Position numbers and translations under genes: made by a program | The notes under the pieces: generated by a model | What the model saw: only the letters and a program-made list of their open reading frames with translations | Told to the model about the DNA's origin: nothing | The model's database searches: none | Shown here: positions 1 through 64,000 of the stretch, piece after piece | How the letters are laid out: every line of letters begins with the position of its first letter | How positions within the stretch are numbered: position 1 is the stretch's first letter | Assembly: GCA_030427635.1 (NCBI GenBank) | Contig: JAUIBA010000017.1 | Location: 231 to 64,230, forward strand | From: Bacteroidia bacterium | Lineage (GTDB): Bacteria > Bacteroidota > Bacteroidia > Chitinophagales > Chitinophagaceae | DNA length: 64,000 bases | Direction: 5' to 3'

Positions 1-69
1 GCGATGCGGGATGGCTTGCGCCTTATGCCCGTACCAGTGAAGCTGGTGTTTTGTTATGCCCGTGCGCTG

Positions 70-93
70 GTTGCAGGCGGGGACGCCTGCAAC
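70..93. repeat. Perfect 10-bp hairpin with GGGA (GNRA) loop, REP-like palindrome
   Basis: GTTGCAGGCG-GGGA-CGCCTGCAAC read directly from the sequence. The REP-like status is inference. Confidence 0.5.
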
Positions 94-96
94 GGC

Positions 97-140
97 GAAA
101 AAACGCCAAAACGCTTAATAGTGTTGCGTTTTGGCGTTTT
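97..140 (-). terminator. Intrinsic terminator-like hairpin downstream of the degenerate ssrA 3' copy
   Basis: 15-bp perfect stem AAAACGCCAAAACGC (100-114) / GCGTTTTGGCGTTTT (126-140). The A-run on the left gives a U-tract on the minus strand. Confidence 0.7.
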
Positions 141-143
141 AGT

Positions 144-168
144 TGTGGAGTCGGCGGGGATAAGTCGA
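144..168 (-). repeat. Degenerate copy of the ssrA 3' end (old att site)
   Basis: TGTGGAGTCGGCGGG-GATA-AGTCGAAC versus ssrA TGTGGAGCCGGCGGG-AGTCGAAC (10377-10399): one substitution plus a 4-nt insertion. Confidence 0.75.
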
Positions 169-240
169 ACTTTCATGTAAAGGATTTGGATTTGTTTCTC
201 AACTAGCAGTGAGAGTTATCCAGTGTTACCAAAACTCTAT

Positions 241-963
241 TTACGATGTACGACAATTGATGCATGCCAATTCCGGTGTGCTACGAACTTCATCTAAAAA
301 CAAAAAATAACCGCCTGAAGCTTTGTTTAAAGGACGTTCGGTTTTAAAGGAATAGTACCTATCATCGACTCCAGTAATTGTAACAGGAATAGCTTTTCGT
401 CCATCCCATGACACCCACGCTCTATCTCCAGGAACAAATTCCTCTACTGTTCTTTTACTAAAATGAATCGATGTCACATTCTTGACATACACAATTTTTC
501 GCTCGTCATAGTTTTTCCGACTAGGCTTTTTCGGAGTCGTGGTATCTTTAGTTGGGTTTTCTTTTGTCTTCAAATAAGCCTTATACCTTTTCCACGCCCT
601 ATTCAGCGTCTCTATCGCACCATAGTAGGCGTTTTGAAACCTTAGATAACTACGATATTCATCCAGCGAATTGTATGTCGGCCAACTCTTATCTCTACTC
701 ATATCTCTAGCCAAATCGCCCAAAGGAGAATCCCTATTTGAATGCCTTTTTAGCCAATCAGTAAAACTCAGTTCTACAGGAGTGCTAACCGTTTCGGTGC
801 TATCATTTATTTTGCTAAGTGACCGTTGGCAGTGCATCCAATTAGAAAAACCGAAAGATTTAGACACTATGTCAAGTGCTTCTGCATGGCTGATACCACG
901 CTCCCTTTTTATTTTCTTTGCCTGACGCTTAACGTAAGCTATAGTGTGTTGATGACTTTTCAT
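241..963 (-). CDS. YozE SAM-like domain fusion protein (N-terminal helical domain, YozE-like middle, possible SH3-like C-terminus), 240 aa from ATG 963; ORF open to 1071
   Basis: SFTDWLKRHSNRDSPLGDLARDMSRDKSWP resembles YozE family motifs. The N-terminus KRQAKKIKRERGISHAEALDIVSKSFGFSNW resembles the helical domain Pfam calls Glyoxalase_8. Confidence 0.65.
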   Translation of the reverse strand: MKSHQHTIAYVKRQAKKIKRERGISHAEALDIVSKSFGFSNWMHCQRSLSKINDSTETVSTPVELSFTDWLKRHSNRDSPLGDLARDMSRDKSWPTYNSLDEYRSYLRFQNAYYGAIETLNRAWKRYKAYLKTKENPTKDTTTPKKPSRKNYDERKIVYVKNVTSIHFSKRTVEEFVPGDRAWVSWDGRKAIPVTITGVDDRYYSFKTERPLNKASGGYFLFLDEVRSTPELACINCRTS

Positions 964-1127
964 TGAAAAATCTTTTAACTCACAAGAAAAAATGTCGCTC
1001 ACCAACCACCCTCTCAATGTGAGAAAAGTTTTTTCAATTATATGAAGAACAGTACTGATACAGCTTTGCAACGGTGAGCGGCAGGCTTCTGCTAAACCTC
1101 TACTAAAGTTAGCAAATTTGTCAAAAT

Positions 1128-1163
1128 AAAAAAACCGGAAACATCAGTTCGATGTTCCCGGTT
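1128..1163 (-). terminator. Intrinsic terminator downstream of the displaced ssrA 3' copy
   Basis: AACCGGAAACATC-AGTTC-GATGTTCCCGGTT stem (one G-U pair on the minus strand) followed by a U-tract. Confidence 0.75.
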
Positions 1164-1165
1164 GA

Positions 1166-1183
1166 TGTGGAGCCGGCGGGAGT
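1166..1183 (-). repeat. Distal att core of the 9.2 kb element (duplicated ssrA 3' end)
   Basis: TGTGGAGCCGGCGGGAGT is identical to 10377-10394. Confidence 0.92.
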
Positions 1184-1241
1184 AGCGCAAAAATAGCTGT
1201 ATCGCTTTGCAGTCGTGTGTTTCAAGATTCACGTAGTTTTT

Positions 1242-1252
1242 GGGTATCAAAA
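1242..1252 (+). promoter_or_regulatory. Candidate integrase arm-type binding site GGGTATCAAAA (distal end)
   Basis: The same 11-mer occurs twice in tandem at 10267-10288 near the other att site. Confidence 0.65.
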
Positions 1253-1273
1253 TAGTAGACAAAAACAAAGCAG

Positions 1274-1513
1274 CTACTCTCTAAAAAAGTTAGGGATATC
1301 TGGTCGTTTAAGGTATTTCGCTAAGAATGCAATTGTTTCCGTATTGGGTACTTTGCCTTTTCGTTTTTTGCCTGGCATAGTCTTTATCGGCTGTGCTACA
1401 GGTGGTGCTATAGGTGTCGCTACATGTGCATTTTGTAGCAAAGTTATTATGGTATCAAGCTTTCTATTTTGTTCGGTGAGTAGCTGTATAACAGTTTTTT
1501 CATCTGGCTTCAT
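1274..1513 (-). CDS. Hypothetical protein, 79 aa (N-terminal coiled coil, basic C-terminus)
   Basis: ATG-start ORF co-oriented with the element's accessory genes. No family recognised. Confidence 0.6.
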   Translation of the reverse strand: MKPDEKTVIQLLTEQNRKLDTIITLLQNAHVATPIAPPVAQPIKTMPGKKRKGKVPNTETIAFLAKYLKRPDIPNFFRE

Positions 1514-1536
1514 GCATACAAATGTACCTGCTACAT

Positions 1537-1974
1537 TTATATGACTTTTGTAAAGTAACTGCGAAAATCAGGATTGTAAACAGTTGTAGCTTTGCCCGTT
1601 CTTACGCACTCTGTATAATTTTTTTTGCAGTAGCCTGTTTCATTGGCTCTTGCTTCAATTTCATATTTATTGCCATCATAGCCATGAAGGAGGCTTTCAA
1701 TGAGGTAATTGAAATAGTACCGAGCTAATCCTTCACGTTGGTATTGCTCCCAGTGGATAAGCTCATGATGTAGTAGTGCGGTGTTGTCCTTTTCTTTCTC
1801 ATTTACCACAATGCCGAAAGGAGGTAATGTATTGGCATTATAGCCGCCTGATTTGTTCCTTTTTATATAAATGGTAGGGGCTTGATTTTTATTTTTCTCA
1901 TTGATGACAAGAACAAAAAACACTACCACTACCACTATTGATATTAAAAATAGAAATGCAACAATGTTTTTCAT
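1537..1974 (-). CDS. Membrane-anchored HExxH zinc metallopeptidase-like protein (DUF4157/zincin-like)
   Basis: N-terminal hydrophobic helix IVAFLFLISIVVVVVFFVLVI, LLHHELIHWEQ motif and downstream NKYEIEAR. ATG 1974 lies 8 nt after the upstream stop; the ORF is open to a GTG at 1998. Confidence 0.7.
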   Translation of the reverse strand: MKNIVAFLFLISIVVVVVFFVLVINEKNKNQAPTIYIKRNKSGGYNANTLPPFGIVVNEKEKDNTALLHHELIHWEQYQREGLARYYFNYLIESLLHGYDGNKYEIEARANETGYCKKNYTECVRTGKATTVYNPDFRSYFTKVI

Positions 1975-1981
1975 AGTATAT

Positions 1982-2242
1982 CTACCAATAGTAGCCACAG
2001 TTTTTTACCAATTTTAAATCTTCCGGTGTACGAGGAAATATGATACAATTGCCCGGCCTGTAACTGTATATTGTACATTTTGATTGCTCCGATAACATAG
2101 GGCACTGACCACCAAGCTTACAACATGCACCGCCTTTTTCTCCAGACAGAGTTTCACACCGATCGGGAATACACTCGCCTTTCCGACCAGGTGTAATGCC
2201 TTTGAAAGAGTTGACAAACCTTGCTATTTTATTCGATGCCAT
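1982..2242 (-). CDS. Eight-cysteine YkgJ/CxxCxxCC-like (Zn or Fe-S chelating) protein
   Basis: C-x4-C...CC...CPML...CTIYSYRPGNCIIFP...C pattern. Start at ATG 2242 or 2254. Confidence 0.7.
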   Translation of the reverse strand: MASNKIARFVNSFKGITPGRKGECIPDRCETLSGEKGGACCKLGGQCPMLSEQSKCTIYSYRPGNCIIFPRTPEDLKLVKNCGYYW

Positions 2243-2339
2243 TTTTAAAATCATTTGAAGCTTTATCGACCAGGTATTGCATATACTCTCTGTGAAGAAA
2301 GTATATGACTGCCGCTATTATTATGATGTATTTTAGCAT
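2229..2339 (-). CDS. 36-aa single-TM micropeptide (below the ORF track cut-off)
   Basis: Manual translation MLKYIIIIAAVIYFLHREYMQYLVDKASNDFKNGIE*. It overlaps the start of the downstream cysteine-rich gene. Confidence 0.5.
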   Translation of the reverse strand: MLKYIIIIAAVIYFLHREYMQYLVDKASNDFKNGIE

Positions 2340-2375
2340 ACCGTTATTCCATTTTTGATTATTCTTTTCAAAGCA

Positions 2376-2403
2376 CAATACCCCTGCAATGGCAGGAGTA
2401 TTG
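2376..2403 (-). terminator. Hairpin downstream of the 227-aa gene
   Basis: CAATAC-C-CCTGC-AATG-GCAGG-A-GTATTG stem with one mismatch. Confidence 0.4.
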
Positions 2404-2417
2404 TGCATGTTATTGGG

Positions 2418-3101
2418 TTATTTCTTAGTTGTTTCCTTTTCAGTTTCGGTTACTGGTGTATCCACAATCTTGTAACTGCTGAAAATGCTGGCGGTGTCAA
2501 TGATGTTTGACTGTGCGCCGTTAGCTTCCCTTTCATTCAGTGCAAGGGCTTTCATTGTTGCTTTGAATTTTGAGTGCTTCATGCCTGTAGTAGGCTCAAA
2601 TACCTCTGTGTCTGCCATATGAAAGCTGTAATGAAACAACACTTCACAAATAGAGTTTTCAAGCGGTGCAAGTCCTTTGGTAATTCTGCGCTCGTTCATC
2701 TGTTTTACCAAGTCTGTTACTTCTGAGTTGGTTTTGAATACCAATGTGCCGGGTTCTATTGGCGTTTCTGCATCGTCTTCCAGTGCCGGACCTTTAGCCA
2801 CATTGTAAATGCGCAATGCTTCCAAAACTGCATCATAGGAAAGCCCCTTTATAAGTTCCTGAGCATCATCTGAAATGTCCGAGATAGTACCATCTGCTAA
2901 CAGCTCTGAATTTGTGGCTTTCTGCACAAGGTCGAGGCAAAGAGCGCCAACACTGATGTTTTTTTCATTGGATAAGATAACGAGCTGATTAAACAGGTCA
3001 ACCGGTATTTGTACCGGAATGGTGTACGGTGGCAACGGAACTGCTGGTATAGCAGAGCCGGGAGTAGTGCCGGGCTGTGGGGCGGTAATTGTGTTTTCCA
3101 T
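2418..3101 (-). CDS. Hypothetical protein, 227 aa, with a possible N-terminal ribbon-helix-helix motif
   Basis: IPVQIPVDLFNQLVILSNEKNISVGALCLDLVQKA fits an RHH strand-helix-helix pattern. TACTTTTG promoter element just upstream (3118-3125). Confidence 0.7.
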   Translation of the reverse strand: MENTITAPQPGTTPGSAIPAVPLPPYTIPVQIPVDLFNQLVILSNEKNISVGALCLDLVQKATNSELLADGTISDISDDAQELIKGLSYDAVLEALRIYNVAKGPALEDDAETPIEPGTLVFKTNSEVTDLVKQMNERRITKGLAPLENSICEVLFHYSFHMADTEVFEPTTGMKHSKFKATMKALALNEREANGAQSNIIDTASIFSSYKIVDTPVTETEKETTKK

Positions 3102-3117
3102 TGTATTGATTTTTTAT

Positions 3118-3125
3118 CAAAAGTA
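3118..3125 (-). promoter_or_regulatory. Bacteroidota -7 promoter element (TACTTTTG) for the accessory module
   Basis: Matches TAnnTTTG, 17 nt upstream of ATG 3101. Confidence 0.6.
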
Positions 3126-3256
3126 CTGGCGTGGCAAGCCGACAACAATAGACCTCAGAAAACTACAGTCTATACGGGTTGTGTTTGTAGGATTTGACGA
3201 ATATCATATGCACTCTAAGCATCTCAAAAATGTCACCGGGAAAGCCTTGTTTTCGG

Positions 3257-3640
3257 CTGCAACCCTGCAACTCCGCAACCATAATGTATAAAAGATTGAT
3301 TTCGATGTCTTTAATGGTTGCAGTTGTTTGTTGCAGTAGTCGCAGCGAACTGCAACTACTGCAACCGGATATACTGTATAGGCCCGGCAATGTCCGGGCC
3401 TTTTTCGTCTCCATGTCCGGTACAGTTATATATTTCTGTAGCTGTAGCTACAGTCTTTTTGTGCTGTAGTGCCTGCCATACAGCCAGTTATTACTATGCT
3501 GCAGCCAACAATTCTTTTTTAAAATCAAATGGTTGCAGTTAAAACCCGAACTGCAACCAACTGCAACTACTTGCAAACGATATAAAATATTGATTTTCAA
3601 TGATAATGTAATGTAAGGTTGCAGAGTTGCAAGGTTGCAA
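3257..3640. repeat. Iteron cluster, putative replication origin of the element
   Basis: 15 copies of a (C/T)TGCAAC(C/T)-like 8-mer in both orientations. Two AT-rich cores are each flanked by convergent iteron triplets. It lies directly downstream of the primase-helicase gene. Confidence 0.75.
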
Positions 3641-3693
3641 TACACTTTTCTATTTTTTGATTTTTTGCATTTTCATTGAAATGGATTGAGCAT

Positions 3694-3721
3694 AAAAAAG
3701 AGCCTGCGATGTACAGGCTCT
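3694..3721 (-). terminator. Terminator after the primase-helicase gene
   Basis: AAAAAAGAGCCTG-CGATGTA-CAGGCTCT gives a stem plus U-tract on the minus strand. Confidence 0.65.
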
Positions 3722-3742
3722 AACAACAAGATTGTGGTGTTA

Positions 3743-6502
3743 TCATACGGTACCATATACCCCGGTTCTTTGCATTTCAATGTTCAAAGCTTTGTAGTCA
3801 AATCGCCAAACTCGTTTTTTCAGGTCTTTGTCATATGGTGTGAACTCAGAGCCCTTTTGAGTTGATCTTATAGTAAATGGTTTGTTCTTTAAGAATGCTT
3901 TCAATGAAGCCTTTCCTGTTGGCGGCATTCGTTGCTTAATGCACTGCTCTGCATATTTGTTATAGACATTCTCAAACACAAAAGAAAACACCTCTACACC
4001 GGTTGCATCTATCTTGATGTGGTAGTCATAACCTTCTTTTATTTTAAAATCCGATGATAGATACTCAAGCGTTTTGAAGAAGGTTTGTATTTCGTTTGTT
4101 TCCTTCATGGCTTCATTTTGGGCATTAGCGGCAGCAATAAGAACACCTATCATTTCTTCAACGTTGATATGAAAATTCAAATGTGCTTTCAGTATGCGAA
4201 TAGGGGCTATAAGTAGTGCAATGTGTTCAATAGTTCTATCGGCCAACCCTAAATTTTTGCAACGCTCATTTTTCAGGTAGTGGATCGCCTTCCGATAAGT
4301 GTTGCCAAACTCTGCTGACATTAGTTGCCTATGCCGGGCGATCTCTACAAATATTTGTCCAAAGCCACTTTCGGCAGCATCCTTCAATATGTCTTTTGCA
4401 ACCTGTTGCTGGGTAGTAAAGTCTGTTTTTTCAAAGGTTATAGTAATTGTACGGCTGAACAATGCACTGTTTTTTTCAGGAAGCTCGTTACCATCAATAA
4501 AAATACCGCTGAATACTCCGGTCTGGTGCGTTTTGTTGTCATTGCTTGTCTGGGCCCTGTCATAGCCTACACCCTCATAGCCGGTCTTTAATAGTCCTAT
4601 TGTGGAGCTATCAACGTCATTGTTGGTATATTCCTTAATGTAGGTAAGTGCATTCTTAAATTGCGAGATTCTCCGTGCTATGCTCTTTGAAGTACTATCG
4701 TTGCTTATGCCGATACCTGGTTGCGGATTACCAAAAACAGACAAATGCAGATCAGTGAATGTAGTCTTACCGCTACCAGCTTCGCCAAACAAAAACAGGT
4801 ATGGAAATGAGGCACGTTCGGCAAAAATAATGTCCCTGAAAATTGCTGCAATAAGGTATGCATTGCCTATCGCACCATTAACGCCATATGCAGCTACCAT
4901 ATGCTTGTTATAGTCTGCAAATGAAAGGCTTCCGGGCTTGTAGATGAACTTTCTTTCATTCAGGTAAGATGTATCTTCTTTGGTAAGCTCACTAAGCGCC
5001 GGGAGGTAATAGCTGTTATCGTTACATGACACTATGCCCATCTTGTTAGCTGGTATGAAAGTAAATGTACCATCTATTATCCCATTGCTGTAGGCGTATA
5101 TATTATGCTCAGCTTGCCATCCGAGACATGCAATTTTGTGTGCTTTACTATATTGTGTGTTGTGATATTCAATTATCTTATCTAACTGTGCCTGGTTGCC
5201 AGAAAAGGAGTATCTACCTTTTGACATGATTGCGGGTTTAAATGCCGATACTGAATTGAGGTCTTTTGCAGTTAATTCTATCTGTGCAAGCTCTCCGGTA
5301 TTGCTTTGTATTTTTATATACCACTTGGCATTGTTAGAGCCATCAGGAAAGAAGTATAGAAACTCCATGATAAAGTTAGAAATGCGCTCTGCATGTGTTT
5401 TGGTCTTATACTGCTTGGTAGTGTAGTAGCAGCCATCCTTATAGTAGAATTCATTCTTTGCAAGAAACTCGTCTGCGTTTTCGCAATCTGGATTTATGGG
5501 CTTTTTAAAGTCGTCAATCTGACCTGTTCCTTCTCTATGGTTTGTTTGGGCTGTTTTTTGTTCATTTTTATGCAGTTTTTGAACTGCTTTTAAAGGTCTT
5601 TTGGTGTCAATTCCATAATCTTTACAAGCCTGAAAAAATGAAGCAAGCTGCACCTTGTTTTTGCCATTTCCTTTGAGGCAGTTAGTGTATTGAGCATTGG
5701 TTTCATCGGTATTGTACCCACTATAGAATATGCTGACCCGGTGATAGTAATCCCTTCCGGTCTCTCCGAAACCATCTGCAATTGCAAAGCCAATTTTCAC
5801 CCAATCGGCATAAGAGCCGGTAATGTCTATCCTGTTGCGCTCTATTTGTTGCAGACAGTTTTCTATATCTGTGGATTTGTCAGTAGTGGGGTAATTCGGT
5901 GCTCTGGGTGGTGTTTTCTTTTGGGGTGTGGCCGCTACAGTTATTTTGGTATATACTGCAGAGTTCTGATTGATGAATATTTCCGGGTCGTAGCTTAGGA
6001 AACAGAGCCGGGTAACATCTTTAGTGGCACGGTCTATTTTTATTTGATACTTACTGAGGTAATAGCTTTCTACTGCTAAAAATGCAGCCAAATGACTCTC
6101 TTTATCTGATGGGATTTTTACTATTAGCTTTAGCTTGTCTGATGGTGAGCTAAAACAGGCAAAAGTATATTTGTCGTTTTGCAGTGTCTTCCGGAGTTCA
6201 GCATAGCTTGCCACATCTGGCGGTAGCTCATCAATATCTATTTGAAGTAAACCGGAGTGAGAAAGGAATTTATCATTAATTCTATGTTGGTCGAATGTGC
6301 CGGACAATGTAACCTTTGGTAAGCCCTTCTTTAGTTTGCTGATGGTGTTTTTGTCGGTCTCTTTGCGTATCCGGGTAATAGTATCAGAATAGCTGATTCC
6401 CTGTATTAAACCCGTTCGGATTGCAGTAATGAGCTCACTTACGGGGACGTCACCTGCAACTGTATTCAAATTAGTATAATAACTTATTAATGGGTCGTGC
6501 AT
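3743..6502 (-). CDS. Primase-helicase: VirE N-terminal/BT4734-like domain, PriCT-2 domain and C-terminal P-loop helicase
   Basis: KLKKGLPKVTLSGTF...SGLLQIDID (VirE_N-like), SYADWVKIGFAIADGFGETGRDYYHRVS (PriCT-2) and Walker A FGEAGSGKTT. ATG 6502, with an upstream TTG at 6517. Confidence 0.85.
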   Translation of the reverse strand: MHDPLISYYTNLNTVAGDVPVSELITAIRTGLIQGISYSDTITRIRKETDKNTISKLKKGLPKVTLSGTFDQHRINDKFLSHSGLLQIDIDELPPDVASYAELRKTLQNDKYTFACFSSPSDKLKLIVKIPSDKESHLAAFLAVESYYLSKYQIKIDRATKDVTRLCFLSYDPEIFINQNSAVYTKITVAATPQKKTPPRAPNYPTTDKSTDIENCLQQIERNRIDITGSYADWVKIGFAIADGFGETGRDYYHRVSIFYSGYNTDETNAQYTNCLKGNGKNKVQLASFFQACKDYGIDTKRPLKAVQKLHKNEQKTAQTNHREGTGQIDDFKKPINPDCENADEFLAKNEFYYKDGCYYTTKQYKTKTHAERISNFIMEFLYFFPDGSNNAKWYIKIQSNTGELAQIELTAKDLNSVSAFKPAIMSKGRYSFSGNQAQLDKIIEYHNTQYSKAHKIACLGWQAEHNIYAYSNGIIDGTFTFIPANKMGIVSCNDNSYYLPALSELTKEDTSYLNERKFIYKPGSLSFADYNKHMVAAYGVNGAIGNAYLIAAIFRDIIFAERASFPYLFLFGEAGSGKTTFTDLHLSVFGNPQPGIGISNDSTSKSIARRISQFKNALTYIKEYTNNDVDSSTIGLLKTGYEGVGYDRAQTSNDNKTHQTGVFSGIFIDGNELPEKNSALFSRTITITFEKTDFTTQQQVAKDILKDAAESGFGQIFVEIARHRQLMSAEFGNTYRKAIHYLKNERCKNLGLADRTIEHIALLIAPIRILKAHLNFHINVEEMIGVLIAAANAQNEAMKETNEIQTFFKTLEYLSSDFKIKEGYDYHIKIDATGVEVFSFVFENVYNKYAEQCIKQRMPPTGKASLKAFLKNKPFTIRSTQKGSEFTPYDKDLKKRVWRFDYKALNIEMQRTGVYGTV

Positions 6503-6589
6503 TCTATGGGTTGTCAATTATTATAAAGCTATGGTTGTGAAATCTTGACAGCAATAGAGCGTGAATATTTGGTGTGTATTTACATGTTG

Positions 6590-6883
6590 TTATCGTCTTT
6601 TCCTTTCTACAAGTCGGTATAAATCTGTTCGAACGTTCTTCCCTTTTTTTCCTTTGATAATTTGTAAGTCGTATTTGTCAGATCGTACAAATACGACCAT
6701 ATCTGCCAATGCTGCTCTGATGGTATTTTGAGTACAGGAAAAGTCTGTGTCAAGAAATCTTGCATGTATTTCGGCTGCTGATAAGTACTCACCATTAGCA
6801 TGCTCAGTAAGCAGCAAAAAGACTGCATACCGGAGCTGCCCGGGGAATGTTGTTTTTTTGCTTCTTTGTGCCTCAATTCGCAT
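6590..6883 (-). CDS. Small winged-helix-like DNA-binding protein, 97 aa
   Basis: YAVFLLLTEHANGEYLSAAEIHARF...QNTIRAALADMV followed by a basic wing ending in LYRL. The fold is inferred. Confidence 0.6.
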   Translation of the reverse strand: MRIEAQRSKKTTFPGQLRYAVFLLLTEHANGEYLSAAEIHARFLDTDFSCTQNTIRAALADMVVFVRSDKYDLQIIKGKKGKNVRTDLYRLVERKRR

Positions 6884-7041
6884 TGGTAGCGGTTTTTAGA
6901 GTTTTTGGGAACTGTTTTCAGCTATTTTTCAGCCGTTTTTAGATTTTTTTTGAGGCTTTTTTGAGATATGCAAAGAGCCTCAAAAATGATAGGGTTATAG
7001 TTACTAACCTAACCTAAGCCGATAGGGCTATAGGTTCACAA

Positions 7042-7557
7042 CTAATTTGCAATTGGCTGCATTGCTTTCTTTCCATGCCTTACAACTACCTGTGTCATTA
7101 ACTTAACATTGCAGAGCATACTTATTATTTGCGCCAGTTGGACATAGATCAACCCCCGATCATCCAATGACAAGAAATAGTCTGTAGCATCGGTTGCCCA
7201 ACTCATAATTTCTGTATCGGTAAACATCCATAGAATGTCTTTCAGATCGGCACCTATGGTGATATCCTCGAAGTCAGCAATTCTGATATCCTGATTGAGG
7301 TTCATTGTTGCTTCCAATATCAGAGAAAACAACAGCGCTCCCTTAGCTGCCGGCATTGGATTATCTACAGGCGTAGATTGTATTGCATTTTGTAATATTC
7401 CTCTTATGTTTTCAGTGAGCTGCCGTCTGATTTCCCTCAATGTGAACTCCCCGAATATCTCCCTGAATACACTCCCTATTTTTTCTGTATCAGCATACTC
7501 CATATCAAACCCGGAGAGTGAGGTTGTTTTGTGTGCTACATCAATTGAATTTGACAT
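7042..7557 (-). CDS. Hypothetical helical protein, 171 aa, with an internal duplication
   Basis: IGSVFREIFGEFTLREI versus IGADLKDILWMFTDTEI. AT-rich leader typical of Bacteroidota starts. Confidence 0.7.
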   Translation of the reverse strand: MSNSIDVAHKTTSLSGFDMEYADTEKIGSVFREIFGEFTLREIRRQLTENIRGILQNAIQSTPVDNPMPAAKGALLFSLILEATMNLNQDIRIADFEDITIGADLKDILWMFTDTEIMSWATDATDYFLSLDDRGLIYVQLAQIISMLCNVKLMTQVVVRHGKKAMQPIAN

Positions 7558-7773
7558 ATCTTTGTTTTGTTTGAGATTATTAAAAAGGTTGGTTGACCGC
7601 CAGGGCTATTTTGATTATTTCAAGCCGTCCCTGCAAGGACGTACAAGATCAAATTCGTAGGCGACTGTTTAGGTCGCCTATACTTTTTCTAACTGCTATC
7701 AAATACAGGCAATATGATCTGTCTTTGCCGGTACCAGTAAATGAGCCGGGCTGCAGTACAGTTACTTTTGTAT

Positions 7774-7998
7774 TTACTGGCCATGGGATTGCATGATTGG
7801 GTTAACAGTTTTTATTACTGATGGCTGCTGTGTCAACTCACGCAATAGCACAAACGCCTCTTTTCGGGTCAATGCCTCCAGATCACTGACACGGCCGCTA
7901 CTTGCCCGCCGTATTTTCTTTAGCATTTCTCTTTCAGGCACAAATAGTGATAGTGCTTCTATTATTGCTTTCTGCCGATCTCTAATGAGGACTACCAT
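7774..7998 (-). CDS. Hypothetical protein, 74 aa
   Basis: Start overlaps the stop of the excisionase-like gene (TAATG coupling at 7998). Confidence 0.6.
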   Translation of the reverse strand: MVVLIRDRQKAIIEALSLFVPEREMLKKIRRASSGRVSDLEALTRKEAFVLLRELTQQPSVIKTVNPIMQSHGQ

Positions 7999-8285
7999 TA
8001 TGCAGCAGTTTCAACCGGTGATTCAATGAGTTTTTTCAGTTCGGCGGCTGCATAATAGGTACGACCATTATCCAGTTTTAAGCGAGTAATTTTACCCGAT
8101 TTTACCATTTTCCATATCATTCCCCGAGTACATCCCATATAGGTGCAGGCTTCAAGTGTCGTCAAATACTCCTTGTTCAAATTGTTTTGAGTATCTAAAC
8201 GCTCGATTCTTTTTTCAATTCGTAACAAAGTCATCAGAATTGTGGCGTTGTCAACGCTTTTTTTGCACTGGTCTTGTTTATTCAT
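7998..8285 (-). CDS. Excisionase-like helix-turn-helix protein (HTH_17/MerR-like)
   Basis: KEYLTTLEACTYMGCTRGMIWKMVKSGKITRLKLDNGRTYYAAAELKKLIE. Divergent from the repressor. Confidence 0.85.
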   Translation of the reverse strand: MNKQDQCKKSVDNATILMTLLRIEKRIERLDTQNNLNKEYLTTLEACTYMGCTRGMIWKMVKSGKITRLKLDNGRTYYAAAELKKLIESPVETAA

Positions 8286-8329
8286 AAATTGTTACTTTTA
8301 TGTCAGGTGTACAATATTATGTAAATATA

Positions 8330-8365
8330 CGTACAAAAGTATGCAAATGTGCAATCTTTTGTACG
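8330..8365. promoter_or_regulatory. Inverted repeat (candidate operator) overlapping the TACTTTTG promoter of the xis-like operon
   Basis: CGTACAAAAG (8330-8339), 16 nt spacer, CTTTTGTACG (8356-8365). The -7 element is at 8334-8341 on the minus strand. Confidence 0.6.
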
Positions 8366-8381
8366 CATTCTTTTTGTTAAA

Positions 8382-8960
8382 ATGGATATTGGGAAAAGAA
8401 TAAAAGAAATTGTTGAGAGAAAAGGAATGAAAATGGAGCATGTATATAACTCCATTGAAATGACCAATGCCGGTTTCTACCGGATGCTGAAAAACAATTC
8501 TTTTAAGGTAAGTACTTTGATAAAAATTGCTGATTTGCTGGAAGTTCCAATCGAGGCATTCTTTTCTGATGAAGCAGATGAATTGCGAGATAAATTAGTA
8601 GGTATAATACAGGCTACAAAGGATATAGAATGGGGGATTAGACTTTGGAGTTTATGTGGCCATTCTGCTATTGAAAAGCTTGAAAAGATACTACAACAGG
8701 ACCCCCGAAATGGTAAAGAAATTCAGGAAATAATTGAATTAATAAAGAAAACGGAAGTAAACAGCAATAAGTGGCTATATAGGCATTTTACCGATGAGCA
8801 AATGAAAGCAAAAGATGCTCTCGAAAATGACTGGACAAACATTGTTAAAAAGCATATAGATGCTAATTATGCAACAGAAGAAGAGTTAACACAAGCTCTT
8901 CAAACTGATATGTGGGAAATAGTTGAAAAATATATTCTTGTATTTGACAGAAAAAAATAG
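8382..8960 (+). CDS. XRE/Cro-C1 HTH repressor with a helical C-terminal domain
   Basis: MDIGKRIKEIVERKGMKMEHVYNSIEMTNAGFYRMLKNNSFKVSTLIKIADLLEVPIEAFF is an HTH_XRE pattern. No S24 peptidase motif is visible. Confidence 0.85.
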   Translation: MDIGKRIKEIVERKGMKMEHVYNSIEMTNAGFYRMLKNNSFKVSTLIKIADLLEVPIEAFFSDEADELRDKLVGIIQATKDIEWGIRLWSLCGHSAIEKLEKILQQDPRNGKEIQEIIELIKKTEVNSNKWLYRHFTDEQMKAKDALENDWTNIVKKHIDANYATEEELTQALQTDMWEIVEKYILVFDRKK

Positions 8961-8968
8961 CCTTTACA

Positions 8969-10186
8969 CTATATCCAGTCTGTAATTTTCTTCAAATGCT
9001 CCTTTACCTTATCGCTCCCAACATGAATGTAAATCATTGTCGTTTCGACCTTGCTATGCTGTAGCAGCTCCTGCACTATGGGCAATGGTACACGCCATAC
9101 CAGGTAAGTGGCAAAGGTGTGCCTACCCACATGATTAGTTAATTTGGTTTGTACTCCAGCCATAGCTTGTATTTCTTTCAGTTGCCTGTTTACATATTGG
9201 TTGTTTGCGCTGCTTGTCTGCTGGGTTTTCAGCGATAGAAAGAAGGGGTGCTTATCATCACGCCAATACTTCTTAATGAGCCGCTCCGGGCGGCTCTGCC
9301 TGCCTTTGTCTCTGAACAGGTAGGCAAGCGGCAAATTGACGGTCTTGTTTTCCTTCTCTGATATCATACGTACCTCAATACCCTCATTGGTTTTGTGTAC
9401 ATGCTCTTTGCTGAGCCGGGAGGCATCGCTAAACCTCAATCCGGTATAGCATTGCAGTAGAAACAAATCCCTGATTACTTCAAGGTGCTGCTGTGCCGGC
9501 ACAAACTTTAATCCTTCGAGGCTTTTCAGTTCTTTATCTGTGAGGCTATACCGGGTAGTTTTATCTGCTATTATTTTTTTATCAGGGAATGGGTTTTTAT
9601 TATGCTCGAGCAAACCATGCCTCACAGCAAGCCTTGCATATTTTGCAAGTGTTTTAAAGTACAGTTTCCTTGTGCTGGGGATTAAACCTTCACTGATCAG
9701 ATAGTAATCGAAATCATCAATCAGTTTATTGTTGAGTTGCGCAAACGTTACGCCGGTTTTTGAGAACTCGTGAAAGGTGTTGATAGTTTTTTTATACTTT
9801 ACCTGTGTAGCTGCTGACAGGTTCTTTTGCTTCTCAATCTGCGCCAGTGTAAATGAAATAAAGCTCTCCCCGGCTGCAAGATTCTCCATTGCATTTTTGA
9901 GATCATAAACAGAAAAATCGGGGTTTGTTCTGTTGCGTTTATGTTCAATGTCTTTGCATTGTTCAATGAACTGAATTACCCTGTTATTGAGATCGTAGCT
10001 ATCCGGGTGCTTTATCACCATGCATTTGCTGTTATCCCAACTTGCCGGCTTTACATAAATGCCAGTACTGAAATATACTCTTGCTGCATCCTTGTACGCT
10101 TCAATTTGTATCAGACCGGTACCGTCTTTGTTGAGCTGTTTTTTGCGGTTATATACCGGTGTATAGCGGATTGCCTTTTTACTCAT
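8969..10186 (-). CDS. Tyrosine integrase (arm-binding, SAM-like and catalytic domains)
   Basis: Catalytic motifs YTGLRFSD, HVGRHTFAT and LQHSKVETTMIY. Adjacent to ssrA. Confidence 0.95.
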   Translation of the reverse strand: MSKKAIRYTPVYNRKKQLNKDGTGLIQIEAYKDAARVYFSTGIYVKPASWDNSKCMVIKHPDSYDLNNRVIQFIEQCKDIEHKRNRTNPDFSVYDLKNAMENLAAGESFISFTLAQIEKQKNLSAATQVKYKKTINTFHEFSKTGVTFAQLNNKLIDDFDYYLISEGLIPSTRKLYFKTLAKYARLAVRHGLLEHNKNPFPDKKIIADKTTRYSLTDKELKSLEGLKFVPAQQHLEVIRDLFLLQCYTGLRFSDASRLSKEHVHKTNEGIEVRMISEKENKTVNLPLAYLFRDKGRQSRPERLIKKYWRDDKHPFFLSLKTQQTSSANNQYVNRQLKEIQAMAGVQTKLTNHVGRHTFATYLVWRVPLPIVQELLQHSKVETTMIYIHVGSDKVKEHLKKITDWI

Positions 10187-10266
10187 GGCAGCGAAACTAC
10201 CCGGGAGTAATGGCCTGACATATAGAAGGGATTTTTTTACCCTCTATTCTGCAATTCAAAAAAAAC

Positions 10267-10288
10267 GGGTATCAAAAGGGTATCAAAA
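10267..10288 (+). promoter_or_regulatory. Tandem candidate integrase arm-type sites (2 x GGGTATCAAAA)
   Basis: Exact tandem 11-mers about 90-110 bp inside the ssrA-side att site. A third copy is at 1242-1252. Confidence 0.65.
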
Positions 10289-10320
10289 GAAAGTAAACAC
10301 CATAGAACTCATAAAAACAC

Positions 10321-10345
10321 AAAACCCCTGATTGTCAGGGGTTTT
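10321..10345 (-). terminator. Element-supplied terminator for ssrA
   Basis: AAAACCCCTGA-TTG-TCAGGGGTTTT palindrome about 30 nt downstream of the tmRNA 3' end. Confidence 0.75.
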
Positions 10346-10378
10346 GTACAAAAAGTGAACGTTAAAAAACAACGTCTG

Positions 10379-10744
10379 TGGAGCCGGCGGGAGTCGAACC
10401 CGCGTCCAAACATTTGCCCGATATGCTTTCTACATGTGTATTACGGCATTAATTGTGGGGAGGTGGCCGGAGCCGCACAAACCTACTACCTCCTTACCTG
10501 CTGAAGTTTTCATCCTGTACACGCAGTGGGCACAGGCCTATCCGGTTATTGTTTGATTCGGCGGCGGGGACGGCAACTGGCAGCCTTCCCGGCGGCTATA
10601 AAGGGTGTCTAATCTCTGATTAGGCAGCCATGGCGTAAGAATATTCGCCTTCTATTGGTTGGGTATTCAGATTAACGTGCTAATTACACAACGCACGACA
10701 TGCTTACACACCCTGCAGAAATGCTGTCAAAACCGGTCGGCCCC
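10379..10744 (-). ncRNA. ssrA: tmRNA; tag peptide GEYSYAMAA encoded at 10620-10649
   Basis: 5' end GGGGCCGACCGGTTTTGACAGC, 3' end GGGTTCGACTCCCGCCGGCTCCA, alanine-type acceptor stem with a G-U pair, and an internal tag ORF ending YAMAA-TAA. Confidence 0.97.
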
Positions 10745-10785
10745 GGTACTGATACACAGTGGTTTACCCACGATTGCAGTGGATG

Positions 10786-10793
10786 CAAAGTTA
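10786..10793 (-). promoter_or_regulatory. -7 promoter element TAACTTTG for ssrA
   Basis: Matches TAnnTTTG, about 42 nt upstream of the mature 5' end. Confidence 0.65.
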
Positions 10794-10885
10794 CGATTTT
10801 TTAATGCAGCATATGTGAAAACCAATGCGGTGGCAACGAGCTTTAGCGAATTGTTGGCTAACTTTGGCCCCTATTACCGGTGCTT

Positions 10886-11425
10886 ATGAAGAAAATGAAA
10901 CTGTTTGCGCTGCTGCTTGTGACTGTACTGTGCAGCTTTGCCCCGTCGGACTGGGTATGGATGGAAAATAAAGAGGCAGGATTCAAGATACTTTTTCCGC
11001 GCCAGGCGGTGGTATCGCGCGACTCGGTAAAATCATCGGCGGGTAAGCTGGCCCGTAATATACTGACGCATGAGGTGGGTAAATTTAAGGATGATAACCT
11101 TGTGTACAGTCTTTCATTTGTGGACTATCCTGATACGCTCATCAGCTCTGAGTATAAGGATGTGATCATAGACAACTTTATGAAGGAAGTAATAGGCACT
11201 GCAGTGGCTGAAAACAAGGCCAGCAAGCTGCTGGATATAAAAATAAACTATAAAGAATATCCCGGACGGAAGGTGAAAATGGCCATCATGGACGGGAAGG
11301 GCTTTGCCTACATGCAACTGTATCTGGTGCAGAGCCGGTTATACCTGCAGTCGGTATCGTGCGAGAAGGAGCATGACAATAATGCTGCGATAGATAAGTT
11401 TATGAAGTCGTTTACGCTGCTGTAA
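10886..11425 (+). CDS. Exported hypothetical protein (possible Mog1/PsbP-like fold)
   Basis: Signal peptide MKKMKLFALLLVTVLCSFA and a long ORF. The fold is a guess. Confidence 0.75.
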   Translation: MKKMKLFALLLVTVLCSFAPSDWVWMENKEAGFKILFPRQAVVSRDSVKSSAGKLARNILTHEVGKFKDDNLVYSLSFVDYPDTLISSEYKDVIIDNFMKEVIGTAVAENKASKLLDIKINYKEYPGRKVKMAIMDGKGFAYMQLYLVQSRLYLQSVSCEKEHDNNAAIDKFMKSFTLL

Positions 11426-11462
11426 AAAGAGCGACCCGCCGGATGGCGGGTCGCTCTTTTTA
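11425..11462. terminator. Bidirectional intrinsic terminator
   Basis: AAAAAGAGCGACCCGCC-GGAT-GGCGGGTCGCTCTTTTT between convergent genes. Confidence 0.9.
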
Positions 11463-11479
11463 TACTATTCTGATATCAG

Positions 11480-12463
11480 TTACTTTGCTTTGCGTGCAAG
11501 GACTTTCTCTGCGGCTGCTATGATGGCTGCAGATGTGAGACCATACTTATCGAGCAGCTGCTTAGGTGTGCCACTCTCGCCGAAGGTATCCATAACGGCT
11601 ACGTACTCATGTGGTACGGGGCAGTGACGACCGGCAACATTAGCGACGCTATCTCCAAGGCCTCCGTTTATCTGATGCTCCTCGGCTGTGACTACACAGC
11701 CGGTTTTGCTGAGGGATGCTATGATGGCCTGCTCATCGAGCGGCTTGATGGTGTGCATGTTGATAAGGTCAACGCTGATGCCTTTTTCGGCAAGGGCTTT
11801 TGCGGCTTCTACCGCCAGCCATACCATATGACCGCATGCTATAATAGATACATCTGTACCCTCTGCCAGTACCTGAGCCTTACCTATCTGAAAGTCCTGA
11901 CCTTCGGCAGTGAAGTTTGGCCACTTAGGGCGGCCAAAACGCAGATAAACCGGGCCTTCATGCTCTGCAACAGCTATAGTGGCTGCCTTTGTCTGGTTAA
12001 AGTCGCAAGGAACGATTACGGACATACCGGGCAGCATTTTCATCATGCCGATGTCTTCCAGTACCTGATGAGTAGCACCATCTTCACCGAGTGTGAGACC
12101 GGCATGCGATGCACATATCTTTACATTCTTGCCGCTATATGCCACGCTCTGGCGAATCTGGTCGTAAACACGCGAGGTAGAAAAGTTGGCAAATGTGGTG
12201 GTGAACGGAACCTTACCGCCAATGGTAAGACCTGCCGCCACACCTATCATATTGGCCTCAGCTATGCCACACTGGATGAAACGTTCAGGAAACTCTTTAA
12301 TAAAGGCGTTCAGCTTCAGTGAGCCGGCAAGGTCGGCAGTAAGCGCTACCACATTGGGGTTGCGGCGTCCGGCTTCCAGTATCCCTTCACCAAATCCGGC
12401 GCGGGTTTCTTTCTCGTTCAGTATCTGTATATCGTGCAACATATTATTTATATGCACCGGCAT
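11480..12463 (-). CDS. Transketolase, C-terminal (pyrimidine-binding) subunit
   Basis: CGIAEANMIGVAAGL, GEDGATHQ and GPVYLRFGR motifs. Confidence 0.95.
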   Translation of the reverse strand: MPVHINNMLHDIQILNEKETRAGFGEGILEAGRRNPNVVALTADLAGSLKLNAFIKEFPERFIQCGIAEANMIGVAAGLTIGGKVPFTTTFANFSTSRVYDQIRQSVAYSGKNVKICASHAGLTLGEDGATHQVLEDIGMMKMLPGMSVIVPCDFNQTKAATIAVAEHEGPVYLRFGRPKWPNFTAEGQDFQIGKAQVLAEGTDVSIIACGHMVWLAVEAAKALAEKGISVDLINMHTIKPLDEQAIIASLSKTGCVVTAEEHQINGGLGDSVANVAGRHCPVPHEYVAVMDTFGESGTPKQLLDKYGLTSAAIIAAAEKVLARKAK

Positions 12464-12558
12464 CTGCCGGCTGATGATTTACGCGCAAAAGTAAGTCTAT
12501 ATTCCGGATTCCTGCCAGCCTATGGACATTGAAATTTCAGTAACCGGGTTGTATGCTT

Positions 12559-14079
12559 CTAGTGCTTAAAATGGCGCAGCTGTGTCATAACCATAGCCAT
12601 ATCATGCTCCCGGCAATATGCCACACTATCGGCATCACGAACAGAGCCGCCCGGCTGTATGACAGCGGTAATACCGGCATCATGCGCCATAATAACACAG
12701 TCATTGAACGGAAAAAACGCATCGGACGCCATAACTGCCCCCTGAGTGGTGAAGCCAGACTGTTTTGCCTTGTCCAGCGCATGACGCAGTGCATCTACAC
12801 GGCTGGTTTGTCCGCAACCTTTTCCTATCAGCTGCCGGCCCTTAACTATAGCTATTGCATTGGATTTCAGATGCTTGCATACAATATTGGCGAAAAGCAG
12901 GTCTTCTTTTTCCTCACTGGTGCAGGGGCGTGCGCCTGCATCTGTCCACTCATTAAAGCTTTTGTCATCGGCACTCTGAACCAGAATACCGTTGAGTACG
13001 CGTTTATATTCCTTTGTGGGATAAAATGCACCTTTCTGCTGGAGCAGGATGCGATTTTTCTTAGTACGCAGTACTTCCAGAGCATCTTCGTCATATGCGG
13101 GAGCTATGAGTATTTCAAAAAACAGCTCATTTATCTTCTTTGCAGTGGCTACATCTACCGGCATATTGGTAGCGAGGACACCGCCAAATGCGCTTTCGGG
13201 GTCGCCGGCCAGGGCTGCTTCCCATGCCTCGCCTATGGTGCTGCGCTCTGCTATGCCACATACATTGGTATGCTTGATAACGGCAAATACGGGATTGGTA
13301 AATTCAGATACAATCTGGCAGGCAGCATCTACATCTACAAGATTATTGTAAGACAGCTCTTTACCGTTCAGCTTATTGAACAGGGCATCTATATTGCCAT
13401 AAAATGCGGCTTTCTGGTGGGGATTTTCACCGTAGCGCAGTGGATACTTATTATTAAATGACCACTGGCTGTAGTCGCTATTGTCGTCACGGTTGAACCA
13501 TGCGGCAATGGCCACATCGTAATGTGCACACTCAGCAAATGCTACTGCGGCAAAACGGCGACGCTCTTCCAGGGTGGTAACACCATTGCCACGGTCCAGC
13601 ACTTCCAGCAGCTCCCCGTACTGATGGCGGGATGCAATAATGCAAACATCTTTATGATTTTTACCTGCGGCACGTATAAGTGATACCCCACCGATATCTA
13701 TCTTTTCAATAATAGTTTTCTCGTCGTCGGTCTGCTTTACGGTTTCCTCGAATGGGTAGAGGTCTACAATTACGAGGTCCAGCATGGGGATGCTGTACTG
13801 CTCTGCCTGCTCCATATCTTCGGGCAAATCGCGGCGGGCGAGGATGCCACCGAAAACACCGGGGTGCAAAGTTTTAACCCTACCGCCGAGTATAGAGGGA
13901 TAACCTGTAACCTGCTCTACAGGAGTGCAGGGAATATCGAGCTTTTCTATAAATGACTGCGTACCCCCGGTAGAATAGAGGGCTACGCCCAGCTCATGCA
14001 GGCGACGCACAATAGGCTCAAGGCCATCTTTATAAAATACAGAAATCAGTGCCGAGCGAATACTGCGTTCCATTTGCAT
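12559..14079 (-). CDS. purH: Bifunctional AICAR transformylase/IMP cyclohydrolase
   Basis: GGRVKTLHP, IDIGG, LRYGENPHQ and SDAFFPF motifs. TATCTTTG promoter at 14105-14112. Confidence 0.98.
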   Translation of the reverse strand: MQMERSIRSALISVFYKDGLEPIVRRLHELGVALYSTGGTQSFIEKLDIPCTPVEQVTGYPSILGGRVKTLHPGVFGGILARRDLPEDMEQAEQYSIPMLDLVIVDLYPFEETVKQTDDEKTIIEKIDIGGVSLIRAAGKNHKDVCIIASRHQYGELLEVLDRGNGVTTLEERRRFAAVAFAECAHYDVAIAAWFNRDDNSDYSQWSFNNKYPLRYGENPHQKAAFYGNIDALFNKLNGKELSYNNLVDVDAACQIVSEFTNPVFAVIKHTNVCGIAERSTIGEAWEAALAGDPESAFGGVLATNMPVDVATAKKINELFFEILIAPAYDEDALEVLRTKKNRILLQQKGAFYPTKEYKRVLNGILVQSADDKSFNEWTDAGARPCTSEEKEDLLFANIVCKHLKSNAIAIVKGRQLIGKGCGQTSRVDALRHALDKAKQSGFTTQGAVMASDAFFPFNDCVIMAHDAGITAVIQPGGSVRDADSVAYCREHDMAMVMTQLRHFKH

Positions 14080-14248
14080 ATAGTTATTTTTTCAATTGAG
14101 AGCGCAAAGATACACCATAGGACACAATTCACTGAGTGTGGAAAGCTGGCAGGAACAGAGGCACCTGTGGCAGATGTACACAAGGTTATTTGCTTATAAA
14201 CAAAATTGACCTTATATTGTACCTTTGTTTAAAACCAGTAACGTAAAC

Positions 14249-14758
14249 ATGAGAAGTGCTGCAAGCATTTTACTGATGCTCGGTGTTGCATCCGGCTTAT
14301 ATTCCTGCAAAAAGACTATCAATTGTGAAACCAAGACAATTGGTAAAGTTATATTCATCAGCTCGCTGTCGACCACAAAGGTGCCGGACACTGCTGCTAT
14401 GGTAAGGAAGTTCAATAAAGAGACAGGCTTCTCAGAATTATCAGAAATATTTCTTCCTATAAAACTGGATAAAGTAGGGCTTTCAGATAAAAGCATGGAT
14501 TTCCCATATAAGGGCACTGAGACCTATGATTACAACTGGGAGATAACCCTACTACCATCGAACAGGATATACTACTTCTCGGCAATAGAGCATGAAAATG
14601 CTACCTCCAAGAATCATTACTGCAGCAATGGCACTTCTTATAAGATAAGAGGAGAGCAGGGGGCAATGCCTACAACCGACTCTCTGGTGACTATTCCGGG
14701 TAATCCTTATTCCACTACTCCGTACTACGTACCGGATATTCAGGTAGCTTACTGGTAA
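14249..14758 (+). CDS. Hypothetical lipoprotein
   Basis: Lipobox-like GLYSC after a hydrophobic stretch. The TACCTTTG promoter at 14220-14227 favours ATG 14249 as the start. Confidence 0.75.
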   Translation: MRSAASILLMLGVASGLYSCKKTINCETKTIGKVIFISSLSTTKVPDTAAMVRKFNKETGFSELSEIFLPIKLDKVGLSDKSMDFPYKGTETYDYNWEITLLPSNRIYYFSAIEHENATSKNHYCSNGTSYKIRGEQGAMPTTDSLVTIPGNPYSTTPYYVPDIQVAYW

Positions 14759-14778
14759 GCAATCCCCCTTTTGCGCCA

Positions 14779-16218
14779 TCAGAAGAAGATACTGCAAACC
14801 ACTATTGCAGCGATGACGCATATGAGGTCTACCAGGAGCATGGATGATAATGTGTAGCGGGTGTTTTTGACCTTTACGCTACCAAAGTATACTGCTATGA
14901 CATAAAATGTGGTCTCGGCAGAGCACTGGAATACGCTGGATAAACGGCCTGCCAGAGAATCGACACCATATGTCTGCATGGCATCTATCATGAAGCCCCG
15001 TGAACCGCTGGAGCTGAACGGGCGCAGTATGGCTACGGGCAGCGCATCAACAATACCCTTATCTACATGCATGAGCAGGAATACTTTAGCCAGCCCTCCT
15101 GATATAATTTCAAATACACCACTATTGCGGAACAGTGAGATAGCAACAAGCATACCCAGTATATAGGGGAATATGGTGATACCCGTCTGCAAGCCGGATG
15201 ATACCCCATCTACAAAGGATGAGAACACGTTTTTGCCCTGTGCGGCAAATACCTTTTCATGGAATGCAGCATAAATAAGTATGCCCAGAATAATAGACAG
15301 CAGAATAACATTGGAAACATTGCCTGTAAAGTGATTCTTCTCTGCTATTCCCAGCCCGGTTACATACCACATGAGGCCAGCCAGCACGCCCATTATGCCT
15401 CCAATGGCCAGTAGTAAGGTAGCGCTCCTGAAATTGATACGCTGGCGGATACCTACTATAATAAGCGCTGCGAGTGTACCTATAAATGAAGTGATGATAC
15501 AAGGCAGCATAACATCGGCCGGGTTTTCTGCATTCTGCGCAGCCCTGTAGCCTATGATAGATGTAGGTATAAGTGTGAGGCCTGCTGCATGCAGGCACAG
15601 AAACATTATCTGTGCATTACTGGCCCTTTCCTTGTCGGGATTGAGCTCCTGCAGGCTCTCCATAGCCTTGAGGCCAAAGGGTGTAGCGGCAGAGTCCAGC
15701 CCCAGAAAGTTAGCTGCGAAATTGAGTGTCATGTAAGAAATGGCCGGGTGGCGCTCCGGCACCTCGGGGAATATCTTCACAAATACGGGACTAAGCCTGC
15801 GGGCCAGTTTTTCGGATGCGCCAGAGTCTATGAGCAGCTGCAGTATACCACAGAAGAATGACAGATAAGCTATGAGTGGTAACAGAAGATCAAATATAGC
15901 GCTGCGGCAGGTAGGCAGTACACCATCGGCAGCCTGACGGCCGGCGGTCACCTTCACTACACCGTGCTGCAATGTATAGACCGTATCTTCCTTTGCGGTG
16001 CGGCCATGAATGGTATAGCTATGCGATGCTGATGCATTAATACTATCGGCCATGGAGGGTGAGAGGTCTTTTACATACAACTCCTTTATTACATAGGCGT
16101 CGTCCTTCTTACCATTTACCACATAATCGATAGAATAGGTATTGCCCACGGCCAGCATACCGAGAATATAGACTACCGATATTGTTATTATTACCAGCCA
16201 GAACCTACTAAGAACCAT
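14779..16218 (-). CDS. SpmA/SpmB fusion, nucleoside-recognition (Gate) membrane protein
   Basis: ANFLGLDSAATPFGLKAMESLQELN and RPFSSSG...AETTFYVIAVYFGSV motifs. Confidence 0.92.
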   Translation of the reverse strand: MVLSRFWLVIITISVVYILGMLAVGNTYSIDYVVNGKKDDAYVIKELYVKDLSPSMADSINASASHSYTIHGRTAKEDTVYTLQHGVVKVTAGRQAADGVLPTCRSAIFDLLLPLIAYLSFFCGILQLLIDSGASEKLARRLSPVFVKIFPEVPERHPAISYMTLNFAANFLGLDSAATPFGLKAMESLQELNPDKERASNAQIMFLCLHAAGLTLIPTSIIGYRAAQNAENPADVMLPCIITSFIGTLAALIIVGIRQRINFRSATLLLAIGGIMGVLAGLMWYVTGLGIAEKNHFTGNVSNVILLSIILGILIYAAFHEKVFAAQGKNVFSSFVDGVSSGLQTGITIFPYILGMLVAISLFRNSGVFEIISGGLAKVFLLMHVDKGIVDALPVAILRPFSSSGSRGFMIDAMQTYGVDSLAGRLSSVFQCSAETTFYVIAVYFGSVKVKNTRYTLSSMLLVDLICVIAAIVVCSIFF

Positions 16219-16268
16219 TTTCTAATATTTCAGACAGTATGAATATAATAAGTATAATGTAACCCTGC

Positions 16269-17663
16269 TTACTGACCCGGAGCAGGCAGCCCTTCTACCG
16301 GGAACTCTACCAGCCAGCGGCCTTCCCGCTTCACAAGATACAGTTTCTGCACCCGCCTGCGATTGTCAGAGAGGGTATATGTTACAACAGCCTTGTCGCC
16401 ACTTACGACGCAGTCAGAGATACCTACGATAAGTCCCATCATCTCCTGCCGCGATGAATCAGATATCATATCAGTAAGATCGGCAAACTGGTCCATGAGA
16501 ATGCCGGTTTCTTTGGTAGCATTGCGGGAGGCTTCGTAATAATCCATATGATAGAAGCCGGTGAGCCATTTATACGCTATTCTTTCCGGACTGTTAATGT
16601 CGGTTTTAACGCTATAACGCGCGCTGGTTCGGGCAAAGTATCTGATAAAATAGTCCACAGCCACATGCTCATATTCTGCGGGGATGACCATTTGCCCCTC
16701 TTTGTTGATGAACCCATATTTACCATCTACCTGTACCAGCGCCAGACCATTTTCAAACCCAAAAGCGAAATCGTAAGTGGCTGGTATCACAAATTTGCCA
16801 AAGCCATTGATGTAGCCCCACTTCTCCCCCAACCTTACTGCTGCCATATCATTATCACTGAAGGGGTATGCATCGGCAAACCTGATGGGAATAACCGTAC
16901 GCCCTTCCTTATTTATCCAGCCCCACTTATCGCCCTCCTTTACCAGGAAAAGGCCTCCATCCACATCTATATCGTTGTACCGGGGTGGGATAACTGCATG
17001 GCCCTTATGGTCAATAACTGCCCAGCGACCACGCAGCATGACCTTTGCCAGTCCGTTCATAAACGGGTGTGCATTATTATATACCGGCTCCAGCGCTGTT
17101 TTGCCATTTTCGTCAATATAGCCCCAGTAGCCGTTAGGCCCCATTACTGCACACAGTCCTTCAGAAAAATAACTAACGGCAGCATGTGCAGGCGCTATTA
17201 CGGTCTGCCCATCACGGTCCACGAAACCCCAGATTTCTCCTGTTTTATCCAGCACGCTGTATGCAGCCAGCCCCTCACTGAAATTCTCTACACTCTGCAC
17301 ATCGGGCAAGGAGAATAGCCTGATGCCGTTTTTATCTATAGCCTCGGGAGCTGCACCATCACGTACCACAAATGCTACTCCCTCACTAAAGGATGTAGCA
17401 TAACTGTATATGGGCTTTATAACATACCGGCCAGCGTTATCTATGTATCCCCACCTCATGGGATTGCCTATGGCTACAGCAGCTACACCACCTGAAAAAC
17501 AACTAGCCCTGCTGAAGATAAAAGGTATCTCATCACTGCCCAGCCTGGTGACATAGCCGTATGCCCCCCCCTGTTTCAGAGGCAGCAAAGCAGTGCTTAC
17601 CTCATCGCCAGGGTGACATGAGGCCAGCAATACCAGTATCAGCAGTAAGTACAGTCTGTTCAT
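16269..17663 (-). CDS. WG-repeat lipoprotein with a C-terminal DUF4878-like domain
   Basis: Lipobox LLASC and multiple W/YGYID..G...I repeats. The C-terminus aligns with the upstream lipoprotein. Confidence 0.88.
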   Translation of the reverse strand: MNRLYLLLILVLLASCHPGDEVSTALLPLKQGGAYGYVTRLGSDEIPFIFSRASCFSGGVAAVAIGNPMRWGYIDNAGRYVIKPIYSYATSFSEGVAFVVRDGAAPEAIDKNGIRLFSLPDVQSVENFSEGLAAYSVLDKTGEIWGFVDRDGQTVIAPAHAAVSYFSEGLCAVMGPNGYWGYIDENGKTALEPVYNNAHPFMNGLAKVMLRGRWAVIDHKGHAVIPPRYNDIDVDGGLFLVKEGDKWGWINKEGRTVIPIRFADAYPFSDNDMAAVRLGEKWGYINGFGKFVIPATYDFAFGFENGLALVQVDGKYGFINKEGQMVIPAEYEHVAVDYFIRYFARTSARYSVKTDINSPERIAYKWLTGFYHMDYYEASRNATKETGILMDQFADLTDMISDSSRQEMMGLIVGISDCVVSGDKAVVTYTLSDNRRRVQKLYLVKREGRWLVEFPVEGLPAPGQ

Positions 17664-17774
17664 TGACGGGGGGTAATACCAGACCAAAGCACCGGGAGCT
17701 GCGGTTACCTGGAACTTATGAAGATAGGTAAAGATGCGGACAATACATTAACTACCATATAGCGACAGCGGGAG

Positions 17775-18278
17775 TTATTCACCGGCAGTATTATCATCTT
17801 CGCCACTGATAACACCGGGTACACCTGGCGTAATGGATACCGGGCCATATTCCTGCTCAGGCTCAGAAGGGCGGGAACTCATCTCGGCCTGAAGGTCTGC
17901 TTTGGTGAAAGCAACCAGCCATTTGTCGGCCTGGCGTACCAGATTCAGTTTCCGCTCAACGGGATTATCAGAAGTAGTGTATATCACTACCGCTTTATCG
18001 CGCTCTTCCTGTACACTTTTAATAGTGACAGTGATTTTGTCCAGTTCTTTCTGTGTTTTTTCCGGTATCTCACCAGAAAGTGAGCTGAGCGTCTCTATCA
18101 GATTGCGGGTAGCCGGTGTAGACAACTTTATAGCGGGGTCGGCATCCATATGATGAAAAGCGGTAAGCCATGTACGGGCTACCCCTTCGGCAGAATTCTT
18201 ACCGCATCCCGCAAGTACGAATGAAAAAGCAGCGACCAATAATATCCCGAAAACGTTCTTAATCATACCTGATAGCAT
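17775..18278 (-). CDS. DUF4878-like (NTF2-like) lipoprotein
   Basis: Lipobox LAGC and the AEGVARTWLTAF...KAVV...KLNLV...KWLV pattern. Confidence 0.8.
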   Translation of the reverse strand: MLSGMIKNVFGILLVAAFSFVLAGCGKNSAEGVARTWLTAFHHMDADPAIKLSTPATRNLIETLSSLSGEIPEKTQKELDKITVTIKSVQEERDKAVVIYTTSDNPVERKLNLVRQADKWLVAFTKADLQAEMSSRPSEPEQEYGPVSITPGVPGVISGEDDNTAGE

Positions 18279-18295
18279 TGCTCACAAAGTTATTA

Positions 18296-19003
18296 CTAAA
18301 ATCTCACCTGCCAAATGAAGGCTGCATGCGGATTCAGATACAAATCGTCAGTGCCTGCAAAACGGCGGGCATTCAGTGTACTCAATGGCAGGTAGGTACT
18401 ATCGGCCATGAGCCGGGTAATGACCTTGTATACAAACTCGGTACAATACAGCTCATTATCAGTATTAAGGTCGAACAAGGCATCAAATACGGGACGGCGT
18501 GTGCGCCACCTCTGAATAAGCAGGGGCATGCTGTCTTTGATACTATCGGCCATACTGTAACGCACTGCAGCTGCGGCAACATTAGCAGAGGGGGCAAAAA
18601 ACCATGAGGCGGAGTCGCGCCGGATGCAGGGGTGGTTATCTCCCTCTGCGCCCTCACAATGGTATATGAACGGATAGCCATGCTCTACAACCACCAGGCC
18701 GCAATGAGAATAGCTTTTATCCCTCTGATTGAAAGCGGCCAGCATACGGCTGAATGTGCCACGCCCCATACGTAATGCGACATCGCCGGTGCGGAGACTA
18801 TCTATATATTGCCTGGCATCGGGGCCACTCCAGGGTGTAAATACCGATGCCACAGGTGGTTGCGGCTTTCTCTCCTGAGCGTACTTGTACAGGCGTGCGG
18901 CCAGTATCAGCAGCCCAAGCGCCGACAATAACATAACCAGTAACACCGCCATTGCTCTCATAAGCCTGTATGTAACACGAATGGCACACGGGTAGTGTGC
19001 CAT
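18296..19003 (-). CDS. Permuted papain-like NlpC/P60 amidase (YiiX/YebB family)
   Basis: LRTGDVALR, YSHCGLV (His) preceding LYCTEFV (Cys), and an N-terminal TM segment. Confidence 0.88.
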   Translation of the reverse strand: MAHYPCAIRVTYRLMRAMAVLLVMLLSALGLLILAARLYKYAQERKPQPPVASVFTPWSGPDARQYIDSLRTGDVALRMGRGTFSRMLAAFNQRDKSYSHCGLVVVEHGYPFIYHCEGAEGDNHPCIRRDSASWFFAPSANVAAAAVRYSMADSIKDSMPLLIQRWRTRRPVFDALFDLNTDNELYCTEFVYKVITRLMADSTYLPLSTLNARRFAGTDDLYLNPHAAFIWQVRF

Positions 19004-19031
19004 TCCTTCATATTATCTGGTATAATACACA

Positions 19032-20132
19032 TTATACATTGAAACGGAAGTGCATCACATCACCATCATTCACCACGTACTCCTTACCCTCTATGCGCAG
19101 TTTACCATTTTCACGGCAGGCTGCTTCTGACTTAAAGTTTACGTAATCGTTGTATGCTATTACCTCTGCTTTGATAAAACCTTTTTCAAAGTCTGAGTGA
19201 ATGACACCGGCAGCCTGCGGCGCTTTCCAGCCACGGAGGATGGTCCATGCGCGTACTTCCTGCACACCTGCTGTGAAATAAGTAATAAGATTGAGCAGGG
19301 TATAAGTAGAGCGTATGAGACGGTCCAGACCCGGCTCGGTAAGGCCGTACTCACTCAGGAACATTTCTTTATCTTCCTTAGTCTCCAGCTCTGATATCTG
19401 CGCTTCTATACTGTTGTTCATTACTATGACCTGCGCCCCTTCAGCCTCTGCAGCCTTTACCAGCGCTTCAGAGTATTTATTACCTGTAAGCAGTGCCGCC
19501 TCATCTACATTGGCCACATATAATACCGGTTTTTCTGTAAGCAGGAACAAGTCTGCTATTGCCTCGTGGTCTTCTCCTTCCAGCTGCAGGGCACGAATGT
19601 TTTTGCCTTCGCCCAGATGCTCACGGCAGTTTATCAGTACCTCATGGGCACGCTTTGCTTTAGCATCGCCCGCTTTTGCTATTTTTTCTACACGCTGTAT
19701 CTTCTTCTCTACACTCTCCAGGTCTTTGAGCTGCAGCTCAGTATCTATTATCTCCTTATCGCCGATAGGGTTAATAGCACCTTCCTCACGGAGGATGTTA
19801 TCATCTTCAAAGCAGCGTATTACGTGTACGATAGCATCTACCTCACGAATATTGGCAAGAAACTTATTACCCAGACCTTCGCCCTTGCTGGCACCCTTTA
19901 CGAGACCGGCAATATCCACAAACTCAAATGTGGTGGGCAGAATACGCTGTGGCTGTACGAGCTCGGCCAGCTTATCCAGCCTTTCGTCCGGCACATCTAC
20001 CTGTCCTACGTTGGGCTCTATGGTACAGAACCTGTAATTAGATGCCTGAGCTTTTGCGCTATTGCTCACCGCGTTAAACAGTGTTGATTTTCCGACGTTG
20101 GGTAAACCCACTATCCCTGCCTGTAATGCCAT
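19032..20132 (-). CDS. ychF: Redox-regulated ATPase YchF
   Basis: GIVGLPNVGKSTLFN, DIAGLVKGASKGEGLGNKFL and EGKEYVVNDGDVMHFRFNV motifs. Confidence 0.98.
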   Translation of the reverse strand: MALQAGIVGLPNVGKSTLFNAVSNSAKAQASNYRFCTIEPNVGQVDVPDERLDKLAELVQPQRILPTTFEFVDIAGLVKGASKGEGLGNKFLANIREVDAIVHVIRCFEDDNILREEGAINPIGDKEIIDTELQLKDLESVEKKIQRVEKIAKAGDAKAKRAHEVLINCREHLGEGKNIRALQLEGEDHEAIADLFLLTEKPVLYVANVDEAALLTGNKYSEALVKAAEAEGAQVIVMNNSIEAQISELETKEDKEMFLSEYGLTEPGLDRLIRSTYTLLNLITYFTAGVQEVRAWTILRGWKAPQAAGVIHSDFEKGFIKAEVIAYNDYVNFKSEAACRENGKLRIEGKEYVVNDGDVMHFRFNV

Positions 20133-20562
20133 TATACTTTAGAGATTTTGAAATTTTGCGCAAAGGTAATGTTTCACGGTGAGGATTAGGTATGAACCGT
20201 GTTTCGTGATGCTGTTTACACCCTACACACATACGAAACATGAATAATGAATGTGTTTTATATCAAAGATTGCCACATATAGTGTACCGTGTAAGAACAC
20301 CTCATTATACGCAAGTATTCCTATTACCCAATCGGTATCCGGTGCATTTTTAAAGCCCTTTTCTGTGATAAAAGCGTCAACATCCCAACAGGACGCATGA
20401 GTAGAAAATCACTATCTGAAAACAAATAACAAATGATTGAATTTGTTTTTAAATAAACATGACAGACATGTATAGTAAACCTAAAACCATGCAGATACAC
20501 TTTATTTATAACAACAAAAAATTTTTATATCAAACAAATCGGAGGACATTGCGCGCCGTTTT

Positions 20563-21159
20563 ATGGAAGCGCAATTTGAGGAGCTGATAGAGAGCTTCAT
20601 TACCGGTAAGGTAGGCCAATCGGGCACGTTCATCAACCAGCAGTTATCTGCTGCACTTGTGCAGAATATTATGGCACATAAAGAACGGGGCGTACTGAAA
20701 ACAGCCGGCATCGGCAGCGCTACACAACACACCCATGCTACCAGCATACGCAGTGATAAAACGCTATGGCTGAAGGAAGACACTGACAATGATGCGGAAA
20801 AAGAGTTTCTGGATATCATAGCCCGCTTCATAGCCTATCTGAACCGCACCTGCTATACGGGCATCAACGCCTGCGAGTTTCACTACACACTTTATGAGCC
20901 AGGAGCATTCTATGCACGGCATAAAGACCAGTTCAGAAATAATAACAGCCGCAAGTTTTCTATGATTAACTATCTGAACGACAACTGGATGGCTGCCGAT
21001 GGCGGGCAACTCATTATATACCATGATGACCGGGATGCCCAGCATATACTGCCGGAAAACGGGAAAACGGTTTTCTTTCAGAGTGATGCGCTGGACCATG
21101 AGGTAGCGGTAGCACACCGCCCGCGTATGAGTATAACCGGATGGCTGAAAAAGGTATAA
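20563..21159 (+). CDS. 2OG-Fe(II) oxygenase (EGLN/SM-20-like)
   Basis: YARHKDQF (HxD), HEV, and RMSITGW. Confidence 0.9.
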   Translation: MEAQFEELIESFITGKVGQSGTFINQQLSAALVQNIMAHKERGVLKTAGIGSATQHTHATSIRSDKTLWLKEDTDNDAEKEFLDIIARFIAYLNRTCYTGINACEFHYTLYEPGAFYARHKDQFRNNNSRKFSMINYLNDNWMAADGGQLIIYHDDRDAQHILPENGKTVFFQSDALDHEVAVAHRPRMSITGWLKKV

Positions 21160-21167
21160 GCACCGCA

Positions 21168-21920
21168 TCAGCCAGCGGCAGGTGAGACGATTTCCTGCCG
21201 GGCAATTCTGATAACGTGTATCCTGTCCAGAAACCATATAACGGGATATACAGGGTCTATCTCAAACCATCTTTTGCCAAAATTGGCCGATGAGGGGTAT
21301 TTGTGGTGATTGTTATGGTAGGACTCCCCGAGCATGAGCACATCTACAAAAAAGAGATTCATAGAAGTGTTTTTCAGTTTAAAGTTTATATAGCCGTATT
21401 TGTGTGCAAACCAATTGATAACCGCACCATGAAATGCGCCCATAATAATAATTACCGGCAGCAACAGATATAGCCATGCACTATGGGCGAACAGCAGGAA
21501 GAACACTACATATATAGCCACCCATAAATGCCGGGAAAACCGTCCATTAGCAAAACGATCGAAAGATGCCCATTCGGGCACATTCTTCGTAAAGCGGCTC
21601 TCTACTTCTATACGACCATGAAATATATCCTGATAATAGCGTCTTGTGCGCCACATCATAGCAAATACATTGGGAGAGAATGATGGAGAGTGGGGGTCTT
21701 TATCGGTATCGGTATAGGCATGGTGCAGCCTGTGCATTATGGCATAGGTGCGGGGACTCATATAGGAAGAGCCCTGTGTTATGTATGCCAGGATAAAGAA
21801 AAAGCGCTCCCATCCTTTACTCATAGTAAAGGCACCATGAGCAGCATACCTGTGCTGAAAAAATGTCTGAGAAAAAAGTGACGCATACCATATGGTCACG
21901 AAAAAAATGAATACTATCAT
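21168..21920 (-). CDS. Acyl-CoA (delta-9-type) fatty acid desaturase
   Basis: His boxes HRYAAH, HRLHH and HNNHH. Confidence 0.93.
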   Translation of the reverse strand: MIVFIFFVTIWYASLFSQTFFQHRYAAHGAFTMSKGWERFFFILAYITQGSSYMSPRTYAIMHRLHHAYTDTDKDPHSPSFSPNVFAMMWRTRRYYQDIFHGRIEVESRFTKNVPEWASFDRFANGRFSRHLWVAIYVVFFLLFAHSAWLYLLLPVIIIMGAFHGAVINWFAHKYGYINFKLKNTSMNLFFVDVLMLGESYHNNHHKYPSSANFGKRWFEIDPVYPVIWFLDRIHVIRIARQEIVSPAAG

Positions 21921-22080
21921 CGGAAACTGAGATGTAAATAGAAAAGGCGGGAAATGAATCTCAATGTCCTGAGAGAAAGAAATTAATACAGCAGCGCTAT
22001 CTCTACGATTAGTAATAAAGATACGGGGACAGATGTTAACGTGAATAGAAATATGTGTAGGGTGCTATAAAAGCAGGCAC

Positions 22081-23040
22081 CTACGGGGCATCATGTTCCT
22101 GCTTTTTAGTGATATTAATATCCATCTCAGGTACACCCACCAACTGGAATGTAGCTGATGCAAACTTAACGCGACCACCTGTAGCATCTACTTCGTGTAG
22201 CAAACGTGTGAAAAGCGCGGTTTTAACAGAGCGTCTGCGCTTATAGTTTACCACATAGCGCAGTGTGTACTCCACCCAATTGTCATTGGCCACGAGCGAC
22301 ACCATAGGAGCCGTCTGTGCTTCTTCCAGCCGGTATTTGTACTGCAGGGCATGCCACTTCTCGGTGGATTTATCGGAATGGTCGCCGGCTATTTCCTGCC
22401 CTACCTTCTCTATGAGTGCTGTAGCCATTTCATAATCGCTGCCGTACTGGATGGGTATCTTAATCTCGTCCCACAAAAAAGGGAAATCGCCGGAGTAATT
22501 AAAAACGGGCTCTTTGAACACGAAACTATTGGCTATGAGTACGATGCGCCCGTTGTACAGGTCTCCGTCCACCCACTGGCCGGTTTCCATAATGGTGGTA
22601 CGCAGTACGCCTATATCCATTACATCGCCCTTTATGCCACCCAACTGCACCCTATCGCCCGGCTTGTAGAAGCCACCAAAGAGGATAGCCAGCCAGCCAG
22701 CGAAAGATGCAATGACCTCCTGCAGGGCAAATGCAATACCCGCACCTGCTACCCCGAGCGCTACGGTAAAACCACCTATCTTATCGCTATAGACGACGGC
22801 AATGAGAATGATGGCAAAAATGTACCCGGCAGAGCCTGTAAACTTTTTAGCCCGGTAGCGGTTGTCATTGTCATGTATCTTAATGAGCAGGCTTTTCTGT
22901 ATGCCTTTTACTATAAGCCATATAACAGTGAGGCCTATAGATATGATGATAATCCTACCTACTACGGGATGGGACCATATTTCTGAAATTTGCTGCTGCA
23001 GACTATCCACTATATAACTATTGCCGGGGCAAGAAGCCAC
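22081..23040 (-). CDS. MscS-family mechanosensitive channel
   Basis: GAGIAFALQE...GDRVQLGGIKGDVMDIGVLRTT. The start is uncertain. Confidence 0.92.
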   Translation of the reverse strand: MASCPGNSYIVDSLQQQISEIWSHPVVGRIIIISIGLTVIWLIVKGIQKSLLIKIHDNDNRYRAKKFTGSAGYIFAIILIAVVYSDKIGGFTVALGVAGAGIAFALQEVIASFAGWLAILFGGFYKPGDRVQLGGIKGDVMDIGVLRTTIMETGQWVDGDLYNGRIVLIANSFVFKEPVFNYSGDFPFLWDEIKIPIQYGSDYEMATALIEKVGQEIAGDHSDKSTEKWHALQYKYRLEEAQTAPMVSLVANDNWVEYTLRYVVNYKRRRSVKTALFTRLLHEVDATGGRVKFASATFQLVGVPEMDINITKKQEHDAP

Positions 23041-23237
23041 TTATTATATAATACAGGCCGGATAACCGGACACTTTATGCACTACAAGTTACGATAGTTT
23101 CATTTGGGACGGGCTGATTGTGAGCAGGAGGGGTGTGATTGTGAAAAGAATCGCCTCATCTTATACCCCAATGAGCCATACCTGCATATAAAGGATTACA
23201 TAGCAGCTAGCCGCATTCTGCTTACCTTTAGGCTACT

Positions 23238-24011
23238 ATGTCATATAATAATTCGCTGGAGCGGCTGCGGCGCATCATGGATGAGCTGCGTGAGCAGTGC
23301 CCGTGGGACAAGAAACAAACTATACATACCCTGCGCCCCCAAACGCTGGAAGAGGTTTATGAGCTGACGGATGCCATATCGAACGAGAACTGGCAGGGAC
23401 TGAAGGAAGAGCTGGGCGATATGCTGCTGCACATAGTATTCTACAGCAAGATAGGGGCAGAGCAGGGGCATTTCAGTATGGATGATGTAATAGAAGGTGT
23501 GTGTAACAAACTGGTGAGCCGCCATCCACACATATACAGCACGGTGAAAATAGAGGATGAGGAGGGTGTGAAGCAGAACTGGGAAAAGCTGAAACTGAAG
23601 GAAGGAAAGAAATCTATACTGGCGGGGGTGCCTGCCTCTATGCCTGCACTGATAAAGGCCCTGAGACTACAGGAAAAGACAAAGACGGTGGGCTTTGAAT
23701 GGGAGAACACGGCACAGGTACGCGACAAGGTAGATGAGGAAGTGGCGGAGCTGTATGAGGCGGTAGCCAGTGGCGAGCAGGATAAGATGGAAGATGAATT
23801 TGGCGATGTGATGTTTGCCCTCATCAACTATGCCCGCTTTATAAAGGTAGACCCGGAACATGCGCTGGAGCGTACCAATCAGAAATTCATAAGACGCTTC
23901 AGGGCACTGGAGGATAAGGCTGCGGCGGCAGGCAAGCACCTGCATGATATGACCCTGTGGGAAATGGATGCATTGTGGAACGAAGTAAAAGCTGAGGAAA
24001 GAAAGGGCTGA
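23238..24011 (+). CDS. mazG: Nucleoside triphosphate pyrophosphohydrolase MazG
   Basis: LREQCPWD, EEVYEL, EELGDMLL and DEFGDVMF motifs in tandem MazG domains. Confidence 0.96.
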   Translation: MSYNNSLERLRRIMDELREQCPWDKKQTIHTLRPQTLEEVYELTDAISNENWQGLKEELGDMLLHIVFYSKIGAEQGHFSMDDVIEGVCNKLVSRHPHIYSTVKIEDEEGVKQNWEKLKLKEGKKSILAGVPASMPALIKALRLQEKTKTVGFEWENTAQVRDKVDEEVAELYEAVASGEQDKMEDEFGDVMFALINYARFIKVDPEHALERTNQKFIRRFRALEDKAAAAGKHLHDMTLWEMDALWNEVKAEERKG

Positions 24012-24012
24012 T

Positions 24013-27000
24013 ATGTTCAGACGGTATCCATACCTGGGTTGGCTACTGCTGAGCCTGCTGCTGTGGACAACAGCAGGCTACTACTACTATGCCCAGAACC
24101 GGTATTCTGAACCGGGTGAGATGACCAATACCATCACCGCCGACCTGCGGATGCGGGCAGCGGCCTTTGCACAACTGGAAACTGATACCGACCTGCTGAA
24201 CCGCATGTTCAGAGACTCTCTTACCCAGGAAGAGGTGCAAGACCTGGGCAACCTGCCGTGCTACATCTATGCCTATGAGCATAACTACCTGCAATTCTGG
24301 AATACCAATGTAATACTACCATCGGGCATTGACAGCCTTAATGATACGTACCGCCTTGTGGTATATGAGAACGGCACCTATCTGGTGCGTAAAATAAAGC
24401 CTCCCGGCTACCGCTACCGCACAATGGTGGTGATGCTGCCGGTATGCTATCAATACCCTGTAGAAAATGAATATCTGCATTCTCACTTTGCGGCATCGCC
24501 CAGAATACCTGCTACGGTAGCGGTACATCCTGCCGGGCACACTGTACCCGGTGGCTATACAGTGTCACTGGCAGACGGACAACCTGTAATGAAGCTATCC
24601 TTCAGCAAGGGAGATGTGCAGAAATGGGTACCGGGAACGCTTTTCATTATACTACTGGCGGGCGCTGTACTGGTAAGCATATCATGGATACACCTGATGA
24701 TTATATACCTTACCCGTAACAGGTCATCGCTTGTAGGCTTACTGGCCACACTGGGTATCATTACCATCATACGTACCATACTATTTATATGGGGGCCTCC
24801 ATTCAATATGAGCTCCCTGCTGTTTTTCTCCCCGCTGCTATATGCATCCAGCTCGTGGCTGCCCTCATTTGGCGATCTGTTCATAGATACGCTGTGCCTG
24901 CTGTGGCTGGTAATATTTGTAACGCGCCACACGCCCTATAAACATTACTTTGACAATGTGCCTGCCGGCAGGCTGCGCGGTGTGCTGCCCGCAGTGCTGG
25001 CAGCAACTATGGTGGCCTATATGCTGCTGTTTGTGGGTATAGTGCGGAGCCTGGTACTGGACTCCAGTATTTCGTTTGATGTAAGTCAGTTTTACTCCAT
25101 AGATATATATACTGTACTAGGGCTACTGGTGATATGTGCCATTACCGGCATCTCGTGCATGATCATCTATGTGTTCAACTATCAGCTACGCCAGCTACAA
25201 CCTGAACGGATGCGCAGATATGGCACTACACTGTTCATGGGTATTCTGGTATTTCTTGCTGCCGACTGCTATCACGAAGCATTCTACTGGTGTACGCTGG
25301 CATGGCTTATCCTGTTTCTGGTATTGCTGGATGTGAAAAAGCTCAAGATGGTGTCTGACCTGTTTGAGCCACAGATGCTGGCATGGGCATTGTTCATAGG
25401 TGCGTTTGCTACCGGCATTGTGCAGTATTTCAACATTTATAAGGAGAACGAGGAACGGAAAGCATATGTAGAGCAACGCCTGGCCCCCCATCGCGATAAT
25501 GTGCTGGAATATGACTTTGACAAAACGGCGTCTACCATAGAACATGACCCGCGTATCAAAGCGTTTTTTACCAGCCCGGGCAATAATGCACGTAAAATGA
25601 TAAACCGCAGGTTTGACTCCCTGTATCTGGCATCGTCGTCGGCAGCCCGCTACGATGCTACGGTTTACTTCTTCGGCCGCGATGGACGACCTCTGTACAA
25701 CAGAGACTCTGCCACATATGCATCGCTAATACGACAGAAAACAGAAGCTATGCATACGGGGTCGCCGTACCTGTTCTATAAAGAGTCTATGCCCGACCGT
25801 AATGCATACCTTTCCTACATACCGGTGTACAGTGATACTATAAACCGGCAGATAGGGTATGTATTTATAGACCTGAGCCTGAAAAAACAGGCGGCAGAAA
25901 CTGTGTACCCGGAGCTGTTGATGCCCCCTGCGGGGAAGAGCGCCCGCCAGGAGAGTGAGTACCGTTATGCCATATATCTCAATGGCCGCCTCGTAAGCCA
26001 GTCGGCAGACTATCCGTTTGCTACCTATCTGACATTTGATACCAGTGACGGACAGGACTTCCGGTTCATAAATGAGAATGGCACCTCACAGCTGCACTAT
26101 CGTGTATCGGACAAGCGTACTATAGTGGTAGTGCATGAGGAGAACTCATTCATAGAGACCATTACGGTATTCTCCTACATCTTCAGCATTCAGGTACTGC
26201 TGGCGGTAATCATACTGCTGTACCAGGTGTATCTTTCCTACTTTGCCGGCACTACGGTGCGGGAAAAGTATATGCAGCTGACCCTGCGCCGCCGTATACA
26301 GTATGCGATGCTGAGTATAGTATTCATATCGTTTCTGCTGATAGGCATTGTGACTGCATGGTACTTCATAAACCGCTATGAGGCATCCAATACCACCCGA
26401 CTACAGACAGCGATGCAGACCGTGAGACGCTCGGTACAGGATTACCTGACAGGGGCACATGCATTTGATAATGATAAACGTTTTGACTCCGTAACACAGT
26501 CTGTTCCATTCAGAAAATACATAACCAGCCTTGCGGCCAACCAGAAAACGGACATCAACCTGTTTGACAATAACGGCAATATGTTTGCATCCTCGGAAGA
26601 AGCAATCTATCAGAAGGGGCTGATATCCAGAATTATGAGGCAGGATGCGTACCACCAACTGGCAGGTGGTGGCAGATCGGTAGTGATACAGGATGAGCAT
26701 GTGGCCGGGCTCTCCTACCTATCGGCCTATGAGCCGATGCTGGATGAACAGGGCTCTGCACTGGGATACCTTAATGTACCCTTCTTCTCATCAGAAAAAG
26801 AACTGCGGGTGCAGCTATCCAACATCATGGTGACGCTGATGAATGTGTATGCGTTCATATTTCTATTATCGAGCCTTATAACGGTGTCCATTACCCGGTG
26901 GGTGACTGGCTCGTTCAATGTAATCCGCGACCAGTTTGCCCGGCTGAACCTACAGCGGAATGAGCGTATACAATGGCCCCATGACGATGAGATAGGGCTG

Positions 27001-27762
27001 CTGGTAAAAGAGTATAATAATATGGTGAACAAGGTGGAGGAAAATGCAGCCCTGCTGGCCCGCAGCGAAAGGGAAACTGCATGGCGGGAAATGGCCCGCC
27101 AGGTAGCCCATGAAATCAAGAATCCGCTGACGCCGATGAAACTAAACATTCAGTACCTGCTGCAGGCTATAAAAAATGATGCGCCCAATATCAAAGAGCT
27201 TACCCGGCGGGTATCTGAATCGGTAATAGAACAGATAGAAAACCTTTCCTATATAGCCTCTGAGTTTTCCAACTTTGCCCGTATGCCCGAGGCAAAGCCA
27301 GAGATACTGGATATACGGGAGCTGCTGACGGTAGCCACCGGGCTGTACCGCAATGAGGCTACCCTATCGGTGCAGCTACAGCTACCTGATGAGCCGGCAC
27401 ATATATATGCCGACCACAGCCAGATGCTGCGGGTACTGACCAACCTGCTGGAAAATGCCAAGCAGGCAATACCCGAAGAACGTCACGGACTGATAGATGT
27501 AAGCCTTACCAGAGCGGATGAATGCTTTACGATAGCCATTGCAGATAATGGGAAGGGCATACCGGAAGATATAGCACAACGCATTTTTCAACCCTATTTT
27601 ACTACCAAATCGTCAGGTACGGGACTGGGGCTGGCTATGACCCGCAAGATTATAGAGTTCTGGAAAGGCGCCATATGGTTTGAATCTACGGAGGATGAGG
27701 GTACTACCTTCTTTATAAAATTACCGGAATCGGGGCCGGCAGACCATGCTCCTGCGGAATGA
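24013..27762 (+). CDS. Large multi-TM sensor histidine kinase (HAMP-HisKA-HATPase, NtrY-like C-terminus)
   Basis: H-box AHEIKNPLTP, N-box NLLENA, DNGKGI and GTGLGL. Confidence 0.93.
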   Translation: MFRRYPYLGWLLLSLLLWTTAGYYYYAQNRYSEPGEMTNTITADLRMRAAAFAQLETDTDLLNRMFRDSLTQEEVQDLGNLPCYIYAYEHNYLQFWNTNVILPSGIDSLNDTYRLVVYENGTYLVRKIKPPGYRYRTMVVMLPVCYQYPVENEYLHSHFAASPRIPATVAVHPAGHTVPGGYTVSLADGQPVMKLSFSKGDVQKWVPGTLFIILLAGAVLVSISWIHLMIIYLTRNRSSLVGLLATLGIITIIRTILFIWGPPFNMSSLLFFSPLLYASSSWLPSFGDLFIDTLCLLWLVIFVTRHTPYKHYFDNVPAGRLRGVLPAVLAATMVAYMLLFVGIVRSLVLDSSISFDVSQFYSIDIYTVLGLLVICAITGISCMIIYVFNYQLRQLQPERMRRYGTTLFMGILVFLAADCYHEAFYWCTLAWLILFLVLLDVKKLKMVSDLFEPQMLAWALFIGAFATGIVQYFNIYKENEERKAYVEQRLAPHRDNVLEYDFDKTASTIEHDPRIKAFFTSPGNNARKMINRRFDSLYLASSSAARYDATVYFFGRDGRPLYNRDSATYASLIRQKTEAMHTGSPYLFYKESMPDRNAYLSYIPVYSDTINRQIGYVFIDLSLKKQAAETVYPELLMPPAGKSARQESEYRYAIYLNGRLVSQSADYPFATYLTFDTSDGQDFRFINENGTSQLHYRVSDKRTIVVVHEENSFIETITVFSYIFSIQVLLAVIILLYQVYLSYFAGTTVREKYMQLTLRRRIQYAMLSIVFISFLLIGIVTAWYFINRYEASNTTRLQTAMQTVRRSVQDYLTGAHAFDNDKRFDSVTQSVPFRKYITSLAANQKTDINLFDNNGNMFASSEEAIYQKGLISRIMRQDAYHQLAGGGRSVVIQDEHVAGLSYLSAYEPMLDEQGSALGYLNVPFFSSEKELRVQLSNIMVTLMNVYAFIFLLSSLITVSITRWVTGSFNVIRDQFARLNLQRNERIQWPHDDEIGLLVKEYNNMVNKVEENAALLARSERETAWREMARQVAHEIKNPLTPMKLNIQYLLQAIKNDAPNIKELTRRVSESVIEQIENLSYIASEFSNFARMPEAKPEILDIRELLTVATGLYRNEATLSVQLQLPDEPAHIYADHSQMLRVLTNLLENAKQAIPEERHGLIDVSLTRADECFTIAIADNGKGIPEDIAQRIFQPYFTTKSSGTGLGLAMTRKIIEFWKGAIWFESTEDEGTTFFIKLPESGPADHAPAE

Positions 27763-27914
27763 TACCCAACACCACAATATGACGATTTGGGAGGGGGTAT
27801 ATATTAAAGTCGTAAAAATCCCGCTTTTATTATAAAATATCGGGCGAAAGTCATATTTTTATCGCTGAACAAGCCATTTCTTGTATAAATTTGCTAACCT
27901 GACAAAAGGCTCAT

Positions 27915-28631
27915 ATGCAAAAAAATAGTTTCAAATTATTCGCGAAACTTTTTACGGTATTACTGTTGGCAATTGGCTCACAAAGCCATGCGCAGGATAT
28001 TGTTAAGGTAAGGAACATCAACTATACCTCGTATTTCTCTAAATCGCAACATATCCCGGTACTGGTAATCTATTCTCTGACTCCGGACATGTTTAACTGT
28101 TCCAAACTGAAGGGAGACCACACCATAAAGCTGGCTGAAGACCCTCAGCTACCTGAGGCTACCAACCTCGTAAACGACTACAAGACTACCTTGTTTGAAG
28201 AGGGCCACATGATGGCACCTAATGAGAACAACTGTGATAAGGATGCGTATGCAGAAAGCTATTTCTTTACGAACATCATGCCGATGCCTTCGAATCTGTA
28301 CCAGTCTCTGTGGGAGAAACTGCATCAGAAAGAAATGCTGAAGGCTAAAAAGTATAAGAAAGTGAAGGTTTTTGCAGGTACTGTAGGCCGTAACTGGGTG
28401 ATAGGTTATAATCATAACGTGATAGTGCCTGAGTGGTGCTGGAAGGTGATATACATACCAAGTACAGATGAATATCTGTGCTACCAGTTTCACAACATAG
28501 AGCCTTATAATGAAAAAGACAATCTGGCAAATCATAAGGTAGATATCAATACTATTGAGTCTCTTGCCGGTGTTCGTTTCGTAAATGGCATTATATCTGC
28601 CAGCTACGTAACCGCTACTCCTAACAACTAG
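27915..28631 (+). CDS. Secreted DNA/RNA non-specific endonuclease (NucA/EndA-like) homolog with a degenerate active site
   Basis: Signal peptide, EEGHMMAP at the DRGH position, FTNIMPM and VPEWCWKVI. TAAATTTG promoter at 27886-27893. Confidence 0.8.
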   Translation: MQKNSFKLFAKLFTVLLLAIGSQSHAQDIVKVRNINYTSYFSKSQHIPVLVIYSLTPDMFNCSKLKGDHTIKLAEDPQLPEATNLVNDYKTTLFEEGHMMAPNENNCDKDAYAESYFFTNIMPMPSNLYQSLWEKLHQKEMLKAKKYKKVKVFAGTVGRNWVIGYNHNVIVPEWCWKVIYIPSTDEYLCYQFHNIEPYNEKDNLANHKVDINTIESLAGVRFVNGIISASYVTATPNN

Positions 28632-28803
28632 TATCCTTAAAGGGGTACTCCCCATACTTATACGGGGCGCATGAACATGCGCCTCGTTTATTTTTATTGA
28701 AATACCGTTTTCCCTTCTGTAGTGATGTACTGCTGCACCTGTTAACAAACCAATTGCAGGTTGCTACGAAAGTGGTACTTTCACCACAGGAAACATCCGA
28801 ATT

Positions 28804-30282
28804 ATGATGAAGCAATTCAGTTTTCTACTTGCAGGTATCGTTTTTTTATGCACATCGGTCTTTGCACAATCTCCCAAGCGTGAATTCAGGGGGGCATGGA
28901 TAGCCACTGTGGCCAATATAGACTGGCCTACCAAACCGGGTCTGCCAGCTATAGAGCAGCAACAGCAGTTCATTCACCAACTGGATGTACTACAGTCAGT
29001 AGGCTGTAATGCAGTAATAGTGCAGATACGCCCGGTGGGCGATGCGCTGTATGCATCAAAGAAAGAACCATGGAGCCACTATCTTACCGGCCGCCAGGGA
29101 GAGCCACCTTTCCCATACTATGACCCGCTGGTGTTTATGATAGATGAGGCGCATAAGCGTAATATGGAATTTCATGCGTGGTTCAACCCATACAGGGTAT
29201 TGATGGACAGCAAAAAGAACCCCAACCCCAAAAATCATGTAACACGTACGCATCCGGGCTGGATACTGTCTTATGGCGGCAAATCGTACATGGATCCGGG
29301 AATACCAGAGGCGCGCGACTATGTAATAGATATAATTACCGATGTAGTAAGACGCTATGATATAGATGCTGTACACATGGACGATTACTTTTACCCCTAC
29401 AAAGTGCCGGGCAAAGATTTCCCGGATGGTAAGAGTTATGCAAAATATGGCAAGGGTACTGACAAAGAAGAATGGCGCCGTGAGAATGTGAGCCGCCTGG
29501 TGTCCCTGCTCAGTACCAGCATCAAGCACGAGAAGGCATGGGTGAAGTTTGGCATCAGCCCCTTTGGTATATGGCGCAACAAATCGAAAGACCCGGAAGG
29601 CTCTGACACCAAAGGAGGGCAAACCAATTATGACGACCTCTATGCCGATGTGCTGATGTGGCTGGAAAAAGGCTGGGTAGATTATATGATGCCGCAGCTA
29701 TACTGGGAGCATAACCATAAAGCGGCACCATTTTCTGTATTGCAGCCATGGTGGTATGAACATTGCTATAAACGTCATGTATATTATGGCCTAGGCCTAT
29801 ACAGGATGACCAATGCCAAAAGCGGCCCCTGGGCCAGTGCCAAAGAGCTGATGTGGCAGCTAAGGGATATACGGGGCAAATGCCCTAATTCCGGCTATTC
29901 TTTTTACAGCTCGTCCTGCTTTGACAAAATAAAGGCACCTGTTAAAGACAGTCTGCAAAATGATTATGCCCGCTATCCTGCCCTGGTGCCTGCCATGCCA
30001 TGGATAGATGATGAGGCCCCTGCGGCCCCTGCAGTAAAACATGTATCGGGGAAACTGGAATGGCATACTGCAAACCCTAAGAAGGAACCATTACGCTACG
30101 TTGTGTACCGGTTTGACAGTGAAGAAAACATAGACCTGGAGCGTAACGACCATATAGTATCTATACAGCAGGGGGAACATTATAAGATACCTGCCGGTAA
30201 GGGACGTAATTGCGTATATGTAGTAACTGCGCTGGACCGCCTGTGGAACGAGAGTGAGCAGAGCAATGTAATAAAGATGTAG
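28804..30282 (+). CDS. Glycosyl hydrolase-like 10 (YddW/DigH-like) protein
   Basis: REFRGAWIATVANIDWP, HAWFNPYR, RYDIDAVHMDDYFYPY and VDYMMPQLYW motifs. Confidence 0.93.
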   Translation: MMKQFSFLLAGIVFLCTSVFAQSPKREFRGAWIATVANIDWPTKPGLPAIEQQQQFIHQLDVLQSVGCNAVIVQIRPVGDALYASKKEPWSHYLTGRQGEPPFPYYDPLVFMIDEAHKRNMEFHAWFNPYRVLMDSKKNPNPKNHVTRTHPGWILSYGGKSYMDPGIPEARDYVIDIITDVVRRYDIDAVHMDDYFYPYKVPGKDFPDGKSYAKYGKGTDKEEWRRENVSRLVSLLSTSIKHEKAWVKFGISPFGIWRNKSKDPEGSDTKGGQTNYDDLYADVLMWLEKGWVDYMMPQLYWEHNHKAAPFSVLQPWWYEHCYKRHVYYGLGLYRMTNAKSGPWASAKELMWQLRDIRGKCPNSGYSFYSSSCFDKIKAPVKDSLQNDYARYPALVPAMPWIDDEAPAAPAVKHVSGKLEWHTANPKKEPLRYVVYRFDSEENIDLERNDHIVSIQQGEHYKIPAGKGRNCVYVVTALDRLWNESEQSNVIKM

Positions 30283-30284
30283 TA

Positions 30285-31451
30285 TCAATCTTTCTTTACA
30301 GGCTCCCTCAATAGCATATTCAACCACTTACCTGACATAAACGGCCGCTCTATATATTTATAGAAAATGGCGGATATGAGTAATACAGGTATGGTGAGAA
30401 GGGACAGGTGAATAATAATATCTACTACAAACGAGCCGGAAAAGTGCCAATGCTGCGTGTAACGACCTACTGCAGAAATAATGGGATAATGCAGCAGATA
30501 TATGGAATAGCACATACCGCCAATAATAGGAATGTAGCCAATAGAGAAGATGCGTTTTACCACATCATTCCGCAGTATAGTGTAATAAAACAGTCCTATT
30601 ACGTAGGGGAAAATCAACTTTGCCCAAAACTCAACCGAATCGGATGCAGACCCGAGCTTGCTTTTCAGAGGGAGAAAAGCGATAGCCAGGAGACATAACA
30701 ATGATACTATCGCCACGCTGCGGGAATTAAAAAGCTGCTTTGCGGTATCTGTAACATAGAGGTCGGCGAGGAGTATGCCTGTAAGGAAGTATTGCAGAAA
30801 CCCGTAAAGACTCAGCAAATCGCCAGGGGCGGGCCATATGGCCTGAATAATAACCATAGCCCCAATAGACAATAAGAGGACACTGCGGCGTATGGCAGCT
30901 GTGAGCTTCAGTACCCTGAACAGTACCGGCGCCAATACATAAAACTGTATTTCTATCTCCAAAGACCATGCCACAACGGTAATGAGTGGCGTATGCCTGA
31001 ATATGATATTGTGTGAATAGACCAGCGAAGCCAGCCAGCTGGGTAACAGCTCAGCCGCAGGGCGTACATGCATAAGCAACTGCAGCAGCATAATACCTGT
31101 CATGGCGATAAAGTAGGGAGGCTCCAGCCGGGTAACACGGCGCAGATAATACCGCTTCAGCTCCACGGGTTTGCTGCCGGTTATATACTGCCGGGCAAAC
31201 GGAAGGCAAAGTATAAACCCGCTTAATACAAAAAACAACTCCACACCCCGGTCACCGTTGAGCAGAAATTCCGTTATTAGTGAGTGTCCTTCAGCAGCTG
31301 CATGTATGGCATCGGACTTTACATTCAGATAAGAGAACCCATGAAACAAGAGTACCAGCATAATGGCAAGAAACCTTATCCCGTCTATTTCGGGGAAGTA
31401 ATTATGATCGCTGGTGATTCTTCTTAACTTGCTATAGATGCCTCCGGCCAT
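30285..31451 (-). CDS. Acyltransferase family 3 (OafA/YrhL-like)
   Basis: IDGIRFLAIMLVLLFH, GVELFFVLSGF, RRVTRLEPPY, WSLEIEIQFY and SYSIYLLH-like motifs. Confidence 0.93.
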   Translation of the reverse strand: MAGGIYSKLRRITSDHNYFPEIDGIRFLAIMLVLLFHGFSYLNVKSDAIHAAAEGHSLITEFLLNGDRGVELFFVLSGFILCLPFARQYITGSKPVELKRYYLRRVTRLEPPYFIAMTGIMLLQLLMHVRPAAELLPSWLASLVYSHNIIFRHTPLITVVAWSLEIEIQFYVLAPVLFRVLKLTAAIRRSVLLLSIGAMVIIQAIWPAPGDLLSLYGFLQYFLTGILLADLYVTDTAKQLFNSRSVAIVSLLCLLAIAFLPLKSKLGSASDSVEFWAKLIFPYVIGLFYYTILRNDVVKRIFSIGYIPIIGGMCYSIYLLHYPIISAVGRYTQHWHFSGSFVVDIIIHLSLLTIPVLLISAIFYKYIERPFMSGKWLNMLLREPVKKD

Positions 31452-31577
31452 GGGGAAAATGCACGCAGCCGGCAGTATACCAGCTGCGGACAAATATAGT
31501 CAGTATCGTCAATAAACTGTAAGTAAGACAGTATAGGAGTGGTCATTTGGTGATAAGGGGTTAAATTTGCCCTCACA

Positions 31578-32210
31578 ATGGATGCACATAAAATACTGGC
31601 AAAAGTTACCGATAGAATAGTACAGAACAACGACCTGCATGTGCGGTGGCTTAACAGCCTCTCTATAATGGAGAATACCGGTGCACGTAAAATATCCAGG
31701 TACGAAGACCCGATACATACAGGCATCATTGTACTGAAGCATGCTGCTGAGGAAGCCCGCCATGCCTATTATCTGAAAAAGCTGATAGGTAAACTAGACC
31801 CGGAAGCGTGCCCTGACTATAGCGCTCAATACCTTCTGGCACCTACGTATACGCACCAATATCTGAACCGTCTTGATGTGGAGGCATGCAGGTACCTGAA
31901 AGAAAAAATGGGGCTTACCGGCAGGGAAATGATGCATGGCGCCTATCTGCTGGTGACCTACTCCATAGAAGTACGTGCCGATATGCTGTATGGCATATAC
32001 CAGGATGCGCTTACCCGCCATAACTCAAAGGTGAATGTAAAGTCTATCATAGCAGAAGAAGAAGGACACCTGGAAGAAATGCAGAAAATGCTGACGGTAT
32101 TCCACCCTGAATGGGAGCGTATAGCTGCTGAGGTGTGTGCGATAGAAAATAAATTCTTCTGCCAGTGGATAGAGGCAGTGGAAGCAGTAACAGAGCCGGC
32201 ATTAGCCTGA
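31578..32210 (+). CDS. Uncharacterised ferritin-like diiron protein
   Basis: Glu in IMENTG, EEARH, Glu in SIEVRA and EEEGH fit the E...ExxH twice pattern. TAAATTTG promoter at 31562-31569. Confidence 0.75.
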   Translation: MDAHKILAKVTDRIVQNNDLHVRWLNSLSIMENTGARKISRYEDPIHTGIIVLKHAAEEARHAYYLKKLIGKLDPEACPDYSAQYLLAPTYTHQYLNRLDVEACRYLKEKMGLTGREMMHGAYLLVTYSIEVRADMLYGIYQDALTRHNSKVNVKSIIAEEEGHLEEMQKMLTVFHPEWERIAAEVCAIENKFFCQWIEAVEAVTEPALA

Positions 32211-32229
32211 CAATAAAAACAAGAAGCCA

Positions 32230-32658
32230 ATGGCTGATGTACACAGCAAAGCAGTACGCAGCTACAATATGAGCCGCATCAGGGGTAAGGACACAAAACC
32301 CGAAATACTGGTGCGTAAATACCTCCATGCCTATGGGTACCGCTACCGGCTGCATGTAAAAGACCTGCCGGGAAAGCCTGACATTGTGCTACCTCGTTAC
32401 AAAACAGTGATACAGATAAATGGCTGTTTCTGGCATGGGCATGATGGTTGCCGCTACTTTGTAATACCCAAGACCCGGACAGAATGGTGGCTCAATAAAA
32501 TAAATGCCAACAAAACCAACGACAGCAAGGCTACGGAAGCATTGCAAGACGCAGGGTGGCAGCTCATAACCCTATGGGAGTGTGAACTAAAGCCTATGAA
32601 ACTGGAAGAAACACTAAATAGGCTTATAAATACGCTACGCGCTACCTCCGAACAATAA
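32230..32658 (+). CDS. vsr: Very short patch repair endonuclease
   Basis: RSYNMSRIRGKDTKPE, LPGKPDIV, GCFWHGH and GWQLITLWECE motifs. Confidence 0.95.
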   Translation: MADVHSKAVRSYNMSRIRGKDTKPEILVRKYLHAYGYRYRLHVKDLPGKPDIVLPRYKTVIQINGCFWHGHDGCRYFVIPKTRTEWWLNKINANKTNDSKATEALQDAGWQLITLWECELKPMKLEETLNRLINTLRATSEQ

Positions 32659-32761
32659 TCATTATACTTTTCATATCTGTTTCATAAATACTGTTTCCAT
32701 TATATCTTTACATGTTCTGACATATCCATTCACAGGAATTTAATGCAATATTTTCCTGAAA

Positions 32762-35700
32762 ATGCGGTTGTTTTGTACGTTTAACCTCAAGCCAATGACA
32801 ACTTTTTACAAGTCGTGGGGCACAGCTGTGCGTGTTCTGTTTTTTTTGTCTGCTATCTGCATTATAACACATAGTGCAAATGCACAGATTCTTAGTTATA
32901 CCAATGATGTTTCCGGTGCGCTGAATATGGTGACCACCAATGCTACCGGGACACCAATGACACGGGTGAACGGTGCGGCTACACCAGGAGCCCCCTGTGG
33001 GAGCGGTCTTACCGTATCTGCATTTACATCGGCTACAGTATATAACACCGGCCTGCCAGCCGTGGAAGTGACTGTAACACCGGATGCAGGATTTACGCTC
33101 AATGTAACGGGTTTCTCTGCAGAAATGCGCCGCTCCGGTTCGGGACCTGATTTTGTACGCTTTGCATATAGTACCAATGGGGGTATCACATGGATAGACC
33201 AGGGTATAAACATGCTGCCCAACGATGGCAGCTGTGGAATGACTGCGCCGGGTTCATGGACCACATCGGTATCTGTACCGGCACCACTGGATTTACGTCT
33301 TCGTCTGTATGGCTTTGGCGCTGCCAGTGCCAGCGGCACATTACAATTGCTGAATGTTCTTATAGACGGCAGTGTGAGCACGTCTGCTACCTGTGCCATA
33401 CCACCCGGCCTTACGGCAACTCTGGTTACATCCTCATCGGCCACGCTTGCGTGGAGCGCCATACCCGGGGCACTCAGCTATAATGTACGCTACAGGCCTA
33501 CCGGAAGCAGCACATGGAACTTTACCGGCGCGGCAGGCCCTACTACGATTCTTTCCAGCCTGGTAGCCGGTACCGTATATGAATGTGAGGTAGAAACAGT
33601 GTGCACATCGGGCAACAGCGGATACAGCGCAAGTACATTTTTCACCACCAGTGCGGCTACTGTAGCCTCGGCTTCAAGCGGGCGCATGGCAGTATACTTT
33701 AACAGACCAGTAGATACGAGTGTTTCTACTGGTGAATACGCGATATACCTCAATAATGCTATGGCCGATACGCTCATAGCCTATCTGAACCGTGCAAAAT
33801 TCACTGTAGATATAGCACAGTATAATTATAACCAAAGTGCAAGCTACTCCAGTATAGCAGATGCTATCAATGCCTGCATAGCAAGAGGGGTGCGCGTGCG
33901 GTGGATATATGACGGACATGAATCCAACACCGGTATAGCCCTGCTGGATACTGCGGTGCATACACTGGCCAGCCCTACTACCAGTACTTATGGCCTGATG
34001 CATAATAAGGTTGTAATCATAGATGCAATGTCAAATGACCCTATGGATGCAGTCGTATCTACCGGCTCTACGGTATGGGGTGTAAATCAGTTCAACAACG
34101 ACTATAACAACACAATATTCATTCAGGACTCAGCACTGGCACATGCCTATCTGGATCACTTCAATATGATGTGGGGTGATACCGGCAGCTACCCCAATCC
34201 GGTTCTGTCTAAGTTTGGTCCCAACAAAACTGACCTGGGAAGACATATATTTCACATTGGCGGCAAGACTGTAGAACTTTACTTCAGCCCCTGTGACCAT
34301 ACAGACGCACACATTCAAACTGCGATTAACTCTGCCAATACTGACCTATATTTTGGCATGTTTACATTTACTATGGCGGCAGATGCATCGGCCATAGTAT
34401 CGCGGCACACAGCAGGCGTTTATACTCCGGGTATAGTAGATGAGAACAGTACACTTGCATCGCCAGCCTACCCTATACTGACTGCGGGACTTGGCTCCCT
34501 GATGAAAACGCATACAGGGTTTGTCATCTACCACAACAAAATGATGACTGTGGACCCTTCCAATACCTGCTCTGACCCACTGGTGCTAACCGGGTCGCAT
34601 AACTGGACCAATGCAGCAGAGACAAAGAATGACGAAAATACGCTCATCATTCACAATGATACTATTGCCAATATCTACTATCAGTCATTCAAAGAAAACT
34701 ACAGTGACATGGGTGGTACGCTTACCCCTATGCCTGCATGTACTACTGCATCCTGCGGCACACCATTTGGCCTTACTACCACATCTGTAACAACGAGCAC
34801 CGCGATTGTGGAATGGGCAGTACTTTCGGGTGCCGTGAGCTATACCATTCATTACAGGATAGTGGGTACTACTACGTGGAGTACAACATCATCGGCCAGC
34901 AATACGATAACACTTACCAGCCTTACACCTGCTTCTGTATATGAGTTTGAGGTGCAGGCAGTATGTGTAGCAGGTGCAGGTGCTTTCAGCAGCCCGGCTA
35001 CATTCACCACTCCGGCACCGCCATGCTCTATACCATCAGGGCTTACTATCTCTGCTATAGATACAGATGTAGCAGTACTATCATGGGTAGCTGTAGCGGG
35101 CGCTACCGGCTATAATGTGCAGTACCGTGAAGCAGGCACTACCATGTGGACCACACTCCCTGCCAGTACCAATACCCTTACCATAAGCGGGCTTCTTACC
35201 AATACTTCTTATGAATATCAGGTGCAGGTACTGTGCAGCTCAGGCTCCAGCGCCTACAGCAGCCCTTACACATTCACAACACTGGCATCGCCACCTACTG
35301 TTACCTGTACAGCTCCCGGTACACTTATGCCTCCGGTGCTATCTGTAGCCACAACATCGGCAGTACTACGCTGGGCAGCAGTGCCCGGCGCTACCCTGTA
35401 TCAGGTGCGCTATCATATAGCAGGTACCTCTACATGGCTTACGACATCGTCGGCAACGAATACCGTAACTGTGCTGGGGCTTGCTGCGGGCACTACCTAT
35501 GAGTTTCAGGTGCGTACGGTGTGTACAGGCGGCACTACCAGCTCTTATGGGGGCTCTTCCCTGTTTGTGACCTACAGTAGTACCGGTGTTACTACCGTGA
35601 CACCAGGCAACGAAGCATACATGAACATCTACCCTAACCCTGCTACCGAAGGAACAGGCATCTATTACCACCTAAGCACTGCGCAGCACGTAACACTGGA

Positions 35701-35860
35701 TGTATGTGATATGACAGGAAAAGTAGTGGCGCACACAGATGCAGGCCTGCAGGGCTCCGGTGATTATGTACAGTCTGTATCGGGCCTTGCAAAAGGTATC
35801 TATGTAGTAAAGCTAAAAGCAGGCGCTACCATCCTTTCAGGAAAGCTGGTAAAACTCTAA
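32762..35860 (+). CDS. T9SS-secreted phospholipase D-superfamily protein with four Fn3 domains
   Basis: HNKVVIID and HNKMMTVD (two HKD motifs), Fn3 repeats (W...GA..Y...YR..G...W...L...L...T.YE.QV) and a CTD IYPNPA...GIYVVKL. The start may be ATG 32795. Confidence 0.9.
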   Translation: MRLFCTFNLKPMTTFYKSWGTAVRVLFFLSAICIITHSANAQILSYTNDVSGALNMVTTNATGTPMTRVNGAATPGAPCGSGLTVSAFTSATVYNTGLPAVEVTVTPDAGFTLNVTGFSAEMRRSGSGPDFVRFAYSTNGGITWIDQGINMLPNDGSCGMTAPGSWTTSVSVPAPLDLRLRLYGFGAASASGTLQLLNVLIDGSVSTSATCAIPPGLTATLVTSSSATLAWSAIPGALSYNVRYRPTGSSTWNFTGAAGPTTILSSLVAGTVYECEVETVCTSGNSGYSASTFFTTSAATVASASSGRMAVYFNRPVDTSVSTGEYAIYLNNAMADTLIAYLNRAKFTVDIAQYNYNQSASYSSIADAINACIARGVRVRWIYDGHESNTGIALLDTAVHTLASPTTSTYGLMHNKVVIIDAMSNDPMDAVVSTGSTVWGVNQFNNDYNNTIFIQDSALAHAYLDHFNMMWGDTGSYPNPVLSKFGPNKTDLGRHIFHIGGKTVELYFSPCDHTDAHIQTAINSANTDLYFGMFTFTMAADASAIVSRHTAGVYTPGIVDENSTLASPAYPILTAGLGSLMKTHTGFVIYHNKMMTVDPSNTCSDPLVLTGSHNWTNAAETKNDENTLIIHNDTIANIYYQSFKENYSDMGGTLTPMPACTTASCGTPFGLTTTSVTTSTAIVEWAVLSGAVSYTIHYRIVGTTTWSTTSSASNTITLTSLTPASVYEFEVQAVCVAGAGAFSSPATFTTPAPPCSIPSGLTISAIDTDVAVLSWVAVAGATGYNVQYREAGTTMWTTLPASTNTLTISGLLTNTSYEYQVQVLCSSGSSAYSSPYTFTTLASPPTVTCTAPGTLMPPVLSVATTSAVLRWAAVPGATLYQVRYHIAGTSTWLTTSSATNTVTVLGLAAGTTYEFQVRTVCTGGTTSSYGGSSLFVTYSSTGVTTVTPGNEAYMNIYPNPATEGTGIYYHLSTAQHVTLDVCDMTGKVVAHTDAGLQGSGDYVQSVSGLAKGIYVVKLKAGATILSGKLVKL

Positions 35861-36396
35861 CTGCAACCCTCTGTCTCGTGCAGGACTGTAACTGCCAAGG
35901 GATAGTATGTGATTTTACAATAAGTGCCATTGTCGCAGGTGGTGCGCTCATAAGTAGCAACAAGGTGCTCAGGGAGTAATGTTCCGGGGGCACCTTGTTC
36001 TGCATAAGAGGCGTATGCCTCTGAGCTATCAAAAACATTTACCACTATGGGCGTGCCAGGAGCTGCCTGTGCAATAAGGTCATTAAAGATATCGCGGCAG
36101 TAGGCTTTGTAGGTATCTATGCGGGGGTCCAGCGCACGCATCACTACATTATATTCTGTACGGGTACTGCCACCACTGCTTATGTAACGCTTGTGTAGTT
36201 CAAACCCCAGCAGATCGGCACTGTCGGTGCAGAGGATAGTTTTATATACCGTCTTAGTAGTGAATATACTATCTGCGGCAGGCTTACCCAGCCCGTTTTG
36301 CATATAATTCATATCGCTGCGGAAAGCAACGTATGTAAGTGATAGTGACAACGCACCCAGTATGGTACGCACAAGTATTTTCCGGTTGAGTGGCAT
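35857..36396 (-). CDS. Hypothetical membrane-anchored or exported protein
   Basis: 179-aa ORF with an N-terminal hydrophobic segment. Its stop overlaps the convergent PLD stop by 4 bp. Confidence 0.65.
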   Translation of the reverse strand: MPLNRKILVRTILGALSLSLTYVAFRSDMNYMQNGLGKPAADSIFTTKTVYKTILCTDSADLLGFELHKRYISSGGSTRTEYNVVMRALDPRIDTYKAYCRDIFNDLIAQAAPGTPIVVNVFDSSEAYASYAEQGAPGTLLPEHLVATYERTTCDNGTYCKITYYPLAVTVLHETEGCS

Positions 36397-36562
36397 AGCA
36401 GTGGCAGATGATGAACAGATACAAATATATAATAGTATGATACAGACTATATGAGTGCGGAAGGGCTATTAACATTATTTTACCATGCATGAAACCTGAC
36501 AACGGTACAGAATAATGCCGGTGAAATGTGGTAACTTACACTGAATAAAGCAGGCGGAAAAG

Positions 36563-38959
36563 ATGAACAGAAGTATCAGAAAAGTAGCCATTATAGGCAG
36601 TGGGGTAATGGGCTCGCGTATAGCGTGCCATTTTGCAGGTATAGGTGTGCAGGTGCTGCTGCTGGACATTGTGCCACGCGCACTTACAGATGCTGAAACA
36701 GCAAAGGGATTAACCCTGGCAAGCAAGCAGGTGCGTAACCGTATAGTCAATGACGCACTGCAGGCTACACTGAAGAGTAAACCATCGGCAGTATATACCC
36801 GCAGTGTAGCTGCACGGGTAACAACCGGCAATATAGATGACGACCTGCACCGTATAGCCGACTGCGACTGGATAATGGAAGTGGTAATAGAGCGGCTGGA
36901 TATAAAACAACAGCTTTTTGAGAAGATAGAGCAGTACCGGAAACCCGGTACCCTTATCAGCTCCAATACTTCCGGCATTCCTATACGGCTGATGAATGAA
37001 GGGCGCAGCGAAGATTTTTGCAGGCACTTCTGCGGCACACACTTTTTCAATCCGCCCCGCTATCTGCGCCTGCTGGAGATAATACCCGGGCCGGATACTA
37101 AACCTGAGGTAATAGATTTTCTCTCGGACTATGGCAGCCGCCATCTGGGTAAGAGTACAGTAGTATGTAAGGATACTCCTGCATTTATAGCTAACCGCGT
37201 AGGTGTGTTTGGGTTCATGGCAGTATTCAAAGCTATGCAGGACCTAGACCTGAACATAGATGAAGTGGACTCACTTACGGGTACCATTATGGGGCGGCCT
37301 AAATCGGCCACGTTCCGCACCGGTGATGTGGTGGGGCTGGATACACTGGTAATGGTAGCAAAGAACCTGCCTGCCAATGTGCCTGATGATGAGGCAAAAG
37401 ATATATTTACCGTACCACCGTTTATAGATACCATGCTGGCTAACAAGTGGCTGGGCGATAAGACGGGGCAGGGTTTCTACAAAAAAGTAAAGGGCGAAAA
37501 AAAGGAGATACTGACGCTGAACCTGAAAACCATGGAATATGGCCCTAAGGTAAAGACAAAGTTTGCCACTATAGAAGCTGCCAAACCAATTGATGACCTC
37601 AAACAGCGTCTTGTGGCACTGTATAGCGGTGGCGATAAGGCGGGGGCATTCTACCGTCAGTTTCATCACCTGCTGTTTGCCTACATATCTAACCGTATAC
37701 CGGAAATAAGTGATGAGCTGTACAAGATAGATGATGCCCTCAAAGCCGGATTTGGCTGGGAGATAGGCGCATTTGAAAGCTGGGATGCCCTGGGTGTGAA
37801 ACGGGTGCTGGGTAAGATGAAAGAGGCAGGCATGCAGGTAGCACCATGGATAGATGAAATGCTGGCTGCGGGCATAACTACCTTTTACAAAACAGAGAAC
37901 GGGAAGAAGCTCTATTACGACCAGCAAAGCAAAAGCTATAAGCCGGTGCCGGGTAGTGGCTCATTCATAATACTGGAGCAGCTAAGCGATAATGTAGTAT
38001 GGAAAAACAGCGCCTGTAAGCTGTATGATATTGGAGATGGTATAGCAGCCTTTAGCTGGAACTCCAAAATGAATACGATAGGAGGTGAGGTGCTGGATGG
38101 CATGCAGAAAGCCGTAGCCAAAGCCGAGGAGCAGTTTCACGGACTAGTGCTGGCCAACAGCGGCGCCAACTTCAGCGCCGGGGCCAATGTAGGTCTGATA
38201 TTCATGTATGCGGTGGAGCAGGAGTATGACGAGCTGGACCTTGCCGTACGTATGTTTCAGGCATCTACCATGAGGCTGCGGTATAGCAGTATACCTGTAG
38301 TGGTAGCACCACATGGCCTGACACTGGGCGGCGGCTGTGAGATATGCCTGCATGCTGATGCTGTACAGGCCGCGGCAGAGAGCTATATAGGACTTGTGGA
38401 AGTGGGCGTAGGCCTCATTCCCGGCGGTGGCGGCAGCAAGGAAATGGCTGTGCGGGCAGGCGACCGAAACATAAAAGAGGATATAGAGGTGAACTACCTG
38501 CAACAGTTGTTTATAAACGTAGGTACCGCCAAAGTATCGACATCGGCACATGAGGCATTTGAGAACCATGTATTGCGCCCGGGCCATGACGGTATATCGG
38601 TAAATGTGGACCGCCGCATAGCGGATGCAAAACGTAAGGCTTTACTGTTGTGGGAGCAGGGCTATACACAGCCTGCACCACGCACTGACATAAAAGTACA
38701 GGGCCGTGGGGGCATGGGCGGCTTACTGGCTGGTGTACACGGCATGTGGCGCGGCAACTACATAAGTGACCATGACCGGCTTATAGCCGAAAAACTGGCA
38801 CATGTGATGTGTGGCGGAGACCTCACTGCAGCGTCAGTAGTAAGTGAGCAATACCTGCTGGACCTGGAGCGGGAAGCATTCCTGAGCCTGTGCGGACAGA
38901 AGAAAACACTGGAACGCCTGCAGAGCATACTCACTACCGGCAAGCCCCTAAGAAACTGA
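36563..38959 (+). CDS. 3-hydroxyacyl-CoA dehydrogenase/enoyl-CoA hydratase (FadN-like)
   Basis: GSGVMG Rossmann motif, SNTSGI, HFFNPPRY and a crotonase domain LGGGCE...GLVEVGVGLIPGGGG. Confidence 0.95.
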   Translation: MNRSIRKVAIIGSGVMGSRIACHFAGIGVQVLLLDIVPRALTDAETAKGLTLASKQVRNRIVNDALQATLKSKPSAVYTRSVAARVTTGNIDDDLHRIADCDWIMEVVIERLDIKQQLFEKIEQYRKPGTLISSNTSGIPIRLMNEGRSEDFCRHFCGTHFFNPPRYLRLLEIIPGPDTKPEVIDFLSDYGSRHLGKSTVVCKDTPAFIANRVGVFGFMAVFKAMQDLDLNIDEVDSLTGTIMGRPKSATFRTGDVVGLDTLVMVAKNLPANVPDDEAKDIFTVPPFIDTMLANKWLGDKTGQGFYKKVKGEKKEILTLNLKTMEYGPKVKTKFATIEAAKPIDDLKQRLVALYSGGDKAGAFYRQFHHLLFAYISNRIPEISDELYKIDDALKAGFGWEIGAFESWDALGVKRVLGKMKEAGMQVAPWIDEMLAAGITTFYKTENGKKLYYDQQSKSYKPVPGSGSFIILEQLSDNVVWKNSACKLYDIGDGIAAFSWNSKMNTIGGEVLDGMQKAVAKAEEQFHGLVLANSGANFSAGANVGLIFMYAVEQEYDELDLAVRMFQASTMRLRYSSIPVVVAPHGLTLGGGCEICLHADAVQAAAESYIGLVEVGVGLIPGGGGSKEMAVRAGDRNIKEDIEVNYLQQLFINVGTAKVSTSAHEAFENHVLRPGHDGISVNVDRRIADAKRKALLLWEQGYTQPAPRTDIKVQGRGGMGGLLAGVHGMWRGNYISDHDRLIAEKLAHVMCGGDLTAASVVSEQYLLDLEREAFLSLCGQKKTLERLQSILTTGKPLRN

Positions 38960-39022
38960 CGCAGTACCGTAGTAGTATAAAAAACAGTTTTTAATACGAC
39001 CTTTGCCGGAAATTGCACGTAC

Positions 39023-39463
39023 ATGCCGGCAAAATTTTATGAGCAGGACGTAAAGTCGGGACTGAAAGATAAGAGAAAGCTATCGGCCTTTCTGGATGGT
39101 GTAGTGGCAAAATACCGCCCCGGCACTACCCGGGTATCGCTTACTTATATCTTCTGCAGTGATGCGCATCTGCTGGAGATGAACCAGCAATTCCTGAATC
39201 ATGATACGCTTACCGATATCATCACCTTTGACCTGACCGAAAAGACGGAACAGCTAACCGGTGAGATATACATAAGCACAGAGCGTATAGCTGATAATGC
39301 AGCCAAGTATAAAGTGCCTGTAACTGAAGAGCTCCACCGTGTTATATTTCACGGGGCGCTGCACCTATGCGGCTTTAAAGACAAGAAAGAAGCAGACAAA
39401 AAAGTAATGAGGCAGAAGGAAGACGAGTGTCTGGCTGCATGGAAAGAAGAACTTACAAAATGA
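39023..39463 (+). CDS. ybeY: rRNA maturation endoribonuclease YbeY
   Basis: TDIITF and HGALHLCGF (H3xH5xH-like) motifs. Confidence 0.95.
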   Translation: MPAKFYEQDVKSGLKDKRKLSAFLDGVVAKYRPGTTRVSLTYIFCSDAHLLEMNQQFLNHDTLTDIITFDLTEKTEQLTGEIYISTERIADNAAKYKVPVTEELHRVIFHGALHLCGFKDKKEADKKVMRQKEDECLAAWKEELTK

Positions 39464-40191
39464 AGATAGAGATACTGTATGAAGATAATGACCTGATGGT
39501 AGTGAATAAGCCAGCAGGTATGCTGGTAGTACCGGACAGGTTTAATGATGCCATCCCGGCACTGAATAAGGAGCTGGAAAAGCAGATGGGTCATAAAGTA
39601 TGGGTGGTGCACCGTATAGACCGTGATACCAGTGGTGTGCTGTGTTTTGCAAAAAACGAGGCTACACACCGCTACCTGTCTATAGCATTTCAGGAGCGGG
39701 ATGTAAATAAGTTCTATGCTGGTCTGGTGAAGGGAGTGGTAGTGCCACAGGAAGGGCGTATAGAAAACTACCTGGCAGAGCACCCATCCGGCAATGGCAA
39801 GATGATAGTGGCCCGTAAAGGGAAACTGGCTGTTACCGACTATAAAGTAGCAGAGCAATGGCCTCTGTATGCCCTTATGCAGTTCCAGATTCATACCGGC
39901 CGCACACACCAGATACGTGTACATATGAAGTCTATAGGACATCCCCTGGCGTGCGATGAGCTTTATGGCGATGGTAAACCCTTCCTGCTGTCTGACATCA
40001 AACGAAAGTACCGGATATCGGGGAAGGATGAGGAGGAGCGGCCACTGATGAGCAGACTGGCACTACATGCCTACCGGCTGGAATTTGCCCGTGAGGATGG
40101 TACGCTGATATCGGTAGAGTCGCCACTGCCAAAAGATATAGCAGCCTGTGTGAACCAGCTAAACAAGTGGACACCACCACAGAAAGATTAA
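39460..40191 (+). CDS. RluA-family pseudouridine synthase
   Basis: VHRIDRDTSG, TGRTHQIRVH and LHAY motifs. ATGA overlap with ybeY. Confidence 0.95.
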   Translation: MKIEILYEDNDLMVVNKPAGMLVVPDRFNDAIPALNKELEKQMGHKVWVVHRIDRDTSGVLCFAKNEATHRYLSIAFQERDVNKFYAGLVKGVVVPQEGRIENYLAEHPSGNGKMIVARKGKLAVTDYKVAEQWPLYALMQFQIHTGRTHQIRVHMKSIGHPLACDELYGDGKPFLLSDIKRKYRISGKDEEERPLMSRLALHAYRLEFAREDGTLISVESPLPKDIAACVNQLNKWTPPQKD

Positions 40192-40277
40192 AAAAACACC
40201 GGAGGCAGTACGTTACATATTCCCTGACAGGAATAATGTAACATGATTGCGTATATGAGTTTACTTACTTTTGTGTC

Positions 40278-40871
40278 ATGCGGCGTATAGCATCCGTTCT
40301 TTTCCGTTCATTTCTGCAGGGACTGCTACTCATCAGTCCTATAGTTATCACTGCCTATCTGCTCTATGTGATATTTGACAGCGTTGACGGCCTTGTCCCC
40401 TCCCGGGCCATACCCCGGGGTCTGGGTTTCCCACTCATCATAGCAGCCATTACAGCTATTGGCTATCTGGGTACCCGTTTCTTTCTGGGACGCTGGCTGT
40501 TTGATGCCTTCGAGTTTCTGATGAGCCATACACCGGGTGTAAAGTTCATCTACTCATCTATACGTGATGTGGTGAGCTCTTTTGTAGGTGATAAAAAACG
40601 CTTCAATAAACCGGTATGGGTAAGGGTAAATACCACGCCCGAAGTATGGCGTATAGGATTCCTGACACAAAAAGACATGGAGCCACTGGGTATGCCCGGT
40701 AAGGTAGCAGTATATATGCCACATGCCTATGCTATATCGGGCTGGGTAATAGTGGTGGACCGCAACGATACCAAGCGTGTTACAGAAATGAATGCAGGGG
40801 AGGCGATGAAGTTTGCCGTAAGTGGTGGCGTAACTACTGTAGAAGAATCTGACCATGAAAAGAAAGATTAA
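40278..40871 (+). CDS. DUF502 family membrane protein
   Basis: Two N-terminal TM segments, PGVKFIYSSIRD and AMKFAVSGG motifs. TACTTTTG promoter at 40266-40273. Confidence 0.9.
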   Translation: MRRIASVLFRSFLQGLLLISPIVITAYLLYVIFDSVDGLVPSRAIPRGLGFPLIIAAITAIGYLGTRFFLGRWLFDAFEFLMSHTPGVKFIYSSIRDVVSSFVGDKKRFNKPVWVRVNTTPEVWRIGFLTQKDMEPLGMPGKVAVYMPHAYAISGWVIVVDRNDTKRVTEMNAGEAMKFAVSGGVTTVEESDHEKKD

Positions 40872-41931
40872 CTTCAGTCCGGGGCCGGCAATACTGCCGG
40901 AGAGCGTGCTGCAACAACTGGCAGCTGCTACGCTGGAGTATGAAGGAACAGGCATAGCGCTGCCGGAACTACAGCATCGCGGACCAGAGTTTGCGGCCAT
41001 ACTGGAGGAAAGCAAGGCACTGGTGAGGGAACTGTGCCGCATAGGAGATGACTATGAAGTACTGTTCCTACATGGTGGCGGGCGGCTACAGTTCTGCATG
41101 GTGCCGATGAACTTTCTGCCTGACGGTAAAACAGCAGCATTTATAGATACAGGCCAGTGGGCACATGAAGCAATGGAGTATGCGGCATACTATGGTAATG
41201 CCAGCATCATAGCATCATCGAAAGAGAGTGGTTATGCCGCACTACCTGCGTGGCCACAGCAACTGCCTGCTGATACTGCCTACCTCCACATTACTACCAA
41301 TAACACCATATATGGCACACAATGGGATGATGTACCTGCTACCACTGCCCCCCTTATAGCTGATATGAGCAGCGATATACTGAGTTGCCCCCGTGACTAT
41401 AGCCGATACGCAATGTTCTATGCGGCGGCACAGAAAAATCTGGGTATGGCCGGTGTGGCACTGGCCGTAATACATAAGGATATGCTACGCACAGATGTGC
41501 GCCGCATACCACCTATGCTCAGCTATATGGCACAGGTGGCACAAAACTCTGTACTGAATACCGCCAACATAGTGGGAATATATACCACGCTGCTTATGCT
41601 GCGCTGGACAAAGGAAAAGGGTATGGCCGCAATAGCGCAGGAAAACAGAGACAAAGCGCAACTACTATACGACCATCTGGATAACAGTAACATTTTTATA
41701 CCCCGTGTAAAAGATACCGCGCACAGGAGCCTGATGAATGTATGCTTCACGGCCATAACGCCGGTGCATGAAACTGCATTCCTGCAATGGACAGCTGAGC
41801 GGAATATAACGGGGATAAAAGGACACCGATATGCGGGTGCATTCAGAGCATCACTGTATAATGCAGTGCCGCTGAGTGATGTACAATATCTGGTGAATAC
41901 GATGAAAGAATATGAGCAGCAGCACCAATGA
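40855..41931 (+). CDS. serC: Phosphoserine aminotransferase
   Basis: NFSPGPA, GGRLQF, ADMSSD, AQKNLG (PLP lysine) and FRASLYNA motifs. Confidence 0.95.
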   Translation: MKRKINFSPGPAILPESVLQQLAAATLEYEGTGIALPELQHRGPEFAAILEESKALVRELCRIGDDYEVLFLHGGGRLQFCMVPMNFLPDGKTAAFIDTGQWAHEAMEYAAYYGNASIIASSKESGYAALPAWPQQLPADTAYLHITTNNTIYGTQWDDVPATTAPLIADMSSDILSCPRDYSRYAMFYAAAQKNLGMAGVALAVIHKDMLRTDVRRIPPMLSYMAQVAQNSVLNTANIVGIYTTLLMLRWTKEKGMAAIAQENRDKAQLLYDHLDNSNIFIPRVKDTAHRSLMNVCFTAITPVHETAFLQWTAERNITGIKGHRYAGAFRASLYNAVPLSDVQYLVNTMKEYEQQHQ

Positions 41932-41953
41932 GTGATGCTGCTACCCATTCTAT

Positions 41954-43789
41954 TTACTGTGCTACCAGTATCTTACCTGTTTCTGTAATGCCGCTACTAT
42001 GCTGCACCTTCAACATATACATACCTGCCGAAAGCTGTGGTAGCTGAATCTTTCCGCTACTGCCAAGCATGCCCTGGCCTACTTCACGACCGCTCATATC
42101 CTGCAATGAATAATGTCCTGTAACAGATGGCGACACGATACTGATGTAAGCGCCAGACACAGCAGGTACAGGATATACCGAAAATGAACTTTCTACCTCA
42201 GGACCTGCCGATATTCCCGCAGGCAATATCCTGCGACCGATGCCATTAAGCGATACACTACCCCCCCAGCCACCGGCATTGCCGGTAACGAAATCACCAC
42301 CAAAGTATAAATCCCCATCGAACAGGGTCATCACATTGACGGTACTATCTGTAATAGGCCACATATCATATCCATTGAGCACAATGCAGTTTGCCCCGCT
42401 AGTACCCATAAAAGGAGAAAACGAAAAGCTGCCACCCACATTTAACATGGTCCCCTCTGCACAAAGTGTATTGAATGACAACTCACCAGAACGACCGGGG
42501 TGAAAACCTGATAAATCATAACCTGACGACCAGTAAGATACCCATTCATTACCGCGAAGTTTTACGACAAGGGTTGTTGTATCTGTAGCATGTGTGCGCC
42601 TGCATACAGCATATGCAGTATCTCCCATAACCGCTATATCCTTTACTTCATTGTTGAGGCCAGTGGTAAAAGTCTGAAATGAATTAGTCTCATCGTAACG
42701 GATGATATTTGTGGGAGTACCCATATAGTCAAAATCACCTCCCAGTATCAGTGATGAGCCTACAACCTCCATTGTATTTACCTTCCCTGTAAGCCCTGCT
42801 ACGGGCTGCCACATGCCCATATCCCACCGGGCAAAGGCTGACCCGCCAGATACAATACCACAACCATAAAAGTCGCCTGCGGCATATAATTTCCCTTCGA
42901 ATACAGCGAGGTCTCTCACTGTGCCGTAAACACAACCTGCCTCATGCCATGTACTACCATCCCACCGGGCAATGTTGGTAACGGCTACACCACCCGCATT
43001 GGAGAAAGCGCCACCTATAAAAATGTCAGAACCCAGCTTTGCTACGGCATAAACCGGACCATCTACTCCGTCGCCCATATTATACCATGTATATACGCCC
43101 GCCGTTTTTGTAACATAGGCGATATTCCCTACTGCCAATGTACCATCGGCATGTGTAAAGGAGCCAGCTACATACAGTCTGCCCGATGCTTCATCAGCCA
43201 TCAGCTCGCTCACAGAACCATTCACCCCGGTACCGATGGCAGCACAACCGTAAGATGGCGGATACCCGGGCTGTATCCACGCCAGCTCATCGACTGTAAA
43301 GCCATGCTCTGTAGCCCATACCGGCAGCTCTTTGTACTTCATCTGCCGCACATAGGCCAGATTGGTCCTGGCAGCTATCATGCGCGATACGTGCTCATAA
43401 CCTGATGCTTTGAGCAGATAGCCTACGGCACAGAAATTATTGTAGCGGTCTATGAAAATGGGGGTACGATAGTTGTACAAATCATTGACAGGAAAATTGC
43501 CGGTCTGCCAGTATTCATGTAAATCATTGAGGCTCTCTGTACGTAAGCGCGCCTGCTGCGGCGTAAGGTGGCGCATATCGCGTGCGCGCAATGTACGCTC
43601 CACCAGCATCAGATGGGTTCTTATCCATTCGTGCCCGCTGCGGTCATGCCAGCCGGGCAATGCATCAGCATTGATGTCGGTCTGCTCATTCCAGCAACTG
43701 TTTACTTCTGCAAGTTTGGTAAGGGTCTTGTTTCTTCCATAGGAGGTGAAACAAATGATACAGATAAAAAGGGTAAATAGTTTGTTCAT
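41954..43789 (-). CDS. T9SS-secreted protein: uncharacterised N-terminal domain, beta-propeller-like repeats and CTD
   Basis: Signal peptide, FPVN...RTPIFID...CAVGYLL block, repeats of the LYVAGSFT...NIA...W pattern, and a CTD VYPVPA...GMYMLKV. Confidence 0.85.
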   Translation of the reverse strand: MNKLFTLFICIICFTSYGRNKTLTKLAEVNSCWNEQTDINADALPGWHDRSGHEWIRTHLMLVERTLRARDMRHLTPQQARLRTESLNDLHEYWQTGNFPVNDLYNYRTPIFIDRYNNFCAVGYLLKASGYEHVSRMIAARTNLAYVRQMKYKELPVWATEHGFTVDELAWIQPGYPPSYGCAAIGTGVNGSVSELMADEASGRLYVAGSFTHADGTLAVGNIAYVTKTAGVYTWYNMGDGVDGPVYAVAKLGSDIFIGGAFSNAGGVAVTNIARWDGSTWHEAGCVYGTVRDLAVFEGKLYAAGDFYGCGIVSGGSAFARWDMGMWQPVAGLTGKVNTMEVVGSSLILGGDFDYMGTPTNIIRYDETNSFQTFTTGLNNEVKDIAVMGDTAYAVCRRTHATDTTTLVVKLRGNEWVSYWSSGYDLSGFHPGRSGELSFNTLCAEGTMLNVGGSFSFSPFMGTSGANCIVLNGYDMWPITDSTVNVMTLFDGDLYFGGDFVTGNAGGWGGSVSLNGIGRRILPAGISAGPEVESSFSVYPVPAVSGAYISIVSPSVTGHYSLQDMSGREVGQGMLGSSGKIQLPQLSAGMYMLKVQHSSGITETGKILVAQ

Positions 43790-43944
43790 ACAAATAGCTA
43801 TTTAAGGTTAAGGAAAAAAAGCGCTATCGGGGAAACCCTGACATGAACAAAGGACTCAGAAAATATCCGTTACTTCCGGCAGACAGGGTTAATTCCGAAA
43901 TTAAGAAAGACTCATATATAAAACAAATAAAATTACGCAGTAGC

Positions 43945-44727
43945 TCAAGTAAGTATAAACTTATCTGCATCGCGCAGGAATGGCAGCTTATCGCGCACCT
44001 GCTGCAGAGTATCCATATCCAGCGTTATAGTATGCACGGCCTGCGTATGTGCATGCTGCCACAGCGGCTCGCCCAGTGGGTCAAATACGCTGCTATCGCC
44101 ACTGTAGCTGTTGCCCTTTGCATCTGTGCCTACCCTGTTTACCCCTACTACATAACACTGATTTTCTATAGCACGCGCCTGCAGCAGTGTTTTCCATGCC
44201 AGGCTGCGCTGCTGTGGCCAGTTAGCTACGTAGAGCAGCACATCATAAGCATCGCCTGCATTACGTGCCCATACCGGGAAACGCAGGTCATAGCATACCT
44301 GCAGATTAATGCGCCATCCGTTTACCTGTACTATCATGCGTGTATCACCGGCATGATAATGCCGGTCTTCACCGGCAAAGCCAAAAAGGTGCCGCTTATC
44401 ATAATACCCGATATGCCCATCGGGTTGCACCCATAGCATACGGTTGTAATAATTACCATCCTCTTCTATAATAAGGCTTCCGGTAAGAATGCATCTGTGT
44501 TTCGCGGCCATCGCCGCCATCCACTGTACGGCATTGCCATCCATTTTTTCTGCCAGCCTTTCAGGCGCCATACTGAAGCCGGTACTGAACATCTCTGGCA
44601 ATACAACCACATGCCGCGGCCCGGATATAGCATTCAGCAGTGACTCATAATGAGTCAGGTTTGCTGTTTTGTCTTCCCATTGTATATCGGTCTGTATAAG
44701 TGTGAAATGAAGCTGGCTGGATGGCAT
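43945..44727 (-). CDS. Carbon-nitrogen hydrolase (YafV/omega-amidase-like)
   Basis: LPEMFSTGF, YDKRHLF and CYDLRFP (E-K-C triad). Confidence 0.95.
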   Translation of the reverse strand: MPSSQLHFTLIQTDIQWEDKTANLTHYESLLNAISGPRHVVVLPEMFSTGFSMAPERLAEKMDGNAVQWMAAMAAKHRCILTGSLIIEEDGNYYNRMLWVQPDGHIGYYDKRHLFGFAGEDRHYHAGDTRMIVQVNGWRINLQVCYDLRFPVWARNAGDAYDVLLYVANWPQQRSLAWKTLLQARAIENQCYVVGVNRVGTDAKGNSYSGDSSVFDPLGEPLWQHAHTQAVHTITLDMDTLQQVRDKLPFLRDADKFILT

Positions 44728-44855
44728 ATAATAGTTTTAAAAACGTTGCGGCTGTACAAATTTAATAAGACCTCAGATGCAGACACATCAAAATATTCAG
44801 TATTCTGTGCGGGTTATTGGCGCACAGAGAGTAAATTTACCCGCAAATTTTCGCT

Positions 44856-45647
44856 TTGGCCCTTAAACAGCATCTGGACGATAAAGTACGCTTCGATCAG
44901 CAGGTAGATAACTCCCGCACCTATGTGGTCCCGTTCATAGAACGGACCAAGACCATTACTGCCGATACAACAGTGTTTGAAGTAGGCACTGCCGAAGGCG
45001 GTGTACTGGTGCCATTTCTGGAACGTGGCTGTAAATGTACGGGGGTAGATCTGGCTCCTGAGCGTATAGACCTGGCCAATGGGTTCCTGAGTTCTTATGT
45101 AGCAGACGGTAAAGCAAACATACTGCTGAAGAATATCTACGACGACGACTTTCTGCAGCAATACAAGGGCGCATTTGACATCATTATACTGAAGGATGTA
45201 ATAGAACACGTACCTGACCAGGAGGCATTTGTACCCTATCTGAAAAACTTCCTGCGCCCCGGTGGCCAGATATTTTTCGGCTTCCCGCCATGGTACATGC
45301 CCTTTGGCGGACACCAGCAGATATGCCGTACAAAGTGGGTAAGTAAAATACCCTGGTATCATATTTTACCACGCCCGCTATATAAGGGTGTACTGAAAAT
45401 GGCCGGCGAGCATGAAATAACCATAAAGGAGCTGATGGAAATAAAAGATACGCAGATAACCATTGAGCGTTTTGAGCGTATAGTAAAAGCCAGCGGTATG
45501 AAAATACTGTATAAGGAACACTTCCTTATCAACCCTATATACAAATATAAATTCGGGCTTCAGCCACGGAGACAGCTGGGCGTGATAACGTGGATTCCCT
45601 TTTTCAGAAACTTTGTTACTACCTGTGTGTATTATACCATAGGCTAA
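44856..45647 (+). CDS. Class I SAM-dependent methyltransferase
   Basis: VFEVGTAEGG motif I and FDIIILKDVIEHV. TTG start. Confidence 0.9.
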   Translation: MALKQHLDDKVRFDQQVDNSRTYVVPFIERTKTITADTTVFEVGTAEGGVLVPFLERGCKCTGVDLAPERIDLANGFLSSYVADGKANILLKNIYDDDFLQQYKGAFDIIILKDVIEHVPDQEAFVPYLKNFLRPGGQIFFGFPPWYMPFGGHQQICRTKWVSKIPWYHILPRPLYKGVLKMAGEHEITIKELMEIKDTQITIERFERIVKASGMKILYKEHFLINPIYKYKFGLQPRRQLGVITWIPFFRNFVTTCVYYTIG

Positions 45648-45674
45648 GACCATAAGCCTAAAAATGCGTAGCTG

Positions 45675-46112
45675 ATGCTAATACAGAACATTAAAGTGGC
45701 TGCCGATGCAATGGTTTTTTCTGGCAGTGGTGACGACCTGAAACTACTGCTGATAAAACGTAAGAACGAGCCCTATAAAGATATGTGGGCGCTGCCGGGT
45801 GGCTTTGTAGAGGATGATGAAGAACTGGAAACAGCCGCCATCAGAGAGCTGGAGGAGGAAACAGGCTTCAGGGTATCGGCTATGCAACAACTCTACACTT
45901 TCGGCAGGGTAGGCCGCGACAGCAGGGGCCGTACTATTACGGTCACCTATTATGCATTTGCCAATGAAGCCAGCCAGCAGGTAGCCGGTGCTGATGATGC
46001 TGCCGCTGCAGAGTGGGTGTATGTAAAAGACATTACTGCGCTTGCTTTTGACCATATGGAAATGCTGCAGATGGCAAAGGATACCGTACTACATGCCGCA
46101 GGTAAATGGTAA
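45675..46112 (+). CDS. NUDIX hydrolase
   Basis: Nudix box GGFVEDDEELETAAIRELEEETG. Confidence 0.95.
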   Translation: MLIQNIKVAADAMVFSGSGDDLKLLLIKRKNEPYKDMWALPGGFVEDDEELETAAIRELEEETGFRVSAMQQLYTFGRVGRDSRGRTITVTYYAFANEASQQVAGADDAAAAEWVYVKDITALAFDHMEMLQMAKDTVLHAAGKW

Positions 46113-46222
46113 TCATCGCCCGCTCCCACTCCTGTACACTTCTTATACGCACTTATGTTTTATAACTAAGGGGCAATGATATGCGCTGCTAATTTCGCTG
46201 CCGGAATAAGCAATACCATATT

Positions 46223-47329
46223 ATGCGTACAAAATTTATTACCCTTTGCTGCCTGCTGGCCATGCACACACTTCAGAGTAATGCCCAGATGAAGGGATTG
46301 CTCAACAAAGCAAAGAACAAGGCTGGCGGCATGATAAAAACAGAAGTGATGAAGGGCGAAGGAAAGCCATCAACACCTACCCAGAACAGCGAGGAAGATA
46401 CGCCACCCTCATCTGCTAATAGTAATGCCGCCAACAATGTAAACTCCAGCACAAGCGCTGTGACATCGGTATCAGTTCCCAAACGTGCAGGAACCATCAT
46501 TTTCACATCTGACCTGGAAAGCATTAAGGTAAAGGAGCAGGAAATAGAAAACCAGCTTGCTACCAGCTTTAACCTAGGCAGCCCCATATATTTCAGAGCG
46601 TACTACGCCAAACCACTTACCGATTATATACAGGAACTGTTTCCTGACGTAAACAGGATGATCCTGTCTGTACATGGCAGGTTTAAAGTGCGCTTTACTA
46701 TAGACAATGGAAAAGCCTTTGAGGGCAGCACAGAACCTGAAACTTTTCAGAATGAATGGAAAGATGAGTGGACCTCTTTCAAAGGCGCCCTACAGGCTAC
46801 AGACAATGAAACATATGTACTGCAGGATGAATTCCGCAGGTTCGTAGCACAGAGCGGCAAGCAGCTTACCAACGGTAAGCACACCGTAAAAATGGAGCTA
46901 AGCCCCTATGTATATGGCTACCCGGCTACAAAAGAAGGAGCCGTAGTAGCGGCAGGTACATTTACCCTTAACGTAGATGAACAATCAATAGACCCCAATA
47001 ACACAAAACTATGCCTGCCTGCGGCCCATATGCAGGATGCCACACTGGAAGCAGCTATTATAAAAGCCTTCAAAGCCAAAGGCTGGAAAGAACAACCACA
47101 GATAGTACACATTATAGCCGATAAGTGGACAATACACTGTCATAAGGTATCGGGGGTGATAGTGAAGCGCTCTATAGATGCGGTAGTAGGCTCTACCCTG
47201 CCCGACAAGTGCATAATGCAGGAGTTTAGCTTTTCTCAGGACTATGACGGAGCGGGATACCAGAAAGAGGTATATCTGGATGGTACAGGCGGGCAACGTG
47301 ATGTAAACTGTGGCTGTCTGAAAAAATAA
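46223..47329 (+). CDS. Secreted hypothetical protein
   Basis: Signal peptide, low-complexity Ser/Asn linker and a long ORF. No family recognised. Confidence 0.8.
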   Translation: MRTKFITLCCLLAMHTLQSNAQMKGLLNKAKNKAGGMIKTEVMKGEGKPSTPTQNSEEDTPPSSANSNAANNVNSSTSAVTSVSVPKRAGTIIFTSDLESIKVKEQEIENQLATSFNLGSPIYFRAYYAKPLTDYIQELFPDVNRMILSVHGRFKVRFTIDNGKAFEGSTEPETFQNEWKDEWTSFKGALQATDNETYVLQDEFRRFVAQSGKQLTNGKHTVKMELSPYVYGYPATKEGAVVAAGTFTLNVDEQSIDPNNTKLCLPAAHMQDATLEAAIIKAFKAKGWKEQPQIVHIIADKWTIHCHKVSGVIVKRSIDAVVGSTLPDKCIMQEFSFSQDYDGAGYQKEVYLDGTGGQRDVNCGCLKK

Positions 47330-47346
47330 AACACCTTTCCCTACAT

Positions 47347-47380
47347 AAAAAAACCGGGGGTCTGGAACAGCCCCCGGTTT
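47347..47380. terminator. Terminator between convergent genes
   Basis: AAAAAACCGGGGG-TCTGGAACAG-CCCCCGGTTT. Confidence 0.75.
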
Positions 47381-47416
47381 ACTATTTTCAGTATAAGATT
47401 CACACCTAATCAATGC

Positions 47417-48610
47417 TTACTCCTCATCGTCAAAGCCATTGGCCGCTACCCCTTTTACTATACCATATATTACGGGCGCCTGACGGTAAATATTCTTATT
47501 GAACCTGTTGCCCAGGATGATGATAGTCATATTGTCTTTTATAAGACGGTAAAACGAGGTGTTATTGCCATGCCACCAGCCATTGTGATAAATCACTTTA
47601 TTACCGTTAGGATAGCACAGCATACGCCAGCCAAGCCCGTAATTCTTAATACCCGGTTTTTCAAATGAGCATGGGCCATAGGACAACTCCTTCATCTCAT
47701 TGCTGAGTATGGAATTGTTATACAAGGACTGGTCCCAGCGGAACATGTCCTGTACCGTACTATAAATGCCCTTATCGCCTGTGACACCATCGGCAAACAT
47801 ATCCGGCTCTTTTACCCAGTTGAACTTATAACTTACTGTAGCATTTCCGGGCATTCCCTTTTCAGGCTCGTACACAAATGTATTGGTCATACCCAGGGGC
47901 GCAAATATCTGCTGCTGCATAAAATCGGCATAACTCATACCGGATACCAGCTCTATGATACGGGACAGCAGTGCAAAATTGGTATTACAATATTTGAAGC
48001 GTGTGTTAGGTCTGAACTCTATGCGAGGCTTATGCTTTGCCATGAGTCGTACCACCTCCTCATTAGAGATAGGTGTGCGGGTATCCTTATTATATACCGG
48101 CACCCACTTGGTATAGTCTGGCAGGCCAGAGCGGTGATTGAGCAGCATGCGCAGCGATATACCCTTGTACGGGAACTCCTTAATATAGTGCTGTACCGGA
48201 TAATCAATATTCAGCAACTTGTGCTCATACAGATACAATATAGCCGCACTGGTAAATGTCTTTGATACCGATGCGAGCTGGCTGGACGAATTGAATGCCA
48301 GTGGTATTTTCTTTCTCTTGTCGCTATAGCCGTAATAGCGTTCGTACACTATCTTCCCTTTCACTCCCACAAGTACAGCACCGTTAAACCCGGCCCTTAT
48401 CTGCCCTTTATAGTAGGCATCGAGACGGGCAATAATATCGCGGGATGCTTCACTGAGGGTATCATAAATAAGTGTGCCGGAAGCAATTCTTTTGGGGTCG
48501 TCAAAGCCGGGTGTACGCGCCGAGGCATTCTGCACGGGCGAATGACAGGCGATAACCAACAGGCACACGCACACCAGACTCAGATATGTAGGCTTCAGTT
48601 TCATTGTCAT
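47417..48610 (-). CDS. Serine hydrolase, beta-lactamase class C/PBP-like lipoprotein
   Basis: SVSK (SxxK), YCN at the YxN position, and HNG. Confidence 0.92.
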   Translation of the reverse strand: MTMKLKPTYLSLVCVCLLVIACHSPVQNASARTPGFDDPKRIASGTLIYDTLSEASRDIIARLDAYYKGQIRAGFNGAVLVGVKGKIVYERYYGYSDKRKKIPLAFNSSSQLASVSKTFTSAAILYLYEHKLLNIDYPVQHYIKEFPYKGISLRMLLNHRSGLPDYTKWVPVYNKDTRTPISNEEVVRLMAKHKPRIEFRPNTRFKYCNTNFALLSRIIELVSGMSYADFMQQQIFAPLGMTNTFVYEPEKGMPGNATVSYKFNWVKEPDMFADGVTGDKGIYSTVQDMFRWDQSLYNNSILSNEMKELSYGPCSFEKPGIKNYGLGWRMLCYPNGNKVIYHNGWWHGNNTSFYRLIKDNMTIIILGNRFNKNIYRQAPVIYGIVKGVAANGFDDEE

Positions 48611-48707
48611 TAGCTGGGCCGAAAATTACAGTTTGTTACAGAATTTCAAAAGTTAAAAAGTAATAATAGCGAGAGGGTATATATAAGGAACTATGATTCA
48701 GTTCTCT

Positions 48708-49289
48708 TTATGATTCGGCTTTTACAAATTTAACCACATCATCTATCAATTCATAGTAACACTGGTTGAGCGTATAGTAACCGGCTACAAAGGAAGCATA
48801 TGCTTTATCTGATGGCGGCATGTGTGCAGCCCGTCTCTGCAGCCCGGCTAAGGAGCGCTCTACACCTTTCATACTACGATAACCATATAGCCAGTTATGC
48901 TCCTGCATATGTGAGAAGTAGGCTGCGAATGCAGACGGAAAATGCTGACTGCGCTCTCCCAGTAAGCGGTATGTATCCTGTGTAAATGTCATCAATGCAT
49001 CAGCCGAGGCAAAGTACTTAGGGTCGCTGGCCAGAAAATGATCAAAAACGGCATCTGTAATAGCACCGCTGTATAGCCCGTAGTCCTCACGAAAAAGCAA
49101 TTTGGCACGGCCTACGGCAGGATGATGGTCGGTAAAGTCATCTATTTTCCTGTGCAGCTCCACCCCCTTACGGATACCGGGCGGAAACTGGTCCAGAGCC
49201 AGACGTCCTTTTACATGATCTCCTATCATGTTACCGGTAAGTATATCACCGTTGCCAAATGAGAGGTATGCATGTGCCAGATAATTCAT
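48708..49289 (-). CDS. acpH: Acyl carrier protein phosphodiesterase (AcpH/DUF479)
   Basis: MNYLAHAYLS, GNMIGDHVKG, LHRKIDDFTD and DAVFDHFLA motifs. Confidence 0.9.
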   Translation of the reverse strand: MNYLAHAYLSFGNGDILTGNMIGDHVKGRLALDQFPPGIRKGVELHRKIDDFTDHHPAVGRAKLLFREDYGLYSGAITDAVFDHFLASDPKYFASADALMTFTQDTYRLLGERSQHFPSAFAAYFSHMQEHNWLYGYRSMKGVERSLAGLQRRAAHMPPSDKAYASFVAGYYTLNQCYYELIDDVVKFVKAES

Positions 49290-49374
49290 ACAGCGAAACT
49301 ACGGTATTTAATAACGCCTCCTGCCACAGGAAAGTAAAGCCGCAGCGCACCATTCACACAATATCCACTTTGCA

Positions 49375-51405
49375 TCATTTCATATCCTCCCGCTCTTTCT
49401 GCAGGCGGAAAAGCTCATCGCGCAGGCGTGCTGCCTCCATAAAGTCCAGCTCTTTGGCTGCCTTTTCCATGGCCTTGCGGGTCTGTGTTATTATTTTATC
49501 CAGCTGTGCCACGGTACGGTATTCTGCTGCCGGCTCTGCCGCTACCGATACGGGAGTATCGGCCACAGCATACGGGCTCTTCTCATCATAGCCCTTTATG
49601 TCCAGCACAGAGCCCTGCAGCATTATCTCCTGTACAGATTTACTTATGGTCTTAGGCACTATGCCATGCTCTGTATTATACTTTATCTGCTTCTCCCGCC
49701 GGCGGTCTGTTTCATCCATTGTACGGCGCATACTGTCCGTTATCTTATCGGCATAGAATATCACGAGTCCGTTAACGTTACGTGCAGCGCGGCCCGCCAT
49801 CTGAGTAAGGGAGCGCTCATCGCGCAGGAAACCTTCTTTATCGGCATCCAGTATGGCCATCAGCGATACCTCTGGCAGGTCCAGCCCCTCACGTAGCAGG
49901 TTTACCCCTACGAGGACATCTATATTACCCAAGCGCAGATCCCGTAATATTTCCACCCGTTCCAGCGTATCTACTTCAGAGTGTATGTAGCGCGACTTAA
50001 TATTGATGCGTTTCAGGTATTTGTCCATCTCTTCAGCCATACGCTTCGTGAGTGTAGTAACCAGAACCCTGCCACCATCCTTCACCCGCTTATCTATCTC
50101 ATCCAGCAGGTCATCTACCTGATTTACAGCCGGGCGTACCTCTATTGGTGGCTCTATGAGACCAGTGGGGCGTACTATCTGCTCTACCACAACCCCGCCA
50201 CTCTTCTCCAGCTCATAATTGCCGGGGGTGGCACTTACAAATACCACATAAGAAAGCAACCCTTCAAACTCATAGAAGTTTAGCGGCCTGTTGTCCAGTG
50301 CAGATGGCAGGCGGAAGCCAAAGTCCACCAGATTCATCTTACGGGAGCGGTCCCCGCCATACATACCACTTATCTGCGGTATGGTAACGTGGCTCTCATC
50401 TATGACCAGCAGAAAATCGTCGGGGAAATAATCCAATAGGCAGAAGGGTCTTGTGCCCGGCTGACGGCGGTCCAGAAAACGGGAGTAGTTTTCAATACCA
50501 CTACAGTAGCCCAGCTCCTGTATCATTTCCAGGTCGTATGATACCCGCTCGCGAATACGCTGGGCTTCTATGAACTTACCGATGCTTTTGAAATACTGCT
50601 CCTGCGCTACCATCTCATCCTGTATCTCGTGCATTATCTGCCCTATCTGTCCGGTCGGCGCTACATACAGATTGGCAGGGAAAATAGCAGCCGTATCCAT
50701 AGTGCCTATCCGCTTGCCGGTATCTGTTTCAAAACTTTCTATCTCCTCTATTTCATCGCCAAAGAAGGTGATGCGGTACCCGTAGTCCACATAAGGCAGG
50801 TTTATATCTACCGTATCGCCATTAACACGGAATGTACCCCGCGAAAACTCTCCCTGACTGCGGTTGTATAATGAATTTACGAGCCGGTGCAGAAAATGAT
50901 TGCGCCCTATATTATCGCCCCGCTGCAGCCGTATGATACTGTTAGCATACTCTGTAGGGTTGCCGATACCATAGATACAGGACACCGATGCCACTACTAT
51001 AATATCGCTGCGACCACTGAGCAGGCTTGTTGTAGCCCTGAGGCGCAGCTTTTCCAGCTCTTCATTGATAGAAAGGTCTTTCTCTATGTATGTATTGGTA
51101 ACAGGCAGGTATGCCTCCGGCTGATAATAGTCGTAGTAGGATACGAAGTACTCCACTGCATTGTCAGGAAAGAAACTGCGAAACTCGCCATATAGCTGCG
51201 CTACGAGGGTTTTGTTGTGCGTAAGTACCAGCGTAGGTTTTTTCACCTGCTGTATCACATTGGCCATAGTAAATGTTTTACCAGAGCCTGTTACACCCAG
51301 CAGTGTCTGAAACTGCTCCCGCCTTTCCATCCCTTCCACCAGTTGCCTTATCGCTTCGGGCTGGTCTCCGGCGGGCTGATACTGACTATCTATCCTGAAC
51401 TGCAT
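49375..51405 (-). CDS. uvrB: Excinuclease ABC subunit B
   Basis: PAGDQP, LLGVTGSGKTFT, IDESHVT, NLLREGLDLPEV and a C-terminal UVR domain. Confidence 0.98.
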   Translation of the reverse strand: MQFRIDSQYQPAGDQPEAIRQLVEGMERREQFQTLLGVTGSGKTFTMANVIQQVKKPTLVLTHNKTLVAQLYGEFRSFFPDNAVEYFVSYYDYYQPEAYLPVTNTYIEKDLSINEELEKLRLRATTSLLSGRSDIIVVASVSCIYGIGNPTEYANSIIRLQRGDNIGRNHFLHRLVNSLYNRSQGEFSRGTFRVNGDTVDINLPYVDYGYRITFFGDEIEEIESFETDTGKRIGTMDTAAIFPANLYVAPTGQIGQIMHEIQDEMVAQEQYFKSIGKFIEAQRIRERVSYDLEMIQELGYCSGIENYSRFLDRRQPGTRPFCLLDYFPDDFLLVIDESHVTIPQISGMYGGDRSRKMNLVDFGFRLPSALDNRPLNFYEFEGLLSYVVFVSATPGNYELEKSGGVVVEQIVRPTGLIEPPIEVRPAVNQVDDLLDEIDKRVKDGGRVLVTTLTKRMAEEMDKYLKRINIKSRYIHSEVDTLERVEILRDLRLGNIDVLVGVNLLREGLDLPEVSLMAILDADKEGFLRDERSLTQMAGRAARNVNGLVIFYADKITDSMRRTMDETDRRREKQIKYNTEHGIVPKTISKSVQEIMLQGSVLDIKGYDEKSPYAVADTPVSVAAEPAAEYRTVAQLDKIITQTRKAMEKAAKELDFMEAARLRDELFRLQKEREDMK

Positions 51406-51493
51406 ACGTCTGTAAAAATAGCGAAAAACGAGGCGGCAGAACGCAATCTTGTAACGCACATTACGTTATAATTATCCTTATTTTCATGGCGGT

Positions 51494-52183
51494 ATGGGAG
51501 ATAACATCAGCATAAAGAACTGGGCCGAAGACGAGCGACCGCGCGAAAAGATGCTACAGAAGGGAGCGGCCGCACTCACCGATGCCGAACTGCTGGGCAT
51601 TCTCATAGCCAGCGGTACAACTAAAAAATCGGCAGTGGGGCTGGGGCGGGAAATTCTGCAACTGGCAGGTAACAACCTGCAGGAACTGGGCCGTATATCC
51701 ATTAAAGAACTGTGCAAAGTAGATGGTATAGGACCTGCACGGGCCATTACCATAAGTGCAGCACTGGAGCTGGGACGCCGCAGGCAGATGAGCGAAGGAC
51801 CGGAACGGCCATTGATAACCAGCAGCCGTGATGCCCTACCCATCATCATGCCGCTGCTTCAGGACCTGTCTCATGAAGCATTCTGCGTTATATACATGAA
51901 CGTGGCCGGTAAGGTGCTACAGACAGAGATAGTAAGCTCCGGAGGGCTTTCTGCAACGGTAGCAGACATCCGTATCATTCTGAAAAATGCCCTGCTTAAC
52001 AGTGCTTCCCGCCTCATTGTGGCACATAACCATCCTTCGGGCGAAAAGCGGGCCAGTCAGGCAGATATTGCACTCACCAGAAAGCTGGCAGATGCCGCCG
52101 CACTTATGGACATAAAACTGCTGGACCACATTATCATTGCCGGACACAGCCATGTAAGTATGGCCGATGATGGCCTCTTCTGA
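51494..52183 (+). CDS. radC: RadC/JAB domain protein
   Basis: RPREK, HhH motif GIGPA, AHNHPSG...S.AD and LLDHII. Confidence 0.95.
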   Translation: MGDNISIKNWAEDERPREKMLQKGAAALTDAELLGILIASGTTKKSAVGLGREILQLAGNNLQELGRISIKELCKVDGIGPARAITISAALELGRRRQMSEGPERPLITSSRDALPIIMPLLQDLSHEAFCVIYMNVAGKVLQTEIVSSGGLSATVADIRIILKNALLNSASRLIVAHNHPSGEKRASQADIALTRKLADAAALMDIKLLDHIIIAGHSHVSMADDGLF

Positions 52184-52255
52184 CGGAAGAACCACACATC
52201 CTATTTTTTCTTTGGGAAAAGAATCCTGAATTTTGAACTACCAATACTATATGCA

Positions 52256-53023
52256 ATGAGAATAATCACCTATAACGTCAACGGAATACGCAGCGCTGCC
52301 AAAAAGGGCTTTATTGACTGGCTGAAAAGCGACCCGGCAGATATCATATGCCTGCAGGAGATAAAAGCGAACAAGGAAGATGTGCCTGCCGATGATATAC
52401 GCGAGGCCGGCTATGAGGTATATTCCTTCTCGGCACAGAAAAAGGGGTATAGCGGTGTGGCTATACTCACCAAACTGAAGCCTGATAATGTTACGTATGG
52501 CAGTGGCCTTACACAGAGCGACTTTGAAGGCAGAGTAATCCGTGCCGACTTTGGTGATATCACCCTCATTAATGCTTACTTCCCCAGCGGCACCAGCGGC
52601 GAGGAACGACAGACGTACAAATACCAGTGGCTGGACGAGTTCTTTGAATACCTGAATGTACTAAGAACCACCAGACCCAAAATGATAATATGCGGTGACT
52701 ATAACATATGCCACAAGGCAATAGATATTCACGACCCCGTGCGCAATAAGAATTATACCGGCTTCCTGCCAGAAGAGCGTGCATGGATGGATAAACTCTT
52801 CAGCAGTGGTTATGTGGACTCATTCCGCCAGTTTAACCAGGAGCCGCACCAGTACACATGGTGGAGCGCATGGGGTACTGCCCGTGCCAATAACAAGGGC
52901 TGGCGTATAGATTATATTACGGTAACAGAGCCGCTGGCATCGCGCCTGAAACACTCTGAAATACTACCTAAAGTAATACACTCTGACCACTGCCCTATGT
53001 ACACAGAGCTAACGAAGAAGTAG
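52256..53023 (+). CDS. xth: Exodeoxyribonuclease III
   Basis: YNVNGIR, LQEIK, GDYNI, GWRIDY and SDHCP motifs. Confidence 0.96.
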   Translation: MRIITYNVNGIRSAAKKGFIDWLKSDPADIICLQEIKANKEDVPADDIREAGYEVYSFSAQKKGYSGVAILTKLKPDNVTYGSGLTQSDFEGRVIRADFGDITLINAYFPSGTSGEERQTYKYQWLDEFFEYLNVLRTTRPKMIICGDYNICHKAIDIHDPVRNKNYTGFLPEERAWMDKLFSSGYVDSFRQFNQEPHQYTWWSAWGTARANNKGWRIDYITVTEPLASRLKHSEILPKVIHSDHCPMYTELTKK

Positions 53024-53054
53024 CTTTTCTACCTATGAAGAGAATAACAGACCT

Positions 53055-53630
53055 ATGCTGCTACGTACATCCATTATTACCATACTGAGCGTGCTGTCTG
53101 CGGGTCTTCTCGTCCGCGCACAAGACAGCAATGTGGCTAAATCATCCTTTGCCACACTGCTGCAAAAACAAAGCGCCAGCCATGCAGCAAAGATTAATAC
53201 GCCGTTCGTACCATCAGACTCATGGGTATGCCTTTCAGGCAACGTCTTTGATCTGGACTCAGTAACTGGTCCGTCCGTAATCATGGCCGGGTTTTCAGGA
53301 TGCGCTCCGTGCAGAAAAGCGTTACCTGTATTATGTGCCCTTGCCGGTGATGAAAAGTATAGTAAACTGAACTTTGTATATATCACATTCAACAAGCCTC
53401 AGCTCATAAAAGAAGAGCTGGCAGAACTGGAACTACCAGAGAAGGGAAGAGTACATTTTGTATCTGTAGCCGATACATACTTGCAAACCTCCGGCATTGC
53501 CACCGGCTTTCCGACAGTCTATTTCCTGCACAGTAGTAAGATTATAACTGCAATGTATGCGTACGGACAACTGAATGGTCCGCTTGAGTCAAAACAGTAC
53601 TTGGAGTCTATTATAGACACATTACACTGA
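53055..53630 (-). CDS. Exported thioredoxin-fold protein (TlpA-like)
   Basis: Signal peptide, CAPC motif and GFPTVYF (cis-Pro loop). Confidence 0.8.
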
Positions 53631-53678
53631 CTCTGCACATCAACAGCACTCTGCTATTTGTGTTCTGTCAACAACGGA

Positions 53679-54329
53679 TCAATGCTGGCGCTTTTCGCCA
53701 AAGGAAAGATCCCCGGCATCTCCCAGACCCGGCAGAATATATTTTTCGGCATTAAGGCCGGAGTCAATAGCTGCCGTCCATATATGCGCATTAGGAAAAT
53801 GGCGCTCCAGCGTGGCAATACCTTCGGGCGATGCCACAACTGATACTACATGCATTTGCGCCGGCTTATCGAACTCCATAAGTGTTTCCAGTGCCTGCAC
53901 CATAGATGCGCCTGTAGCCAGCATAGGATCTGCGACTATAAGCGTACGCCCCGCAATGGCCGGGCTGGCCATGTATCCCTGTGCCACATCAAAACTACCA
54001 TCGGCAGCATGGCGGCGGTAAGCTCCTATAAATGCACTATCGGCATCGTCAAAATAGCTGAGCAGGCCCTGATATAAAGGCAGGCCTGCCCGCAGTATGG
54101 TAGCCAGTACGGGCTGGCTGGCCAGTGTTCTGGTCATAGCAGGAGCCAATGGCGTTTGTATTTCTTCGTCCTGATAAGTCAGTTCCCTGCTTATTTCATA
54201 GGCAGCCACCTGCCCTATACGCTCTATATTTCTGCGAAAACGAGCTCTGTCTTTCTGTATCTGTACATCGCGCAGCTCACGCATCCATACAGAGACAAGG
54301 GAGGACTGAGCGCTGAGATCGGTTACCAT
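53679..54329 (-). CDS. upp: Uracil phosphoribosyltransferase
   Basis: ILRAGLP, ADPMLATGAS and YILPGLGDAGD motifs. Likely start at ATG 54329. Confidence 0.96.
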   Translation of the reverse strand: MVTDLSAQSSLVSVWMRELRDVQIQKDRARFRRNIERIGQVAAYEISRELTYQDEEIQTPLAPAMTRTLASQPVLATILRAGLPLYQGLLSYFDDADSAFIGAYRRHAADGSFDVAQGYMASPAIAGRTLIVADPMLATGASMVQALETLMEFDKPAQMHVVSVVASPEGIATLERHFPNAHIWTAAIDSGLNAEKYILPGLGDAGDLSFGEKRQH

Positions 54330-54375
54330 TTGTATATCGGTTGTTTGCTCAAATGTAATAAGTCCCCTGGTAACT

Positions 54376-55158
54376 TTGTATGCTGTGGTGAGATACAAAG
54401 TAATATTCATATTGTGTTTATGGCTGGCCGGAACAGGCATGGCCACCGGGCAGCAGGCCCACAATGCTGTAAAAAGTTCAAAAGCGAAGAAAATGGAGAA
54501 CAGAAAGATGAAAGTAGAGATATGGTCAGACATGGTGTGCCCCTTCTGCTACATAGGGAAAAGGCATTATGAAGCCGCACTAAGTAAGTTTGTGCATGCA
54601 AATGATATAGAAACAGAATGGCATAGTTTTCAGCTAAACCCAGACCTGCCGGCCGACACACACCAGAACCCTTACCAATATCTGGCAAAGGCAAAAGGAA
54701 TATCCTATGAACAATCGGTAAAAATGCATGAGCATGTAACCGGTATGGCACACAATGCAGGACTTACCTACAACTTTGATAAGGCTGTGATTGTCAACTC
54801 ATTCAACGCTCACCGGCTACTGCAAATGGCAAAAAAACATAAGCTGGGCAGCAAAGCCGAAGAAGTACTATTCAAAGCATATTTTACCGATGGCCGTAAT
54901 CTGAATGATGTGGAAACACTGGTGCAACTGGGTACGGATATAGGCCTGAAACCGGAAGATATACGCAGTATGCTGGCCAGAGATACCAACACCGCCGAAG
55001 TGCATGCAGACCTCAGAGAGGCAGAACAGATAGGTATCAACGGGGTGCCATTTTTCGTATTCAACAGAAAGTATGGCGTATCGGGCGCACAGCCTGTAGA
55101 TACCTTCCTGAATACCCTGCAGCATGCATGGGACGAATGGGCAAAGACCAACAGATAA
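54376..55158 (+). CDS. DsbA-family (FrnE-like) oxidoreductase
   Basis: SDMVCPFCYIG and GINGVPFF motifs. The start may be 54376 (signal-like extension), 54493 or 54508. Confidence 0.92.
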   Translation: MYAVVRYKVIFILCLWLAGTGMATGQQAHNAVKSSKAKKMENRKMKVEIWSDMVCPFCYIGKRHYEAALSKFVHANDIETEWHSFQLNPDLPADTHQNPYQYLAKAKGISYEQSVKMHEHVTGMAHNAGLTYNFDKAVIVNSFNAHRLLQMAKKHKLGSKAEEVLFKAYFTDGRNLNDVETLVQLGTDIGLKPEDIRSMLARDTNTAEVHADLREAEQIGINGVPFFVFNRKYGVSGAQPVDTFLNTLQHAWDEWAKTNR

Positions 55159-55302
55159 TAAATAATCGGGTAGATACGGCATCTTCTTACACTTTTTTAA
55201 CGTGCCCTTCACGAATTGTGAGGAACGTGTGCATTTTGACAATGTCGTAACATACTACAAAGAAGATGCGATTATTATTTCAGTAACTTTGATTCAAACG
55301 AT

Positions 55303-56730
55303 GTGCTTATGTTCGACGATGATTTTAACGAAGATGAGTGGGGCGGAATTGAGGACACATTGAGGCGCTATGAACAGCTGAAGAGAGGCGAGGGTGCAAT
55401 GCTGAATGAAGAGGAGTTTGAGCGGGTCATAGAACACTACTTTCAGAATAGTAATGAAGAGCAGGCATTACTGGCCTGCGATATAGCAAGAACCTGGTAT
55501 CCTTTCTCAGCCTCTGTTTTACTGCTACGTGCCGAAATCCTTGCCCAGGCTCAGAAATACGGACAGGCGCTTACCGCACTAGACGAAATGGAGCAGTATG
55601 ATATCAAGAACATTGATGCCGTGCTGCTGCGTGCCGACATTCTTATGTCGCAGTTCCGTCATGCGCAGGCCGCTCAATGGCTGGAACAACAGGCTGATGA
55701 GTTCACTGGAAAAGAGAAAATAGAATTACTTCTGGAGCTGTCTGATGTATATGACGAGAATGAAGATTTTGACGAAGTCTTTAACACGCTGAAAAAGATT
55801 GTTGCTATAGACAGGCGCAATGAGGAAGCATTACAGAAAATCTGTTTCTGGTCAGAGTTTACCGGACGCCTGGAGGAAAGTGTTGCACTTCATACGCAAC
55901 TCACGGACGAAGACCCCTTTAATGCGCTTGCGTGGTTCAACCTGGGTGCTGCATGGCAGGGTTTGAAACTCTATGAGAAAAGCCTGGATGCCTATCAGTA
56001 TTGTATAGCTATTGACGATAAGTTTGAATTTGCTTACCGGAATATGGCCGATGCCTATATGCGGCTGAAACAATATGACAAGGCCCTGGATGTGCTGGAG
56101 AAACACCTGGAAATAAGCCGACCTGAAGATGTAATTTTTGAAGCTATGGGCTACTGCTGGGAAAAGCGTAAGGACTATACCCGCGCGCGCCAGTATTACC
56201 GCCAGGCATCACAACTGAACCCACAGGACGATGGCATATTTTTCAAGATAGGTGAAACCTATACCCGCGAAAAGCAATGGGAAAAGGCCATCAAGTCATT
56301 TTCGGTAGCCCTGCACCTGAATAAGGATAATGCTTCCTACTGTATGGCTATAGGCAACTGCCTGATGGAGCTGGATGTGAAGAGTGAGGCGCTGGTATGC
56401 TACCTGAATGCAGTGCGACTGAAACCAGACAATAAATCGACCTGGATATCCCTTATAAGGGGGCTATACCTGGCGGGATACTATGATGAGGTAATCGTAC
56501 AGACACATGTAGCCAGAGAGCACTGTGGTGATAAAGGCGAGTTTTTCTATTATCACGCAGCGGCACTCATGGAAATGGGTAAGGTAAAGGAAGCGATGCT
56601 GCAGCTGGAAAAAGGCTTGTCGGCAGCTCCGGGAAAAATAAAGCAGTTTACAGAGCTCAATCCCGACTATCTGAAACGTACAACAATAACTGAAATGATA
56701 GCACGCCATAAAAAGCCGCGCAAAAAATAG
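55303..56730 (+). CDS. Tetratricopeptide repeat protein
   Basis: Repeated TPR-like helices (AWFNLGAAW, AYRNMADAY, IFEAMGYCW). TAACTTTG promoter at 55284-55291. Confidence 0.9.
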   Translation: MLMFDDDFNEDEWGGIEDTLRRYEQLKRGEGAMLNEEEFERVIEHYFQNSNEEQALLACDIARTWYPFSASVLLLRAEILAQAQKYGQALTALDEMEQYDIKNIDAVLLRADILMSQFRHAQAAQWLEQQADEFTGKEKIELLLELSDVYDENEDFDEVFNTLKKIVAIDRRNEEALQKICFWSEFTGRLEESVALHTQLTDEDPFNALAWFNLGAAWQGLKLYEKSLDAYQYCIAIDDKFEFAYRNMADAYMRLKQYDKALDVLEKHLEISRPEDVIFEAMGYCWEKRKDYTRARQYYRQASQLNPQDDGIFFKIGETYTREKQWEKAIKSFSVALHLNKDNASYCMAIGNCLMELDVKSEALVCYLNAVRLKPDNKSTWISLIRGLYLAGYYDEVIVQTHVAREHCGDKGEFFYYHAAALMEMGKVKEAMLQLEKGLSAAPGKIKQFTELNPDYLKRTTITEMIARHKKPRKK

Positions 56731-56762
56731 TTTCCGTTATCTGTACTGATAACAAATACACT

Positions 56763-56791
56763 AAAAAAGGTCACCATTGTGTGACCTTTTT
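56763..56791. terminator. Terminator after the TPR gene
   Basis: AAAAAAGGTCAC-CATT-GTGTGACCTTTTT. Confidence 0.7.
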
Positions 56792-56905
56792 ATATGCCTG
56801 TAGCAGCCATACGGGGAACCAATAACCTGCACATAACAAGAAGAGGCATATATTTTATCCTTCATTTTGCGAAATTTGCTGCTGAAACAACCATATTGAA
56901 TATCC

Positions 56906-57085
56906 GTGGGTGAATTACTTTCTGTTCTGTTTATTGGTACTGTAATGCTTGCATCAGGACTTATAGTAGCTTTTACTACACAGGAAAAAGGACGCAAACT
57001 AGGCGTATTCCTGATACTGGGAGGACTGTTCATATATCTGGTATGTTTCCTGTTTTTCCCTAATAACGACAACTACAGGATATGA
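56906..57085 (+). CDS. 59-aa two-TM small membrane protein (missed by the ORF track)
   Basis: GTG start, (M)GELLSVLFIGTVMLASGLIVAFTTQEKGRKLGVFLILGGLFIYLVCFLFFPNNDNYRI*. ATGA overlap with the next gene. Confidence 0.65.
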   Translation: MGELLSVLFIGTVMLASGLIVAFTTQEKGRKLGVFLILGGLFIYLVCFLFFPNNDNYRI

Positions 57086-57507
57086 GCAGAGTTTTCGCAT
57101 TTGCCCTACTGTTATTATGCTCCCTGCCAGCTATGGCGCAGACAAGTGATGAAGCTGCCATCAGGAAGATGCTGTCGGCACAGGTATCGGCATGGAACAG
57201 TGGTAATGTAGAAGGCTATATGAAGGGCTACTGGGAAAGTGACAGCCTGCTGTTCATAGGCTCCAAGGGCCCTACATGGGGTTATGCAGGCACACTGGCA
57301 CGCTATAAAAAAGCCTATCCTGACAAGGAGCATACGGGTACCCTTACATCTACTGTTCTGAGCCTTAAGAGATTGTCTCCAGACTATTATTTTGCGGTAG
57401 GAAAGTGGGCGCTATCCCGGCAGGCAGGCGATGTGAGCGGCTCATGGACACTCCTGATACGTAAGATAAAAGGACAGTGGGTGATTGTGTGCGACCACAG
57501 TAGCTAG
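57082..57507 (+). CDS. DUF4440/SnoaL-like (NTF2-fold) exported protein
   Basis: Signal peptide, AWNSGNVEGYMKGYW and WVIVCDHSS. Confidence 0.88.
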   Translation: MSRVFAFALLLLCSLPAMAQTSDEAAIRKMLSAQVSAWNSGNVEGYMKGYWESDSLLFIGSKGPTWGYAGTLARYKKAYPDKEHTGTLTSTVLSLKRLSPDYYFAVGKWALSRQAGDVSGSWTLLIRKIKGQWVIVCDHSS

Positions 57508-57515
57508 AGGGCACA

Positions 57516-58100
57516 TTATGCCCCCTGTTTACGCAGGTATTTGGTGAGTATTACTATCGTTTGCCCCTCTATTTTGCCCTCTATCTGCTCTTTGTTGTCC
57601 TCTACCAGCCTTATGTTCTTTACTACAGTACCCAGTCTGGCATTAAGGGTAGTACCCTTTACATCCAGCGACTTTGTCAACACCACAGTATCACCGTTCT
57701 CCAGTACAGCCCCATTACAGTCGCGGTGCAGCTCTACGGTTCCGTCATTCTCATGATCACCTGACATTTTAGCCCAGGCAAGGCGGTCATCGTCCAAATA
57801 CATGATATCCAGACTATCGGCAGCCCAGCTCTCATGACGCAAACGATTCAACATACGCCATGAAGCTACCTGAACCGCAGGTACTTCGCTCCACATGCTG
57901 GAGCTCAGACACTGCCAGTGTACACTGTCCGGCTCTTCTTTCTTCTCTATCTGCCGCTGACACTTTTCACATATCACTATCCGGTTATCTTCGCGGCTGT
58001 CGGCTGGTATCTGTATTTCATATACATTCAGATCTCCTGTTGCTGTACAGAGTTCGCAGGCATTTCCGCATCTTTCGGTGAGTTGTTTATCCGGCTTCAT
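57516..58100 (-). CDS. PhnA/YjdM-family zinc-ribbon protein
   Basis: CELC...CEKC, DCNGAVLENGDTVVLTKSLDVKG and GTVVKNIRL motifs. Confidence 0.9.
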   Translation of the reverse strand: MKPDKQLTERCGNACELCTATGDLNVYEIQIPADSREDNRIVICEKCQRQIEKKEEPDSVHWQCLSSSMWSEVPAVQVASWRMLNRLRHESWAADSLDIMYLDDDRLAWAKMSGDHENDGTVELHRDCNGAVLENGDTVVLTKSLDVKGTTLNARLGTVVKNIRLVEDNKEQIEGKIEGQTIVILTKYLRKQGA

Positions 58101-58188
58101 GACAATCTAATCTATGTTTAAAAGGAGCGCAAAATTAGCATTTTCTTCCCCTCTGTGGCATGACCAAAATCATTGGTTATATGCCATA

Positions 58189-58223
58189 AAACAGAAGCCG
58201 CTCCTGTATGGAGCGGCTTCCTG
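58189..58223 (-). terminator. Terminator after the T9SS repeat gene
   Basis: GAAGCCGCTCC-TGTAT-GGAGCGGCTTC with an adjacent A-run. Confidence 0.75.
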
Positions 58224-58242
58224 ACCTTATATATTGTAGCGC

Positions 58243-59877
58243 CTATTGCGTAAGCTGCACTTTATGTACCGATGCATTACCATACTCATCGCGCACGGTT
58301 ACGGCATAGTTGCCGGCTGGCAGGCGGGACATATCGGTATTGTGACGGCTGCTGCCATGCACCATTTCGGTAATCATTACCTGCCCTATCATGTTTGTAA
58401 CGGTTATCTGCGCCGTTACGTTCTGTCCCCAGTCCAGTGTTATCATACCTTTTGTAGGGTTAGGATATATATTAACCCTGCTGCCATTCACATCGCTCAC
58501 CTTCAGCAGCGATACAAATATCACATTAGAGAACTCAGAAGGACAGTTGCCGGTATCGCGGCGGGCGGTATAATAACCTATGCCTGCGGGATGATATATC
58601 TGGCCATTTGCACCTGGTATTACCACACCATTGAAGTACCATATGTAAGTACCGGCAGTATTAGCTACCAGTTCATCATCTATCAGCGATATCAATGGCG
58701 CTACAGGTGTACTGTCACGTACCATAAGTACGGCAGCAGTAGTCACAGAATCGTTCACATAACAGCCACCATCTGTAGTACGCAGGCGGAATGAAAGCAG
58801 GTCACCATTGCGATATGTATGTGTAAATGAAGCTGTTCCGGATGCGTTTACAGTATCGTTAATTAACCACAGCAGGTCCGGCGCTACACCACCGTCGCTC
58901 CATGTAGCTGTAAATGTCACTGCTGAGTCTATACAACCGGGATTAGCACCATTTGTCATAGATACAGAAACCATAGGCAATACATTAGGCAGCACGGTCA
59001 TAGTTACTGCTGTAGAAATGGTAGTATCGTTTATGACACAATCGTCAGGTGCTATAAGCATAGCATAAACTATATCGCCATTGTGCAGGGTATCTGTAGC
59101 ATACATAGGGCCAATGGCACCAGGTACCTGTATACCGTTTACAAACCAATATATAGTGGCTCCCATCCCCTCATTGGCAGCTGTAGCTGTAAAGGTATCG
59201 GGAGTACCCACACATATAGGATTATATAGAACGGACATTGCCAGAGTAGCTGTAAGCGAATCATGTATTACCTCTATCCCGTTAGAATATGCGGTATCTG
59301 TAGGTGCGGCACAGGTAGAGTTCGATACCATCATTACCGTAACGGTATCGTCATCATTAAAAATATTGGTATAGGTATTACTTGTTGCCCCTACAACATC
59401 TATCCCGTCTACCCGCCACTGGTAGAGCGGGCTGGGCCCACCATTACCGGGGTAGGCCGTAAACGTAAGCGGATGTCCCGGACAATCAGGGTTGCTACCC
59501 GCAGTGAGCGATAGCAGTACCGTAGGTACTACGGCAGTACTCCGGTAAATCGTGAGCGTATTGGACTGGAAGCTGTCGGCAAAACCCAGGCTATTGGTAA
59601 AGAATATCTTACAGTAAACACTATCGCCATTGTTAAGCGCCGTAGTGATGAATGTATCTATAGATATTCCGGTATATACATCATTGGCATACCACCTGAA
59701 AATGGTACCTGTCATGGTATCATTGGTTTCTACGGCTGTAAACGTAAGCTGTGTACCGGGACAGGTAGTATCGCTGCCCCAGGGCAGATAAATGTAAACG
59801 GAATCCTCTGACTGTGCATTGACAAAGCCATGGAATCCAATACATAAGAGCAGCAACAGTAAAGTTTTACGCATCAT
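58243..59877 (-). CDS. T9SS-secreted protein with about four Ig-like repeats
   Basis: Repeated C.G...TFTA...N.G..P...W..NG units and a CTD IYPNPT...GNYAVTV. Confidence 0.88.
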   Translation of the reverse strand: MMRKTLLLLLLCIGFHGFVNAQSEDSVYIYLPWGSDTTCPGTQLTFTAVETNDTMTGTIFRWYANDVYTGISIDTFITTALNNGDSVYCKIFFTNSLGFADSFQSNTLTIYRSTAVVPTVLLSLTAGSNPDCPGHPLTFTAYPGNGGPSPLYQWRVDGIDVVGATSNTYTNIFNDDDTVTVMMVSNSTCAAPTDTAYSNGIEVIHDSLTATLAMSVLYNPICVGTPDTFTATAANEGMGATIYWFVNGIQVPGAIGPMYATDTLHNGDIVYAMLIAPDDCVINDTTISTAVTMTVLPNVLPMVSVSMTNGANPGCIDSAVTFTATWSDGGVAPDLLWLINDTVNASGTASFTHTYRNGDLLSFRLRTTDGGCYVNDSVTTAAVLMVRDSTPVAPLISLIDDELVANTAGTYIWYFNGVVIPGANGQIYHPAGIGYYTARRDTGNCPSEFSNVIFVSLLKVSDVNGSRVNIYPNPTKGMITLDWGQNVTAQITVTNMIGQVMITEMVHGSSRHNTDMSRLPAGNYAVTVRDEYGNASVHKVQLTQ

Positions 59878-60131
59878 ACACGAGTTTTGAAGCTACCTGC
59901 ACGGATACAGGTAGTATTAAGTTCCGTAAAAATAATGTATTCAAATTAAATTGTCCTGAAAGTTTTTACAATGATTAAGACGCATATATGCATGCCTGCG
60001 TGAGTTTACACGGCACCCGGCCTCGTGGTCATTCTATATACCGGATACAGAAATCCCCCGCACGAGGCCGGGAGACATCTGTTACATATTATATATGTAT
60101 ATGACCGCTTTTTCATCAAAGCATCTTCATT

Positions 60132-61028
60132 CTATTGTTTTACAAACCGCGTACGACCCTTGATATGGTTTTCCAAATCCGTCATTTTCATCAAATACAT
60201 ACCTGATGGTAAATCCTGCACCTGAACACGGGTATGACCACCACCCACGCGCTCTGACTTCATGACTTTGCCTGTCACATCCATAACTGTGATTATATAA
60301 TGATGAGCATCTCCCGGCTCTACAGTGATATAATCTGTTGCGGGATTGGGATATACGGCTATTCCCGAAACATGTATGTTATTTATTTCGGTTACGTTGC
60401 CATCCAGTGATATACGGTCCACAGTAAGGGAGGACCCATACCCATCTGCATTACTGGTCATGTAACCATCTACCGACAAATATCGTTTTACTATAGACGG
60501 GTCTAGTATGACCGTAACGGAATCGGGCATATCTATGGAAGAATAGGTTACAGGGCAGGAAAAGGAGGCATCAGTAGTTGTGGCAAAAAGGTGCTGATGT
60601 CCGTAACCTACCGTATCGGCATGCAGGGTTGTGGTATTCCAGCGGGTAAGTATTACCCATACCATAGCTGTATCCGGCTCGGCCAGGCCGCCCATATATG
60701 CTACAGAGTTATCTATATAGCGATAGGTACCATTAAGAGTTGCCGGCCTTGTAGTAACCGGGGCTTTCTGGTGTGCCAGCGACTTAGTGTAGTAATACCA
60801 TACGGATACCCTTAATGAGTAACTGCCTTCTATGGCAGGGCTTACCTGCCAGCAAATACTGGAATTATCGCCATTCAGAGCGAAATTAGAATAGTACATA
60901 TCCCATCCTGATGGCCTGATGTTACTACCCGATGTTTCCCAGGATTCAAATCCGGTATTAACCAGTTGTCCGCTTGCAGCTGACACACACAGCATAGCTG
61001 CTACCATTATCATCATTATTCTTTTCAT
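60132..61028 (-). CDS. T9SS-secreted protein (N.GFE.W jelly-roll/PCMD-like domain plus CTD)
   Basis: Signal peptide, LVNTGFESWE and a CTD VYPNPA...GMYLMKM. The TAGCTTTG promoter at 61056-61063 favours ATG 61028. Confidence 0.85.
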   Translation of the reverse strand: MKRIMMIMVAAMLCVSAASGQLVNTGFESWETSGSNIRPSGWDMYYSNFALNGDNSSICWQVSPAIEGSYSLRVSVWYYYTKSLAHQKAPVTTRPATLNGTYRYIDNSVAYMGGLAEPDTAMVWVILTRWNTTTLHADTVGYGHQHLFATTTDASFSCPVTYSSIDMPDSVTVILDPSIVKRYLSVDGYMTSNADGYGSSLTVDRISLDGNVTEINNIHVSGIAVYPNPATDYITVEPGDAHHYIITVMDVTGKVMKSERVGGGHTRVQVQDLPSGMYLMKMTDLENHIKGRTRFVKQ

Positions 61029-61112
61029 AACTGTAGTTTTAAGTGATGTATGATGCAAAGCTAGCCCGCATTTATTGCCGGAACATGTCAGATATTCGCC
61101 AATACTTGCCAG

Positions 61113-61943
61113 TTATTTACCTCCTGCCTGCCGGTATGCCAGCGGGCTGTATCCCGTTACCGATTTGAAGTATTTTGAGAATGTAGCTGCATCGGGAAAG
61201 TTTAAATCGTAGGCTATCTCTTTTATGGTACGGCTACTATCGTAAAGCAGCCTCTTGGATATACCGGTGAGCTGCTCCTGTATATAGCGCAGTGGTGTTT
61301 TACCAGTATGCTTTTTGTGCAGCTGTATCAGGTGCTTGGGGGTGATATGCAGCAGCCTTGCATAGTCTTCTACTGTGTAATGCTCACTATAGTACTCGCT
61401 TACCAGCCGTCTGAAATCGACCAGGACAGGCGGCAGGCTGCTAACTGTGGCAGTACCACTCTGCTGCTCATATAACCGTAGCAACAGGTGCATCACGGCA
61501 TCCATGATACCTCTGATGATAACATCGGAATAGGGCTGCGGCTCATGAACCTCGGCCTGTAGCTGTGCGGCAAGTGCAGTCAGCGTCATCATACTGTTAC
61601 GGTCCAGCTCAACGGCGGGATGTGTAGTATTAAAAGGCAGGTGCGACAACAGGGTGAACGGAAAATAGTTATCTACAAACAGGATGCTGAAGCCTTTAGA
61701 CCGCTCACTGCGCAGCAACAGATGTACATTATCTGAGGCCACAAAGTGTACGGTACCCCGCCGGGCTTCCAGTGTCATAAAATCTATGTCATGTGTAGCG
61801 GTACCCTGCTCAAATACCAGAATCTCGTAAAAGTGGTGACGGTGCGCCTTTACAGAGTCATAGCTCTCATATGTCCCCCATCGTTGTATATCGAAGGCTA
61901 CAGAGTGGCCTTTACTGTTCTTTAACGGAAACTGCGGGATCAT
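61113..61943 (-). CDS. AraC-family transcriptional regulator
   Basis: Cupin AHRHHFYEI and HTH IKEIAYDLNFPDAATFSKYFKSVTGYSP. Confidence 0.95.
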   Translation of the reverse strand: MIPQFPLKNSKGHSVAFDIQRWGTYESYDSVKAHRHHFYEILVFEQGTATHDIDFMTLEARRGTVHFVASDNVHLLLRSERSKGFSILFVDNYFPFTLLSHLPFNTTHPAVELDRNSMMTLTALAAQLQAEVHEPQPYSDVIIRGIMDAVMHLLLRLYEQQSGTATVSSLPPVLVDFRRLVSEYYSEHYTVEDYARLLHITPKHLIQLHKKHTGKTPLRYIQEQLTGISKRLLYDSSRTIKEIAYDLNFPDAATFSKYFKSVTGYSPLAYRQAGGK

Positions 61944-62179
61944 AGAAGTACAATGCTATCTCCGAAACTACGGAAAATGTAATGATATGAGCCCCCTCAT
62001 TTTCTGATGCTGTATGGGATATGATGCCTGTAGATGCCACACATTGCCGATACATCCCATATTACCGCCTGTAATGCATTAAAACCAATACAACTATATA
62101 GTATTGACTATCAACCGGAGTCACATTAAAAAAGGCCCCTACTTTTCCGTACCTTTGCACCGCATAAAAAAACACTCAG

Positions 62180-63358
62180 ATGAGAGAAGTATATATTGTA
62201 TCGGCTGTACGTACGCCGATGGGTAGCTGGGGCGGATCGCTCAAAGACATACCAGCCACCAAACTGGGAGCTATAGCAATAAAAGGCGCACTGGCAAAAG
62301 CAGGCGTAGATGCAGCTCAGGTAAACGAAGTACTTATGGGTAGTGTACTACAGGCCAACCTGGGCCAGGCACCTGCACGCCAGGCAGCACGCTTTGCCGG
62401 TGTACCTGACAATGTACCCTGTACTACCGTAAACAAAGTATGCGCCAGCGGCATGAAAGCAGTAATGCAGGGTGCACAGGCCATTATGCTGGGTGATGCC
62501 GATGTGGTAGTAGCCGGCGGTATGGAAAGCATGAGCAATGTACCTTTCTACAGCGACACTATGCGCTGGGGCAGCAAGTATGGCAATGTAACTATGATAG
62601 ACGGTCTGGCGAAAGACGGTCTTACCGACGTGTATCACAACTATGCGATGGGCAATGCTGCTGATATGTGCGCCCGCGAGTGCAACATAAGCCGCGAAGC
62701 TCAGGACGAGTTTGCAATAGAAAGCTATAAGCGCAGCCAGGCAGCAGCAAATGCGGGCCTGTTTGACAATGAAATAGTACCTGTAGAGATACCACAGCGT
62801 AAAGGTGACCCCATCCTTTTCTCAAAAGATGAGGAGCCATGGAATGTAAAGTTTGACAAAATACCGGGTCTGCGTCCAGCATTTGTAAAGGATGGCACCG
62901 TGACGGCGGCCAATGCCAGCACTATGAATGATGGCGCTGCGGCACTGGTACTGATGAGCAAAGAAAAGGCAGAAGAGCTGGGCCTGAAACCAATAGCACG
63001 TATAGCAGGCTATGCCGATGCTGAGCAGGCACCAGAGTGGTTTACTACCTCTCCTGCACTGGCAGTGCCTAAGGCTGTACAGAAAGCGGGCCTGAAAATG
63101 GAAGACATTTCTTACTGGGAGCTGAACGAAGCATTCAGTGTAGTAGGCATTGTAAACAGCCAGAAAATGAACCTTGACCCAGCGCGTGTAAACGTAAACG
63201 GCGGCGCGGTATCACTGGGGCACCCACTGGGCTGCAGCGGTGCACGTATTCTTACCACACTCATCAGCGTACTGCACCAGAAAGATGCACGCTATGGCGC
63301 TGCAGGTATCTGCAACGGTGGTGGCGGCGCAAGCGCTGTGGTACTGGAAAAGATGTAA
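62180..63358 (+). CDS. Acetyl-CoA C-acetyltransferase (thiolase)
   Basis: NKVCASGM, ELNEAF, GHPLGCSG and GICNGGGG motifs. TACCTTTG promoter at 62150-62157. Confidence 0.97.
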   Translation: MREVYIVSAVRTPMGSWGGSLKDIPATKLGAIAIKGALAKAGVDAAQVNEVLMGSVLQANLGQAPARQAARFAGVPDNVPCTTVNKVCASGMKAVMQGAQAIMLGDADVVVAGGMESMSNVPFYSDTMRWGSKYGNVTMIDGLAKDGLTDVYHNYAMGNAADMCARECNISREAQDEFAIESYKRSQAAANAGLFDNEIVPVEIPQRKGDPILFSKDEEPWNVKFDKIPGLRPAFVKDGTVTAANASTMNDGAAALVLMSKEKAEELGLKPIARIAGYADAEQAPEWFTTSPALAVPKAVQKAGLKMEDISYWELNEAFSVVGIVNSQKMNLDPARVNVNGGAVSLGHPLGCSGARILTTLISVLHQKDARYGAAGICNGGGGASAVVLEKM

Positions 63359-63381
63359 TAACAAGTAAGTACAAGTCTTAG

Positions 63382-63414
63382 TAAATGGGTGGGGAGCATA
63401 TCCTCACCCATTTC
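63382..63414. terminator. Terminator between convergent genes
   Basis: AAATGGGTG-GGGAGCATATCCT-CACCCATTT. Confidence 0.65.
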
Positions 63415-63425
63415 ATTTGTAGCAA

Positions 63426-63995
63426 CTATGCATCCACAATTATATCGTACCGCGTGAGCAACCCTACGACCTCAGGTATGGAGAAGCGGGCTTTCTTTAT
63501 CCTGTTTTTCTCAGGGTCTATGGTGTAGTGCAATGCACCACGCATATCGGCCTTTTCCAGACCGGTGTTATCGAAGATGGCTCCGGTAAGGTCGCAGCCG
63601 GAAAATGAAGACTGCTGCAAATCGGCATCGGTAAAATCGACTTCATGTATACGGCAGTTACTAAATATGGTTTTGCGCATCTTTACGCCATAGAATACGG
63701 CATTGTCCAGTATGGCGCCGGTGAATGATACTGCCAAACCAAAAGCATCGGCAGTATCGAACCGGAGCCCTAAGAGCCTGCAGTCTGCAAAACGTACATC
63801 CATAAAGCCGGTTTTCACTATCTGAGCCATACTCAAATCGCAGCCTGTAAATGTGCAGCTGATAAAACGGCAACCGGAAAGCTCTGCCCTCATAAAATTG
63901 CAGCCGGTAAATGTACAGTTGTCATACTCAGCCGTAGGGAATGGCTGTGCTGTGAAGTCGGCCCGGTCATATAGCCTGTCGGTGATGGTATCCAT
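63426..63995 (-). CDS. Pentapeptide repeat protein
   Basis: Serial five-residue repeats (CTFTG, CDLSM, ADLQQ, CDLTG, AIFDN). Confidence 0.93.
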   Translation of the reverse strand: MDTITDRLYDRADFTAQPFPTAEYDNCTFTGCNFMRAELSGCRFISCTFTGCDLSMAQIVKTGFMDVRFADCRLLGLRFDTADAFGLAVSFTGAILDNAVFYGVKMRKTIFSNCRIHEVDFTDADLQQSSFSGCDLTGAIFDNTGLEKADMRGALHYTIDPEKNRIKKARFSIPEVVGLLTRYDIIVDA

Positions 63996-64000
63996 AATAA

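Follow-up and report, generated by a model that had tools for sequence, protein, structure and literature searches.

Probable family of small integrase-less cassettes at the 3′ ends of ssrA and tRNA-Ala(GGC) genes in Chitinophagaceae-like Bacteroidota

Near the left edge of the window, by which we mean the whole 64,000-nucleotide stretch of DNA analysed here, the tmRNA gene ssrA is followed on the minus strand by a 9.2 kb integrase-bearing island (island 1) and then by a short unit with one cargo gene (Table 1). The ssrA-encoded tag reads GEYSYAMAA, and the CCA end is not encoded. On the plus strand, the 18-mer TGTGGAGCCGGCGGGAGT has exact copies at 10377-10394 and 1166-1183 and a copy with 3 mismatches at 144-161; when up to 3 mismatches are allowed, the window contains these 3 matches and each of 100 shuffles contains 0. 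In a gapped alignment to ssrA, 144-170 matches 23 nt (TGTGGAG[T]CGGCGGG-GATA-AGTCGAAC) and shows the one substitution and 4-nt insertion that the initial annotation had described. That annotation also reported three tmRNA 3′-end copies (10377, 1166 and 144), each with a hairpin of its own, unrelated to the others, and both the exact or near matches and the folding energies bear this out. The minus-strand hairpins 3′ of the three copies are mutually unrelated in sequence, with energies of -21.7 (95-145), -19.5 (1125-1166) and -26.4 kcal/mol (10315-10377) and z-scores from -5.6 to -7.3. All three copies read CTCCACA.

Table 1. Features of the ssrA locus in the window
Feature	Position	Strand	Basis or remark
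Dispersed REP-like repeat	46-103		GC-rich hairpin at 70-93; left flank common to the window and L043
Terminator-like hairpin after the right end	100-140	minus	Absent from the island-free relative
Third copy of the tmRNA 3′ end	144-170		Contained in the cassette right end, 144-190
Cassette right end TCCAAATCCTTTACATGAAAGTTCGACTTATCCCCGCCGACTCCACA	144-190	minus	Conserved family end motif
Cargo gene, 240 aa, YozE-SAM-like	241-963	minus	Starts at M37 of the long ORF
Structured 5′ leader RNA of the YozE-like gene	961-1110	minus	Extends to the AUG; covariation
Cassette left end, terminator hairpin AACCGGGAACATCGAACTGATGTTTCCGGTT then T run	1133-1163	minus	Terminator scan, folding, family conservation
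Core copy 2	1166-1183		Displaced ssrA 3′ end and ssrA-proximal cassette junction
9.2 kb integrase island (island 1)	1184-10376	minus	ssrA 3′ end regenerated by the island
GGGTATCAAAA exact repeats, both ends of island 1	1242, 10267, 10278		
Primase-helicase	3743-6517		Island 1
Tyrosine integrase, lambda-type with arm-binding domain	8969-10186		Island 1
HTH_17 gene			Within island 1
Core copy 1	10377-10394		Functional ssrA 3′ end and ssrA-proximal att site of the 9.2 kb island
ssrA (tmRNA gene)	10376-10744	minus	ARAGORN; Rfam RF00023, 126 bits

The initial annotation proposed that 144-1183 is a separate att-bounded accessory unit that stood at ssrA before the 9.2 kb island arrived, and named as a check whether relatives carry 144-1165 as fixed sequence downstream of ssrA. 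We reached a near-identical relative (L043/L044) through run X10, in which half of the ssrA-flank words and none of those from 1-1300 are present, and then through the protein cluster of the neighbouring lipoprotein. This relative has an ssrA identical to the window's and flanks that are ~97% identical (~2.6% of positions differ), and in place of window 101-10376 it has 261 unrelated nucleotides between ssrA and the REP-like repeat. The stretch is thus not fixed downstream of ssrA, and window 101-10376 is accessory throughout. Together with the junction in L002 described below, this absence upholds the proposed separate unit and its arrival ahead of the island.

The REP-like repeat of L043 matches window 1-100 at about 90% identity. 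One Logan contig begins at window 71, L044 too terminates inside the repeat, and the assemblies of the window strain and its relative probably break within it. The same repeat lies on at least 7 other contigs of the source runs, in both orientations and at the genome's depth. Because the 43 nt that follow the right end (101-143) are unlike the terminator native to ssrA in L043, the locus must have seen one or more further events. The 261 nt of L043 (9230-9490; L044 30-290) contain an open frame of ~90 codons extending into the 3′ end of ssrA; this frame has no match in Pfam or NCBIfam and may be the remnant of another element. The tmRNA CCA end is encoded in island-free L043 (9491-9495, CTCCACCA) and not in the island-regenerated ssrA of the window (10376-10380, CTCCACAG). 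A search for excision or empty-site joints over window 1-12500 in contigs of the window-strain runs X1 and X2, both from a biofloc metagenome, with contigs from four runs compared, returned none, and neither an excised circle nor an attP form of the unit was seen.

The left boundary of the unit recurs at other loci. The junction of CTCCAC and hairpin at 1166-1172 equals that of ssrA and hairpin in L002 and that of tRNA-Ala and hairpin in L006, L003 and L165. Directly 3′ of ssrA, L002 reads CTCCAC-TTTA-ACCGGGAACATCGAACTGATGTCTCCGGTTTTTT (the hairpin of window 1163-1133), followed by the leader and then a YozE-like homologue; it is 75% identical to the window's unit over 954 nt, and its PurH is 77% identical. 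Because ssrA is joined there directly to hairpin, leader and gene, copy 1166 is the old ssrA end, pushed 9.2 kb away by island 1. In L006, a Chitinophagaceae MAG, the window's unit lies behind tRNA-Ala(GGC) at 89% identity over 995 nt, with the homology beginning at the CTCCAC of the tRNA gene and stopping at window 181. Further homologues immediately follow tRNA-Ala(GGC) in L003/L004/L005/L007, and the one in L165 follows a pseudo-tRNA-Ala copy.

Both ends of these units follow a common pattern. On the left, CTCCAC is followed by 4 nt, the hairpin ACCGGRAACATCGAAYTGATGTYTCCGG and a T run in the window, L002, L003-L007, L006, L165 and L082. On the right, the consensus is CTCCAAATCCTCAACA-NN-AAAGTTCGAC-(A/T)TAT-N2-3-CCGCC-N1-3-CTCCAC, found in window 190-144, L002, L003/L007 unit 1, L165 and L082, and the window's 47-nt motif is kept in six other places; right ends are degraded or truncated in L002, L007 unit 2 (degraded) and L006 (truncated). 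The units span 1-3.6 kb, carry 1-3 cargo genes and no integrase, and often stand in tandem. Some 7 units were seen, most of them through the YozE-like gene, so the apparent order in which the YozE-like gene comes first reflects ascertainment. Two other classes were considered and rejected: an integron cassette, as there is no attC imperfect palindrome and no IntI or attI, the ends being a terminator hairpin and a pseudo-tDNA motif and the one integrase nearby a lambda-type enzyme with an arm-binding domain; and an IS or MITE, as there are no terminal inverted repeats with a target-site duplication, the left and right ends being unrelated and the repeat direct and made of target-gene sequence.

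This pattern changes how the copy at 144 is read. Its substitution and 4-nt insertion might be taken as decay of an ssrA-end duplicate, an interpretation that finds no support, as an AT-rich insert between GTTCGAC and CCGCC is present in 5 of 5 untruncated right ends that carry the segment, tRNA-Ala units included. By comparison with these ends, copy 144 is evidently a conserved family right end and not a decayed duplicate. Nor is the suggestion supported that the unit stems from an older element related to island 1, as the two share the core only and the cassette's ends belong to a different recurrent family. The initial annotation had further pointed to a candidate arm site at 224-234, where TGTTACCAAAA does match GGGTATCAAAA at 8/11 positions; the match itself stands, at chance level (202 such matches in the window against ~172 expected) and unconserved in the cassette family, and on these two grounds we dropped the site. 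Against Rfam, the cassette ends gave no match at E<=10.

Tandem arrays show what follows a right end. In L003/L007, unit 1 holds the YozE-like gene and a gene of 313 aa, and its right end is followed immediately by a second hairpin and unit 2, which a second right-end motif closes. L082 has a pseudo-end, hairpin, lipocalin-like gene and right end, then a terminator resembling the one native to ssrA in L043. What lies past the right end in L165 is another copy of the terminator found behind the intact tRNA-Ala. The arrangements in L165, L082 and L003 are those expected if the sequence past the right end is displaced host sequence, as it would seem to be.

Several of these loci have further content. 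Unit 2 of the tRNA-Ala array (L003 12010-15456, equal to L007 unit 2) encodes both partners of a known defence pair, IetA (E 9e-77) and IetS (E 4e-34). PADLOC returned nothing for the second gene of L003/L165 (313/291 aa) or the 173-aa product in L082. At L165 9311-9790, an intact tRNA-Ala(GGC) and its terminator come first, then a small ORF, then another tRNA-Ala copy whose anticodon loop contains an insert of ~20 nt, with the cassette behind this copy; the small ORF between the tRNA-Ala copies, read by eye, is a GIY-YIG-like candidate.

We looked for a recombinase that could belong to the units. No integrase was called within 10 kb of the cassette loci in L002, L003, L165, L168 and L171, no unit of the family contains an integrase fragment, and none of the about 180 loci fetched has an integrase-bearing element with the cassette family's ends. 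A scan of viral contigs for the right-end motif gave no match. In a metagenome scan with a 17-mer hairpin pattern, L082 was the sole true family member among the matches listed, the others being almost all chance.

The cargo gene is intact, and its dN/dS values of 0.28 (against L006), 0.18 and 0.12 indicate purifying selection. Its protein has about 190 detectable homologues and is modelled as a helical N-terminal domain, a YozE SAM-like domain and a C-terminal Tudor/SH3-like barrel; a fold search returned domain-level resemblances alone, to YozE/MW0776 and to Tudor-like barrels at E>0.008, and PADLOC returned nothing for it. A maximum-likelihood protein tree groups the six hairpin-linked genes in a single clade (87/90), in which the window gene (ssrA) pairs with that of L006 (tRNA-Ala) at 100/99 and that of L002 (ssrA) is nested among tRNA-Ala copies. 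As the tree mixes ssrA and tRNA-Ala copies, the target gene has changed at least 2 times. Homologues in other genera are mostly not near a tRNA. In L180 (1000-1060)/L181 (1-160), a 63% homologue has no left hairpin, and ~150 nt downstream lies the apparent 3′ half of a different tRNA (..GTTCGAATCTCTTCTTCCGCAC), which suggests that the gene may also be carried by another type of tDNA-linked element.

Upstream of the cargo gene we found a structured leader. A covariance model built from 23 copies gave 29 matches in 894 kb, every one of them ending at the gene's start codon and one of them an outlier in an Acidobacteria-labelled MAG. Helix P1, formed by CGCUCACC and GGUGAGCG, is paired in 99% of cells, with double-sided changes in 7/8 pairs; over the whole structure, 17/25 pairs show double-sided changes, against 7.3 +/- 1.7 in shuffles and 4-7 in slid controls. 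Two helices cross P1, one of CUCACA with UGUGAG and the other of AUUGAAAAA with UUUUUCAAU, the second of which takes in the AUG. Their strands pair better with their own partners than with those of other sequences (-12.4 against -10.2 and -6.9 against -4.7 kcal/mol), and 0 of 20,000 permutations reach the observed values. From this covariation and pairing, the leader looks like a two-state switch that would hide or free the start codon. Searched against Rfam 15, 961-1110 gave no match even at E<=10, and across the whole window the tmRNA alone reached an Rfam gathering threshold. A leader of ~150 nt is common to all full-length homologues and has the same place in L002-L038, L165, L168 and L171. 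It is a candidate new cis-regulatory RNA across Bacteroidota and offers a way of approaching the function of the protein family.

Island 1, which now separates the cassette from ssrA, has nothing in common with it outside the core. Its closest examined counterpart is an 8.9 kb island at ssrA in L178 (NCBI assembly GCA_030426665.1, 9795-18729), with the same core and an integrase 82% identical. No cassette was found at L178, which has the closest relative of the island 1 integrase examined, and the viral-contig relatives of that integrase are all too distant for use. The L178 island has TTCTGATACCC repeats near both ends, and its far-end repeat, AGTTCCGCCGGCTCCACA, narrows the crossover of that island to the last 14 nt. 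The arrival of island 1 in front of an older cassette is an ordinary type of event, and the evidence neither implicates nor excludes its integrase as the mover of the cassette.

These comparisons demonstrate where the unit begins and ends, that a close relative lacks it, that two target genes are occupied, that units stand in tandem arrays and that the cassette preceded the island. We consider 144-1183 to be probably a member of a family of small att-bounded cassettes, without an integrase of their own, that insert behind either ssrA or tRNA-Ala(GGC) in Chitinophagaceae-like Bacteroidota. Such a unit begins right behind CTCCAC with its own terminator hairpin, which would end the tRNA or tmRNA transcript, and closes with the ~47-nt right end, the last part of which mimics, with an interruption, the T-arm and acceptor end of tmRNA (GTTCGAC, an AT-rich insert, then CCGCC..CTCCAC). 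Weighing against this reading are the lack of excision products in the contigs of X1 and X2, the small number of units, the degraded or truncated right ends, the 43 nt at 101-143 and the many cargo homologues that lie away from any tRNA. We infer that the units move by site-specific recombination of the tyrosine-recombinase type, with the integrase presumably supplied in trans, whether by a co-resident element or from another part of the genome, much as for a cis-mobilizable element (CIME) in an accretion array. We compared the junctions, with a slash marking the boundary: attB of L043 (GGTTCGACTCCCGCCGGCTCCAC/CACC), the ssrA-proximal junction, and the right ends of the window (AGTTCGACTTATCCCCGCCGACTCCAC/AACT) and L003 (..CCGCCCTTCTCCAC/TTCA). 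By this comparison the exchange would fall between the AT-rich insert and where CTCCAC ends, and its simplest position is CTCCAC(A) itself, which has a normal overlap length for a tyrosine recombinase. The segment is common to ssrA and tRNA-Ala because tmRNA bears the alanine identity elements G3:U70 and A73, and sharing it would explain the dual target. The attP form carried by such a mobiliser would read ..CCAAATCC..AAAGTTCGAC-TAT-CCGCC..CTCCAC/TTYA-ACCGGRAACATCG.

A one-gene unit at the other target in L006, together with the lack of a called integrase within 10 kb of the loci examined, favours a minimal cassette moved in trans over the alternative that the initial annotation had set beside it, reduction to one gene. 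In the latter account, a larger integrase-bearing ssrA island was deleted in place down to a single, now immobile gene, which we regard as unlikely. Islands at tDNA often decay, which is the textbook route to CIMEs (PMC5704250), gene content varies from 1 to 3 genes among family members, and the truncated or degraded ends in L006, L002 and L007 unit 2 also fit decaying remnants. However, deletion in place does not lead one to expect the L006 unit, whose single gene has the same left boundary and 3′ UTR at a different target gene, nor ends that are kept across genera and differing cargo; no unit retains an integrase fragment, and selection is purifying on the cargo gene as well as on its leader.

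The cassette might instead depend specifically on the integrase of island 1, acting in trans or moving both elements as a 10.2 kb composite. The core CCCGCCG-CTCCACA is common to the two, and their adjacency is the accretion arrangement (PMC5704250), yet the ends are unrelated outside the core and the GGGTATCAAAA arm repeats are missing from the cassette family. In addition, L178 has the related integrase at ssrA without a cassette, five cassette loci have no integrase within 10 kb, and the tRNA-Ala cassettes lack the island's 18-nt core, so that we hold this dependence to be quite improbable. That there is no island at all, 144-1165 being ancestral chromosome downstream of ssrA and copy 144 a chance resemblance, draws on the more distant L002 (PurH 77% identical), which likewise has the gene directly behind ssrA, and on a cargo protein divergence (68% identity) similar in order to that of housekeeping genes. 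Against it, the stretch is missing in the close relative L043, copy 144 beats all shuffles and lies in a motif kept elsewhere, and the gene tree mixes ssrA and tRNA-Ala locations; we consider this account very improbable indeed.

If the units are indeed trans-mobilised cassettes, a bolder and rather doubtful extension is that they form a dedicated gene-capture system on the alanine-identity end (CTCCAC), in which an unlinked recombinase would shuffle self-terminating, self-promoted cassettes, each closed by an interrupted pseudo-tmRNA end, into arrays, integron-like within Chitinophagaceae, and in which the YozE-like cassette would carry a new riboswitch-like translational switch. The cargo of the cassettes in this scheme comprises IetAS, the lipocalin-like gene and the YozE-like gene. 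Irrespective of that extension, ends are now defined for a recurrent family of very small non-autonomous units that integrase-demanding island finders discard. One family occupies both ssrA and tRNA-Ala, probably by way of the short shared CTCCAC that goes with alanine charging, and defence systems (IetAS) are carried by such integrase-less units.

Integron gene cassettes are short, promoter-poor or single-gene units with no recombinase of their own, arrayed at one site and bearing defence genes among other cargo. The cassette family resembles them in its short recombinase-less units stacked at one site and in its defence cargo, but it has no IntI, attI or attC, its ends imitate the 3′ end of a tRNA or tmRNA, and each of its units brings a terminator and apparently also a promoter of its own. 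CIMEs and accretion arrays, such as those of ICESt1/ICESt3-related elements in Streptococcus thermophilus, likewise have attL/attR-like bounds and no integration or transfer genes (PMC5704250), and our unit too keeps an attL and an attR without such genes. It differs in having no known parent ICE or IME that shares its ends, in the very small size of the units (1-3.6 kb) and their two target genes, in family-specific, conserved ends with a built-in terminator, and in a neighbouring island that is of an unrelated family and not conjugative.

Tandem islands also lie downstream of ssrA in Dehalococcoides, each bounded by an ssrA 3′-end repeat; some of them have no integration module and were suggested by the authors to be CIMEs (PMC3146451). 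The tandem row, a conserved non-ssrA motif beside the repeat and the occurrence of units without an integration module are shared with the cassettes, whereas the Dehalococcoides islands are larger and use the serine recombinase DsiB with insertion at the T-loop, in contrast to a crossover that would lie at the acceptor end, CTCCAC, and a target range that includes tRNA-Ala. Islander catalogues tyrosine-integrase tDNA islands, for which ssrA is the most favoured target (PMC4383910). As in such islands, the element regenerates its target gene and a displaced 3′ fragment marks the far end. Set against the Islander criteria, the unit lies at the 3′ end of a regenerated tmRNA gene, from which island 1 now parts it; a displaced target fragment in the same orientation stands at its far end (144-170), mostly as element-type sequence conserved in the family; and it is missing from the close relatives L043/L044. 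An integrase of its own is the feature it lacks, the sole ORF in the unit being the YozE-like gene, which has no recombinase domain. Because Islander requires an integrase for each island of a tandem array (PMC4383910), cassette-like units are filtered out by design. Tandem ssrA islands and integrase-less att-bounded units are both already known, and the cassette extends this known pattern.

Follow-up and report, generated by a model that had tools for sequence, protein, structure and literature searches.

The 9.2 kb of foreign DNA found in ssrA, the tmRNA gene, of a Bacteroidota bacterium is an intact integrative and replicative island that probably depends on a helper. In the window, i.e. 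the whole 64-kb stretch of DNA that was analysed, the island comprises an integrase, a genetic switch, a primase-helicase, an iteron origin region and small distal ORFs, and its mobile, integrative character is very likely. Sequence comparison places it in a small family of modular islands, 9-12 kb long, that occurs in Bacteroidota, and at least five sibling islands of ~9-12 kb with a common backbone were found at tRNA or ssrA sites. A Chitinophagaceae-like host, as named in the preliminary description, appears plausible; relatives of the primase are present in Chitinophagaceae and Chitinophagales MAGs, and the flank of the island encodes T9SS Por_Secre_tail proteins.

Island boundaries, integrase and genetic switch

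The island has a lower GC content (0.38-0.44) than its flank (0.46-0.51) and is bounded by two exact copies of an 18-nt repeat, spaced by 9211 nt. No such repeat is expected by chance, even with three mismatches allowed. The features of the island ends, the integration module and the switch are as follows:

144-1165, no strand: older insertion in tandem, decayed (degenerate att, hairpin, one ORF)
241-1071, minus: 276-aa ORF with a YozE_SAM_like domain, in the decayed older insertion (domain search)
1133-1163, strand not given: hairpin of the decayed older insertion (hairpin search)
1166-1183, no strand: attL core, exact 18-nt repeat TGTGGAGCCGGCGGGAGT (repeat search)
1242-1252, plus: third arm-type integrase site GGGTATCAAAA, 59 nt inside attL
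7774-7998, minus: 74-aa ORF, its start overlapping the xis stop in ATGA (ORF list)
7998-8285, minus: HTH_17/AlpA-type excisionase (recombination directionality factor), 95 aa (Pfam, TIGR, PHROG)
8286-8381, no strand: divergent control region, candidate operator
8349-8960, plus: XRE-type repressor, HTH_26 (Pfam, PHROG)
8969-10186, minus: 405-aa tyrosine integrase, N-terminal domain of the arm-binding type (Pfam, PHROG)
10267-10288, plus: tandem pair of arm-type integrase sites GGGTATCAAAA, 89 nt from attR on the island side (TRF period 11)
10317-10349, minus: hairpin and T-run just within the island near attR (hairpin search)
10376-10744, minus: ssrA (tmRNA), intact, its 3' end being the integration target (ARAGORN, Rfam)
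10377-10394, no strand: attR core, exact 18-nt repeat TGTGGAGCCGGCGGGAGT, the tmRNA 3' end (repeat search)

The tmRNA matches Rfam RF00023 with 126 bits over model positions 1-374 of 374, and the tag peptide read by ARAGORN is GEYSYAMAA. The hairpin and T-run near attR are a predicted replacement terminator supplied to ssrA by the element, and two siblings, L287 and L289, have the same layout. On the left side, a third and degenerate att copy, with 15 of the 18 bases kept, is located at 144-161. Therefore, the att array reaches further left than stated earlier.

The integrase, with Phage_integrase, Phage_int_SAM_5 and Arm-DNA-bind_5 domains, matches PF00589 (4.6e-19), PF13102 and PF17293 as well as PHROG integrase families. 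Its catalytic residues were found in the motifs GLRFSD, HVGRH, LQHS and MIYIH of the translation, so the motifs are intact, as had been reported along with the exact att repeats. Its identity to the L287 and L289 integrases is 57-58%, and the 63 C-terminal residues of the L285 integrase match it at 95% identity. Perfect copies of GGGTATCAAAA occur only three times in the 64 kb, all of them at the island ends, and related TTTGATAC repeats lie in L287 and L289 at the position matching the tandem pair. These predicted arm sites support a working integration module. Moreover, all core ORFs of the island are open, the att cores are exact and the arm sites are intact.

The divergent repressor/xis switch described previously was also confirmed. 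The repressor (Pfam HTH_26, 3.8e-4), whose true start is probably the ATG at 8382, matches PHROG transcriptional repressor and regulator families, and the excisionase is recognised by Pfam HTH_17 (2e-7), by TIGR01764 (3.6e-7, above cutoff) and by the PHROG excisionase family. In L285, L287 and L289, a divergent repressor homolog occupies the same position and the excisionase is 50-61% identical. The control region contains a palindrome with 19-nt arms at 8327-8368, placed between the two promoters, and GTACAA direct repeats, from which we infer a role as operator. The 74-aa ORF has a homolog in L285 (45% identical, same position) and no family match in Pfam, PHROG, NCBIfam and further profile searches.

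Replication module and family-specific genes

The remaining part of the island is built of the following features:

1274-2408, minus: distal cargo, four small ORFs (ORF list)
2418-3101, minus: 227-aa family-specific core protein, first gene after the origin (homolog search)
3257-3640, no strand: predicted replication origin, two inverted CTGCAAC iteron clusters (repeat searches, TRF)
3699-3721, minus: terminator-like hairpin directly 3' of the replicase gene (hairpin search)
3743-6517, minus: primase-helicase, 924 aa (Pfam, PHROG, NCBIfam PrimPol)
6590-6883, minus: 97-aa basic ORF directly upstream of the replicase (ORF list)
7042-7557, minus: 171-aa ORF (ORF list)

The primase-helicase noted in the preliminary description is a replicase in which Pfam recognises an AEP primase-polymerase domain (BT4734-like_N), PriCT_2 and a P-loop helicase region of the DUF927 type; it matches PHROG primase and primase/helicase families, and the DxD motif (D94, D96) and Walker A (G578, G583, K584) are invariant in the replicase alignment A1. 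Its relatives supply a link to phages. Full-length ones were found in viral contigs of IMG/VR that measure ~41-43 kb, with a further one of 96 kb, and also in a contig that encodes a head-maturation gene of the CLP_protease type. Its helicase half finds matches among primases encoded by Microcystis, Flavobacterium and Cellulophaga phages. Downstream of related primases (137 ORFs, 60 genomes), HTH regulators, DNA methylases, small terminase, portal and restriction-type genes recur. Upstream of the replicase, neither the 171-aa nor the 97-aa ORF has a match in Pfam, PHROG, NCBIfam or PADLOC; the AlphaFold2 single-sequence model of the former was unusable (pLDDT 36.5), and the latter may be a candidate winged-helix DNA-binding protein, as read from its sequence alone.

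An iteron region does follow the replicase directly. The 641-nt non-coding gap 3102-3742 contains 12 TGCAAC cores in both orientations, arranged as two inverted clusters around a central hairpin-bearing region, and 10 of the 21 CTGCAAC copies of the window lie within 3257-3624. Folded as single-stranded DNA, the origin region reached z = -9.4 and has strong dyad symmetry. In every sibling island, the matching gap 3' of the replicase contains a set of iterons peculiar to that island: CTGCAAC (x12) in the window corresponds to TTACTACAA (x11), ATGTCACAA (x10), CTTACCTA (x10), AACCACA (x9) and AAAGTGTAAA (x11) in other elements. Moreover, in L289 the primase-helicase is swapped for a rolling-circle Rep_1 protein. 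With such sibling-specific iterons and a swappable replicase slot, the earlier statement that the element is replication-competent is well supported at the family level, and autonomous replication after excision is likely.

The 227-aa protein has an N-terminal ribbon-helix-helix domain and a conserved helical C-terminal domain. Its family is rare, with ~10 homologs among 1.84 billion representative proteins. The AlphaFold2 model (pLDDT 59.8) gave weak fold matches to Arc and Reg576. In L285, L286 and L287 the homolog lies directly after the replicase-ori gap, and in L289 it follows Rep_1 and a 57-aa ORF. The distal cargo, which is short and variable, encodes a membrane protein of 59 aa, a CxxCxxCC protein of 90 aa (weak match, 5.7e-4), a protein of 153 aa that has HExxH and a membrane anchor and matches phrog_37302 (1e-7), and a protein of 79 aa; none of them has a PADLOC match.

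The order of integrase, divergent repressor and xis, replicase and 227-aa homolog is the same in L287 (10.3 kb) and L289 (11.5 kb), and its replicase, gap and 227-aa part also in L285 and L286. In the siblings, this order terminates at the second att core; hosts and att sites differ, and modules are exchanged in a mosaic manner. The compact architecture kept in at least five siblings, along with module exchange, therefore indicates that the islands still move horizontally and that the module set is under selection as a whole.

Helper dependence and rival explanations

No ORF of the island or its siblings matched capsid, terminase or relaxase families, a coupling protein, a MobC-type protein or a known defence gene, and no terminase small subunit, pac/cos site, capsid-remodelling or phage-interference gene was recognisable in the island. 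The lack of packaging genes claimed previously thus holds, and the claimed lack of conjugation genes holds for the relaxase, with a NikA-like domain in the 227-aa family as a caveat. Since there are no genes for cell-to-cell movement, the island probably relies on a helper, either a phage or a conjugative element; neither lies within the 64-kb window. A phage in this role is a tentative assignment. The order of integrase, repressor, xis, primase and origin given in the preliminary description is real and the element looks intact, but the interpretation as a phage satellite is unsupported: on the one assembled 89.5-kb contig the depth is flat, with no alternative junction and no excision or copy-number signal, the accessory ORFs have no homolog in 50,697 phage records, and known phages show no similarity to the island at the DNA level. 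Among 2.9 million IMG/VR contigs there is no member of the 227-aa family, and the only matches of the integrase there are distant and partial.

The complete sequence of events that we tentatively propose is that of an intact ~9.2 kb ssrA element which replicates itself, does not transfer itself and is exported via a helper phage. The repressor would silence the leftward operon (xis, small ORFs, replicase) until a helper signal lifts repression, upon which recombination between the 18-nt cores by Int and Xis would free the element as a circle. The helicase would load head-to-head on the inverted CTGCAAC iterons, the AEP domain would prime, and the circle would be amplified. The copies would then exit via the helper machinery, most likely as concatemers in helper-phage capsids (cf. 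PICMI, VEIMEs); this route is judged the most likely since genes for a capsid, terminase, relaxase or mating apparatus are all missing from the element. The ribbon-helix-helix protein would probably bind the element's DNA, either to serve the distal operon or to mark that DNA for transfer.

A serious rival to the phage satellite, though in our estimate rather unlikely, is a relaxase-less integrative mobilisable element (iOriT or MGI-like). After excision, the 227-aa protein would then serve the relaxosome as an accessory factor, at an oriT located within the repeat-rich gap or close to it, and would recruit relaxase and mating apparatus from a co-resident Bacteroidota conjugative transposon; the primase-helicase would maintain the excised circle or prime the complementary strand. 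Conjugative transposons are common in Bacteroidota, and NikA-type proteins are relaxosome accessory factors. The NikA-like Pfam domain (PF21983) was detected, with a best E of 1.9e-6, in two of the ten 227-aa family members, and therefore conjugative mobilisation stays an alternative. Moreover, the 227-aa gene is conserved and adjoins a structured intergenic region, and the order of int, xis, small ORFs, primase, (site) and mobilisation-slot gene resembles that of NBU1, in which Shoemaker et al. in 2000 reportedly described int, xis, small ORFs, primase and a mobilisation gene. Relaxase-less IMEs with one accessory factor are known, namely MGIVchHai6 and MGIVmi1 (PMC5704250) and the iOriT class (PMC11389934). 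However, the window's own 227-aa protein has no Pfam match, and the C-terminal domain lacks, in the family alignment, the invariant His/Tyr that an HUH nuclease would need. The missing relaxase, coupling protein and MobC-type matches and the absence of a conjugative element from the window weigh in the same direction, as does the fact that no relaxase is among the 25 most frequent families downstream of the related primases. Among 72,556 plasmids, no homolog of the accessory ORFs was found except one weak match (E 1e-3) in the HExxH region of the 153-aa protein. The gap repeats also covary with the replicase, which is expected of oriV rather than oriT.

Helper-phage export must also be weighed against an integrated plasmid-like replicon or domesticated island, a distinctly unlikely reading, which would excise and replicate with no dedicated helper route and spread infrequently, whether by generalised transduction, in vesicles or through transformation, or now be inherited only vertically. 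No transfer determinant of any kind is recognisable, the empty integration site was searched for and not found, and the island proteins are all singleton clusters from a single contig in ~15 billion proteins' worth of data, hence there is no population evidence for recent mobility. The adjoining decayed island at 144-1165 indicates that insertions at the ssrA site can become fixed and erode. This reading is, however, opposed by the intact cores, arm sites and core ORFs and by an architecture conserved in at least five siblings with varied hosts, att sites and exchanged modules. A defective prophage remnant, with structural and lysis genes deleted, is very improbable. It would agree with a replicase family common to viral contigs mostly of ~41-43 kb and with the PHROG matches of repressor, excisionase and integrase, but no pseudogenised structural genes or fragments were found, the 227-aa gene is absent from phage records and IMG/VR, and the siblings are equally small and have the same order up to the second att core, a uniformity unlike the outcome of random deletion.

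Comparison with known systems

In SaPI/PICI islands, int and the master repressor are followed by a divergent xis-side operon, pri-rep, an iteron origin and accessory genes. The island resembles them in gene order, in the iteron origin directly 3' of the replicase, in accessory genes placed last and in the mutual specificity of replicase and origin across family members. It differs from SaPI/PICI as generally described (PMC9618062, PMC11389934) in the absence of a packaging/interference module (terS, ppi, cpm, rpp, capsid genes) and in a generic XRE repressor with no detected relation to Stl, and no sequence homology was found beyond generic domains.

The phage-inducible chromosomal minimalist islands (PICMI) of Vibrionaceae are defined by integrase, AlpA/HTH_17 and DUF3987/DUF5906 primase (PMC10803314). 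The parallel drawn in the preliminary description is apt, and siblings L285-L287 carry DUF3987/DUF5906-class primases, but PICMI membership cannot be claimed. Both are small islands with a tyrosine integrase, an AlpA/HTH_17 factor and small ORFs before a large primase, both are without capsid or terminase genes, and the ATGA overlap of xis with the next ORF is much like the PICMI int/iolg overlap. In contrast to PICMI, the island resides in Bacteroidota, at ssrA (ssrA or tRNA in siblings) instead of fis, measures 9.2 kb instead of ~6 kb and encodes both a divergent XRE repressor and the conserved core protein with its ribbon-helix-helix domain; its replicase has an AEP (BT4734-like) N-terminus with no DUF3987 or DUF5906 match. 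Helper, induction and concatemer packaging belong to PICMI, whereas the island is known from sequence.

Marine virion-encapsidated integrative mobile elements (VEIMEs) are likewise small and integrative; they have genes for integrase, AlpA and primase/helicase but none for a major capsid protein (PMC9618062). Some of them are integrated in Flavobacteria (PMC9618062), which is a precedent for capsid-less satellites in Bacteroidota. VEIMEs are defined by concatemers recovered from virus particles, whereas the island family was not found in IMG/VR. The intY islands of Pseudomonas, e.g. I55, for which transduction by a jumbo phage is experimental (PMC12595487), also lie directly downstream of tmRNA between short direct repeats and have a tyrosine integrase, alpA, replication-type core genes and no recognised autonomous-transfer genes; they differ in phylum, are larger and possess recognisable defence systems.

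In NBU1, too, the mobilisation slot is preceded by a gene of the primase family and by an Xis-like factor. NBU1-type elements of Bacteroides share with the island the phylum Bacteroidota, an integrase that targets the 3' end of a tRNA-type gene and helper dependence, and NBU1 excision is reported to need int and an RDF together with oriT, part of mob and two further genes (Shoemaker et al. 2000, as cited in PMC5704250). NBU1 has the MobP relaxase and oriT and is described as non-replicating, whereas the island, in which the search for a relaxase was negative, has a helicase-fused replicase and an iteron origin.

Integration site and gene content of the island

The island at 1166-10394 lies between two exact copies of the 18-nt core TGTGGAGCCGGCGGGAGT, one of which forms the last 18 nt of a full-length tmRNA gene (ssrA) and the other of which is located at 1166-1183, 9211 nt off. 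The att repeats named in the preliminary description were thereby confirmed, and the other elements it had listed, i.e., the integrase, the divergent repressor/xis pair, the primase-helicase and the iterons after the replicase gene, were all found between the two copies. In shuffled sequence no match to the core was obtained, even with three mismatches permitted. The GC content is 0.38-0.44 in the island and 0.46-0.51 in the flank.

Features of the integration site and of the island (window coordinates)
10376-10744, minus strand: tmRNA (ssrA), full-length; ARAGORN, tag peptide GEYSYAMAA; Rfam RF00023, 126 bits, model positions 1-374 of 374
10349-10317 and 1163-1133: hairpins with a T-run, 3' of each att copy along ssrA transcription
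10267-10288: two putative arm-type sites GGGTATCAAAA in tandem, 89 nt inside attR
1242-1252: single putative arm-type site GGGTATCAAAA, 59 nt inside attL
8969-10186, minus strand: tyrosine integrase, 405 aa; Arm-DNA-bind_5, SAM_5 and catalytic domains (Pfam PF00589, 4.6e-19)
8349-8960, plus strand: XRE HTH_26 protein, divergent from the HTH_17 protein
8327-8368: palindrome with 19-nt arms, and GTACAA repeats, between the divergent regulators
7998-8285, minus strand: HTH_17/excisionase protein (Pfam PF12728, 2e-7)
3743-6517, minus strand: primase-helicase (replicase), 924 aa; BT4734-like_N (AEP primase-polymerase fold), PriCT_2, P-loop helicase region
2418-3101, minus strand: 227-aa protein, first gene after the origin
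within 1537-2254: 153-aa cargo protein; N-terminal membrane anchor, HExxH motif (HELIH); phrog_37302 (function unknown), 1e-7
241-1071, minus strand: 276-aa ORF; YozE_SAM_like domain, N-terminus Glyoxalase_8/DUF5623-like
144-161: third, degenerate att copy, 15 of 18 bases, then ..GTCGAAC as in the tmRNA
100-140: hairpin after the third att copy

Within the 64 kb, the 11-mer GGGTATCAAAA occurs without mismatch only three times, each time in the same orientation. Because the integrase has an arm-binding domain, these repeats may be read as the arm-type sites expected of an attP. Each att copy is followed by a hairpin and a T-run, and the element is therefore predicted to give the interrupted ssrA a new terminator. 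The 276-aa ORF is the sole ORF of the 1-kb segment 144-1165, which looks like the eroded remains of an earlier tandem island at ssrA. In the regulatory region, the palindrome contains a perfect 10-nt core (CGTACAAAAG / CTTTTGTACG) and, together with the GTACAA repeats, constitutes a plausible candidate operator. The repressor probably starts at ATG 8382 (MDIGKRIKE...) rather than at GTG 8349. Upstream of xis, on the minus strand, lies TACTTTTG (8331-8338), which we take to resemble the Bacteroidota -7 promoter box. The gene of the 153-aa protein overlaps that of a 90-aa Cys-rich CxxCxxCC (YkgJ-like) protein, and the two may form a small accessory unit. A single-sequence structure model of the 171-aa ORF reached a pLDDT of only 36.5, too low to be of use.

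The host is a Bacteroidota MAG from a biofloc metagenome. Every island protein is a singleton 90% cluster found on one contig of 89,958 nt, so that the public data searched contain no close copies of the island. No exact match to an empty attB was obtained among metagenome contigs. The tmRNA 3' end used as a query returned 120 loci, with distant integrases downstream in four and a second core copy in five, none of them carrying a relative of the island. In the assembled contigs of two metagenome runs the island occupies a single contig with flat depth and no junction variants, which is uninformative about excision. These contigs break at window position 71-101 with three alternative continuations, which suggests a repeat or strain variation just left of the island array. 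The two runs, from different studies, do not differ in contig sets or depths and probably represent a duplicate deposit of one data set.

Replication origin and sibling islands

No coding sequence occupies the 641 nt that follow the replicase gene; this gap contains 12 TGCAAC cores, and 10 of the 21 CTGCAAC heptamers in the window fall inside 370 nt of it. The region is highly symmetric, its outer iteron triplets being inverted repeats about 340 nt apart, and as single-stranded DNA it folds far better than shuffles (z = -9.4). Such symmetry would fit head-to-head loading of a hexameric helicase. Repeats were found at the same place in related islands.

Iterons in the gap after the replicase gene
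Window: CTGCAAC, 12 copies
L285: TTACTACAA, 11 copies
L286: ATGTCACAA, 10 copies
L287: CTTACCTA, 10 copies
L001: AACCACA, 9 copies
L003: AAAGTGTAAA, 11 copies

The iterons have a conserved position and, in each element, a sequence of their own, and the replicase changes together with the repeat. A cognate replicase/origin pair has just this appearance, and nothing else argues as strongly for the island being a replicon. The earlier claim of a replication-competent, helper-dependent satellite thus gained support in its first part from the cognate pairs seen across siblings; its identification as a phage satellite did not, since the 227-aa family has no member in 2.9 million IMG/VR contigs and island DNA (1166-8300) gave no blastn match to phages.

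Wherever context exists, the 227-aa protein follows a replication gene.

Genes preceding the 227-aa homolog in sibling islands
L285, L286: DUF5906-type primase-helicase, then a gap of about 380-390 nt
L287: BT4734/PriCT_2/VapE/DUF5906 protein, then a 410-nt gap
L289: Rep_1 rolling-circle initiator (Pfam 1e-8, above gathering score), then a 57-aa ORF

The primases of L285, L286 and L287 carry PF19263. The islands L287 (1-10364) and L289 (1-11583) use the same tRNA-type att site, have nearly identical integrase-proximal arms and share a host flank with hemerythrin, response regulator and histidine kinase genes. Each is inserted in a tRNA-like gene, at its 3' end, and has TTTGATAC arm repeats; the second core copy lies 10.3 kb away in L287 and 11.5 kb away in L289. 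Their integrases are 57-58% identical to that of the window, a divergent HTH protein is present, and their HTH_17 proteins are 50-51% identical to the window protein. The replicon of L287 has a BT4734/VapE primase-helicase and its cargo a Fic protein, whereas L289 has the Rep_1 rolling-circle initiator and, as cargo, SEC-C, an M78 peptidase and a sigma-like protein. The pair is a clear case of module swapping. In L285, the integrase C-terminus is 95% identical to that of the window and the other genes only 37-61%, an identity pattern indicative of mosaicism. In the metagenome of L285 (Ga0214164_1004261), an 84-kb contig (L220, Ga0214164_1000047) stops precisely where a tmRNA with 85% identity to that of the window has its 3' end. 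An occupied ssrA att site at which the assembly broke could explain this, and the two contigs may then be linked.

Full-length replicase relatives define two more islands, L001 (about 11 kb, at tRNA-Arg) and L003 (at tRNA-Ala). In L001 (6447-17789) the replicase is 36% identical to that of the window, the integrase lies at the tRNA-distal end, and the cargo proteins are SocA_Panacea, a HEPN protein and an M15 peptidase. The slot of the 227-aa gene is occupied by a 244-aa protein whose N-terminal stretch resembles a ribbon-helix-helix; its assignment to the 227-aa family was rejected after a profile comparison that was not significant.

The 227-aa protein and the possible routes of transfer

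The 227-aa family counts about 10 homologs among 1.84 billion representative proteins, and its N-terminal domain is a ribbon-helix-helix. Pfam gave a NikA-like match in two of ten members (1.9e-6), weak CopG/TacA matches in others, and no NikA-like domain in the window protein itself. NikA-type proteins are oriT-binding accessory factors, and ribbon-helix-helix domains also serve in ordinary repressors. The AlphaFold2 model from the 10-sequence alignment (pLDDT 59.8) had no significant match in PDB or BFVD, with weak similarity to Arc, Reg576 and NikA-type ribbon-helix-helix proteins; the conserved helical C-terminal domain had no structural match. The family alignment contains no invariant His or Tyr of the kind that a nuclease would need.

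Across the ORFs of the island and its siblings, no match to capsid, portal, terminase, tail, relaxase, coupling-protein or mating-pore families was found in Pfam, PHROGs or NCBIfam. The earlier statement that packaging and conjugation genes are lacking therefore holds at the level of gene families, and is weakened by the NikA-like domain in the two relatives. It had also been said that no accessory gene resembles a known packaging-hijack protein, and indeed no packaging or interference family was hit in the same three collections, nor did any island ORF match terS, ppi, cpmAB, rpp or the capsid genes of cfPICI. PADLOC assigned no cargo ORF to a defence system. With tblastn, the only accessory ORF matched in 50,697 phage records and 72,556 plasmid records was the 276-aa ORF, which lies outside the island, apart from a weak plasmid match to the HExxH region of the 153-aa ORF (E 1e-3). 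The integrase has only distant, partial matches in IMG/VR. A helper within the window was considered and rejected, as the remaining 50 kb are ordinary Bacteroidota chromosome (purH, UvrB, T9SS cargo proteins, histidine kinase).

The replicase itself is phage-related. Full-length homologs (25-29% identity) are encoded on viral contigs in IMG/VR, one of them 96 kb long and the others about 41-43 kb, and primases annotated in phages of Microcystis, Flavobacterium and Cellulophaga match its helicase half. The phage-like contigs with such homologs (L085, L086 and L087 from IMG/VR, about 42 kb; L004, L006 and L016) point to Sphingobacteriia/Cytophagia-type hosts, and L004 encodes a ClpP-type head protease near the primase-helicase. 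They are candidate relatives of the helper or of the replicon donor. Primases of the window type in Bacteroidota would be expected to be followed by Mob genes. When 137 ORFs lying 3' of related primases were surveyed in 60 Bacteroidota genomes, the families seen repeatedly were HTH regulators, DNA methylases, small terminase, portal and restriction-type proteins; NBU-like Mob genes were rejected as the usual neighbours, relaxases being absent among the 25 commonest of 74 families.

What the sequence shows is an integration module that is intact, a switch formed by repressor and excisionase, a replicase paired with its cognate origin, and one family-specific DNA-binding protein. In the proposed sequence of events, the repressor would silence the leftward operon until derepression, probably triggered by a helper, allows Xis and the replicase to be expressed. 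Int and Xis would then excise a circle of about 9.2 kb, which could be amplified from the iteron origin, and the helper would export the amplified DNA. The most likely route, which we favour tentatively, would be export as concatemers in unmodified helper-phage heads, by analogy with PICMI and VEIMEs (PMC10803314, PMC9618062). A phage capsid is favoured because the replicon is related to those of phages, the organisation follows a SaPI/PICMI-like logic, the wider family lacks relaxases, and a phage head of about 40 kb would hold four to five island units.

A relaxase-less mobilisable element, in which the ribbon-helix-helix protein acts as an accessory factor (iOriT/MGI-type; PMC5704250, PMC11389934), is a serious but less probable rival: the NikA-like domain of the two family members speaks for it, but the window protein has no such match and its fold is shared with ordinary repressors. 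Less probable again is a replicon with no dedicated transfer route, a reading with which the missing capsid and mating-pore families would agree. The phage kinship of the replicase could also be expected of a prophage remnant, which we regard as highly improbable. Within the capsid route, the boldest version is possible but doubtful: with the island and its siblings, Bacteroidota would have their first defined family of phage satellites, minimalist elements with swappable replicons and private iterons in which the 227-aa protein steers amplified DNA into the capsids of a helper phage of about 40 kb. The interchangeable replicons would then be of AEP-primase/SF3-type helicase, VapE/DUF5906-type helicase and rolling-circle Rep_1 type, and the 227-aa protein would be a new kind of capsid-directing determinant.

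Helper-dependent islands are thought to explain many genomic islands that have no known means of movement. Nearly all characterised examples, to our knowledge, come from Pseudomonadota and Bacillota, and we know of no experimental study of satellites in Bacteroidota, a phylum in which conjugative transposons are abundant. The elements described here form a compact, modular Bacteroidota family with a conserved integrase/switch/excision backbone, one rare conserved protein, and a replication slot into which unrelated replicases fit, each paired with its own iterons. It offers a small, concrete system for island movement in this phylum, whether by phage capsids or by conjugative transposons, as well as parts for Bacteroidota genetics, namely replicon cassettes that are self-contained and an integrase, together with its arm sites, that is specific for ssrA or tRNA genes. 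Should the element prove inert, it would be an ordinary genomic island.

Comparison with known mobile elements

The island comes nearest to PICMI, SaPI/PICI, the tmRNA-adjacent intY islands of Pseudomonas and the NBU1-type mobilisable transposons. The int-repressor-xis-primase-ori order was initially described as mirroring SaPI/PICI, which is borne out by a site-specific integrase with flanking att direct repeats, a repressor divergent from the xis operon (HTH_26 versus HTH_17) and a primase/replicase followed by a cognate iteron origin. The repressor match is one of architecture only, the general family searches having revealed no Stl homology. SaPI/PICI carry packaging genes, whereas the island has no recognised packaging or interference module. 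PICMI are defined by an integrase, AlpA, a DUF3987 (PF13148) or DUF5906 (PF19263) primase and the absence of packaging genes (PMC10803314). The island has the integrase (PF00589) and, of the two AlpA families accepted for PICMI (PF05930 or PF12728), a PF12728 protein. Its replicase matches BT4734-like_N, PriCT_2 and DUF927 and neither of the two primase families, of which PF19263 is present in L285-L287. PICMI lie next to fis in Vibrionaceae and the island lies in ssrA of a Bacteroidota genome.

NBU1-type IMEs (iMOB), from the same phylum, are non-replicating and have their own relaxase (MobP) and oriT, whereas the island matches no relaxase family. Relaxase-less IMEs of the iOriT/MGI-like kind have a relaxosome accessory factor and an oriT mimicking that of the helper; the accessory factor may have a counterpart in the NikA-like domain, found in two of the ten 227-aa family members and not in the window protein. 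With P4-like satellites the primase-helicase function alone is common, Psu, Sid, Delta and cos having no family match. The tmRNA-adjacent intY islands, one of which is transduced in Pseudomonas by a jumbo phage (PMC12595487), agree in insertion downstream of tmRNA, direct repeats, integrase plus alpA and lack of transfer genes, a likeness at the level of features; unlike the island, they carry recognisable anti-phage defence cargo. Because at least one defining feature fails in each family with a testable hallmark (packaging module, fis site, relaxase, defence cargo), the island was not filed in any of them. A limited text search found no description of a Bacteroidota satellite family beyond Flavobacteria-integrated VEIMEs, in line with the first assessment. 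In its architecture the island is familiar; what is new is the phylum, a replicon slot whose content can be swapped, and a ribbon-helix-helix protein that is both rare and conserved.
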